The notes under the pieces: model-generated
The model's database searches: none
Seen by the model: only the letters and a program-made list of their open reading frames with translations
Told to the model about the DNA's origin: nothing
Assembly: GCA_028826165.1 (NCBI GenBank)
Contig: JAPDFW010000147.1
Span: 790,814-854,813, forward strand
Direction of reading: 5' to 3'
Length of the DNA: 64,000 bases
Source: Anaeramoeba ignava BMAN
Lineage: Eukaryota > Protista > Anaeramoebae
Translations under genes and position numbers: made by a program
Shown: piece after piece, positions 1 through 64,000 of the stretch
How the letters are laid out: each line of letters starts with the position of its first letter
Numbering within the stretch: position 1 is the stretch's first letter

Positions 1-28
1 TTTTTTTTTTTGAATTTTTTTTTTTTAC

Positions 29-1889
<1,861 letters not shown>

Positions 1890-2018
1890 TTTAAATTTTA
1901 AAAAAAAAAAAGAAATTAAGAAAAACAAGAAAAAAAAATAAAAAAGAAAAAATGATTTTTAATTTTTTTAATTTTTTTTTCATTTTTTTTCTTTCTTTTT
2001 TTTTCTTTTTTAATTATA

Positions 2019-4955
2019 ATGATATCTAAATGGTGTTGTATTATTGGAAAAGAAATTGAACAAAATGAAAAAGATTGGAAAAAATGTATTAAAAAAAATG
2101 AAAAATATTTTATTGAAGAAATTCCAGTTGTTGTTAAAATAAAATTAAATCCCAAAACAATATCAAAAGAAAATGAAGAAAAAGATGAAGAACTTTGGGT
2201 TTCAAAAGAAGGATATGAAAAAAATCAAAAAATACTTATAGAAATTTTAGAAAAATTAGAAATAAATGAAAATAAAAATCAAAATGAAAATCAAAATGAA
2301 AATAAAAATGAAAATCAAAATGAAAATGAAAATCAAAATCAAAATAAAAATCAAAATCAAAATGAAGATGAAAATCAAAATCAAAATCAAAATCAAAATC
2401 AAAATCAAAATCAAAATGAAAATCAAAATGAAAATCAAAATGAAAATCAAAATCAAAATCAAAATAAAAATCAAAATAAAAATCAAAATCAAAATCAAAA
2501 TCAAAATGAAAATCAAAATGAAAATCAAAATGAAAATGAAAATGAAAATGAAAATGAAAATGAAAATGAAAATGAAAATGAAAATCAAAATGAAAATCAA
2601 AATGAAAATGAAAATGAAGATGAAGATGAAGATGAAGATGAGGATGAAGACCCTAATTATCAATGTAATATTTGTTTGCAAACTGCAACTGATCCTGTTG
2701 TATCAAAATGTGGTCATTTATTTTGTTGGGAATGTTTATATTTATGGCTTCAACAAAAGCAAGAATGTCCTCTTTGTAAAAATCCTATTAATTCAAAAGA
2801 GGATGTTATTCCTTTATATGGAAGAGGAAAAGAAAAAGATTCACATCGTTTTAATACTCAAGATATCCCAAAAAGACCTTCTGGAAAAAGGTCAGCTTTT
2901 AATTTTTCTCAAGCCAGAAGAAGGAGAAATCATAACCAAAATGTGTTTGGAAATTTTGATTTACAATTTGTATAGATTGGATTCAAATTAAAATTAAAAT
3001 TAAAATTGATATAAAATTAAAATAAAATTGATATAAAATTAATTTAAAATTGATTTAAAATTGATTTAAAATTAATATAAAATTGATTTAAAATTGATTT
3101 AAAATTGATATAAAATTGATTTAAAATTGATTTAAACTTAATATAAAATTGATTTAAAATTAATATAAAATTAATTTAAAATTGATTTAAAATTGATATA
3201 AAATTGATTTAAAATTGATTTAAAATTGATTTAAAATTAATATAAAATTGATATAAAATTGATATAAAATTGATATAAAATTGATATAAAATTGATATAA
3301 AATTAATTTAAAATTGATATAAAATTGATATAAAATTAATATAAAATTAATATAAAATTGATTTAAAATTAATTTAAAATTGATTTAAAATTAATATAAA
3401 ATTGATTTAAAATTAATTTAAAATTGATATAAAAATTAATATAAAATTGATATAAAATTGATTTAAAATTGATATAAAATTGATTTAAAATTGATATAAA
3501 AATTGATTTAAAATTGATATAAAAAAATAAAATTGATTAAAAAAAATTTTAAAATGATTTAAAATTGATATAAAATTGATTTAAAATTGATATAAAATTG
3601 ATATAAAATTGATATAAAATTGATAAAAAATATAAAATTGATTTAAAATTGATATAAAAAATAAAATTTAAAATTAATATAAAATTAATTTAAAAAATTG
3701 ATATAAAATTGATATAAAATTGATATGATATAAAATTGATTTAAAAATATAAAATTGATATAAAATTAATATAAAATTAAAATTTAAAATTGATATAAAA
3801 AATTGATTTAAAATTGATTTAAAATTGATATAAAATTGATATAAAATTGATTTAAAATTGATTTAAAATTGATATAAAATTGATATAAAATTGATATAAA
3901 ATTGATATAAAATTGATTTAAAATTAATATAAAATTGATTTAAAATTGATTTAAAATTAAAATTGATTTAAAATTGATTTAAAATTGATATAAAATTGAT
4001 TTAAAATTATATAAAATTGATATAAAATTGATATAAAATTGATATAAAATTGATTTAAAATTAATATAAAATTGATTTAAAATTAATATAAAATTGATTT
4101 AAAATTGATATAAAATAAATTAAAATTGATATAAAATTGATATAAAATAAAATTGATATAAAATTGATATAAAATTGATATAAAATTGATATAAAATTGA
4201 TATAAAATTGATTTAAAAAATTGATTTAAAATTGATTTAAAAAATTTAAAATTAATTAAAAAATTTAAAAAATTTAAAATTGATATAAAATTGATATAAA
4301 ATTGATATAAAAATTAATATATAAAAAATTGATTTAAAATTGATTTAAAATTGATTTAAAATTGATTTAAAATTGATTTAAAATTAATATAAAATTAATA
4401 TAAAATTGATATAAAATTAATAAAATTAATATAAAATTGATATTGATAAAATTAATATAAAATTGATATAAAATTAATATAAAATTGATATAAAATTGAT
4501 TTAAAATTGATATAAAATTGATTTAAAATTGATATAAAATTGATTTAAAATTGATATAAAATTGATATAAAATTGATATAAAATTGATATAAAATTGATA
4601 TAAAATTGATATAAAATATAAAATTGATTTAAAATTGATTTAAAATTGATTTAAAATTGATTTAAAATTGATATAAAATTGATTTAAAATTTATGGATTT
4701 TTTAATTTCTTTTTTTGATCAATTTATCAAATTTTTTTTTTTAAAAAGGGTTTTGGACCATTTGGAACAGGATTTACTTTTACAAATTTTGGAAACAATG
4801 AAAATCAAAATGAAGAAAATCAAAATGAAGAAAATTTAACTGAAGAAGAAAGAAGAAAAAGAAGAAATCAAAAAAGAATTTTACGTGTTATTTTCTTTTT
4901 ATTCATTTTCATTTTATTTTTTTCAAACTTTCTTGAATTCAGATACAATTTATAA
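2019..4955 (+). CDS. RNF5/RNF185/RMA1-like C3HC4 RING E3 ligase with C-terminal TM anchor (exons 2019-2969, 4749-4955)
   Basis: CNICLQTATDPVVSKCGHLFCWECLYLWL..CPLCK..VIPLYGRG..IPKRPSG. After the intron: GFGPFG...RILRVIFFLFIFILFFS-stop. Long NQ/NE tract before the RING. Confidence 0.88.
2990..4690. repeat. Intronic 10-mer tandem repeat (AAAATTGATWT-type)
   Basis: About 1.7 kb of aaaattgata/aaaattgatt units filling intron 2970-4748. Confidence 0.9.
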
Positions 4956-5473
4956 AAAATTCCAAAAAAAAACAAACAAACAACAAATTGATTTCTATTA
5001 TTAATTTTAAATTAAATTTTAATTTTGAACAATTGAAAAAATTAAAGATTCAAAAATAAGATTTTAAATAAGATTTTAAATTAAATTTTAATAAAGATCA
5101 AAAATAAGAATGAATCATTTTTTTATTTTATTATTATTATTATTTTTTTTAATTTAAATTTAAAAAAATTTTTTTTTTCATTTTTTTTATTTACATTTAA
5201 TTCAATTCTCCTTTTTAAATTGTTTTGTTTTTTTTTTTTAAATAGATCCTTTTTTATTTTATTGTTTTATTATTTTATTATTTACATTCTATTTTTAAAT
5301 CTAAATCTAATTTGTAATGTGTTAATTTGAAATTGAACTTATTAATTTAAATTGAATTAATTTTTTATTTAAAGGCAAATTTGCGACTTCAATCTTATTT
5401 TTTAATTAAATTTTTTAATTAAATTTTTTTATTAAATTTTTTTATTTTTTTATTTATAAAAATTAGTTTAAAA

Positions 5474-7321
5474 ATGTATTCAGATCCGTTTTTCTCAAAA
5501 AAGAACCAAACTGAAAAAAATGATACAAATGAAAATATGGTTAAATGCCATGTTTTGAATAGAATTGAGATTGAAAATCAAATTAAAAAAGAAAAAATTC
5601 GGAAAGCATTTGGAGTTTATGAAGAAAGTTTAAAAAAATTACAAGAAATTTATTTTACAGAAAAAAAGAAAATTATAGAAAAATTTGCAAATGAAGAAAA
5701 AAAAATAACGGAAAAATATTCAATTAAACATCCAAGTTTTTTCCCAGTTTTTGAACCAATTAGACCGGAAGAATCCAAAAAATTAGATCCAATAAAAGAA
5801 GCAGATGAATCAAATGAATCAAATGATCCTGATGAATTAGAAGAATCAAGTGATTTAGAAGAATTAGAATCAAGCGAATCAAGTAATTTAGATGATTTAG
5901 AAGAATCAAGTGAATCAAGTGATTTAGAAGATTTAGAAGAATCAAGTGAATCAAGTGAATCAAGTGAATCAAATGAAACAATGGAGAAATTGCTTAATTT
6001 CCCATTTGATTTAGACCAACAGCCAAGCTTTCCTTTTTTTAATGCCAATACTCCGTTAAACAATCCGTTTTTCTCAAATCAAGATCAAAGGCAATCAAAC
6101 GACTTATCAATTGATAAATCAGGTAACAAATCAAATAAATCAATTGATAATTCAAATAAAAAAACAAGAAAAAAAACAAGAAAAAAACCAATTCAAAAAT
6201 CAAGTAAAAAAATTAAAAAACCAAGAAAAAAAACAATTAAAAAAACAATTAAAAAATCAATCCAAAAACCACTTGGAAAATTATTTGAGATTAATCGAAT
6301 TAATCATCAAATAAATAAACAAGTGAATAATCAAGAAAATAATCAAGTGAATAATCAAGAGAATAATCAAGTTAATAATCAAGTTAAAAATCAAGTTAAT
6401 AAACAAGTGAGTTTTCAAGATAATCAAGTTAAAAATCAAGTAAATAATCAAGTAAATAATCAAATGAGTTTCCAAGATAATCAAGTAAATAATCAAGTGA
6501 ATAATCAAGTTAATCAAGTTAAAAATCAAGTAAATAATCAAGTAAATAATCAAATGAGTTTCCAAGATAATCAAGTTAATAATCAAGTGAAAAATCAAGT
6601 TAATAATCAAGTGAGTAATCAAATTAATAATCAAGCGAAAAATCAAGAAAATAATCAAGAAAATAATCAAGAAAATAATCAAGTGAATAATCAAGAGAAT
6701 AATCAAGTTAATAATCAAGTTAAAAATCAAGTAAATAATCAAATGAGTTTCCAAGATAATCAAGTAAATAATCAAGTTAATCAAGTTAATAATCAAGTTA
6801 ATAATCAAGTAAATAATCAAGTAAATAATCAAGTGAGTTTTCAAGTTAATAATCAAGTTAATAATCAAGTTAATCAAGTGAGTTTTCAAGTTAATCATCA
6901 AGAAAATCTTCAAGAAAATAATCAAGTGAGTTTTCAAGTTAATCAAATTAATCAAGTGAATAAACAAGTGAGTTTCCAAGATAATCAAGAAAATAATCAA
7001 GAAAATAATCAAGTGAAAAATCAAGTAAATAATCAAATGAGTTTCCAAGATAATCAAGTGAATAATCAAGTGAAAAATCAAGTTAATAATCAAGTTAATA
7101 AACAAGTGAGTAATCAAGTTAATAATCAAGTTAATAATCAAGTTAATCAAGTTAATAATCAAGTTAATCAAGTGAGTTTTCAAGTTAATCATCAAGAAAA
7201 TCTTCAAGAAAATCTTCAAGAAAATAATCAAGTGAGTTTTCAAGTTAATCAAGTGAGTTTTCAAGTTAATCAAGAAAATAATCAAGTGAGTTTTCAAGTT
7301 TCTCATAAAAAAATCAAGTAA
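5474..7321 (+). CDS. Hypothetical protein: coiled-coil N-terminus, ESS acidic tract, basic tract, long N/Q/V repeat tail
   Basis: 615-aa uninterrupted ORF with a non-repetitive N-terminal ~100 aa and a repetitive NQVN/VSFQ C-terminal half. No family recognised. Confidence 0.6.
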   Translation: MYSDPFFSKKNQTEKNDTNENMVKCHVLNRIEIENQIKKEKIRKAFGVYEESLKKLQEIYFTEKKKIIEKFANEEKKITEKYSIKHPSFFPVFEPIRPEESKKLDPIKEADESNESNDPDELEESSDLEELESSESSNLDDLEESSESSDLEDLEESSESSESSESNETMEKLLNFPFDLDQQPSFPFFNANTPLNNPFFSNQDQRQSNDLSIDKSGNKSNKSIDNSNKKTRKKTRKKPIQKSSKKIKKPRKKTIKKTIKKSIQKPLGKLFEINRINHQINKQVNNQENNQVNNQENNQVNNQVKNQVNKQVSFQDNQVKNQVNNQVNNQMSFQDNQVNNQVNNQVNQVKNQVNNQVNNQMSFQDNQVNNQVKNQVNNQVSNQINNQAKNQENNQENNQENNQVNNQENNQVNNQVKNQVNNQMSFQDNQVNNQVNQVNNQVNNQVNNQVNNQVSFQVNNQVNNQVNQVSFQVNHQENLQENNQVSFQVNQINQVNKQVSFQDNQENNQENNQVKNQVNNQMSFQDNQVNNQVKNQVNNQVNKQVSNQVNNQVNNQVNQVNNQVNQVSFQVNHQENLQENLQENNQVSFQVNQVSFQVNQENNQVSFQVSHKKIK

Positions 7322-7722
7322 ATCAAGTTAATCAAGTAAATCGTTATTTAATAAAATAATTTAAATAATGAATCAAGTTTTGAATCAAGTGAAATATCAA
7401 GTGATTAATCAAGTCTATCATTATCAAGAAAACAAAACAAATCAACAAATTTTATTTTCTCATTTTAATTTTTTTTTTGGAAAAGCAAGTTTTCCTTTAT
7501 TTTGAGTTGTTTTGCAAAGATTAATTTTTTTTTATTGATATTTCAAATTTTAATAATTTGTTCTAAAAAAAAAAAATCAAAAAAACATTTTATGAAATCG
7601 TATTAAAAAATAATTTAAAGAAAGAAAAAAAGAAAAAGGAAATGAAAATGAGTTATTTTGTTTTATTTTTTGATACGACTTTTAAGAAAAAAAAAACTAA
7701 ATCAATTCTAAATGATTCAACT

Positions 7723-9640
7723 TCAAAACTTTGGTTCATGTGGAGCAAGAAAACTCAAGGCTTTTGGAACAGAAGAAGACAAAAATCTAAGAGCAATTTT
7801 TTGGATTGATTTCAAATCAACATTATCAACCATTTGAGAAAATTCATCATCAGAAACTCTTTTATCCAACATTAACAACTCTCTACCAATTTCTTCAGCA
7901 AAATTGAATGTAGTGCTTTTTTGAAGTAAAGAAAGTGATTTAAATTGAATTTTTGCTAGTTCAAGTTCTTCATTTGTTAGTTTTGTTGAAATTCTATGAA
8001 ATTCATTTTGTAAATGATGAATAAATTGTTTTATTTTATCAGGATCTCCAATAGCAGAACAACCGAATAATCCAGTATCAGAATAAGAATAATGAAATCC
8101 AGTGAATTTTGAAGCTAATTTTTCTTTTAGAACAATTTGTTTGAATGAGTTTTGATTGTTTTTGTAATTGTAAACTGAATCATTTAAATGATCAAAATTC
8201 CCTAAAATTTGATTTAATAATGAAAATGCATAAAAATCTGGATTATTCCAAGATGCTCCTTCTATTGCCAATGCGTAATGTGATACAGGCATTATTGGAT
8301 TGATTAAGCCTTGTATTCCTCCTTGAAATGTTGGTTTATTTAGTTCTATTTTTATAATATAATATAATGTTTAGATTTACAATGTAAGTTTATAAATATT
8401 TAATGTAAAAAAATAAATATAAAATAATTTTTTTTTGAATAAAACTTTAAATCTTTAAATAAAGCTTTAAATTTAAAAATTAATTTTAATTTTAATTTAA
8501 ATTTTAATTTTAATTTTAATTTTAATTTTAATTTTATAAATTAATTTTAATTTTATAAATGAATTTTAATTTTAATTTTAATTTTAATTTTGATTTTGAT
8601 TTTAATTTTGATTTTAATTTTGATTTTAATTTTAAAATGAATTTTAATTTTAATTTTAAATTTTAATTTTAATTTTAAATTTTAATTTTAATTTTAATTT
8701 TAATTTTAATTTTAATTTTAATTTTAATTTTAATTTTGATTTTAATTTTGATTTTAATTTTAATTTTAATTTTGATTTTAATTTTAATTTTAAATTTTAA
8801 TTTTGATTTTAATTTTAAATTTTAATTTTAATTTTAATTTTAATTTTAATTTTAATTTTAATTTAAATTGATTTTGATTTGATAAGATGAATTAATTAAA
8901 TACTTTGAATTGTATTAGAATTTAAATTCTGAGTTTTAAAATTAAAATATTTTTGAGCCAAATCAACAAATTGAGAATGTTCAACATCACCAACAGCAAC
9001 AAGAACAATATTTTCAGGAATGAATTGAGAAGAATAATAATTAAGAAATTGATGACGAGAAAATTTGAGAATATTATCAGTTGGGCCAAGAATAGGAAAA
9101 GATAAAGAATTTCCTTTAAAAGTTAAAGAATGAAGATTTTCAAAAAGAATTTCATTAAGATCCGTATCAACCTCTTGACATTCTCGGATAATAGTATCCC
9201 TTTCAGCCTTAATAGATCGATGAGAGAAGGTTGAGTTGAGGATGATATCTGAGAGGAATTCGACGCCGTGTTTGATTTTGTCGCCGAAAATATTCATATA
9301 AAAAGATCCTTGTTCTCTTCCAGTATAAGCATTAAAATGAGCTCCAATTTGCTCAACTTCTTGTTCAAGTTTCTCACGTGTTCTTTTACCCGTTCCCTTG
9401 AAGAACAGATGCTCAAGAAAATGCGCTATTCCGTTTGTCTCCTCTGTTTCATATCGACTTCCTGTTTTGATCCAAATTCCGATCGTTGATGTTGGTCCAT
9501 ATCTTCGTTCTGTTGCTATTCGAATCCCGTTTCTTAATCGGCTTATTTCTGTATCTCCTATTCTTCTCCGTAATCCCTCCAAATATTTGTCTAAATCCCC
9601 CTTTGATTGGTGTTTGTTTTATTGTTTTTATAATTGACAT
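7723..9640 (-). CDS. Mitochondrial/hydrogenosomal processing peptidase beta subunit (M16B); 2 exons, intron about 8346-8903
   Basis: TIGIWIKTGSRYE, GIAHFLEHLFFKGT (HxxEH zinc motif), NAYTGRE, YSDTGLFG, EEIGRELL. The ATG at 9640 is one base out of frame with the body. Confidence 0.9.
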
Positions 9641-10120
9641 TATATTCAAATATTATTTTAAAAGAAAAAAAATGATTTTATTTTTATTTTTTATTTTTTT
9701 ATTTTGAATAGAATTTGTCATTATTTAATCATCAAAAATTAACCTAAAAATATAATTTAATCATTTTTTTCTAATATTTATTTGATAAATTTAATTTAAT
9801 TTTCTTTTAATAAAATTAATAAAATATTTTAATTACTTTATTTCAAAAATAGAATAAAGAATATTAAATAATTAACTTTAGATTTATTTTATTTTATATA
9901 TTTTATTAATATTTCTTTATTTAAAATAATATAAAATAATTCCCAATAAATTAATAAAATTAATAAAATATTTTAATTAATTTATTTCAAAAATAGAATA
10001 AAGAATATTAAATTATTAACTTTGGATTTGTTTCTTATTTATTGATTTGAAGAATTTAATTTGATTGAAAGTAAATTAAAATTGAATTGAATTTTGAAAA
10101 AAAAAATGAAAAAATAGTTT

Positions 10121-13100
10121 TTAAATGAAATAAGTCTCAAGTTCATCAACAACCCATTTATTATAAGAACCAGCTAAATAACTTTGAGCTTCATTTGATT
10201 TATATTTAATTCCATCAGGTAGATTATAACTTTTACCAAAATTTGAACAACCAGATTGTAATTTAGAATTTACCAAAATATCATCTATAAATATTTTAAT
10301 AAAGATAAATAATTAATTTTAATAATAATTAATAATAATTTAATTTAAAATTAATTTTATTTTAAATTGAAATAATAATGTTATTTATTATATTAATATT
10401 TTGGATTATTTATTAATTTAATTTTAATTATAATAATAAATATTTATTAAATATAAATTATTTACTATCTATTTTAATAAAGATAAATAATTAATTTTAA
10501 TAATAATTAATAATAATTTAATTTAAAATTAATTTTATTTTAAATTTAAATAATAATATTATTTATTATATTAATATTTTGGATTATTTATTAATTTAAT
10601 TTTAATTATAATAATAATTATTTATTAAATATAAATTATTTACCAACTATTTTAATAAAAATAAATAATTAATTTTAATAATAATTAATAATAATTTAAT
10701 TTAAAATTAATTTTATTTTAAATTAAAATAATAATAATATTTATTATATTAATATTTTGGATTATTTATTAATTTAATTTTAATTATAATAATAAATATT
10801 TATTAAATATAAATTATTTACTATCTATTTTAATAAAGATAAATAATTAATTTTAATAATAATTAATAATAATTTAATTTAAAATTTATTTTATTTTAAA
10901 TTTAAAATAATAATATTATTATTTATTATATTAATATTTTGTATTATTTATTAATTTAATTTTAATTATAATAATAAATATTTATTAAATATAAATTATT
11001 TACTCTCTATTTTAATAAAGATAAATAATTAATTTTAATAATAATTAATAATAATTTAATTTAAAATTAATTTTATTTTTAAATTGAAATAATAATATTA
11101 TTTATTATATTAATATTTTAGATTATTTATTAATTTAATTTTAATTATAATAATAAATATTTATTGAATATAAATTATTTACCCTCTATTTTAATAAAAA
11201 TAAATAATTAATTTTAATAATAATTAATAATAATTTAATTTAAAATTAATTTTATTTTTAAATTTAAATAATAATATTATTTATTATATTAATATTTTTA
11301 GATTATTTATTAATTTAATTTTAATTATAATAATAAATATTTATTAAATATAAATTATTTACCATCTATTTTAATAAATATAAATAATTAATTTTAATAA
11401 TAATTAATAATAATTTAATTTAAAATTAATTTTATTTTTAAATTTAAATAATAATATTATTTATTATATTAATATTTTGGATTATTTATTAATTTAATTT
11501 TAATTATAATAATAAATATTTATTAAATATAAATTATTTACTCTCTATTTTAATAAAAATAAATAATTAATTTTAATAATAATTAATAATAATTTAATTT
11601 AAAATTAATTTTATTTTAAATTTAAATAATAAATATTATTTATTATATTAATATTTTAGATTATTTATTAATTTAATTTTAATTATAATAATAAATATTT
11701 ATTAAATATAAATTATTTACTCTCTATTTTAATAAAAATATAAATAATTAATTTTAATAATAATTAATAATAATTTAATTTAAAATTAATTTTATTTTAA
11801 ATTTAAATAATAATATTATTTATTATATTAATATTTTAGATTATTTATTAATTTAATTTTAATTATAATAATAAATATTTATTAAATATAAATTATTTAC
11901 CATCTATTTTTAATAAAAATAAATAATTAATTTTAATAATAATTAATAATAATTTAATTTAAAATTAATTTTATTTTAAATTGAAAATAATAATGTTATT
12001 TATTATATTAATATTTTAGATTATTTATTAATTTAATTTTAATTATAATAATAAATATTTATTGAATATAAATTATTTACCCTCTATTTTAATAAAGATA
12101 AATAATTAATTTTAATAATAATAATTAATAATAATTTAATTTAAAATTAATTTTATTTTTAAATTTAAATAATAATATTATTTATTATATTAATATTTAT
12201 TTTTATTTATTAATTTAATTTTAATTATAATAATAAATATTTATTAAATATAAAAATTATTTACAATCTATTTTAATAAATATAAATAATTAATTTTTAA
12301 TAATAATTAATAATAATTTAATTTAAAAATTAATTTTATTTTAAATTTAAATAATAATATTATTTTATTATATTAATATTTTAGATTATTTATTAATTTA
12401 ATTTTAATTATAATAATAAATATTTATTAAATATAAATTATTTACTATCTATTTTAATAAAGATAAATAATTAATTTTAATAATAATTAATAATAATTTA
12501 ATTTAAAATTAATTTTATTTTAAATTTAAATAATAATATTATTTATTATATTAATATTTTGGATTATTTATTAATTTAATTTTAATTATAATAATAATTA
12601 TTTATTAAATATAAATTATTTACCATCTATTTTAATAAAAGATAAATAATTAATTTTAATAATAATTAATAATAATTTAATTTAAAATTAATTTTTATTT
12701 TTTAAATTTAAATAATAATATTATTTATTATATTAATATTTTAGATTATTTATTAATTTAATTTTAATTATAATAATAAATATTTATTAAATATAAATTA
12801 TTTACAATCTATTTTAATAAAAATAAATAATTAATTTTAATAATAATTAATAATAATTTAATTTAAAATTAATTTTATTTTTAAATTTAAATAATAATAT
12901 TATTTATTATATTAATATTTTGGATTATTTATTAATTTAATTTTAATTATAATAATAATTATTTATTAAATATAAATTATTTACCCTCTATTTTAATAAA
13001 AATAAATAATTAATTTTAATAATAATTAATAATAATTTAATTTAAAATTAATTTTATTTTAAATTAAAAAATAATAATAATATTTATTATATTAATATTT

Positions 13101-16100
13101 TGGATTATTTATTAATTTAATTTTAATTATAATAATAAATATTTATTAAATATAAATTATTTACCCTCTATTTTAATAAAAATAAATAATTAATTTTAAT
13201 AATAATAATTAATAATAATTTAATTTAAAATTTATTTTATTTTAAATTTAAATAATAATATTATTTATTATATTAATATTTTGGTATTATTTATTAATTT
13301 AATTTTTAATTATAATAATAAATATTTATTAAATATAAATTATTTACTCTCTATTTTAATAAAGATAAATAATTAATTTTAATAATAATTAATAATAATT
13401 TAATTTAAAATTAATTTTATTTTTAAATTGAAATAATAATATTATTTATTATATTAATATTTTGGATTATTTATTAATTTAATTTTAATTATAATAATAA
13501 ATATTTATTGAATATAAATTATTTACCACCTATTTTAATAAAAATAAATAATTAATTTTAATAATAATTAATAATAATTTAATTTAAAATTAATTTTATT
13601 TTTAAATTAAAATAATAATATTATTTATTATATTAATATTTTAGATTATTTATTAATTTAATTTTAATTATAATAATAAATATTTATTAAATATAAATTA
13701 TTTACCATCTATTTTAATAAAGATAAATAATTAATTTTTAATAATAATTAATAATAATTTAATTTAAAATTAATTTTATTTTTAAATTTAAATAATAATA
13801 TTATTTATTATATTAATATTTTTGGATTATTTATTAATTTAATTTTAATTATAATAATAAATATTTATTAAATATAAATTATTTACCAACTATTTTAATA
13901 AAAATAAATAATTAATTTTAATAATAATTAATAATAATTTAAATTTAAAATTAATTTTTATTTTTAAATTAAAATAATAATATTATTTATTATATTAATT
14001 ATTTTAGATTATTTATTAATTTAATTTTAATTATAATAATAAATATTTATTAAATATAAATTATTTACCCTCTCTATTTTTAATAAAAGATAAATAATTA
14101 ATTTTAATAATAATTAATAATAATTTAATTTAAAATTAATTTTATTTTAAATTTAAAAATAATAATATTATTTATTATATTAATATTTTGGATTATTTAT
14201 TAATTTAATTTTAATTATAATAATAAATATTTATTAAATATAATTTATTTACTATCTATTTTAATAAAAATAAATAATTAATTTTAATAATAATTAATAA
14301 TAATTTAATTTAAAATTAATTTTATTTTTAAATTTAAATAATAATATTATTTATTATATTAATATTTTAGATTATTTATTAATTTAATTTTAATAATAAT
14401 AATAAATATTTATTGAATATAAATTATTTACTCACTATTTTAATAAAGATAAATAATTAATTTTAATAATAATTAATAATAATTTAATTTAAAATTAATT
14501 TTATTTTTAAATTTAAATAATAATATTATTTATTATATTAATATTTTGGATTATTTATTAATTTAATTTTAATTATAATAATAAATATTTATTAAATATA
14601 AATTATTTTACCATCTATTTTAATAAATATAAATAATTAATTTTAATAATAATTAATAATAATTTAATTTAAAATTAATTTTTATTTTTAAATTGAAATA
14701 ATAATATTATTTATTATATTAATATTTTGGATTATTTATTAATTTAATTTTAATTATAATAATAAATATTTATTAAATATAAATTATTTACCATCTATTT
14801 TAATAAAGATAAATAATTAATTTTAATAATAATTAATAATAATTTAATCTAAAATTAATTTTATTTTTAAATTTAAATAATAATATTATTTATTATATTA
14901 ATATTTTGGATTATTTATTAATTTAATTTTAATTATAATAATAAATATTTATTAAATATAAATTATTTACCATCTATTTTAATAAAAGATAAATAATTAA
15001 TTTTAATAATAATTAATAAAATAATTTAATTTAAAATTAATTTTATTTTTAAATTTAAATAATAATATTATTTATTATATTAATATTTTGGATTATTTAT
15101 TAATTTAATTTTAATTATAATAATAAATATTTATTGAATATAAATTATTTACCCTCTTATTTTAATAAAAATAAATAATTAATTTTTTTAATAATAATTA
15201 ATAATAATTTAATTTAAAATTAATTTTATTTTTAAATTGAAATAATAATATTATTGATTATATTAATTATTTGGATTATTTATTAATTTAATTTTAATTA
15301 TAATAATAAATATTTATTAAATATAAATTATTTACCATCTATTTTAATAAAAATAAATAATTAATTTTAATAATAATTAATAATAATTTAATTTAAAATT
15401 AATTTTATTTTAAATTTAAATAATAATATTATTTATTATATTAATATTTTGGATTATTTATTAATTTAATTTTAATTATAATAATAAATATTTATTGAAT
15501 ATAAAAATTATTTATATTTACATCCAAACCATGGACCATAACTTAAACTAGAATAAATTGCATAATTTTGTTTATATGTAAACTTTTCTGGTTTTCTATC
15601 TCCTTTATCATTTCTTAATGAAAAAATAAATGCATTTGAATCATTAATGTCTCCTGTATTTCCATTAAATCCAACTTGAGTAAAACCTCCAAAAATAAAA
15701 TTATCTTTTGTTTTGATAATAACTAATGTTTTTCCTTTCTTATCAACTGCTTTATGCCATTTTTTAGCATTAAATCCATCTTTTTTTGCTGAAAATCCTT
15801 TTTTCATTTTAGAAAAAAAATCATTATCATTTATCCATTCTTGTAATTTCTTAACATATTCAATATCTTTAATAATTCTTGTTTCTGAAAATTGAGGAAA
15901 ATTCTTGCTGATTTCTTCCATTTTCCTTTCATATTCCAAATCTTTTTGATATTGATCTCGATATTTATCAAAAATAGGTTGCATTTTCTCAATTTCTTTT
16001 TGATTATCTTGAATAACTTTGTTTTGAATATCAACTAAAAAAGATTTAGGAAAAAAATCAAATTGTTTTAATTTATCAAAATCTTGTTTTGAAATTGAAT

Positions 16101-16863
16101 CTTTATCAAATAATGAAAAAAAAGAATGAAATAATCTTTTCTTTTCAATTCCCTTTTCTTTTTCTTTTTCTTTTTCTTTCTTTCCTTTTAATCTTTCATT
16201 TCTTTTTTCAATCCAATTATTTAAAAATTGAAAAAAATCAAATTGAAAAATTTCTTTTTTTTCTTGTTTAAATTGAATAAATTTGATAATTTCTTCTTTA
16301 GTTAAATTGAATAAATTTTCATTATTTTGAATTTGGGAAAAATTTTGATTTATTAATTCAAAACATTTTATTTCAATTTCATTTAGTTTTAAATTTCGAT
16401 TTTGGAATAAAAATTGGAAAAAATTTGAATAATTAATTGAATTTGAAATTTTTTTTTGAATAATTTCTTTCAATAAATTTAATTTAAAATAAATTGAAAT
16501 TTCTAATAATTGGATAAGATTTTCTTGATTCTCAAAAGAAATATTTCCATAATAAATATAACTCAAAATTGATTCCATTTCTTTTTTATTAAATTGATTT
16601 AAAGAAATAGAAAGAGATTCTTGCCTTAATGACTCATTAAAAAAAGGAGATCTTGAAGATAAAATTGATTTATGAACTTTAATTTCAAAAGGATTTGATT
16701 TATTCTCAACAAAAATTGAAAAATCTTTAAATGAATTTCCATTTAAAAGGTTTGAATAATCTTTAATTAAATTTTTTGTTACTTTTTTTTCTAAATTTTT
16801 CATTTCATTTTCATTTTGATTTTGATTTGCATTTTCAATTTGGTTGTTATTATTATTATCCAT
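10121..16863 (-). CDS. BTB/POZ-TLDc domain protein; exon 1 16863-15522, terminal exon 10284-10121, intervening micro-exon/intron array
   Basis: BTB: DFSIFV..IKVHKSILSSRSPFF. TLDc: FSAKKDGF..WHKAVDKKGKTLVIIKT..FIFGGFT..AFIFSL..YGPWFG|YDILVNSKLQSGCSNFGKSYNLP..YLAGSYNKWVVDELETYFI-stop. Donor GGAT|GTAAAT at 15521 and acceptor TTATAG|AT at 10285 join in phase 1. Confidence 0.92.
10285..15521 (-). repeat. Tandem array of 29 ~176-nt intron-like units (GTAAAT...AAATAG) separated by 28 variable 3-nt micro-exon-like spacers
   Basis: Period about 178-184 nt. On + every junction reads ...attattTAC-nnn-CTatttt..., i.e. AG|NNN|GT on the coding strand. Confidence 0.93.
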
Positions 16864-17271
16864 TGTTTTTTGTTTTTTGTTTTTTGTGTTTTTGTGTTTT
16901 TGTTTTTTGTTGTTTTTTTGTTTTTGTTTTAAAAAAAAAAGGAAAAAAATGAAAAAAAAAAATGGATTTTGAAAATAAATAAAAATATAAAAATGAGAAT
17001 AAATTTAAATTAATAATTAATTTAATTTTCTTTTTAATTTATTATTTTAAATTAATTTATTAATAAATTATTATTATTTTTATTAATTTTTATTATTAAA
17101 AAAAAGGAAAATTATTTTAATTTAATTTTTAATTTAATTTTTTTTTTGGAATTTAAAAATTATTAATAAATTTAAATTTTAAAAACAAATTTCTAAATTA
17201 ATATTAATTCAATTTAATTCAAAAAGATAAAATTTTTAATTTCAAAAATCAATTTTCTCAAGAAATATTTT

Positions 17272-17965
17272 TAAATAATAAAATATTTAAATCTAAAAAC
17301 ATTAAATTATTTTTTTTAATAATAAAATTAAATATTAAAATTATATTTTTAAATTAATTTATAAATTAAATATTAAATTAAACCTATTTTCATTTTTATA
17401 TTTATATGTTTTTAATATTTAAATAATAAAATATTTAAATCTAAAACAATAAATTATTATTTTAATAATAAAATTAAATATTAAATTATATTTTTAAATT
17501 AATTTATAAATTAAATATTAAATCAAATCTATTCTTATTTTTATATTTATATGTTAAATATTTAAATAATAAAAAATATTTAAATCTAAAAACATTAAAT
17601 TATTATTTTTTTAATAATAAAATTAAATATTAAATTATATTTTTAAATTAATTTATAAATTAAATATTAAATTAAATCTATTTTCATTTTTATATTTTTA
17701 TGTTAAATATTTAAATAAGAAAATATTTAAATCTAAAACATTAAATTATTATTTTAATAATAAAATTAAATATTAAATTATATTTTTAAATTAATTTATA
17801 AATTAAATATTAAATTAAATCTATTCTCATTTTTCATATTTTATATGTTAAATATTTAAATAATAAAATATTTAAATATAAAACATTAAATTATTATTTT
17901 AATAATAAAATTAAATATTAAATTATATTTTTAAATTAATTTATAAATTAAATATTAAATTAAAC
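17272..17965. repeat. ~146-nt AT-rich tandem repeat (about 4.7 copies) in the divergent intergenic region
   Basis: The unit start aaataataaaatatttaaatctaaaac recurs near 17272, 17421, 17563, 17712 and 17857. Confidence 0.85.
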
Positions 17966-18030
17966 TGATTTCATTTTTCATTTTTCATTTTTCATTTTCA
18001 AATTTTTATTTTTTAAATTGTTTTAATAAA

Positions 18031-20571
18031 ATGAATTCTTTAGAAAATTGTTTAAAACTTCTTTCAGGTGAAACAAATGAAGAAAAATTTGCAGGACTTT
18101 TTTTAGTAACTAAAATTATTAAAAATGACGATCAAGTTACAATAAAGAAAGTAGCAGAAGCAGTTGGACTTGATTTTGTTACAAAATTATTAAATTCTAA
18201 ATCAAGTAAGTTTATAATTTAATTTAAAAAAAAATTCAATTAAAAATAAATTATTTTTTTTTAAATTTAAGTTGAAGAAGAATCAAATATTCAAGCAGAA
18301 CTTGGACTTCATATTATTTCTGCGTTTGTTTTAGATCCAGAACTTGCACAAGCTTCACAAATGAAAAAAACGGTTTTTCCAGTTTTATTAAATTTTTTAG
18401 GAGATCAAAAAGAAGAATTACAACAAGATTTTGTTATTGAATCATTTAAAATATTAAATTATATATTATATTATAATCCTGAAGATCGAGGATTAATACA
18501 TTTTATTCAAAATTCAGAAGCAGTTGAAAATGCTTTTATTGGATTTTTACGTTTAGAAGATGAAGGTAAGAAATAATTGAAAAAATTAATTTAAATTTAA
18601 ATTTAAATCAAAAAATTAATTCAAAATTAAAAAAAAATATTTTTAGAGGAAACTCTTTTAAATACAATTTATGTAATCCAAATACTCTTCCGTCTTTTAA
18701 ATGATCAAAATTCTATCAAAAAACAAATTTGTCATGCTCTTCTTTCTAGACTTACTAAAATTTTCAAAGAAAATCAATCAGAACTTAAATTTATCGTTTT
18801 AGATTTTCTTGTTGATTTATTGTTTTCACAAGGAAGTTTTCGAATTGAATCAAAAGAAATAGAAAATGAAACATTAAATAATCTTCGCGAAGGAATTAAA
18901 AATATATTGATAAATTTAGTAGGACAAACACAAAGAGAACAAACATTTAAACTTATAGCTGGATGTTTAACAAAATTTGGAGAATCATGGGCAATTGAAC
19001 AAGAAGAAGAAGAAAAATCAAATGATAATAATAATAATAATGATATTAATATTGAGATTGAAAATGAAAATGAAATTCAACAAAAAAAAAATATTCAACA
19101 AAAATCATCCAATTTAAAATTTGAAGAAAAAAACAAAAAAGTGCAAAAAAACTCAGAATTTATTGAATTATTTATTCGGTTAACTTATATTGAAATTCGA
19201 CTTATTTTGGAGGATTATGAACACGAACAAATCAAAATCAACACATATTTGCCTTATTTACTTTTGATAATGGAGCATTCAACAAACTTTCTTTCATTAG
19301 AACGGTCTGAATTTGAAGGATTACGAAGCAAACAAACAAAAACAAAAATAGCAGCAAAATGGATTGATTTGGCAAATTTTGAGTTGAGTAAGGTTCACTC
19401 AGTTATGCTTGAAACATTAAGTGTTGTGATTCAATTTCTCAAGTTAATTGAACATGATGAAAAGATTTGGCAGCCTCTTTTGTATTCTCTTTCACCAGTT
19501 ATCCGTATTTTTGGATTGTGGATGACACATAAAAATATATCAAACCGACAAGATGTCATTTCGCTTATTCCTTTTATCACCAAAATCATTTCTAAATCAG
19601 GAGAATTTTCAAACGATTTGGTTGCGTTTATTCTTCCTGGAATATTTCATATAAGCTCAAAAGAGAAAGAAGAACAAAATTTATTTGCAAATGAAGAACT
19701 GATGGAATTGGTAGTCTCGTTTGCTAATAATAATCTCAATGAATTGATGCAGGAAAACTACCAGAAAGGCAACCAAGAGGAATTAATTGGATCTATTTTT
19801 GGAACGTTGTTAAATTTAGTCAAATATATTATTTATCACATTAACAAAGTTAAATCGGAACAAAAAAATCTCCTTTTAAATCTCCAAAAATTACAGCCAA
19901 CAATTTTGAGATCAATCAAAATGACTCAAGAAATTTTCAACCAGAAAAACATTATGGAAAATAAGGAAATTGTTGGTATTAGTTTTGTTGGATCTTATTT
20001 ATCTGCTCTTGTTGCTTCAATGCTTAGATTGGGTTCTATTTTTGATGAAATGTATTCTCCAGCATTTTTTGTTCATGAATATTTATATCGAATTTTAATT
20101 TTCAAAACACAAAGTCAAGATTCATCCATTTGGGAAAATTGCCGTGTTTTTTGGTTATCCACAATTACAGAATTAGGGCATTTTATGGCGACATTTTCAC
20201 ATTCAAAATCAAAATCAAAACCAAAATCCATTTCGAATTCAATTGCAAAATTAAATTTAAATTCAAATCAAAATTCAAATCAAAATCAAAATTCAAATTC
20301 AAATTCAAATTCAAATTCAAATTTTGATTACTTACCTTTATTAATTAAATCAGGTTGGATTCAAGATTTCCTTTTAATTCTTGATTCAAACAAAGAACAT
20401 TTTTTACTTAGATTTTCTGATCAAGAATTAATTGATTCTATTGATTTTTTCTTTTCTTCTTTAGTTTTAATAGGAAAAAATGAAATTAAAAAATACATTT
20501 TAGAAAAAAAAGGAATTGAAATTGCAGAAATGTATAAATTAAAATTATTAAAGAAAGAATTAGAAAAATAA
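18031..20571 (+). CDS. NCDN: Neurochondrin-family ARM-like protein (3 exons)
   Basis: N-terminus LENCLKLLSGETNEEKFAGLFLVTK is typical of neurochondrin; also LTYIEIRLILE. Introns 18206-18271 and 18566-18646 keep the frame. Confidence 0.8.
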
Positions 20572-20727
20572 AATTAAAAAGAAAATTTAAAAATAAAATT
20601 TAAAAAGAATTTAAAAAGAATTTCTTTGTTTTATTTTTGAATTCAAAAATTTAAAAATGAAAAAAATGAAAAATGAAAAATTTTTGAATGAAATTTTTGA
20701 TTGAAATTTTTGATTGAATGTTTTTTT

Positions 20728-23334
20728 TTAATATTCGAGTTTTTTTGGAATTTCCCAAGAAAATTCTTCTCTTCCAAAATGACCATAAGTTGAAGTTTTT
20801 GTATAAATAGGATTCAAAAGACCCAATTCCTTAATAATATAAAAAGGACGTAAATCAAAGTTCTTTTTAATAATTTCAACAAGTTTTCGATCAGAAACTT
20901 TTCCAGTACCATAAGAATCAACAAAAATAGAAAGAGGCTCAGAAACACCTATTGAGTAAGAAACCTGGACAAGACAACGCTTAGCCAAACCAGCATGAAC
21001 AATTGATTTAGCGATCCAACGACAAGCATAAGCAGCGGAACGATCAACTTTTGATGGATCTTTTCCAGAAAAGCAACCACCACCATGAGCACCCCATCCA
21101 CCATATGTATCCACAATAATCTTGCGACCTTGAAAACGAAAAAAAACACAAAGAATAACTTGTTAAGTGGGTTTTATTGAGATCCAAACCCAAAAAAAAA
21201 AATCCTCGCTCAACCAGCTCGATTCAAGATTGATCTTGATCATGCTGTTTCGTGAAAGGACACGGAAACAATAACCCGTGCCGAAGAAAGTATGTTTTTA
21301 ATCAAGAAGAAGAAGAGAAAAGTTCTTGAAGGAACTGGTTGGCTTGGCAAAAATTAAAAAGGGGTTAAAAAATGGGAAAAAATTTTTTTTTTTTTGCGAA
21401 TTTTTTTTGCGAATTTTTTTTTTATGAAGAAGAAGAAAAAAATTAGAAATAAAACGAAATAAATACCTGTAAGTCCTGCGTCTCCAAGAGGACCTCCCTC
21501 AACAAATTTTCCTGAGGGATTTAAATGGTAAACAGTTTTGTCATCTAAGTACTTTTCAGGGATAACTGGGGTGATCACTTCGCGTTTAAGATCTTCGCGA
21601 ATTTTTTGGTTGTCAACTTCCTCGACATGTTGGGTCGAGATGAGGACTGTATGAACTCGCACTGGCGTGAGGCTTCCGTCTTGATTCTTTTTGTATTCGA
21701 CGGTAATTTGCGTTTTCCCGTCAGGAAGCATCCATGGAAGGATATTTTTCTTCCGCACCTCAGCTAAGCGCATTGCCAGCTGAGATGCAAGCCAATGCGA
21801 GAGTGGCATATAATTTGGTGTCTCGTCTGTTGCATACCCAAACATTATCCCTTGATCTCCTGCTGTCATATCTTCTGGTTTTTTATCTTTGTGTACTGCT
21901 TGTGCTATTTGTCCGTTTTGTTCTTCTATTGCTACTAATACGTTGCATGTTCGTGAGTCAAATCCTTTTTTGGAATCGTCGTATCCAATTTCTCGGATTT
22001 TGTTTCGGATGATTTTTTGGTAATCTAAATGTGCTGTTGTTGAGATTTCTCCAAATACTAATACCATTCCTGTTTTAACAGCGCATTCTTTATTAATTTT
22101 ATTTAATTTTATTTAAATTTATATAAATAATTTTATTTAATTTTATTTAAATTTTATATAAATAATTTTAATTAATTTTATATAAATAATTTTAATTAAT
22201 TTTATATAAATAATTTTAATTAATTTTATATAAATAATTTTAATTAATTTTATATAAATAATTTTAATTAATTTTATATAATTAATTTTAATTAAATTTA
22301 TATAATTAATTTTATTTAATTTTATATAAATAATTTATTTAAATTTATATAATTAATTCTAATTAAATTTTATATAATTAATTTTATTTAATTTTATATA
22401 AATAATTTTAATTAAATTTATATAATTAATTTTATTTAAATTTATATAAATAATTTTATTTAATTTTATATAATTAATTTTAATTAAATTTATATAAATA
22501 ATTTTAATTAAATTTATATAAATAATTCTAATTAATTTTATACAATTAATTTTAATTAAATTTATATAAATAATTTTATTTAAATTTATATAATAATTTT
22601 ATTTAAATTTATATAATTAATTTTATTTAAATTTATATAAATTAATTTTATTTAATTTTTTTAAATAAATAATTTTATTTAATTTTATATAAATAATTTT
22701 ATTTAATTTTATATAAATAATTTTATTTAATTTTTTATATAAATAATTTTATTTAATTTATATAAATAATTTTTATTTAAATTTATATAAATAATTTTAT
22801 ATTAATTTTAATTTAAATTTATATAAATAATTTTATTTAAATTTATATAATTAATTTTAATTAAATTTATATAATTAATTTTAATTAAATTTATATTAAT
22901 TTTATTTAAATTTATATAATTAATTTTATTTAAATTTATATAATTAATTTTATATAAATAATTTTATTTAAATTTATATAATTAATTTTATATTAATTTT
23001 ATATAAATAATGTTATTTTATATAATTAATTTTATTTAAATTGATGTTCCAAATTGTTACAAAAAAGAAATTATTAATCTTTTTGAAATCTGATTAAAAT
23101 AATTAAAATTTTGTTAATCCAAAAATAATTAAAAAAAAAAATTTTTTTTCTTTCTTTTGTTTTTTTGTTTTTTTTAAATAAATAATTTTTTATTTATTTA
23201 CCACAAGCAACTTTTGAATTAGGATCAACTTTTAAACATTCATCTAAAATAGAATCAGAGATTTGGTCACATATTTTATCAGGATGACCTTCAGTAACTG
23301 ATTCTGAAGAAAATAAAAAATTTCCGTTATCCAT
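20728..23334 (-). CDS. MAT: S-adenosylmethionine synthetase (methionine adenosyltransferase); exons 23334-23202, 22087-21467, 21128-20728
   Basis: [46 protein letters not shown]|[39 protein letters not shown]. Confidence 0.97.
21205..21345 (-). promoter_or_regulatory. Putative structured cis-regulatory RNA in SAM synthetase intron 2
   Basis: Nested sense-strand helices with G-U pairs: CAACCAGUUC/GAGCUGGUUG, UUCAAGA/UCUUGAA, UCUUGAUUA/UGAUCAAGA, GGCACGGG/UCCGUGUC. GC content is far above that of the other introns. Confidence 0.6.
22090..23040. repeat. Intronic ~24-mer AT tandem repeat (MAT intron 1)
   Basis: attaattttatataaataatttta units. Confidence 0.85.
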
Positions 23335-23399
23335 TCTATTGTAAGAAAAAAAAAATGAAAAAGAAAAAAATGAAAAAAAAAAATTTAAAAAATAAAAGC

Positions 23400-23407
23400 T
23401 GAGTCAT
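23400..23407 (-). promoter_or_regulatory. AP-1/Gcn4-type site (ATGACTCA) about 66 bp upstream of the MAT start
   Basis: tgagtcat on + in an otherwise almost GC-free promoter. Confidence 0.35.
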
Positions 23408-23843
23408 AAAAATTGAGTTGTTAAAACTTTTTTTAATTAAAAAATAAAATTAAAATTAAAAAATTAAATTAAAAAAATTAAAAAATTATAAAAAAGGGGT
23501 TCTTTTTTTCCATTTAAAAAATTCAATTAAAAAATAAAATCCAAATCAGAAAAATTTAAGATCAATTTTGATGAAATAATTTTGATCTTTTTCTTTTCAA
23601 TTTTTATTTTAAAAATAAAAGATTATTTTGTAATGAAATTATTTTAAAATTCAATTTCCTTTTTATTTCCTTTTTAAATTAAATTAAAATTCAATTTCCT
23701 TTTTTAGATTAATTTCCTTTTTATTTTAGATTTATTTTGATTAAAATTTTAATTAAAAATAAGAGATTATTTTGTAATGAAATAATATTAGATTAATTTC
23801 CTTTTTATTTTAGATTTATTTTGATTAAAATTTTATTTCTTTT

Positions 23844-26800
23844 TCATTTAACTGAAATATTAATAATTTTAATCTCTTCTAAAGGTTTATCTTTTTTATC
23901 AGTTTTTGTTTGTTCAATTGCTTTTACAACTGATAAACCTTTTGTTACTCTTCCAAAAACTGTATGTTTATTATCTAAATGAGGAGTTGGAACACAAGTA
24001 ATAAAAAATTGACTTCCATTTGTATTTGGTTCATTTGCATTTGCCATACTAACTGTTCCAATTCTATCATGTTTTAATTTTGTTGAAAATTCATCTTCAA
24101 AATGTCCTCCCCAAATACTTTCTCCACCTGTTCCATCTCCTTTAGGACAACCTGTTTGAATAATAAAATCTTTTATAACTCTATGAAAGATCTAAAATTC
24201 AAATTAATTTATTATTAAAATTATTATTAAAATTGTTATTAAAATTATTATTAAAATTATTATTAAAATTATTATTAAAATTATTATTAAAATTATTATT
24301 AAAATTATTATTAAAATTATTATTAAAATTATTATTAAAATTATTATTAAAATTATTATTAAAATTATTATTAAAATTATTATTAAAATTGTTATTAAAA
24401 TTATTATTAAAATTATTATTAAAATTCATTCCACTTTTTATTCCACTTTTTATTAAAATTATTATTAAAATTATTATTAAAATTATTATTAAAATTATTA
24501 TTAAAATTATTATTAAAATTGTTAAAATTAAATTTATTATTAAAATTGTTAAAATTATTAAAATTGTTAAAATTATTAAAATTGTTAAAATTGTTAAAAT
24601 TGTTAAAATTGTTAAAATTGTTAAAATTGTTAAAATTATTTAAATTATTTAAATTTACAAGCCCATTATAAAATCCATTTTTTGCAAGTGTACAAAAATT
24701 CTCAACAGTTTTAGGACATTCTTCAGGAAATAATTGTAGGAAAATATCACCAAGAGAGGTATGAATTATAGCATTCGTAAATTTTTGGAAAACCGAAGAA
24801 GAAGTTGAATTTGAAGTTCTGTCTTCAATTTTGGGTTTTTCATTATAAACATCTCGACCTCCAAAAACTGGATCATCATCTGCAGGCTCTCGTTTTGAAA
24901 AAAGATAAAATCTTGCCTTCTTATGCGCAGTGCAAAATAGAATAGGATCTATTTCTTGCGAGAAAGAAACACCAGATGTTGAAACTAATTCCGGTTTTCC
25001 TTGAAAAATTTGTAAATGAAGAAATCTTTCAGAACTTTCGACTTTTCCAAGAAGTTTATAAACTCTATTGTTCTTAATATTGACAACTATTTTTATATTT
25101 CCAAATCAAATATTTCAAAAATAATCCATAAATATTTAAAATGATGCCAAATAAAATATTGAATTAAAACTGATTGAATTTCTACTTTTAATTCCAAACA
25201 TAGTTGCATAAATAAGAAAATTTCCAGATATATCAAATATCGCATTTGCTCTTGCTAAAGCTGAAGATCTTTCTAAGGATTGTTCAAGAGCTAATCTCTT
25301 GCCAAATTCCATTGAATCCAACTTATAAAATTCATCTCCAGAATTTTGCATTTGTTGACATAAATCAAGTGATTCATCGTAATGAATTACTTTTTTTCCT
25401 GTTAAAAATTTAAAAACTCGAATTTGTCGATCCAAAGAGCAACAAGCAAATAGATTTCCATCATTTGATATTGTCAAATTTGTTGGTGATGTTTTCTTTT
25501 TTGCAAATTCATATAAATCTGTATCTAATTTGTATTCAAACTCAACAAAATCTGGATTTTTTTCACTTTCTACTTCCCAATATTCAATTACACCTGATTC
25601 ATCAATTGAAATTACTGTTTCAAATGAATGATTATATTCAATAATCTTGACTGGTTTTTTGTGAATAGAAACGACTTTATTGATTTTGCCTTTTTCGAAT
25701 ACTTTATAAATATTAATTGATGAAGAATTTTTTTCCGATCTGAATTAAAAATTATAATTCAAAAATTCAAATTCAAATTAAAAATCTTGTAAATATTTGA
25801 TTTTAAATTTTGATAGTTTTACATTGCTAATAAAGGTTCTGTTGTATTACGAGGATGAATAAAAGAAACTGCATAAGGTTTATAATTGAGATTTAAAATA
25901 AAAGACATATCAAAAGATCTGACATCAAAAATCTAAAAAAATCAAAATCAAAATTAAAATTCGTTTAAGAATTAAAATTCATTTGAAAATTAAAATTTAA
26001 ATTCATTTGAGAATTAAAATTCATTTGAAAATTAAAATTAAAATTAAAATTCATTTGAAAATTAAAATTAAAATTCATTTGAAAATTAAAATTAAAATTC
26101 ATTTGAAAATTAAAATTAAAATTCATTTGAAAATTAAAATTCATTTGAAAATTAAATTTTAAATTCATTTGAAAATTAAATTTTAAATTCATTTGAAAAT
26201 TAAAATTTAAATTCATTTGAAAATTAAAATTAAAATTCGTTTGAAAATTAAAATTTAAAATTCATTTGAAAATTAAAATTCATTTGAAAATTAAATTTTA
26301 AATTCATTTGAAAATTAAAATTTAAATTCATTTGAAAATTAAAATTAAAATTCATTTGAAAATTAAAATTCATTTGAAAATTAAAATTTAAATTCATTTG
26401 AAAATTAAAATTAAAATTCATTTGAAAATTAAAATTAAAATTCATTTGAAAATTAAAATTCATTTGAAAATTAAAATTAAAATTTAAAATTTTTGATACT
26501 TTTGCTGTTTGATCATCCCCAATTGTTGCAAAAAAAGCTCCGTCATGACTAACACTTGTATCAATAATTGCACTTTGATGTGCAATATATTGTTTAACAA
26601 ATTCAATTCCGATACCTTTATCAAACAAATAAATAAATAAACAAATAAATAAATGAATTTGAATTTTTGAATTATTTTTTTTTAACACACTTGTTTTTTT
26701 CCAAAACATTAAATGACCATCAATACTACAAGAAACAAAAAATCCAAAACCACACATTTTTGTATGTGTAATAAGTGCAGAATGCATATAACTTCTTTCA

Positions 26801-27082
26801 TACATATCAGCACTTGGTAAATTTTCTAAAAAAACTTGCAAGTGTTTTTTAAATTTTTTTCTTTTTTTAATTTCATGATATTCTTTTTTTGAAATGATTT
26901 TTTTATTTTGATTTTGATTTTTATTTTGATTTTGATTTTTGATTTTCATTTTGATTTTGATTTTGATTTTGATTTTGATTTTGATTTTCATTTTGATTTA
27001 AATTTTCATTTTGATTTAAATTTTCTTCTTCTGTTGATTTTGTTCTTTTTTTATTTTTATTTTTATTTTCTTTTGAAATCAT
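23844..27082 (-). CDS. PPWD1: WD40-repeat cyclophilin (spliceosome-associated peptidyl-prolyl isomerase), 6 exons
   Basis: [105 protein letters not shown]. Probable 1-nt indel in the N-terminal NQ tract. Confidence 0.93.
24205..24640. repeat. Intronic 12-mer/9-mer repeat (ttattaaaatta; aaaattgtt)
   Basis: Near-perfect tandem units in the last PPWD1 intron. Confidence 0.85.
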
Positions 27083-27154
27083 TTTAAAAAATGAAAAATG
27101 AAAAAAATGAAAAATAAAAAATAAAAAAAATGGAGAATAAAAAAAAAAGTTGAA

Positions 27155-29081
27155 TCAATTCAAATCTTGAAAATCGTCATTTTTAGTTTCAATCATTGGA
27201 GTTTCTTTTGTTTCAAGTTGACTTGGTTTAAAAACTTTTCTTTTAGGTTCTTTAAACTTTGAAGGTCTCAAACCGAAATAATCAGGTAAATTAGCAATTG
27301 GGCCTCTAACATCATCTAATTGGTAACCAATATACATATCCTTATTACCACCTTGAGGAGAAATAGCTCTAAAAATATCAAGATATTTAAGACTCATTTG
27401 ATATTCACTTTGATTTATATTATCAGGTGAAAGAGCATCTGAGAAGATGTTAAGTGCTGTTGCCTCCGCCTGCGCAATTTGTATACGTGATGTTGCTGTT
27501 CCTTCTGATTTTTTTCTTGTTGATTCTTGTTCTGCTAACCCTAAATTTACTGATACTATTCGTGATCCTTCGGCCTGGATTTTCATCGACATCTTTTTCC
27601 CTTCAGACCTGATGAATTCTCCTCTTCGATGTCTTTCTGCTATCATCTGTTTCTTCATTCCTTCGTTTATTGTTCGACTTGGTGTCAAATCTTGTAACTC
27701 CATTCTTAACTATTTTTTTTTTCATTATTTTTCACTTTTTTTTTTGTTATGATTTTTTTTTTTTTTTCACTTACAACTTCAATTCCCCATGATAAAAATA
27801 ATTGAGAAAATTCTCGAACTAAATAATCATTAATTCTTTCTTGAGATTGAAGTGCCTAATTTTAATTTTAATTTTAATTTTAATTTTAATATTAATTTTA
27901 ATTTTCAAATGAATTTTCAAATGAATTTTAATTTGAATTTGAATTTTAATTTTAATTTTAATTTTAATTTTAATTTTCAAATGAATTTTAATATTATAAA
28001 TGAATTTTAATTTTAATTTTAATTTTCAAATGAATTTTAATATTATAAATGAATTTAAATTTTAATTTTAATTTTAATTTGAATTTTAATTTTAATTTTA
28101 TAAATGAATAATTTTAATTATAATTTTAATTTGAATATTAATTTTAATTTTAATTTTAATTCTAATTTTAATTTTAATTTAAATTTTAATTTTAATTTGA
28201 ATTTTAATTTTAATTTTAATTTTAATTATAATTTTAATTTTAATTTGAATTTTTTGTACTTCATTAAAAGTCATATTCCCAAACACTTCTTTAATTTGTG
28301 TTTGTGCAGTATTAGATAAAGCTCCTTGTAAATCATCAATTTCATAAACAGCCTTTAAAACATCTGAAATTCGATAATACATTAAAGCATTAACATCTAA
28401 TAAAACAGTATCTTTTCTAAAAAAATTAAAATTTTTAATCATTTCAATTCCAAATAAGTTCCAAATAAAAAATAATCATTTTAATTCTTCATAAAATTTA
28501 CGTATAAACTTCTTGAGGAAGGAAATTAAACACTGATTCTCTTTTGTCAATTCGATAATGTGTTGAACTAATCAAATTTTAAATTGAAAATTCATTTTAA
28601 AATTAAATTGAAAATTAAATTGAAAATTCAAATTAAAATTCAAATTAAAATTAAATTGTGATTTTGAATTTTTTACGTATCATCTTTAACATCTCCTGTT
28701 TCAGCAATAGAAACTTTTCTCCAATGAAAAGAACGAGGTGAATCAACAAATGGTGCAACAAAATGAAGTCCACTTTCAAGAAGCTATTAAAATAATTTTA
28801 AAAAAAAATATTTTAATTTAAATTTTATTAATTTTAATTTTATTTTATTTTTTACCTTTCGAAATTTTCCAAATCTTTCAATAACAATTGCTTCTGATTC
28901 ATGAACAATGTACATTGATTTATAAAGAAGCAAAATAACAATTAACACAATCTATTATTTTGAATTTCAAATTATTATTAAAATTATTAATAAAATTATT
29001 AATAAAATTATTATTAAATTTATTATTAAAATTTCTTACAGCTGCTGCTACAATTCCAACAATTAAACCAATTGATGCCAT
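27155..29081 (-). CDS. SPFH/band-7 (stomatin-like) protein with N-terminal TM, about 7 exons
   Basis: MASIGLIVGIVAAA|IVLIVILLLYKSMYIVHESEAIVIERFGKF, GLHFVAPFVD, FNFLPQEVYT, LDVNALMYYRISD, QMIAERHRRGEFIRSEG. Confidence 0.88.
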
Positions 29082-29524
29082 TTTAAATGTTTTTATTAAT
29101 AATAAAATAAATTATAAAATAAAAAAGCAAAAAAGGTGAAAATTTTTGTTTTGTTTTTTTTTTGGATAAATGAAAATAATAATAATAATAAAAGAAAGAA
29201 TAAAAGAATAAAAATAAAAAAAATGAAATTAAAATTTTTTTTGTTTTTTTTTTTCGTTAATTTAAAAATAAAAGGAGAAAAATTAAAAAAAAGGAGAAAA
29301 AAAAATAATTTCAATTACTAATTATTATTAAAAAATTATTCATTGTTCTCACAATAAATAAAAAAAAACAAAAAAACAAATTTTTTTTCATTTTCATTTT
29401 TTTCATTTTTTTTCTTTTTCCTTCAATTACTTTTTCCTTTCTTTTTATTTTACTTTCATTTACAAAAATAATTTGAATTAAATTACCAACAAGAAAAAAA
29501 AATAATAATAATAATAATAATAAA

Positions 29525-31696
29525 ATGATAAATTTTGATTTACTTGATAATTCTGAATATCTTAATGACCAACTTTTTTCCAATAATTTTCTTCCAAATC
29601 AATTCATAACAGAACAAGAAAATTTTGAAAATTTTAAAATTCCAAACATCCCAACTGTAAAAAAAACCATAAAATATAATTCTATTTTCATTTCCATTTC
29701 TATTTCTATTTCTATTTATTTCTATTTCTATTTCTATTTATTATATTTATATTATTTATTATATTTATATTTATTATATTTATATTTATATTATATTTAT
29801 ATTTATATTTATATTTATATTTATATTTATATTTATATTTATATTTATATTTATATTTATATTTATATTTATATTTATATTTATATTTATATTTATATTT
29901 ATATTTATATTTATATTTATATTTATATTTATATTTATATTTATATTTTATATTTATATTTATTTATATTTATATTTTTATATTTTTTTATTTTATATTT
30001 ATATTTATATTTTATATTTTATATTTATATTTATATTTTATATTTTATATTTATATTTATATTTATATTTATATTTATATTTATATTTATATTTATATTT
30101 ATAATTATATTTATATTTATATTTATATTTATATTTATATTTATTTATATTTTATATTTATATTTATATTTATATTTATATTTATATTTATATTTATATT
30201 TATATTTATATTTATATTTATATTTATATTTATATTTATATTTATATTTATATTTATATTTATATTTATATTTATATTTATAATTTTATTTATATTTAAA
30301 TTAAAATTAAAATTAAAATTAAAATTAAAATTAAAATTAAAATTAAAATTAAAATTAAAATCAAAATTAAAATCAAAATAAAAAGCCATACCAATTTTCC
30401 AAAAAAATTATTGATCTTTCTAAACAAACGGAACTAAAAGAAAAACCACAAGAAAAAAACGAAGAAAAAAGTGAAGAAAAAGGGATTGTTAAGGCTTACA
30501 AAGGAACAACAACATTAGCATTTGTATTTGCAAAAGGGATTGTAGTTGCAGTTGATTCACGAGCTTCATCAGGGCAATACATTGGTATTAAATCAACAAG
30601 CAAGATTTTGAACAAATATTTATTGAAAAAATTTTCTTTTCAAAATTTGTTTTTTTAAAATTATATTTTCCTTGTGATTATTAAATCAGCCTCTCAAACT
30701 GTACAGAAAGTAATTCCTATCAATAAATATATTTTGGGAACAATGGCTGGTGGTGCTGCTGATTGCCAGTTTTGGCAAAGACATCTTGGTAGACTTACAA
30801 ATCTTTATGAGTTAACTAATAGAGAAAGAATGTCTGTTAGTTCCGCTTCAAAATTATTGGCAAATATGTTATATTCTTATAGAAATTATGGTCTTTCTTT
30901 GGTATTTATTATTTATTTTTATTTAATTATTTTTATTTTTATTTAATTATTTTTATTATTTCTATTTTTATTTTTATTAGGGAACTATGGTTTCTGGATA
31001 TGATAACAAAGTTTGTAGAATTTTTAGTTCTTTTTTATATAAAATTAAAATCAAAATCAAAATTAAAAATTAAAATTAAAATTAAAATTAAAATTAAAAT
31101 ATGAAAATCAAAATTAAAATTAAAATTAAAATTAAAATTAAAATTAAAATTAAAATTAAAATCAAAATCAAAATTAAAAATTAAAATTAAAATTAAAATT
31201 AAAATTAAAATTAAAATTAAAATTAAAATTAAAATTAAAATTAAAATTAAAATTAAAATTAAAATTAAAATTAAAATTAAAATTAAAATTAAAATTAAAA
31301 TTTAAATGAAATTAAAATTAAAATTAAAATTAAAATTAAAATTAAAATTAAAATTAAAATCAAAATCAATATTAAAAATTTAAATTAAAATTAATTTAAA
31401 AGGGTCCACATTTATATTATGTTGATAATGATGGAACAAGACTTAAAAACAACTTATTTTCAGTTGGAAGTGGATCACCATTTGCATATGGAGTTCTTGA
31501 TGATGGATATAAATGGGATTTAGAAGTTGAAGAAGCATGTGAATTAGGAAGAAGAGCAATTTATCATGCAACTCATAGAGATGCTTATTCAGGAGGAATG
31601 GTTAATGTTTATTACATTAATCAAGATGGTTGGACAAAAATATCTACTGAAGATTCTAATGATCTTCATTGGAAATATCAAAATGAAAAATTATAA
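29525..31696 (+). CDS. PSMB5: Proteasome subunit beta type-5 (chymotrypsin-like), 5 exons
   Basis: Propeptide then G|[69 protein letters not shown]. Confidence 0.95.
29690..30380. repeat. Intronic (TTTATA)n then (AAAATT)n microsatellite
   Basis: Fills PSMB5 intron 1. Confidence 0.85.
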
Positions 31697-31949
31697 ATTC
31701 CATTTAAATTCCATTTAAATTTTAAAATTCAAAATTCAAAATTTAATCCAAAATTTAAACCCAAAAAAACATTCTTTTTCTTTCACAATTTTTTTCTTTT
31801 TTTTTCTTTTTTTTTAAAAAAGAATTTCATTCCAAAAAAAAATTTTTTTTTGATCCACTTTTTTCTTTTTAAAAAAATAAAAAATCAAAAATCAAAATCA
31901 AAATATTTTTTTTTTCATTTTTTTTTTCATTTTTATTTTTCATTTATCT

Positions 31950-34579
31950 ATGACTGAAAAAATAATCAATAATAGATGGAAATTGCTTAATAAAATTGGA
32001 AAAGGAGGTTATGGTAATATTTTTCTTTTTAAAATCAATTCAAAAATTTATATTTTTTTGAAATTTAAATTTTAAAATAAAAATTTAATTTAATTTATTT
32101 AGGAAAAATTTATACAGCTTTAGATTTACAAACTAATAAGAAAGTTGCTGTTAAAATTGAACGAGGGACGCATAAAAGACAAGCTTTAAAAATGGAAAGG
32201 AATGTTCTTTATAAATATAAAGGTATTTTTTTATAAAATTTAATTCAAAATTTAATACAAAATTTAATTTAAAAATTTAATTTAAAATTTATTTCAAAAT
32301 TTAATTCAAAATTTATTTCAAAATTTAATTTAAAAAGATTCTCCTTATGCTCCTGATTTTATTTACTTTGGAAATTATGAAGGTTCCGATTATATTGTTA
32401 TGGAACTTTTAGGGAAAAATTATACAGATCTTAGACGTAAACAACCTAATGGAATATTTTCATTACAAACAACTTTAAAATTAGGAATTAATGTATTTTT
32501 TCTTAAATAAAATCAAAATCAAAATCAAAATCAAAATCAAAATCAAAATCAAAATCAAAATCAAAATCAAAATCAAAATCAAAATAAAAATCAAAATCAA
32601 AATAAAAATCAAAATCAAAATCAAAAATCAATATCAAAATCAAAATCAAAATCAAAATATAAATCAAAATCAAAATCAAAATAAAATAAAATCAAAATCA
32701 AAATCAAAATCAAAATCAAAATCAAAATCAAAATCAAAATATAAATCAAAATCAAAATCAAAATCAAAATCAAAATCAAAACCAAAATTAAAATCAAAAT
32801 CAAAATCAAAATCAAAATCAAAATCAAAATCAAAATCAAAATCAAAATCAAAATCAAAATCAAAATCAAAATCAAAATCAAAATCAAAATCAAAAATCAA
32901 AATCAAAATCAAAATATAAATCAAAATCAAAATATAAATCAAAATCAAAATAAAAAGATGATTTCAGCAATAGAAGATCTTCACAATACCGGATTTATTC
33001 ATAGAGATATTCAACCTGTTGTTATTATTATAATTTTCTTTACCATTTTGTGTTTCAATTTATATTTTTTTTGAATAATTTTATACTTTCAAAATTTAGG
33101 CAAATTTTGCAATTAGAATTAAAGAAAATCAAGATCCAAAAAAGAATTCATTTTGTTGTTTATTTGATTATGGACTTGCAAGAAGGCATCTTGATGAAAA
33201 TGGAGAAGCAAGAGAAGTATTTATTCAAGATAATATAAAGAAAAAAGAATAAATTAATTTTTATTTACAATTTATAATTATCCAAAAAAATAGGCAAGAA
33301 GAAAAACAGGATTTAGAGGAACAAATAAATTTGCATCAATAAATGCACATATATCAATTGTATAAATCAAATATTGAATATTGAATATTAAATTGAATAT
33401 TAAATTGAATATTATATTGAATATTGAATATTAAATTGAATATTAAATTGAATATTAAATTGAATATTGAATATTGAATTGAATATTGAATTAAATTGAA
33501 TTGAATTGAATTAAATATTAAATATTCAAAAATATGAATGGAAATTGAATTCAAAAATAAATTGAATTAAATATTGAATATTGAAATTGAATTGAATATT
33601 GAAATTGAATATTAAATTGAAATTAAATTGAATTTGAATATAAAAGAATATTGGAATTGAATTAAATATTGAATTGAATTGAATATTGAATATTGAATAT
33701 TGAAATTGAATTAAATCAAATATTGAAATATAGGCATTTTGAAAGAAATTAAAAATTAAAAATTAAATATTGAATTGAATATTAAAATTGAATATTAAAT
33801 TGAATATTGAAATTGAATTCGATATTGAATTGAATATTGAATTAAATATTGAAATTGAAATTGAATTGAATTTTGAATTGATTAAATTAAATATTAAATT
33901 TAAATTGAATATTAAATATTAAAATTGAATTGAATGAATTGAAATTGAATTGAATTGAATTTTTTAAAATTGAATATTAAATATTAAATATTGAAATTGA
34001 ATATTGAATTGAAATTAAATTGAATTAAAATTGAATTAAATTGAAATTAAAATTGAATTGAATTGTGTTTTCTTGAATAAATTGGAACTTAGGAACTTTC
34101 AAGAAGAGATGATTTATGGTCATTATTATTTGTTCTAATTGAATTTTATACAAGAAAATTACCTTGGAAAAATATAGAGCAAAAAGACAAAATTATTGAA
34201 TTGAAAAAGAAATCTATTTCACAAGAACTTTGTAAAGATCTTCCAAATGAATTCAATTCTTTCTATTTACATTTAAATAGTATAAATCAAAATATTCCAA
34301 TTTATATTCAATTTTGGATTTATAAAATTTTTTAATTGTTTAATATTTATTTAAAAACAAAAAGGTTTGAGTTATGGAGATAAACCAAATTATGAACTCC
34401 TTAGAAATTTATTAAAAAATGTATATAGAAGATTTTTAATAAGCGAAGATATGTTACTTGATTGGGAAATTTCTGGAAATTCTTTACAAAATAAATCAAT
34501 TCCTCAAAATCCAAAATTAAAATCAAAATTAAAATCAAAATCAAAATCAAAATCAAAAATCAAATTCAAATTCAAATGA
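31950..34579 (+). CDS. Casein kinase 1 superfamily, tau-tubulin-kinase-like, 8 exons
   Basis: RWKLLNKIGKGGYGKIY, VAVKIE, IVMELLGKN, GFIHRDIQPANF, LFDYGLARR, GFRGTNKFASINAH, ELSRRDDLWS, LSYGDKPNY. Confidence 0.9.
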
Positions 34580-34804
34580 GCAAAAAATTAAAAAACCAAG
34601 AAATTCAAAAAAAAAAAGAACTCAAACAAACGAACAAAATCAAAAAATTTGAAAAGCAAAAAAAGTGGATCAAAAAAAAAAATAACAAAAATTCTTCTTT
34701 TTTTTTTTTTAGTTTTAGAACATTTTAATTTAATTTTCTTTAAATAAAGAATTCAAATAGATTTAATAAAAAATTTCATTTTGATTTTCATTTTCAATTT
34801 TGAT

Positions 34805-35074
34805 TTAAATAAGTAATAAAAGAAGAATTGATAAAAGAAGTAATAAGAAAAATAATTTTATATAATTTTCTTTTATCATAAAAGGTTTTTTAGGTCGAAC
34901 AAAAATATTTGTATCAATTTGATCCAATAATTCTGTTTGAGATATAATTTCTTGTGGAATAATTTGATTTATTTCATTATTTCTTGAAGAAATTAAATCA
35001 AAATCTTCAAAAATTTTTGCCATTTCGTCTAATTTTTCATCTAAAGCTAATTTTTCTGGTGAATTCATTTCCAT
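34805..35074 (-). CDS. Small tail-anchored Qc-SNARE-like protein (89 aa)
   Basis: DEKLDEM...EIISQTELLDQID resembles a Qc SNARE motif, followed by a C-terminal hydrophobic tail LFFLLLLLSILLLLI. Confidence 0.55.
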   Translation of the reverse strand: MEMNSPEKLALDEKLDEMAKIFEDFDLISSRNNEINQIIPQEIISQTELLDQIDTNIFVRPKKPFMIKENYIKLFFLLLLLSILLLLLI

Positions 35075-35351
35075 TTAAATTATTTAAAAAAAAAAATGAA
35101 AAAAAATAAAAAATGAGTCAACTTTATAAATAAAAAAAAATTAAAAAAAAAAAAACACGTTTTCTTTTAAATTAAAATAAAAAAAAATTTTAATTTAAAA
35201 TTAAAACAACAACAAACGTTTTTTTTACAAAATAAGATTAAAAACAAAAATAATAAAAAACTTTTTTTCATTTTTTTATTTTTATTTTTTCCTTTTCAAA
35301 ATAAAAATTAAATTCTAATTCTAATTCTAATTAAAAAATTAAAAAATTTAA

Positions 35352-36542
35352 ATGGAAAATCAAATGCAAATGGATTATGATTATTTAGAAACAAATGAAA
35401 ACAAATCAGAAGAAAAAAATGCAAAAAACACAAAAAATCAAACAATCAAAAAGAAGAATAGAAATCAAAGAAGAAAAAAAAGAATTAAAACTGAAACTGA
35501 AAGTGAAACTGAATCTGAATCAGAAAATCAAAATCAAAATCAAAATCAAAATCAAAATCAAAATCAAAATCAAAATCAAAATCAAAATATTTTATCTTTT
35601 AAAAATATTCACAATCAAGATAAAAATGCAAAAAAAAAGAAAAGAAAAAAAATTATCAAAAAACTTAAACAAAATAAAAAATTAAAAACAAAACAAAAAG
35701 AGATTGATTTACAAAATCAAAAAGAAATTTTAAATTCAGCAAATGAAAAATTATCTTCAGAAATTGATAAATCTTTAAATGAAAACAAAGAATTACAAGT
35801 AAGTTTTTAAATTTAAATTAAAATTCATTTTAAAATTAAAATTAAAATTAAAATTCATTTTAAAAAAAAATAGGAAAGATTAAAAAAATTGGAAGAACAA
35901 ACTAAAAAATTTGAAAAACAAAAAGAAGAAAGACAAAAAATACAAAGACAAAAAATAATAGAAGCAAGACAACAACAACAACAAAGACAAGAAACAACAA
36001 TAATTTTACAAAAAATAAATAATACAAATTATCGCAAAAATCCATTTAGAATTTTTCGAAATATTTTTTCACTTCCAACAAATGAAAATTTAGAAAACAA
36101 ACAAAACAAAACAGAATCAACAACATTTAATACATTTAGTTTTTACAAAGGAATTAATTATGAAAGAAATTATTCATTCTTTATTTTTCTAATCATTTTA
36201 TTTTTCCTTTCGTTTATTTTTACAAAAAATTCAAATGAAAATCAACAATTTAATTCATTGACATCAAATCAAAATCAAAATCAAAATCAAAATCAAAATT
36301 CAAGATTTTATTCTCAATTGTATTTCTTAAGAAACTTATTATTTTCTCAAAATACAAGATTTCTTTCTTTGTTTGAAAATGTTTCTCCTAGTTTTCGATT
36401 AAATTCAAATCAAAATTCTTTTTCTTCTTTAAATCATCAAAATTTGGATCAAGAACAAAACAAAAATCAACAAAAAAATCAACAAAATGAAAATAATTTC
36501 CAAAATTCTCAAACAAATCAAAAAATGGATTCAAACAATTAG
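35352..36542 (+). CDS. Membrane-tethered bZIP-like protein (ATF6/CREB3-like topology); intron 35799-35873
   Basis: Basic tract, then heptad L-L-L-S-L-L zipper across the splice junction, TM YSFFIFLIILFFLSFIF, and a luminal RNLL motif. Confidence 0.55.
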
Positions 36543-36803
36543 GTTTTATTTTGATTATTTTTATTCTCCTTTTTCTTTTTTTTTTCTTTCCTGAAAAAAC
36601 AATTTTATTTTTCTTTTTATTTTTAATTTATCAAAAAAAAAAAATTTTTTTCAATTCATTTTCAGAAAAAAAAAATCAAATTTGTTGATTGTTTGTAATC
36701 AATAAAACAATTTCCAAAAAACAAAAACAAACAAAATATTTTTTTTTTAACGATTTTTTTTTTTCATTTTTTTTCATTTTTTTTCATTTTAAAAAAATAA
36801 ATA

Positions 36804-39112
36804 ATGACTCAAAATTTAATTAGATCATTTAGAGCAAGAAATAAAACTTTATCATCTTTAATTCAAAAAGGAATTACTTCAACTTCTCAAACAGCAGAAA
36901 TATTTAAAAATGAAAATAAAGATACAAATAGGGTTTATAATAATTTAACATTCAAAATTAAAATTCATTTACAAATTTAAAATTCATTTATAAATTAAAA
37001 TTCATTTATAAATTAAAATTCATTTATAAATTAAAATTAAATTAAATTAAAATTTAAATTAAAATCAAATTCATTTATAAATTAAATTCATTTATAAATC
37101 AAAATTATTCAAATTCATTTATAAATTCAAATTCATTTATAAAATTCAAATTCATTTATAAAATTAAAATTCAAATTAAAATTAAAATTAAAATTAAAAT
37201 TAAAATTATAATTAAAATTCAAATTTAAATTCATTTATAAAATTAAAATTCAAATTCAAATTAAAATTCAAATTAAAAATAAAATTAAAATTCATTTATA
37301 AATTAAAATTCATTTATAAATTAAAATTAAAATTATAATTAAAATTCAAATTTAAAATTAAAATTAAATTAAAAAAAAAAATTAAAATTAAAATTAAAAA
37401 TTAAAAATTCAAATTTCCAAATTCAAAATTTAAATTTAAAATTCAAATTCAAATTCAAATTCAAATAAAAATTAAAATTAAAATTAAAAATTAAAATTAA
37501 AATCAAAATTAAAATTAAAATTCAAATTCAAATTCATTTATAAATTAAAATTTAAATTCAAATTCAAATTCAAATTCATTTATAAATTATAATTCAAATT
37601 AAAATTATAATTAAAATTAAAATTAAAATTAAAATGAAAAAAAAGCTTGAAGAATCTTATAAAGGCTTATTACTTTTACAAAAAGATTTTGAATATCATC
37701 AAAATTTACTTTCTGAAATCACTGAATTATCACAAATACAAGATTTTAGTCATGAAAGTCTTCAAGGATATTTAGAAACAAGAAATTCAAGTCGAAATAA
37801 AAAAGATGAAATTTCCCAAATTTCACAACAATTAAATGAATTTAAAACTTCTTTAAGACCAAAATCAAAAAAGAATGATAAAAATATTAAAAATGATGAA
37901 ATTGAACAATCTCAAGCAATGCCTTTTTCTCAAATTGGTTCATATAATGGTTCTCAAATAAAAGACCCAATCATGAAGTATTTTCTTTTGCTTTTCAAAG
38001 ATTTTATTTTTAAAACTAATTCCAAAATTTTTTTCCTTTTCTTTTTTTTAGTTTGAATTGTGGTCATATATATTCTAAAAGAGATATATATCAATCTAAA
38101 AGAGATATTTATCAATGTAAAATAGATTTATAAAATAGATTTATAAAATAGATTTATAAAATAGATTTATAAAATAGATTTATAAAATAGATTTATAAAA
38201 TAAATTTAAAAATAGATTTAATAATATATTTATAAAATAGATTTATAAAATAGATTTATAAAATAATTTAAAAATAGATTTAAAAAATTTAATAATAAAA
38301 ATATTTTTATAAAATATAAATTTAATAATATATTTAAAAATATATTTATAAAATAGATTTATAAAATAGATTTTTATAAAATAGATTTATAAAATAGATT
38401 TATAAAAATATTTATAAAAAATAGATTTAGAAATATATTTATAAAATAGATTTATAAAAATAGATTTAATAATAGATTTATAAATAAATTTAAAAATAGA
38501 TTTTTAATAGATTTAAAAATATAGCTTATAAAATAGATTTATAAAATAAATTTATAAAATAGATTTATAAAATAGATTTATAAAAAAATTTATATAATAT
38601 ATTTAATAATAGATTTATAAAATAGATTTATAAAATAGATTTGGGGAGCTAAAATAGATTTTATAAAAATAATATTTATAAAATATATTTATAAAATATA
38701 TTTATAAAATAGATTTATAAAATAGATTTAATAATAGATTTATAAAATAGATTTAATAAAATAGATTTATAAAATAGATTTATAAAATAGATTTATAAAA
38801 ATAGATTTAATAATAGATTTAAAAATAAATTTATTTTAAAAAAATAAAAAAGATATTCAACACGGACAAAAGAAAAATAGAGAAATTAAATGCCCAATTA
38901 GAGGTTGTGAAAAGCCTTTATCGATAGAAAGCTTACAAGTTCCAATGGGAATTGAAAAAATTGAAACAACTCAAAATGAAAATCAAATGAACATTATTCA
39001 AAATGAAATCGATCCAATTAAATCTGAAAGTGAAAATGAAAGTGAAAGTGAACAATATGAAAGTCATTCTATTGAGCAAACTGATTCGATTGAAGATTCT
39101 TCTGATTATTAA
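36804..39112 (+). CDS. NSMCE2: Nse2/Mms21 SP-RING SUMO E3 ligase (SMC5/6 subunit), 4 exons
   Basis: Helical N-terminus, then KDPIMN|LNCGHIYS...I..CPIRGC, with an acidic tail. Confidence 0.75.
38120..38820. repeat. Intronic 13-mer repeat (ataaaatagattt)
   Basis: Fills the last Nse2 intron. Confidence 0.85.
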
Positions 39113-39233
39113 TTATTTTTTTTTATTGAAATAATAATTTGTTTACTTTTCTTTTCATAAATAAAAAAATTCAAAAATTATTTTTTCATTTTTTCATTTT
39201 TTCATTTTTTCATTTTTTCATTTTTCTAAAAAT

Positions 39234-40961
39234 ATGCAAAGAAGAAAATCCAATAAAAAATCAAATAAAAAATCAAACAAAAAACCAAACAGAAAATCAA
39301 ACAGAAAATCAAACAATTCAAACAAAAAACCAAACAGAAAATCAAATAAAAATATTCAACGCAATTTAAATAAAATTTTTAATGAAAATATAAATCAAAA
39401 TCAAAATCAAAATCAAAATCAAAATGAAAATGAAAATGAAAATATAAATCAAAATATAAATCAAAATATAAATCAAAATATAAATCAAAATATAAATCAA
39501 AATCAAAATCAAAATCAAAATCAAAATCAAAATCAAAATAAAAATCAAAATCAAAATCAAAATCATAAATCAAAAATATAAATCAAAAATCAAAATCAAA
39601 ATCAAAATCAAAAGAAATGAAAATCAAAATCAAAATCAAAATCAAAATCAAAAAATCAAAATCAAAATCAAAATCAAAATCAAAATCAAAATCAAAATCA
39701 AAATCAAAATGAAAATGAAAATAAAAATCAAAATATAAATCAAAATCAAAATCAAAATATAAATCAAAATATAAATCAAAATGAAAATGAAAATAAAAAT
39801 CAAAATGAAAATGAAAATAAAAATCAAAATCAAAATCAAAATCAAAATCAAAATGAAAATGAAAATATAAATCAATTTAAAAATGAAAATCAAAATATAA
39901 ATCAAAATATAAATCAAAATGAAAATCAAAATATAAATCAAAATCAAAATGAAAATATAAATCAAAATATAAATCAAAATCAAAATCAAAATATAAATCA
40001 AAATCAAAATATAAATCAAAATATAAATATAAATCAAAATATAAATCAAAATATAAATCAAAATGAAAATCAAAATCAAAACGAAAATCAAAATATAAAT
40101 CAAAATCAAAATAAAAATGAAAATCAAAATGAAAATATAAATCAAAATATAAATCAAAATAAAAATATAAATCAAAATCAAAATCAAAATAAAAATATAA
40201 ATCAATTTAAAAATGAAAATCAAAATGAAAATCAAAATATAAATCAAAATCAAAATAAAAATATAAATCAATTTAAAAATGAAAATCAAAATATAAATCA
40301 AAATGAAAATCAAAATCAAAATGAAAATAAAAATAATTCTTTTGTTGACAAAATTAAAGAACAATTACAAAATCTCTTACAATTAATTTTGGAAGCTTAC
40401 CAAGAATGGGAAATGGTAAACAAAGAAGGAAAAGTGATTGGAAATATTATTGTGAATCAAATGTTAACACAAACATTTTTTCTTGAAGAAACACAAACAA
40501 AAGAAACAATTGAATTCTTTAAAGGATTTCCTGAATTAATAACTTCAACAGAAACAAAAATTTATTTACAAACACAAAAAGAAATCAAGAACTTGAAAAA
40601 TTTAGTTGAAAAATTAGAATCAAAATACAAATTAATAACAGATTCAAAAGAAAAGCTTTTGGAATTTGTTTTAGAATTAGAATATCAAGATATTTTTATT
40701 GATGATAAAAATCAAATGGATAATTTAATTATTGGAAATTTTTCTTTTAAAATGAATGATTTTTTTAATCAAATTGAAGAAATTTGTTCAATTTTACAAA
40801 AAGATATATTGTTTAAAACGATAATTATTTATGAATTAACAAATAGTTTTGAAAGAGATGATCTTATTTTAAAATTATCTTGTTGGATTCAAAACCCTTT
40901 TTTTGATCAAGAGAAATTAAAAGATAAAATTTCTGTTTTAGATTTAGAAATTAAAATATAA
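39234..40961 (+). CDS. CINP/C1orf109-like protein with very long N/Q low-complexity N-terminus (frame broken in the repeat)
   Basis: C-terminal domain QEWEMVNKEG..NIIVN...QKDILFKTIII..LSCWIQNPFFD resembles CINP. A basic N-terminal ORF at 39234 runs into the AATCAA repeat. Confidence 0.5.
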
Positions 40962-41616
40962 ATAATTAAAATTAAATCAAAAATTAAAATTAAAATTAAA
41001 ATTAAAATTAAAATTAAAACTAAAATTAAAATTAAAATTAAAATTAAAATTAAAATTAAAATTAAAATTAAAATTAAAAATCAAAAATTAAAATTAAAAT
41101 TAAAATTAAAATTAAAATTAAAAACAAGTGGAAAATGATCTTGAAAAAATTTTTCTTTCAAAATTATTTTTTTTTTGTTGTTGTTGATCAATTAATTCTC
41201 TTTTCTTTTAGATAACATATAAATAAAATAAATAGTAAAAAAAAAAATAAAGAAAAGTTAAGAAAAGTGGTTAAAAAATTAATTTGAGAAAGATTTTAAA
41301 GTTATTTTATAATTAAATTTTAAATTAAAATGATGCCGGCAGATTAAGAAAAAGTTAATTTAATTTTAATTTAAAGTTTATTTATTTTATTTTTTTTATT
41401 TTTAGATCAATTAACCATTTTTTTTAATTAAAAAAAATAAAAAAAATAAAATTAAATTTTGAAATAAATTGTTTTCATTTTTTTTCTTTTCTTTTTATTT
41501 TATTTTATTTTTTTTTTTTAAAAGCTTTAAAAACATTTAAATTAAAATTTTTAAAAAAACAAAAACATTTACATTAAAATTTAAAAACAAAAACAAAAAC
41601 AAAAACAAAAACAAAA

Positions 41617-44116
41617 ATGAGTGAATCTTCAGAAATTGAATTATCAGAAAAAAAAGAAATCAAAGAAGAAGATAAAAGTGAAGATAAAAGCGAAGACAAA
41701 AAACAAGAACACAAACACAAATACAAACATAAACATAAACATAAACATAAAAAAGACAAAAAAGAAAAACAAGACAAACAAGACATTGAAATGGGGTCAG
41801 ATTCCGAAAACAAAAACACGGGACAAATGACACGAAAAAGAAGCGGATTTGGAACATGGAAACAAACATTTCGAGGGACATTAGGATTTTTACCAAAAGA
41901 GGAGCAAAAAGAGCATGACAAACAATGGCAAAACTTTTCTACATTTCGAAGAAAAGCGCGACCGTTATTAGAACATCAAGAAACGTTACAATTACATTTT
42001 GACCCAAATCAAACGGGTCCAGAAAATGCCCAAAATATTGATGGCGAATGGCAACCCACGTTTGTTTCTTCAGATGATGAGCCTGTTGATGGTGGAACTA
42101 AAACAAATCCTGATGACCCTAATAAATTTACCCCCAAAGAAAAAGCAAAAGCGAGAGCTAAAGCTCAGGCTCAGGCTAAATTGTATGAAGAACCTCAAAA
42201 AGAACATAAGCCGTATTTTATTTGGATCGTTTCTTTGGTTGATGTTGTTATGATGATCGTAGCTTTGGTTAAAAATCATGGTTTTGAATCTTTTCAATTA
42301 AATCCTTGGGGTGGTCCTTCTCAACAAACTTTGGTTGATTTGGGTGCAAAAGGTAATTTTTAAATAATAATTTTAATAATAATTTTATAAATAATTTTAA
42401 TAATAAATTTAATAATAATTTTAATAATAATTTAATAATAATTTAAATAATAATTTTAATAATAATTTAATAATAATTTAAATAATAATTTTAATAATAA
42501 TTTTAATAATAAATTTAATAATAATTTTAATAATAATTTTAATAATAATAAAATGAATAGATGGACCAAAAATTAAAGATGGTCAATGGTGGAGATTTAT
42601 AACACCAATTTTTCTTCATGTTGGAATTATTCATTTATTACTAAATCTTTCATTTCAATGGAGAGGAGGAAAACAAATTGAACAATCAGTTGGAACAATT
42701 CGAGTTGCAATAATTTACATGCTAGCAGGAATTGGTGGAAATTTATTGAGTGTTGTTTTTCTTCCAAATTTAGTTCAAGTTGGTGCTTCTGGTGCTTTAT
42801 TTGGTCTTTTAGCTGTTTTATTATGTGATTTGTTACAAAATTGGAAGCAAATTTATGAACCAAAATCTTCTTTGATTAAAATGATTGTAGTAATTATTTT
42901 ATCTTTTGGTTTAGGTCTTCTTCCTGCAGTTGATAATTTTGCTCATATTGGTAAAAATTAAAATTAAAAATTTAAATCAAAATTTAAATCAAAATTAAAA
43001 TTAAAATTAAAATTAAAATTAAAATTAAAATTAAAATTAATATTAAAATTAATATTAAAATTAAATTAAAATCAAAAATTAAAATTAAAATTAAAATTAA
43101 AATTAAAATTAAAATTAAAATTAAAATTAAAATTAAAATTAAAATTAAAATTAAAATTAAAATTAAAATTAAAATTTAAATTAAAATTAAAATTAAAATT
43201 AAAATTAATATTAAAAATTAAAATTAAATTTAAAATTAAAATTAAAATTAAAATTAAAATTAAAAATTAAAATTAAAAATTAAAATTAAAATTAAAATTA
43301 AAATTAAAATTAAAATTAAAATTAAAATTAAAATTAAAATTAAAATTAAAATTAAAAATTAAAAATTAAAATTAATATTTATTAAAATTAAAATTAAAAA
43401 TTATTAAAATTAAAAATTAAAATTAAAATTAAAATTAAAATTAAAATTAAAATTAAAATTAAAATTAAAATTAAAATTAAAAATTAAAAATTAAAATTAA
43501 AATTAAATTTAAAATTAAAAATTAAAATTAAAATTAAAATTAAAATTAAAATTAAAATTAAAAATTAAAATTAAAATTAAAATTAAAATTAAAATTAAAA
43601 TTTAAATTTAAAATTAAAATTAAAATTAAAATTAAAATTAAAATTAAAATTAAAATCAAATTAAAATTAAAATTAAAATTAAAATTAAAATTAAAATTAA
43701 AATTAAAATTAAAATTAAAATTAAAATTAATATTAAAATTAAAATTAAAATTAAAATTAAAATTAAAATTAAAATTAAAATTAAAATTAAAATTAAAATT
43801 AAAATTAAAATTCAAAATTAAAATTAAAATTAAAATTAAAATTAATTTCAATAAAATAGGTGGATTTGTTGTGGGATTATTATCAGGAATCATTTTAATG
43901 CCATATATTAATTTTGGAAAAACAAGAAAAATATTAGTATTAATTGCAATACCATTATTAATAGCATATTATGTGATTCTTTTTGCAGTATTTTACAGAG
44001 ATATTGAAGGAGATGCATGGTGTTCTTTCTGTAAATATGCAAATTGCATTCCAGTGAAAGGATGGTGTGATAATTTAGATGGAACAGAAGTAAAAAAAAC
44101 TGATATTCAAAGTTAA
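41617..44116 (+). CDS. Rhomboid intramembrane serine protease (active type), 3 exons
   Basis: NPWGGPS..LVDLGAK|DG..GQWWRFITPIFLHVGIIHLLLN, VGASGALFG, DNFAHIG|GF, C-terminal WCSFCKYANCIP..WC. Confidence 0.93.
42955..43850. repeat. Intronic (AAAATT)n microsatellite
   Basis: About 0.9 kb in rhomboid intron 2. Confidence 0.85.
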
Positions 44117-44464
44117 ATTCCAAAAATTCAAAAATTGAAGAAGAAAAACTTCAGAATTTATTCTTTTTTTTACAAACAAACAAAAAAAAAATTAATTAAT
44201 AATGAATAATTAATGTAGATTCCAAAAGAAAGGTTTGCAAAGTTTTTCTTTGTTTGTTTTCCAAACTTCTCATTCAAATTTATTTTTTTTTTTTGATACT
44301 TTCTTTAATGGAATTTTCTTTTTCTTTTTCTTTTTCTCAATTTTTTTTTTTCCGATTTTGAATTTGAAATAAAAAAAACAAAAACAAAAACAAAAACAAT
44401 TTTAATTTTAAATTTAAATAAAAATTAAAAATTTAAAAATAAAAAAATTTAATAAAAATTTAAA

Positions 44465-44537
44465 TGGTTTCGGCGAGGATCGAACTCGCGACCTTCAGGT
44501 TATGAATCTGACATTCTCCCGACTGAACTACGAAACC
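44465..44537 (-). tRNA. tRNA-Met(CAU), elongator type
   Basis: GGTTTCG TAGTTCAGTCGGGAGAAT G TCAGA TTCATAA CCTGA AGGTC GCGAG TTCGATC CTCGC CGAAACC A. Cloverleaf folds, anticodon CAT, standard TTC T-loop, G1-C72. Confidence 0.95.
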
Positions 44538-44731
44538 AAATTTTAAATTTTAATTTAATTTTAATTTGAAATTGAATTAAATTATTTTCAATTTCTTATT
44601 TTTTAAATTCTAAAAATTTATTTATTTATATTTAAAATTTTTTTTTTTTTTTTTTTTAAATTAAAAAAAATATAAAAAAAATAAAAATTTTTTTTCCCTT
44701 TTTCTTTTTTCATTTTTTTTAAGTTAGAATT

Positions 44732-46740
44732 ATGTCTAAAAAAGAAGAAACTAATCAAGAAACAAATGAAGATGCAGAATTAATTAAGAAAGTTGAAAGT
44801 TTATCAATTCAAGATGAAACTAAAACTGATGAAAAAGAAACTAAAATTGAAGAAAAAGAAACTAAAACTGAAGAAAAAGAAACAGAAAAAGAAACAAAAA
44901 AAGAAGAACCAAGTCTTGCAGGTGGTTTAACTTCTCTTACTCTAGAAGGTTTATGTGAAGGAATTAAGAATAATAATTTTAAAAAAATTGTTATTATGGT
45001 TGGTGCTGGTGCTTCAGGTATTTTACCATTAAAATTAAAAATTCCAAATTTAATCAAAACTAAATCAATTTTAAATCAATTTTATATCAAATTTAAATCA
45101 AAATTAAATCAAAATTAAATCAAATTTAAATCAAAATTAAATCAAAACTAAATCAAAATTAAATCAAAATTAAATCAAAATTAAATTAAATTTAAATCAA
45201 ATTTAAATCAAAATTAAATCAAAATCAAATCAAATTTAAATCAAAATTAAATCAATTTTAAATCAAATTTAAATCAAAATTAAATCAAAATTAAATTAAA
45301 ATTAAATCAAAATTAAATCAAAATTAAATCAAATTTAAATCAAATTTAAATCAAATTTATATCAAAATTAAATCAAAATTAAATCAAAATTAAATCAAAT
45401 TTAAATCAAAATTAAATCAAAATTAAATCAATATTAAATCAAAATTAAATCAAATTTAAATCAAATTTAAATCAAAATTAAATCAAAATTTAATCAAAAT
45501 TAAATCAAAATTAAATCAAAATTAAATCAAATTTAAATCAAAACTAAATTAAAATTAAATCAAAATTAAATCAAAATTAAATTAAAATTAAATCAAATTT
45601 AAATCAAAATTAAATCAAATTTAAATCAAAATTAAATCAAAATTAAATCAAAATTAAATCAAAATTAAATCAAAATTAAATCAAATTTAAATCAAATTTA
45701 AATCAAAATTAAATCAAAATTAAATCAAAATTAAATCAAAATTAAATCAAAATTAAATCAAAATTAAATCAAATTTAAATCAAAACTAAATTAAAATTAA
45801 ATCAAATTTAAATCAAAATTAAATCAAAATTAAATCAATATTAAATCAAATTTAAATCAAAATTAAATCAAAATTTAAATCAAAATTAAAATCAAAATTT
45901 AAAATGAAAATAGTTTCAGCAGGAATTCCAGATTTCCGATCACCCAAAACAGGATTATATCACAATTTAGATCGATTCAACCTTCCATATCCTGAAGCAG
46001 TATTTGACATATCATATTTCAAAGAAAATCCAAAACCATTTTTTGAACTAGCAAAAGAATTATATCCAGGAAATTTTTCACCAACACCAACACATTATTT
46101 CTTCAAACTTTTAGACAACAAGGGATTACTCCACCGAGTATACACACAAAACATCGACACCCTTGAGAGATTAGCAGGACTTTCCGCAGATAAAATAGTG
46201 GAAGCACATGGATCGTTTGCGGAATCAACATGTCTAAAATGCGGAGCAAAATACGAATCTGAAAGTTTAAAAGAAAGAATCATGCATTCTGTGTTGCCCA
46301 AATGCAGCAAGTGCGGCGGGCTTGTGAAGCCTGACATTGTGTTCTTTGGCGAAAGCTTACCCAAGAGATTTTGGGAACTTTCCAGTCCGGATTTTAAAGA
46401 GGCTGATTTATTACTTGTTATTGGAACCTCTTTACAAGTTCAACCGTTTGCTGGTTTAATTAGTGCAGTTAAAAAAACTATTCCAAGAGTTCTCATTAAT
46501 AATAAATTGGTCGGAACCTCTAAAGAGGTCGATATCTTTAGTTTACTTATGGGTCAAAATACTTCTTCTGGTTTTCTTTTCCATAAAAAAGAAAATATTA
46601 GAGATATTCCTATTATTGGTGATTGTGATGAAAGAATTAAAGAAATTGTTCAAGTTCTTGGTTGGAAAGATGAATTTGATTTACTTGTTGAAAATGGCAA
46701 AAAGAAATTTGGGAAAAAAGATGAGGAAAAGAAAGATTAA
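44732..46740 (+). CDS. NAD-dependent deacetylase, class I sirtuin (SIRT2/Hst2-like), 2 exons
   Basis: MVGAGAS|VSAGIPDFRSP, YTQNIDTLE, EAHGSF, CxxC..CxxC, KPDIVFFGE, GTSLQVQPFA. Confidence 0.95.
45060..45900. repeat. Intronic 11-mer repeat (aaaattaaatc)
   Basis: Fills the sirtuin intron. Confidence 0.85.
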
Positions 46741-46854
46741 TTAACTAATTTTTTTTCTTTTCTTTTTGGATTTTGAGATTTTTCTTTCTTTCTACAAGAT
46801 TTTTGGTTTAGAAAAGCAAAGAAAAGACAATAAAATTAATTAAGGAAAAAGATA

Positions 46855-47553
46855 TTAAATATTGAATTAAATATTGAATTAAATATTGGATTAAATATTA
46901 AATTAAATATTGAATTAAATATTGAATTAAATATTAAATTAAATATTAAATTAAATATTGAACTAAATATTGAATTAAATATTAAATTAAATATTAAATT
47001 AAATATTGAATTAAATATTGGATTGAATATTGAATTAAATATTGGATTAAATATTAAATATTGGATTAAATTAAATATTGGATTAAATATTAAATATTGG
47101 ATTAAATATTGGATTAAATATTAAATTAAATATTGAATTAAATATTGAATTAAATATTAAATATTGAATAAAATATTGGATTGAATATTGAATTAAATTG
47201 AATATTGAATTAAATATTAAATATTGAATTAAATATTGAATTAAATATTGAATTAAATATTGATTGAATATTGAATTAAATTGAATATTGAATTAAATAT
47301 TAAATTAAATATTGGATTAAATATTAAAATTAAATATTAAATTGAATATTGGATTGAATATTAAATATTGAATTAAATATTGGATTAAATATTAAATTAA
47401 ATATTAAATTGAATATTGGATTGAATATTGGATTAAATATTGAATTAAATATTAAATTAAATATTAAATATTGAATATTGAATTAAATATTATATTAAAT
47501 ATTGAATTGAATATTAAATTAAATATTGGATTGAATATTGGATTGAATATTAA
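46855..47553. repeat. Intergenic AT repeat (aaatattgaatt-type 12-mer)
   Basis: Degenerate tandem units between the sirtuin and hydrolase genes. Confidence 0.8.
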
Positions 47554-47675
47554 ATCTTTTTAAAATAATATTTTTTGATTTTAGTTTAAAAAAGAGCAAA
47601 AATTTTGCTTTTTTTTTCATTTTCAAAATTTTTTTTGCTTTTTTTCATTTTTCATTTTTCATTTTTTTTCTTTAA

Positions 47676-49556
47676 ATGAATTACTTTAAAAAACTCGCAG
47701 TTCATATTTTAAAAAACGATTTAGCAAATAATAATTTATTTAGAATTTGGTCAAGATTTGATGTGAATGCAAAAAAACAATTAGCACCAGAACAATTCCA
47801 AATGATTTGGTCTTCTATTTTAAATTCACATGGAAAAATTCTTGAAGTTGAAGTAATTGATGCAAAAGAACTTTCTCAACAAATTCAAAATGAGAAGAAA
47901 ACTTTTTATGTTGTTGTTTCAGTTTTAACACTTGAACGTGGTTTTCTTAATTCAATGTAATTTATTTATAAAATTCATTTATAAATTAAAATTAAAATTA
48001 AAATTCATTTATAAAATTAAAATTAAAATTAAAATTAAAATTAAAATTTATAAAATTAAAATTAAAATTAAAATTAAAATTAAAATTAAAATTAAAATTA
48101 AAATTCATTTATAAATTAAAATTAAAATTAAAATTAAAATTAAAATTAAAATCAAAATTAAAATTTAAAATTCATTTATAAAATTAAAATTAAAATTAAA
48201 ATCAAAATTAAAATTAAAATTAAAATTAAAATTAAAATTAAAATTAAAATTAAAATTAAAATTAAAATTCATTTATAAATTAAAATTAAAATTAAAATTT
48301 AAATTAAAATTATAATTAAAATTCATTTATAATATTAAAATTAAAATTAAAATTCTTTTAGAATTTCTTTTTCCGATCAAAAAGAAATTATTCAATTCAT
48401 GTTTCAAGAGAATAAAGATAGAATAAAATATATAATTCCAAAATATGCAGATGAAAAAAAAATTCGAGAAATTGATATAATTGTTGGAGAAAATACAGAA
48501 TATCCATTAACAGGTTCATTAACTATACCAGAATTAGAAGATGAAACAAAATCAAATATAGAAGAAAAAGAAAAAGAAAAACAAAAAGAAAATCAAAATG
48601 AAAATCAAAATGAAAATCAAATTGAAAATCAAATTGAAAATCAAATTGAAAAAAAACAAAAATTTCCTGTTGCTATTTTTGTTCATGGAAGTGGAGCAAA
48701 TGATCGTGATGAATCAATTGGCCCAAATAAACCGTTTAAGGATCTTGCTTATGGTTTAGCAATGCACCAAATTGCAAGTATTAGATATGATAAAAGAACA
48801 AAAATATTTGTTGAACAAATGAAACAAATTCGGGACAAACTGACATGTGTTGAAGAAGTAATTGAAGATGTTTTACAAGCAATACAACTTGTTTTGAAAT
48901 ATGATTTTTTGGATTTGGAAAGAGTGTATTTGATTGGTCATAGTTTTGGAGGAAATCTTCTTCCCAGAATTTTTAAAATGTTTAAGAATTCGCAGAAATT
49001 CGATGAAAATTTAGCAAAAATTGAAATCAAAGGATTGATTTTTTTAGCAGCAAATTCAAGGAATTTAGAAGATTTATATGTGGAGCAAATGGAATATATT
49101 CTGGGAAGAAACAGTACACAAGAAGAAGCAGAAAGAAATCTTAAAGTGATCAGGAATCAAGTGGAAAATGCAAAGAAAAAGGATTTAACACATAATTTCC
49201 CAACTAAAGAATTGCCAATGGGTTTATCAGCACTTTACTATTTGGATCTTCGTTCAAATAATTCACTCAAAATTATTAACGAAGTTGCAAATCAAGTTTC
49301 TTTGTTTTTCCTTCAAGGCGGAAGAGACTATCAAGTCACTGATAAAGATGTTCAAATTTGGAAAGACACTTTAAAAGATAATCCAAAATTTTCTCAAATT
49401 CTCTTTAAATTTTATGATAATTTAAATCATGAGTTTGGTGAAGGTGAAGGTAAATCTTCTCCTGAAGAATATATTTTGACTTTTAGAAATTTCTCTGAAA
49501 AAGCTATTATTGATATTTCTGATTGGATTAATAATCAAAATGAAGAAAAAAAATAA
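47676..49556 (+). CDS. Alpha/beta-fold serine hydrolase, bacterial DUF3887+hydrolase type, 2 exons
   Basis: FVHGSGANDRDESIGPNKPFKDLAYGLA..IRYDKRT, GHSFGG nucleophile, LQGGRDYQVT, LNHEF. Intron about 47957-48361 keeps the frame. Confidence 0.88.
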
Positions 49557-49664
49557 AGAAGAACAAATAAAAACAATAATAAAATAATAAAATAAAGAAA
49601 AATTAAAACAAAAATTAAAGGAAAATTGCTTTGAATTTATTTCAATTTTTGAAATGGATTTTTA

Positions 49665-50560
49665 ATTAAATTGAATTGAATATTAAATTGAATTAAATAT
49701 TAAATTGAATATTAAATTAAATATTGAATTGAATATTGTATTGAATTAAATTGAATTGAATATTGAATTAAATTGAATTGAATATTAAATTGAATATTGA
49801 ATTGAATATTAAATTGAATATTAAATTGATTTGAATATTAAATTGAATATTAAATTGAATATTGAATTAAATATTGAATTGAATATTGAATTAAATTAAA
49901 TATTGAATATTGAATTGAATTGAATTGAATTGAATTAAATATTGAATTGAATATTAAATTAAATATTGAATTGAATTAAATATTAAATTGAATTAAATTG
50001 AATATTGAATTGAATTAAATTAAATATTAAATTGAATTGAATTGAATTAAATTGAATTAAATTGAATATTGAATTGAATATTGAATTGAATTGAATATTG
50101 AATATTAAATATTGAATTGAATATTGAATATTAAATATTGAATTGAATTGAATTGAATTGAAATTAAAAATTGAATTAAATTGAATTGAATATTGAATAT
50201 TGAATTGAATTGAATTAAATTAAATATTGAATTGAATATTGAATTAAATATTAAATTGAATTAAATATTGGATTGAATATTAAATTAAATATTGAATTGA
50301 ATTGAATTGAATTAAAAATTAAATTGAATATTGAATATTAAATTAAATTAAATATTGAATTGAATATTAAATTAAATATTGAATTGAATATTAAATTAAA
50401 TATTGAATTGATTAAATTAAATATTGAATATTAAATTAAATATTGAATATTGAATTAAATTGAATTGAATTGAATTGAATTGAATTGAATTGAAAATTGA
50501 ATTGAATATTGAATTGAATATTAAATTGAATTGAATATTAAATTGAATTGAATATAGAAT
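49665..50560. repeat. Intergenic AT repeat (attgaatattaa/attga mosaic)
   Basis: Between the convergent hydrolase and DJ-1 genes. Confidence 0.8.
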
Positions 50561-50610
50561 TAAATTTTGTTTTCAGAATTAAATCGGATTAAATTTTGTG
50601 TTGGGATTTT

Positions 50611-51171
50611 TCACTTCATAATCAAAATAGCTTTCCCAACTTTTTCCATTTCTTCTTTTCCAACTAATTCATTAATAATTTTCAAAGCAAAAGGAATAGC
50701 AAAACCAGGACCTCTTGCAGTAATAACTTTACCATCTTGAAAAACATCATCTTGAACCAAAATACCTTCATTTTGCTCAATCAATTTATCAGTTCCAGGA
50801 TAACCACAACATTTAATCCCCTTAACAATCTTACAAGCATCAGCTAAAACAAAACCAGGAGCTGCACAGATTGCAGCTACACATTTACCAGCTTTGAAGT
50901 ATTTTTTAACTAGTTCAATCACTGTTTGATTTGCTGCTAAATTTTTTGTTCCTGGCATTCCTCCTGGTAAAATAATTGCATCAAATTCTTCTTCTTTTAC
51001 TTCTTCTAATAGTGAATCAACTCCAAATGATATTCCTCGTGATCCTTTTATCGTCTTTTTTCCAATTCCTGCTATTGTTACTTCAATTCCTGCTCTTCTT
51101 AATAAATCAATTGGTGTAATTGCTTCAATTTCTTCAAATCCTTCAGCTAAAATTATTAAAGCTTTTACCAT
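50611..51171 (-). CDS. DJ-1/YajL/ThiJ family protein (glyoxalase/deglycase)
   Basis: LAEGFEEIEA..IDLLRRAG, IILPGGMPG, AAICAAP, ITARGPG. Intronless. Confidence 0.93.
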   Translation of the reverse strand: MVKALIILAEGFEEIEAITPIDLLRRAGIEVTIAGIGKKTIKGSRGISFGVDSLLEEVKEEEFDAIILPGGMPGTKNLAANQTVIELVKKYFKAGKCVAAICAAPGFVLADACKIVKGIKCCGYPGTDKLIEQNEGILVQDDVFQDGKVITARGPGFAIPFALKIINELVGKEEMEKVGKAILIMK

Positions 51172-51263
51172 TTTGTTTCAAAAAAAAAATGAAATCCAAA
51201 AAATCCAAAATATTTATTTGAAATATTTATTTGAAAAATCATTTCAAAAAATCATTTGAAAAA

Positions 51264-52748
51264 TCATTTCAAGTAAATTTCAATTTCTTCAATTTCCCAA
51301 CTAAAAGATCCTCCAAAAAAACTTCTTGATTCAGATGAACGATATCTCATTTCAGAAGGAAGTTGATAAACAAATCCAAAATCAGATCCACCTCTCTTCA
51401 AATTTGGATGAATACCAATATCGGAATATTGAATAGAGGATATAGAAGGTGCAAACGATCCAAAAATAGGACCAGAAGAAGAAATTGATTCAACTGCACT
51501 CTTGATTCTGTCAGGATAAATGGGAAATTTTGAAGGAGGAAAATTTGATGGATTTTTCAAAGTGAAAAGAAATGCAAATTCATCTTTCAACAAACCAGGA
51601 CTTCCTGATTTAAAACCAACAGAAGTAAAACCGCCAAAAATAAACCCGTCTTTCGTCTTGATAAAAACTAAAGTAGATCCTTTATCATCGCATGCATTAT
51701 GGAAAGCTCTGCTTGAAAATCCATCTCTTTGAGCTGAAAATCCAAGCGAATTCACATGCAAAATGTCGGGATCAGGAACCCATTGCCTCACAATTTGGAT
51801 ATATTCCCAATCCTTTAAAATACGCGAATTCAAACGTATTCTTGAATTGAAAATTAATGATCCATCTTTTTCAGCTTCTTCTTGGAATTTCTGTAAATAA
51901 ACTAAATTCTTGGTTTTTTTCCCAATTTTATTTGAACGAAATTGCTGCATTTTTTCACTAATTGATTTCGGAACAATATCCATATCAAAAATATATGACA
52001 GCTCCTTTTCTTGGATGTCAATAAAACGTATTTTATGCAAAATATTTTTCAAATTATTCTTCAATTCCAATTTTTCATTTGAATCCAAATCTTTCGTTTC
52101 TTTTTCAATCATTGATTTGTGTTTTCCCCAGTTAATTAACCCATAAAAAATATCAATCTCATCAACCATAATCTGATCATTTGATAAAATTAGATTTAAA
52201 TGATTTTCTTCGAGATCTTGAAATGCAAAACTTTTCACAATTTCTCCAAAATGATCCAAAATAAATTGATAACAAAAAGATGCAATATTTTGCAAATTCA
52301 ATGATTCACAAATTTTTAAAAGATCAACAACATTTTCCACTTGACAATTTTCCTTAATAAATTGTGAGGCAAATTGAATCAATTCATCAATTAAATACTT
52401 GGATGAAAAAATTAAAATTTCAACTGCATTTTCTAAATTAATTTCAATTTTTCCTGAATAAAAATAATTCAATATTGAAGATAAAATTGAACTTGAAAAA
52501 TCTTTTAGAATCAATTTGTTTTCTTGATATTCTTTCATTTTGGAATTAAACATGGATTTAAAATATGCACTTCTTGTAGAAAGAATTGATTTATGAGTTT
52601 TAAATGAAATTGGTTTTTTTTTTGTATTTTTTTGACAAATAATTTCAAAATCAAAATAATTTTCATTTTCATTTTCATTTTGATTTTGATTTTGAAATAA
52701 ATTTTTTAAATCATTTGAAAGTTTTTCTAAATTTGAATAAGTTTCCAT
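51264..52748 (-). CDS. BTB-BACK-TLDc domain protein (intronless)
   Basis: FKTHKSILSTRSAYFKSMF, BACK-like helices, FSAQRDGFSSRAFHNACDDKGSTLVFIKT..IFGGFT..GPIFG..SDI..WEIEEIEIY. Confidence 0.92.
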   Translation of the reverse strand: METYSNLEKLSNDLKNLFQNQNQNENENENYFDFEIICQKNTKKKPISFKTHKSILSTRSAYFKSMFNSKMKEYQENKLILKDFSSSILSSILNYFYSGKIEINLENAVEILIFSSKYLIDELIQFASQFIKENCQVENVVDLLKICESLNLQNIASFCYQFILDHFGEIVKSFAFQDLEENHLNLILSNDQIMVDEIDIFYGLINWGKHKSMIEKETKDLDSNEKLELKNNLKNILHKIRFIDIQEKELSYIFDMDIVPKSISEKMQQFRSNKIGKKTKNLVYLQKFQEEAEKDGSLIFNSRIRLNSRILKDWEYIQIVRQWVPDPDILHVNSLGFSAQRDGFSSRAFHNACDDKGSTLVFIKTKDGFIFGGFTSVGFKSGSPGLLKDEFAFLFTLKNPSNFPPSKFPIYPDRIKSAVESISSSGPIFGSFAPSISSIQYSDIGIHPNLKRGGSDFGFVYQLPSEMRYRSSESRSFFGGSFSWEIEEIEIYLK

Positions 52749-52869
52749 TTTTATTTAAAAATTTGGAAAAAAAAAAAAGAAAAATAAAAATTTTTTTTTC
52801 CTTTTTTTTTTTTATTTTCCTTTTTCATTTTTTTCTTAATTTAAAAAGAAAAATAAAAGTAAAAAGAAA

Positions 52870-55800
52870 ATGCTTCATATTTTTATTTTTCCTCAATCAA
52901 TAAAAAAATGTGGTCATAGTTCTAGGTTAACTTTCAAACTTACTAAAACGAAAGAAAAAAAAGATTCAATAAAATATCATGGAATTTATTTTGCTTCATT
53001 TGGAAAATTTATTAAAAATGAACAACTTAAAATTTATGGATTTTATACAAAAAAACAAAAAATGAATAAAAAAAATCTTTTATATTTGAATGAAAATGAA
53101 AATGAAAATGAAAATTTCTTTTATTTTTTTATTCAAAACCCAAAAAAAATCCATCAACCAAATTCGTTTCTTCTGAATTTTATTAAAGCAATACATAAAT
53201 TTGAATTACTTGAAAATTTTCAAAATGATTCTCAACAAAAAAAGGAAAATGCTTTTTGGGAAGGAATAACTTCATTTATTAAATATATTTTTTCATTAAT
53301 CAAAAGCAACAAATTAAATTTTTCTATTGAACAATTTTTCAAATCATTGATTCAAGATAAAAAACTAGAAATGGATATTAGATCAGATTTTTTAATAAGT
53401 TCCTTATGCTTATCAAAACAATTCACTCTTCAATCTAATCAAAACACAAATTATTTACTAAAATTTATCAATCAAACCAAAAACTTATTTAAAAAAGAAG
53501 AAATAAAATTCAAAATAGATATTCATTTTCTTATTTATCAAAGTTCGAACCAAGACACAAAATCAAATACGGGACCCATAAATCTAATTCATAATCTACT
53601 CATTTATCATATAAGTCAACATGCCTTATTATTTTTTCCAAGCTATTCCAATGAAATTACAAAAGAATTTTTGGATAATTTTCTTCAAAAAAATCAAAAT
53701 TATAAAAATTTCTTCGAACAAATTTGTCAATTAATCTTTCAATACAATGATCAAACACAACTCAATTTCAAATTATGGAACTTTTTTAATCCAGAATTTC
53801 ATAAAATGGGTAAAGATTTACAAGTTGAACTTTATGAATATTTGAAAAAGAAACAAAATCTTTCCAGTCATTTACGTTTTAATAATTTTCAAGATTTCCT
53901 TTCTAAAATAATTTCAAAATTTCAATCAGAAAATTTAAATCAATGTTATGATTATTGGAAAGAATTTTATCAAAATTTCAATACATTTGATAATGAGAAT
54001 TCTTATAATGATAATGATCATAAGATACTTCTTTCTTTGATACAGAAAACACCCAGAAACAAATCATATTCAAATAAAAAACGAGAACCACTTCAAAAGG
54101 AAAAATTTAAAATTAAAAAGAAAAATTATTCAATAGAAGATCAAATTTGTGAGAATATCAAAAATCAACGTTTTTTCCAAAATCAAACAGATAAAATTTG
54201 CTTAGAAACGATTAATTCAAAAATTCATCTTTTGATAAAAGACTCTCCAGAATTTCTTAGCAAATTTATTTCTGAATTTACACAAGATAAATGCAAATCA
54301 TTTATTCAAAATAAAAATGTGAAAATTTCCTCAAATCAAAATCAACCAAAACAAATTTTAGAAGAATATTTTTCTGATATGGAATTACTTCAAAAAATCC
54401 CTCAAGAATTAATAAGTTCAGATCATAATTTATCATCAAATCTCCAAAATTATTTATCAAATATCCAAAATTATTTCAAACACAAAATTGATTTTAACAA
54501 AATTTCATTTTTAAAATTTTCAAAATTAATGGAAAACCAAAAATTTTATCAGAAAATTTGGAAATTATTTTCCTCAGAATCATTTAAAATTGCTCAACAA
54601 AAACTTCAACATTTATTAATTTATAAGACAATTTGTCAAGAATTTGCAACTTTAACTTGCTTAAATGAAAATGTTATTTCATCCCTTGAAAATATTTTGT
54701 ATCAATTCCAAAAAATTGAATTGTCACAATTTAAAACTTTATTTCCCAAATTTAATCAAGAAATTAACACAAGAATTCAAATAATGAGAAGTTTGGAAAT
54801 TAAACAATCCAATGAAAAGGAAGAAATACAAAAAAATATCTCTAATGTGATTGATGAATTTGAAACTTCAAATAAAATTTTTGAAAATGCAATTCGTTTT
54901 TTTCAGCAATTAGCAAATGAGTTGAATCAATCAATTAATTTTTTTCAAATAACATCTCAGAAGTTTCAAGAACAAAATCCGAATATGAAAAAATTATTTA
55001 TAAAAATAAATGAAATAAATGAAGAAATTAAATTATCAATTGAAAATTTTGAACAATATAATACAATAAATCAATCTATAAAGGAATCAATAGAAAAAAT
55101 AGCAAAATTTGGTAAAATAAATAAAGAAATTGGAGAAAATATTCAGTTTGTAATTAAAAATTTTCAAAAATCTGGAGAAATTGAAAAAATTATGCAAGAA
55201 AATAATAAAATTGAAATATCATTCAAAAAAATGAATCAAATTAAAAAAGAAATAAATAAAACAAAATCAATTACAAAAGTTGAACAATCTATCCAAGATT
55301 TAGGAATTGATTTAAATTTCTTTTCGAAAATTTATCATTTAAAGAATTGGGATATTTTTCGAATTTACATTTGGGAAAAAGCAAACAATTATTTAAAACA
55401 AAGACAAAAACAAAAAGCTTCATTACAAGAATTTCAAGATATTTTAGTTCAAGTAATAAAAGAATTTCTAAAATATTTTCAATTACTTTTTTCAGAAGAA
55501 CAACTTGATTCAATATTTAATGGACTTTCATTAAAAAATAATCAAAATGAAGAAAATATTATTCAAAATTCATTCCAAAATAATGAAAATCAAAATCAAA
55601 ATCAAAATATTATTCAAAATTCATTCCAAAATAATCAAAATCAAAATGAAGAAAATATTATCCAAAATTCATTCCAAAATAATGAAAATCAAAATCAAGA
55701 AAATATTATCCAAAATTCATTCCAACTTATTCGTTCGTTTTATCCTAATTTAAATTTTGATCAATTCAAATCATTAAAATCATCTTTTCAAAAAATATTG

Positions 55801-58800
55801 GAAAATTCAAATTTGAATAATTTTTCAGAATTATATAATTTCTTTGATAAAATTAAAACCAAAGAATTTGAAAATATTAAAGATGAATTTAAATTAATAC
55901 AGGAAACAATCCAACAAAGAAAAATTGAAATTGAAATTGAATTTGAATTTGAAATTGAAAATCAAAATAAATTTAACCAAATTTTTGAACAATATGGAAA
56001 TTCAATTGAAGAAACCAAATTTTTCTTTTATAAATTAGAAAATGAAATTGAAGTTTATGAAATTATTACAACTCTTTATTTTGGATATTGCAAACATTTC
56101 CCATTAAAAGAGAATGTTTTGATATGTGATTTTAATCAAACAAAGAAATCAGATATTGAAAAATTTATTAATATTTACAAATTTTATAACAAATTATTTT
56201 ATTTAAATCAAAATCAAAATCAAAAATATTTGTTTTCAATTATTCATTCACAAAGATTATCAAAAAAATGTTCTAAATTTTTATTACAAGAACTTGAAAA
56301 AATTAATTATGAAAAAGAAATTTGTTTTCCTTTAATAATTTTCTTTTATGAAAAATATTGGAAGTTTTGATATTGTTAAGAATTTTCCTTATTCGTTAAT
56401 ATCATGTCAAATCAATCCTCTTTCTACAAAAATTATCAAAAATATTTCAATCAAAATCTAAATTTTATCAAAACAAAAAGTTTTTACTTCACAATTAGCT
56501 GGAATGGGAAAAACCTATCAAATTCAAAAAGAAATTTATCAAAAATCTCAAGAAAACCAAAATAAATATTTCCAAATTTTCATTACAAATGGAAATCCAA
56601 TTGAATTTATTGAAAAAATTAACGAATATCTTAATAAAATCAATTATTCAGCACATTTCAAAATTGATAATCCAGAAAATATTATCAAATATTTACATAT
56701 CAAATTATACTTTTTACCAAATTTGAAAATGATGAATTTAATTTGGAATTTAATCATTTGGAATTTAGTTGAAAGCAAAAGAAAAATTACAAATAATTTC
56801 ATTTGGAATTCAGATCCATCTTATTTTTTTGCTTTTGAAATTCCAAGTAATCGTAAAAAAAATTCAGAAAATGGATTAAATGATTTTCCACTTTTAAAAT
56901 GGTTAGAAGAAAAGCAATGCCAATTCTCTTCAAATGAATTTTCTTTTACAAAATATAAACTTAATCAATCTTTTGAAATTATTGAAGATGATGAGCATAA
57001 ACAAAAAATGAACGAAGTTGCTCAATTTATTAAACAAAATATTGATTATTTCCAAGAATTTGAAAACAGAAAAAATATTAAAGATGAAAAAGAAACTTTC
57101 AAATTTATTCAAAAAAGATTTTCAGAAAAGCTTCCTGGTCAACCATTAACTTATAGATTAATAATGAATTTTACACAAATTTTGAAAAAGAATATTGATT
57201 TCTTGAAAGATTATTTTTCAATAGAAAACTTTCAAAATAAGGATGAAACAATTATGAAGAAATATTTTGGAAATTTATTGAAATTTTATTTCTTTTCAAT
57301 TATTAATATTGTGGCAAGATTTCTTAAATGGAGCACAAAAGATATTGATTCTAATTCAAATATTTTGGAATATTTTTCTACTTTATTAAAAGAAAAAGTT
57401 AAATGGGAAGATAGAATGCTTTATTTACCAATATTTTCAAATATTAGAAAAAATGATATTGAAATGAATTTAATAAGCAATCAAAAAATCAAAAATTTAT
57501 TTGATCAAAACATTCAAAAATATTTTGATAAAAAACTAAATTTTTATGAAAATGATGAAAATGATAAAAATGATAAAAATAATAAAAATAATGAAAATGA
57601 TAAAAATGATAAAAATAATAAAAATGATAAAAATGATAAAAATGATAAAAATGATAAAAATGATAAAAATGATAAAAATATAAAATTGTTTCATTCCTTA
57701 AATCCAAATCCAAATCAAAATTTAAATTTAAAATCAATTATCGAAAACGAAAATCAAAATCAAAATCAAAATCAAAATCAAAATCAAAATCAAAATCAAA
57801 ATCAAAATCAAAATCAAAATCAAAATGAAAAAATAAGAGAATTTATATTCAATCCAATTAATATTATGAAACTTTTATATATCCAATTTAAATTATTTGC
57901 AAAACTTCCTATTATTTTTGAAGGAGGAAATAAAAAAGAAAGATTAATTATGATTAAATATCTTTCTGAAGAAATTATGAAACAAAAAATATTGATTCAA
58001 AAAATCAAACCAACAACAAAACCAGAAGAAATTATTAATATTATTACAACAGCTGGAAATTATGTAACTTCAAGTTCAGAAATCAATGTTTTCTTTGATG
58101 AAATTAATAGAGGATCAAAAGAATGTATTATTTTATTGAAGGAAATTTTATTAGAACGTTATATTAAAGATACAAGGATATCAAATCAAATCAATTTATT
58201 AGCTTCAATTAAATCCTTTTCAGTAAACAAATATAATAAATATGATAGTAAAGATCTAAATAAAAATAAATATAAAAGAAAAGAAATTGATAAAAACATC
58301 ATTTCAAAATTACAAGTTATTCCTGATTCATTTTTTGAAGATATTTATGATTTTGGAAAACCAATTGAATCAGAAGAATCAATTACTTCTCTTATAATTT
58401 ATAAAGTACTTGAAAAGCTTGAAATATTTAAAAAATTAAAAGAAAATTCAATTACAAAAAGTGTAAATTTATTAATTAAAAGATTATTTTTATTTTATCA
58501 AGATTATATTCAAAATGAAAATGATGAAAATTTAAATTTAAATGAAAATGAAAATGAAAATTTATCCATATTTCTCAAAATATTTAAATGGATTTTAAAC
58601 AATGAGATTGATATAAAATTAGAAAATGAAAATCAAAATCAAAATCAAAATCAAAATCAAAAAGAAAAAGAAAATGATATAGAATATTTATTTGAAAGAA
58701 TTACAAAATCTATTTTGATTAGTTTATTTGTTGTTTATAAATCTAAATTCAAACCAAAATTAAATAAACAACAATTCTTTCAAAATCTAAAAGAATATCT

Positions 58801-61800
58801 CAAGAAATACAATGTTGGAGAAATTGGGGAATATTTCCAAAAAATTAATATTCAAAAATATCTTGATCCAATGATAGAAAATTTAATTGAAAAACTTGAT
58901 ATTAAAGATAAAGCAGAAAAAAAACATATAGGAATTAATCAAAGATTGAAAGAAAATATTTTTTTCATATTTATTTGTTGTTTTAGTCAAATTCCTTTAT
59001 ATATAATTGGAGAATCAGGTAAAATCAAAAAACAAAAATCAAATTTATTTATTTATTTATTTATTAATTTACTTAATAATAAATAGGAAGTTCAAAAGTA
59101 ACAAGTCTTGAGTTTATTTTGGAATTATTCAATCAAAGAGATAAAGAAAATAAACCAAAATTTTCACTTTCACTTTCACTTCCACATTTAAAAGAATTTG
59201 AAATTCCAAGTAATAAATTAATTGAATCAAATAAAATTAAAGATATATTTAAGAAAATTAGTAAAGAAATTGATGAAAATACAATAAATGTTATCACATT
59301 AAAAGAAATTAATGTTTTCAAAAAGAAGTTTTAATAACTTTTTGTTCTGAAATTGAAAATAATGAGCTGATAAAACCATCAGTAATAATTTTATCAAATT
59401 CTGAATTTCAATTACCAATTTTTATATTAAATTAAAATTGGAAAAAGAATGGAGACATATGAATTAGAACAAACAACAGAAAGTATTTTGAAATCATTTT
59501 CTAAAAACATTGCAGATTATCAAATCAAATTTTTGGTTAAAATTTTATCAGAATTTATAGAAATGAAAGTAAAATAATTTCCAAACAATTTGTTCAAATA
59601 TTAAAAGGAAGAAAACCTTCAAATCAAATTTATGGAATTCAAGATTATTATTCATTTATTAAAGATATTGATATTCAATTTCAAATGAACAACAAAAAGC
59701 AATTTTCGGATATTTATTTTGAATCTCTTTTTAAACATTTTGGAATTAGAGAAAATATATTAAATAATATCTTGAAACGTGAAAAATATAGAAGAATTTA
59801 TTGATATACCTAAATTTGATTTAATCAAATTATTAAAAGAAATTAGCAATAATAATGATAATAACAACCTTGAAAAGATATCAAGACATTTGATGATATT
59901 TATTCCAGATGTTTCCATTTTCTCAATTCTTTTATGAAAATTTTTCAATAATTCAGTTTTAATTTTTGAAACAAAAAGAAAATGAATTAAATTTTTAATT
60001 TGGAGAAAATTGAAAAATGTGTACAAAATGGTGAAACATTAGTTATTTTTAATTATCAAAAAATATATAATGCAATATATGATTTATTGAAACAAAATTA
60101 TAAAACTTATATTTATTCTTTAATTAATGAAAAAACAGAAAAAATTAATATTCATCCAAATTTCAAATTAATTATTATTACATCAAAAGCAATGAAATAT
60201 GAATTCAATCAACCTTATTTATTAAGCTTTTTTGAGAAATATTATTTTGATCTTTCTTATTTTCAAAATTTGGAAAAATATTTAAATTTAAAGCAAAAAA
60301 TTGAAACAGAGTTGATAAAACCAATAAAAAAGATACAAAAAAATGAAATTAGTAATGAAGAATTAATTATTGGATATAATGAAAATTTGATATATTCACT
60401 TATTTTAAAGTATCAAAAAGAAGAAGAAAAAGAAAAGAAAATATTGAAATTAATGAAAAATAAATTAATTGAATTTTTTAAAATTGAACAAATGATTGAA
60501 ATTTATTTATTAAATCAAAAACAAGAGCCACAAAAACAAAAATCTTCATTATCCAAAACTAAAAAAGAAATAGAGATTGATCAAGCTCAAAAAAAGATTG
60601 AAGAAAATATAAAATATTATTTTACCAAATTTGAAAGAGGATTTAGTGAATTATTTCAAGAAGAAATTGTAAAAAAAGAGAAAAAGAAATGGATCATTAT
60701 TACAATATGAAGAAATTGATATTCAAAATATTCAAAAACAAAATACTGATTATTCATTTCAAATTGAATATTTAGAAAAATTAAAAACAAAGAATATTTA
60801 ATTCAAAAATCCAAGATGAACAAAAATGATAAATTTGTGTTATTTATTGATGTTAAACAAAATGAAATGAAGAGTTTTTATGAAATGAAAATGATGATTG
60901 ATCACAAATTTTCTGAAAGCAATAACAACAATAATGAAAATGAAAATGAAAATAATAATAATAATAATAATAATCAAAATGAAATTGAAATTGAAAATGA
61001 AAATTTGATTATATCAAAAGGAAAAAGTTGTTATGTGATATTCATTATTCATTTATTACCAAATTATAAAAAAAAATTTAATTTTAGTTTTAATTTTGAA
61101 AAAAATTGGGAATATTCATATCAAGATACATTTACAAAAGAAGTAGAAATTCCAAATCCAAATTTAACAGAATCAATAGATTATTTTGAAGAATTAAAAA
61201 AATTTGGAAAATTAAAATCAATTTGTGAGCAAGTATTTAAAATAGCTCTTTCAAGAATAATTGATTTAACACAAGAAATTTTCAAAAACAATTTAATAAA
61301 ACAAAAATTTTGGGAAATCAATCAGATAATTTTTCAATGAAATAGAGACAATTATAAAAAGAAAATGATTATAGTTCTGAATGGGATTTAAAAATTATCA
61401 AAAACAAAATAATGGAGGATCATTCCAAAATTTTATATTGAAAAATTTAAATATGTTATTATTGAAGTTATGGAAAACTTTTTAGAAAATCAAAATCAAA
61501 ATCAAAATCAAAAAGAAAATCAAAATGAAAATGAATTACAAATGAATGAAAAAGAAAAATATTTTTGGAAAATAATGAAAAACAGATGATGATTGATAAA
61601 ATATCCAAAGAATTAATTGAAAGATTATTTTGTGAAGAATCTGGTTATCAAAAATTTACATTTGTAAACCATCTCAAAAAGCAAAAATTGATTTATTTAA
61701 CACTTGAAGAAAATATAAATGAGAAAAATGTAATATTTGTGGGGAAAAGATTAAGAGCAGATCAAACACATTTCCAAAAATACGAGAAAGGAATATTCAA

Positions 61801-64000
61801 AAATACAGGAAAGAAATTGAAGATATTTTCCAAAAATTTGGAGAATATTTAATAGATTATTCAGAATTCATTTCACGAAAATTCATTTTAGAAAAAGGAA
61901 ACAAAAGGAAATTTTTGAGTTTCAATTAATAGACAAATTTGAAGAATATTTAAAAGAAAAAGGAATAATGTTTTCAATGATGAATATGGAAAATATGTTT
62001 TATTTGATACACGAAAAAATGTTGAGGAATTTATTTTCTATAATAAAAGAAAATCAAGAATACCAACAAGAATTATTGGAATTTATTGATAAAAAGATGA
62101 GTGAAAAGAATTTAAAAATAATAAGAACAAATCCAGAAAATGCTATTCTTTATTCATGTGTTAAAGTTATAAATGAAGATGAAAAATTACAAAAAATTAT
62201 AATCTTAAATAATAATAATAATAAACAATTATTATCAAAAGAAAATAAGCCAATAAATATAATAGTGGCTTATATCCAAGATGGATTTCCTCTTTCTAAA
62301 ATTATCAAATTTATACGAAAACGCAGACAATGTTTAAATAAACCAAAGAAATTTACTTCAAGATTCAAAAATAGTTTATCGAAAAAAACAGGGCAAGAAT
62401 GGTTAAAGTTTATTTTTAATGAAATTGAAAAATCAAAAGGAAGATTACAGTTGATACATTTTATCCAAAATGAAATTCCTGAAAAGTTAAAAAATAATTC
62501 AATTTCACAATCTATTTTATTATCAATAAAAAGAAAATTTGATTAAAATTAATATTCAAGAAAAGAAAAAGAAACTTCATTACTATATTATTATGAAAAA
62601 CAAATGGGAAATGATTTATCAACACAGTTCCAAAAATCTCATGTTTCATTTCCTTCTGAATATAATAAAGTTATCTTCTTCAAAATTTATTCTCATTTTT
62701 GGAATATTGAAAACAATTTGAAAGCAAAGAAGTATTCAAAATGGCAATTCATTCTATTGAATTTTTAATTATTTAAAACTTGAACCTTTTGATTTTTATT
62801 TTCATCAGATCTATTATTTGAAGTTGAGAAGAAGGATTAAAAAGAAAAACTTGAAAATTTATATTGGCCAACAATGGGATCTCATCCATTCAATAAAGAA
62901 TTTAGAAAAGAAACAAAAATTGGAAAATTTGTGAAAAAGGGCATTTGAATTTTATTAAATTTTCCAAACTTAAATTACAAAATTGGTGTGAATTTTTGCA
63001 AAATCAAAATTACAAGAAAAAGGAAATTAAACAGAATTTTTGAAATTTATTATCTTATTCAGTTTCCAAATTTCCAAATGAAAATATAGGATATACATTA
63101 AGAAGAATGAACCCAATTACTTTCAGAATATTCGATTATTGATGCATTTATCTATTATTTCTGTTTCAATAATATCTGATAAGTTTTCTAATTTTTCATT
63201 CAGCTTATCAATAATTTGTGTTTTAAACCGAAAAGCAAAAGAAGAATTAATTCAACAATTATTTGGTCATATTCAGAATGATTTAACGATTTTATCAAAA
63301 TTAATTAATACCCAATTAATAGAGCAATTTATTATTTCCATGAAACATTAAATATATTATTAGATTTGAAAATTCCAAAGTTGTTACTAAACAAAGATTT
63401 TTAAGGAAACTGAAGCAAGAAACTCATTTGAAACATTTTTCAATAATGTTGTTAATGAAAAACATCAATTTATAATGAATAAAATCAAAAATAAAGCAGA
63501 AGATCCAATTTGGAGAAAATTACAACAAAAATCCCAAAAATTAAATTTATTTGATTTACCAAACCAGATTTCTATTCAATAATCAATTTATTTTATCAAC
63601 AAAAAAACAACAGAAAAAGATAATTATCCATTGATTGAGTTTATAATTTCAAATCAAAAATTTGATGATATTGAATTTATTTGAAGGATTTATGAAATTT
63701 TGCAAATTTTTAATTAAAAATTAACTGAAAAGATCAAAAAGAGAAATCAAATCAAATTACTATCAAAAGAACTAATTGAAAAGATCAAAAAGAGAAAATC
63801 AAATCAAATTACTATCAAAGAAATATTTGAAAATGAAAAAGAAGAGAAATCAAATCAAATTACTATCAAAGAAATATTTGAAAATGAAAAAAGAGAAATC
63901 AAATCAAATTACTATCAAAGAATTATTTGAAAATGAAAAAGAAGATGTTCAAGAATATTTTTCATCATTTAAAAATTTGGGAACTTATTATATCAGAAGT
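52870..64000 (+). pseudogene. Giant RNF213 (mysterin)-like AAA+ protein gene, fragmented by many frameshifts (pseudogene or assembly errors); runs off the window
   Basis: Consecutive + ORFs contain FTSQLAGMGKT, VFFDEIN, RLKENIFFIFICCFSQIPLYIIGES|GSSK (intron about 59019-59086), GIQDYYSFIK, CVQNGETLVIFN..IYDLLKQNY, IHPNFKLIII, matching the order of RNF213-type AAA modules. Confidence 0.65.
63725..63940. repeat. ~50-nt tandem repeat, 4 copies
   Basis: agagaaatcaaatcaaattactatcaaagaa.. repeated. Confidence 0.75.

What the first reader, a model, noticed from the sequence alone, without database searches (positions are those of the whole stretch)
21129..21466. Structured, GC-rich intron in SAM synthetase with a hidden 3' splice site leading to an immediate stop: candidate SAM-feedback splicing switch
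Seen: unlike the other introns here, this 338-nt intron has complex sequence forming a ~135-nt rod. Pairings are 21332-21341 with 21211-21220, 21324-21330 with 21223-21229, 21299-21307 with 21234-21242, and an inner GGCACGGG/UCCGUGUC helix. Several positions pair as G-U only on the sense strand. A mutually exclusive alternative hairpin exists (UGUUUcCGUG-uccuuu-CACGAAACA) that ends at a pyrimidine-preceded CAG (AG at 21246-21245). Splicing there gives ACA G|CA TGA, an immediate premature stop. A further hairpin GGGUUU...AAACCC lies just before the productive acceptor. Known: SAM synthetase is feedback-controlled through splicing in mammals (METTL16/MAT2A intron retention) and C. elegans (m6A at a 3' splice site), and fungal TPP riboswitches control splicing from introns. 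I did not see the METTL16 UACAGAGAA nonamer. Inference: a riboswitch-like or methylation-sensing element, or alternatively an intronic ncRNA.
Basis: partly seen in the sequence, partly recalled or inferred. Interest (0 to 1): 0.8.

Follow-up and report, generated by a model that had tools for sequence, protein, structure and literature searches.

The report
Structured RNA modules in SAM synthetase gene
In the extremely AT-rich amoeba Anaeramoeba ignava, the only SAM synthetase gene carries two exceptionally stable, GC-rich predicted RNA folds (a rod in an intron and a four-way junction in the preceding exon), which look selected and may control the gene's expression, but nothing here shows that they sense SAM.

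Summary
The window is from Anaeramoeba ignava. Bases 21466-21129 (minus strand) are a GT-AG intron of its single-copy SAM synthetase gene. The 136-nt rod (21343-21208) has 41% GC, against about 8% for introns of this genome. It folds at -41.1 kcal/mol (z -4.6, 0 of 200 shuffles) and is unique in the genome. In 264 kb sampled, it and a tRNA are the only non-coding GC islands.

New here: exon 2 holds a second structured domain, a 146-nt four-way junction (21801-21656, -63.3 kcal/mol). It is built from rare GC-ending codons. Synonymous-codon permutation gives z -7.0, controls reach -2.4 at most, and 75 other MetK genes show nothing comparable.

Rfam, snoRNA boxes, the METTL16 nonamer and tRNA scans are all negative. 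The antisense strand folds the rod equally well.

Best reading (about 0.4): a selected, gene-specific cis-acting RNA architecture acting on the pre-mRNA. A SAM-sensing switch remains possible but unsupported. Rivals are a neutral palindromic insertion or an intron-derived small RNA.

The parts
21129..21466 (-). Intron 2 of the SAM synthetase gene (338 nt, GT..AG, phase 1). It splits GDAGLTG|[12 protein letters not shown] is 30.5%.
21208..21343 (-). Intronic rod: 136 nt, 41% GC, four helices (A-D) separated by 12x4 and 16x16 internal loops. Folds at -41.1 kcal/mol.
21259..21282 (-). Apical helix D, GGCACGGG/UCCGUGUC, with an 8-nt loop (-12.1 kcal/mol).
21246..21270 (-). Alternative hairpin UGUUUcCGUG/CACGAAACA. 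It excludes helix D (-8.1 kcal/mol, about 3% of the ensemble).
21245..21246 (-). Cryptic AG. Use as an acceptor would give GCA TGA, an immediate stop. Its use is not shown.
   Evidence: inference
21168..21192 (-). Small hairpin GGGUUU...AAACCC (7 bp, 11-nt loop), directly upstream of the branch-like motif.
21162..21167 (-). CUUAAC, the putative branch point, about 34 nt before the acceptor AG (21130-21129). Inferred only.
   Evidence: inference
21192..21202 (-). Run of 11 U five bases after the rod. Such runs are common in these introns, so this is not diagnostic.
21656..21801 (-). Exonic four-way junction in exon 2 (codons about 139-190). P1 is 11 bp (21801-21791 with 21666-21656). P2 is 12+2 bp (21788-21775 with 21769-21755). 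P3 is 5 bp (21754-21750 with 21740-21736). P4 is 2+6+6 bp (21732-21718 with 21703-21669). The 156-nt stretch 21805-21650 containing the junction folds at -63.3 kcal/mol.
21467..22087 (-). Exon 2. The first part is A-rich at third codon positions and almost structure-free. The middle is GC-rich and structured.
20728..21128 (-). Exon 3, including the stop codon. Third codon positions are T-rich.
22088..23201 (-). Intron 1 (1114 nt, about 2% GC), filled with a 24-nt AT satellite of about 39 copies.
23202..23334 (-). Exon 1, from the start codon.

Best explanation
The rod is a real and probably selectively maintained RNA structure in intron 2 of the single-copy SAM synthetase gene of Anaeramoeba ignava. 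It is one of two independent GC-rich structured modules on this pre-mRNA. The other is a four-way junction inside exon 2.

I take them as a gene-specific cis-acting architecture that sets how much productive mRNA is made.

Inferred mechanism for the intronic module:
- When folded, the rod removes about 136 nt from the path between the donor and the branch region.
- It also buries intron-internal splice-like signals. A UUGAUUAAA branch-like stretch lies in helix C, a CCAAG| acceptor-like site lies at the rod's foot, and the AG at 21245 lies in the internal loop.
- The distal, productive acceptor is therefore used.
- Opening or remodelling the rod, by a protein, helicase, temperature or conceivably a metabolite, would expose those signals or slow splicing. 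The result would be transcripts with an early stop.

Shown: the structures, their statistical exceptionality, their uniqueness, and the synonymous-site signature of the exonic module.

Inferred: that the rod acts as RNA on the sense strand, that it affects splicing, and any link to SAM.
For:
- Rod: z -4.57 and -4.55 with 0 of 200 and 0 of 100 shuffles as stable.
- Null: 188 GC-matched windows (376 strand-windows) from 200 kb of the same genome. The six most extreme were re-run with 100 shuffles and gave z -2.1 to -3.5 at worst. 33 control windows in this window gave a mean of 0.04 and a minimum of -1.8.
- The rod is 41% GC, where introns average 8% GC (PMC11550330). In 264 kb, the only non-coding 100-nt stretches with GC at or above 0.36 are this rod and a tRNA.
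- A second module lies in the same transcript at 21801-21656. Dinucleotide z is -4.4 to -4.56, against -2.4 for the antisense strand. Synonymous-codon permutation gives z -6.96, 0 of 300. Controls: mean -0.15, minimum -2.39, n=58. The homologous stretch of 75 other MetK genes: mean -0.23, minimum -2.75. GC-ending codons sit preferentially at paired third positions, 19 of 30 against 7 of 22.
- Both modules are unique in the 42.8-Mb genome by BLAST, by covariance model and by 22- and 25-mers with up to 3 mismatches. They are therefore not a repeat family.
- The gene is single copy.
Against: - The antisense strand folds the rod with the same energy (-40.8 against -41.1). The arms are homologous beyond the helices, as after an inverted duplication. 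A DNA-level palindrome is therefore not excluded.
- There is no conservation or covariation evidence. The only sequenced relative, A. flamelloides, shares just 37% average protein identity, and its gene could not be retrieved.
- Long introns in this genome, including intron 1 of this gene, are spliced without GC structure. A 'distance-shortening' role is therefore not required.
- Even the loops of the rod are about 31% GC by my count from the sequence. That could mean a young insertion rather than selection.
Confidence: 0.4

Rival explanations
1. The rod is a neutral DNA palindrome. It would be a single-copy fossil of a MITE- or foldback-type element, or a recent insertion of foreign or inverted-duplicated DNA into a T-run of the intron. 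It would have no RNA function, and its GC content would reflect youth, not selection.
For: - Both strands fold equally well.
- The arms align over most of their length, including the loops.
- The ends CCAAGCCAACCAG and CTGGTTGAGCGAGG are imperfect terminal inverted repeats flanked by T-runs.
- Loops as well as stems are far more GC-rich than normal introns.
- Other GC-rich rod hairpins are reported elsewhere in this genome by unchecked earlier notes.
- Lateral transfer is frequent in this lineage.
Against: - No other copy or relative exists in the genome by BLAST, covariance model or near-exact words.
- There is no clear target-site duplication.
- This reading does not explain why the same gene also holds an exonic structure written into synonymous sites.
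- Such non-coding GC islands are otherwise absent from 264 kb.
Confidence: 0.25
2. The rod is the precursor or body of an intron-derived stable small RNA. It could be a Dicer substrate (miRNA-like or hairpin siRNA) or a rod-shaped Pol III-type RNA such as a vault-like RNA, released from the spliced intron or transcribed on its own.
For: - It is a GC island like the only other non-coding one, a tRNA.
- The genome encodes three Piwi-domain genes and a two-RNase-III Dicer-like protein.
- It encodes about eight major vault proteins and TROVE proteins, but no Rfam-detectable vault or Y RNA.
- A run of 11 U begins five bases after the rod.
Against: - No Rfam match of any kind.
- No C, D or H boxes.
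- The large 12x4 and 16x16 internal loops are unlike Dicer substrates.
- No site elsewhere in the genome matches the two arm words tried, or their reverse complements, within 3 mismatches.
- U-runs are ubiquitous in these introns.
- Unchecked earlier notes assign the Ro60 partner to tRNA-shaped genes.
Confidence: 0.15
3. The GC island is read as a poison exon or as an alternative acceptor. Use of the CCAAG| site at 21344-21343, or of the AG at 21245, would append sequence that stops translation within 1-14 codons. The rod would hide or expose these sites.
For: - In this genome exons are marked by GC content against about 92% AT introns, and the rod is exon-like in composition.
- CCAAG| resembles the productive acceptor UUUUCAAG| and follows a pyrimidine tract.
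- Reading on from either site meets an early in-frame stop (read).
Against: - No good donor follows the island. GUUGAG at 21215 does not fit the GUAAA or GUAUU donors seen here.
- The database holds only the canonical 384-aa product.
- No reads could be examined.
Confidence: 0.07
4. A SAM- or SAH-binding riboswitch-like element toggles between helix D and the alternative hairpin, exposing the 21245 acceptor when SAM is high.
For: - The two mutually exclusive hairpins exist.
- SAM synthetase is the classic target of SAM feedback through RNA in bacteria and animals (PMC8208822).
- The gene carries two exceptional structures, one of them a four-way junction.
Against: - No similarity to any SAM, SAH or TPP riboswitch model, even at E up to 10 on the isolated domains.
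- The alternative conformer is 3 kcal/mol less stable and unremarkable.
- The rod has no multi-helix pocket.
- There is no conservation, no probing and no expression data.
Confidence: 0.05
5. A METTL16/METT-10-type methylation sensor: m6A deposited on a structured site in the intron blocks or promotes splicing according to SAM level.
For: A PF05971 (METTL16/RlmF family) gene is present at 125 bits. The mechanism is conserved from worms to mammals.
Against: - The defining nonamer UACAGAGAA or UACAGAAAC is absent from the intron and from both acceptors. The nearest match in the gene is UACAAAAAC in exon 3, which lacks the G.
- The productive acceptor is UUUUCAAG|G.
Confidence: 0.03

Closest known systems
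Structure-guided splice-site selection in yeast introns ('zipper' stems between donor and branch point; hairpins that hide or skip AGs, e.g. the APE2 thermosensor). Recalled from my own knowledge, not checked in a paper here.
   Same: A stable stem inside an intron, between the donor and the branch region. Intron-internal AGs lie within or beside it. It would work on the pre-mRNA in cis.
   Different: The rod is much larger and compositionally isolated (41% GC in a roughly 92% AT intron landscape). It is accompanied by an exonic module. No effect on splicing has been shown here.
METTL16-MAT2A (mammals) and METT-10-sams-3/4 (C. elegans) feedback on SAM synthetase splicing (PMC8208822)
   Same: The same target gene. 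A structured RNA element is coupled to an intron. The worm case also uses an upstream cryptic acceptor and intron retention to make non-coding isoforms. A METTL16-family gene is present.
   Different: The defining UACAGAGAA or UACAGAAAC nonamer in a hairpin loop is absent. The productive acceptor is not in such a motif. The element here is a 136-nt rod, not a roughly 30-nt stem-loop.
Eukaryotic TPP riboswitches in fungal, algal and plant introns; bacterial SAM riboswitches upstream of metK
   Same: A metabolite-pathway gene carries a structured RNA next to alternative splice signals, or in bacteria a SAM-sensing RNA on the same enzyme's gene. The exonic module has a four-helix junction topology, as SAM-I does.
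   Different: No covariance-model match to any riboswitch family. One module lies in the coding sequence. There is no evidence of ligand binding.
MITEs and foldback elements
   Same: About 145 nt, imperfect terminal inverted repeats, folds as a rod on either strand, sits in an intron.
   Different: Single copy with no relatives in the genome. No clear target-site duplication.

Membership tests
METTL16/METT-10 SAM-synthetase m6A switch | METTL16-family methyltransferase encoded in the genome | tested here: met
   PF05971 hits at G000:C100:77605-78208, 125 and 49 bits. Orthology to METTL16 rather than RlmF was not resolved.
METTL16/METT-10 SAM-synthetase m6A switch | Nonamer UACAGAGAA (or worm UACAGAAAC) in the loop of a stem-loop of the SAM synthetase transcript | tested here: not met
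   No match with one mismatch or fewer in introns or at acceptors. The only near match is UACAAAAAC in exon 3 at 20803, which lacks the G. Motif definition from PMC8208822.
METTL16/METT-10 SAM-synthetase m6A switch | SAM-dependent change in splicing or retention of the intron | not testable with these tools
Known riboswitch classes (SAM-I to VI, SAM/SAH, SAH, TPP) | Match to the family covariance model | tested here: not met
   cmscan with E up to 10 on 20600-23500 and on each domain alone. No riboswitch family was listed.
Known riboswitch classes (SAM-I to VI, SAM/SAH, SAH, TPP) | Ligand-dependent structural change | not testable with these tools
   Needs in-line or SHAPE probing.
Box C/D snoRNA | C box RUGAUGA and D box CUGA next to a terminal stem | tested here: not met
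   No CUGA and no UGAUGA on either strand of the intron. The Rfam U8 match at E 5.9 is far below threshold.
Box H/ACA snoRNA | Hairpin, then ANANNA, then hairpin, then ACA three nt from the end, with pseudouridylation pockets | tested here: not met
   No ANANNA follows the rod (read). The 3' hairpin has 7 bp and no pocket. The pocket-to-box distance does not fit.
miRNA-like or mirtron hairpin | Dicer and Argonaute present | tested here: met
   Three Piwi-domain loci. One open frame with two RNase III domains.
miRNA-like or mirtron hairpin | Long, nearly continuous stem and discrete small RNAs | tested here: inconclusive
   The basal 12+2 bp and 7 bp helices are separated only by a small internal loop, but 12x4 and 16x16 internal loops follow. 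No small-RNA data. The two arm words tried (22 and 25 nt) have no match or reverse-complement site elsewhere in the genome within 3 mismatches.
MITE or foldback transposable element | Multiple copies in the genome | tested here: not met
   Only the locus itself was found by BLAST, covariance model and pattern search.
MITE or foldback transposable element | Terminal inverted repeats and a target-site duplication | tested here: inconclusive
   Imperfect inverted repeats are present. The flanking TTTTTG and T-run are not distinguishable from the background.
Vault RNA or Y RNA | Match to RF00006 or RF00019; internal box A and box B or a Ro60-binding helix | tested here: not met
   No match in the window region or in the whole genome. 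No box A or B consensus seen by eye. The partner proteins do exist.
Intron 'zipper' stem or structure-guided acceptor choice | Stable stem located between the donor and the branch point or acceptor | tested here: met
   The rod lies at 21343-21208, between the donor (21466) and the CUUAAC motif (21167-21162), and it persists in the global fold.
Intron 'zipper' stem or structure-guided acceptor choice | The stem changes splicing efficiency or site choice | not testable with these tools
   Needs RNA-seq or reporter mutagenesis.

The most novel reading that the evidence does not exclude
The exonic four-way junction and the intronic rod together form a metabolite-responsive RNA switch, sensing SAM, SAH or a related methionine-cycle compound, that governs splicing of the SAM synthetase pre-mRNA. 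It would be a non-TPP riboswitch in a eukaryote, of a class unrelated to the bacterial SAM riboswitches, in a deep-branching anaerobic protist whose methionine cycle depends on symbiont-supplied B12.
Probability: 0.06. Interest if true: 0.95.

Novelty: new variant of a known kind. Interest (0 to 1): 0.6.

Why it matters
SAM synthetase is regulated through RNA in bacteria by riboswitches and in animals by METTL16-dependent splicing. How protists do it is unknown.

In this genome neutral sequence decays to about 8% GC. One essential single-copy gene nevertheless keeps two unique GC-rich folds, and one of them is written into synonymous codon choices at the expense of normal codon usage. That makes a precise, testable candidate for a new post-transcriptional control element.

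Stranded polyA+ RNA-seq for this strain was generated for the genome paper (PMC11550330), so the first test needs no new wet work. If the element proves inert, it is still a clean example of a structured sequence persisting against extreme AT pressure.

Tried and rejected
Read data

Search for an orthologue
- Two word searches found no A. flamelloides orthologue. One used the exon-2 ORF by reference and one used the database protein P0001, residues 300-384. The best non-self hits are 67-73% identical and are mostly transcript-length contigs.
- The look-up of encoding contigs had no record for P0007 or P0001.
- The metagenome scan gave only intronless genes at 68% identity or less.

Known RNA and element classes
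- snoRNA was rejected on boxes.
- tRNA-like was rejected.
- No bacterial-type promoter or terminator signal.
- Known RNA families were rejected.
- A repeat or introner family was rejected.

Links between the modules
- The two modules share no significant similarity or complementarity.
- A 15-nt complementarity between the intron (21236-21250) and exon 3 (20988-21002) is at chance level among 28 such pairs.

Chimeric origin of the gene
- Segment-wise best hits differ, but selection bias and the high conservation of the protein make this uninformative.

Wider sampling of the genome

Procedure
The joined CDS was used only inside local scripts, for the translation check, codon statistics and folding.
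- Five metagenome loci whose contig names carry 'human-gut-metagenome' were left out of the comparison.
Full report
**Identity and gene model**

The window belongs to Anaeramoeba ignava. The ORF that runs from exon 2 into the intron finds, at 100% identity, the NCBI protein 's-adenosylmethionine synthetase [Anaeramoeba ignava]' (P0001, 384 aa).

The gene lies on the minus strand:
- Exon 1: 23334-23202.
- Intron 1: 23201-22088, a 24-nt AT satellite of about 39 copies with about 2% GC.
- Exon 2: 22087-21467.
- Intron 2: 21466-21129.
- Exon 3: 21128-20728.

Joined in a local script, these exons translate exactly to P0001. The gene is single copy in the 42.8-Mb assembly. Searches used an ORF by reference or the database protein.

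**Check of the observation**

- The 136-nt rod (21343-21208) folds at -41.1 kcal/mol. Dinucleotide shuffles average -25.8, giving z -4.57 with 0 of 200 as stable.
- The alternative hairpin exists but is minor. It folds at -8.1 kcal/mol against -12.1 for the inner helix, the alternative whole-rod conformer is -38.0 against -41.1, and it makes up about 3% of the ensemble.
- The AG at 21246-21245 and the stop that would follow are as stated.
- One correction: strand specificity is weak. The four G-U pairs are sense-only, but the antisense strand reaches -40.8 kcal/mol with other pairs, at z -3.2 to -3.35.

**How unusual is it?**

The genome paper gives 91.86% A+T for A. ignava introns (PMC11550330). 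The rod is 41% GC. Its intron flanks are 20% and 29% GC.

I scanned the window plus twenty random 10-kb pieces of the genome, 264 kb in all. I looked for 100-nt stretches with GC at or above 0.36 that lie outside open frames of 60 aa or more. Only three places appeared: this rod, a tRNA, and a stretch that turned out to be a short coding exon.

As a null for folding, I used 188 GC-matched 140-nt windows (376 strand-windows) from the random 200 kb. The six most extreme were re-run with 100 shuffles and gave z -2.1 to -3.5 at worst. Thirty-three windows from other GC-rich exons of this window gave a mean of 0.04 and a minimum of -1.8.

**A second structured module**

The same sliding scan of the gene flagged the GC-rich middle of exon 2. 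Bases 21801-21656 form a four-way junction closed by an 11-bp helix. The containing 156-nt stretch 21805-21650 folds at -63.3 kcal/mol. Dinucleotide z is -4.4 to -4.56 on the sense strand and -2.4 on the antisense strand.

The helices are made of codons that are rare here: CUC, UCG, CAG, CUG, CGC, GAG, GUG, CGG and ACG. Neighbouring genes have GC3 near 0.1.

- Permuting synonymous codons within the region, which keeps the protein and the codon composition, gives -39.7 +/- 3.4 kcal/mol. That is z -6.96, 0 of 300.
- The same test on 58 control windows gives a mean of -0.15 and a minimum of -2.39.
- On the homologous stretch of 75 other MetK genes it gives a mean of -0.23 and a minimum of -2.75.

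This exon structure is therefore specific to this lineage and is encoded at synonymous sites. That is hard to explain without selection on nucleic-acid structure. Both modules survive in global folds of the pre-mRNA and of the mature coding sequence. They share no sequence similarity or complementarity, and each is unique in the genome.

**What it is not**

- Rfam gives nothing near threshold for the region or for either module alone.
- The intron has no CUGA, no UGAUGA and no H box, so it is not a snoRNA host in the usual sense.
- ARAGORN finds no tRNA-like gene.
- The METTL16 nonamer and its worm variant are absent from the introns and acceptors (motif from PMC8208822). A PF05971 gene is nevertheless present.
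- It is not a repeat family.
- The genome has Argonaute and Dicer-like genes, so a hairpin-derived small RNA is possible in principle. Against this, the large internal loops are unlike a Dicer substrate, and the two arm words tried have no near-match or reverse-complement site elsewhere in the genome.
- Vault proteins and TROVE proteins are encoded, and no Rfam vault or Y RNA is detectable. This leaves room for an unrecognised rod-shaped RNA, but nothing positive links the rod to them. Unchecked earlier notes of this scan assign the Ro60 partner to tRNA-shaped genes.

**Most likely mechanism**

The transcript carries two independent structures that rank as the two most extreme of roughly 440 strand-windows tested. 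One of them shows a clear synonymous-site signature and a sense-strand preference. I therefore favour a selected, gene-specific cis-acting RNA architecture.

For the intronic rod, the position suggests an action on splicing:
- It lies between the donor and a CUUAAC branch-like motif, 34 nt before the acceptor.
- When folded, it shortens the donor-branch path.
- It buries a UUGAUUAAA stretch (helix C) and a CCAAG| acceptor-like site at its foot.
- The AG at 21245 sits in the internal loop, next to helix C.

Exposure of any of these would give an early stop. This is inference. No relative close enough for covariation could be fetched, and the two sequenced Anaeramoeba species share only 37% average protein identity.

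The main rival is a neutral palindromic insertion:
- For it: both strands fold equally well, the arms are homologous beyond the helices, the ends form imperfect inverted repeats between T-runs, and even the loops are about 31% GC.
- Against it: the rod is single copy, and the exon module in the same gene is left unexplained.

**Context from earlier notes of this scan (unchecked leads)**

Other readers reported:
- A GC-rich hairpin intron in a RasGAP gene.
- GC-rich rod hairpins linked to rDNA.
- A hairpin cluster at the end of the ornithine decarboxylase mRNA.
- Satellite-filled long introns.

My covariance-model search shows that the MetK rod is not a sequence relative of any other locus in the genome.

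**Verdict**

The claim of a non-random, probably functional RNA element is supported. The SAM-sensing, methylation-sensing and snoRNA readings are untested, not supported and rejected respectively. The decisive test is to map the stranded polyA+ RNA-seq described for this strain onto the gene.

Noticed in passing
window 20728-23334 (minus strand), SAM synthetase coding sequence: Third codon positions are a mosaic. Exon 1 is T-rich (T3 0.53-0.60). The start of exon 2 is A-rich (A3 up to 0.77, T3 about 0.07) and almost structure-free (-10.6 kcal/mol per 140 nt). The middle of exon 2 has GC3 about 0.5. Exon 3 is T-rich (T3 0.6-0.7). Neighbouring genes have A3 and T3 both near 0.45 and GC3 about 0.1. 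The switches roughly coincide with the introns. A patchwork origin or RNA-level constraints on exon 2 are both possible.
   Followed up: partly
window 22088-23201: Intron 1 of the same gene is 1.1 kb of a private 24-nt AT satellite (about 39 copies, about 2% GC). This fits the 'satellite-filled long introns' noted elsewhere in this genome.
   Followed up: partly
window 21481-21489 with 21128-21136; 21466-21471 with 21147-21152: In the global pre-mRNA fold, the end of exon 2 and the donor pair with the acceptor region (9 bp including three G-U, then 6 bp). This would bring the intron ends together and cover the productive AG. Significance was not assessed.
   Followed up: no
G000:C35:540070-541305, C85:20409-21644, C14:19351-20682; C83, C71, C87, C56, C72, C73 (vault repeats): The genome encodes three TROVE-domain proteins and about eight major vault proteins. 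No vault RNA or Y RNA is found with the Rfam models.
   Followed up: partly
window 10292-15514: A 179-nt unit repeated 29 times at 95% identity. This is the 'micro-exon array' of other notes. Here I only confirmed it as a tandem array.
   Followed up: no
window 28651-28950 (minus strand): A short GC-rich exon of an SPFH/stomatin-like gene (…ERFGKFRK | LLESGLHFVAPFVD…) flanked by GUAAAAAAU donors. It is useful as a local example of splice signals.
   Followed up: partly
L096:451-590 (minus), L109:811-950 (plus), L108:6931-7070: These are the next most structured GC-rich windows in the 200-kb random sample (z -3.1 to -3.5 with 100 shuffles). They were not examined further.
   Followed up: no
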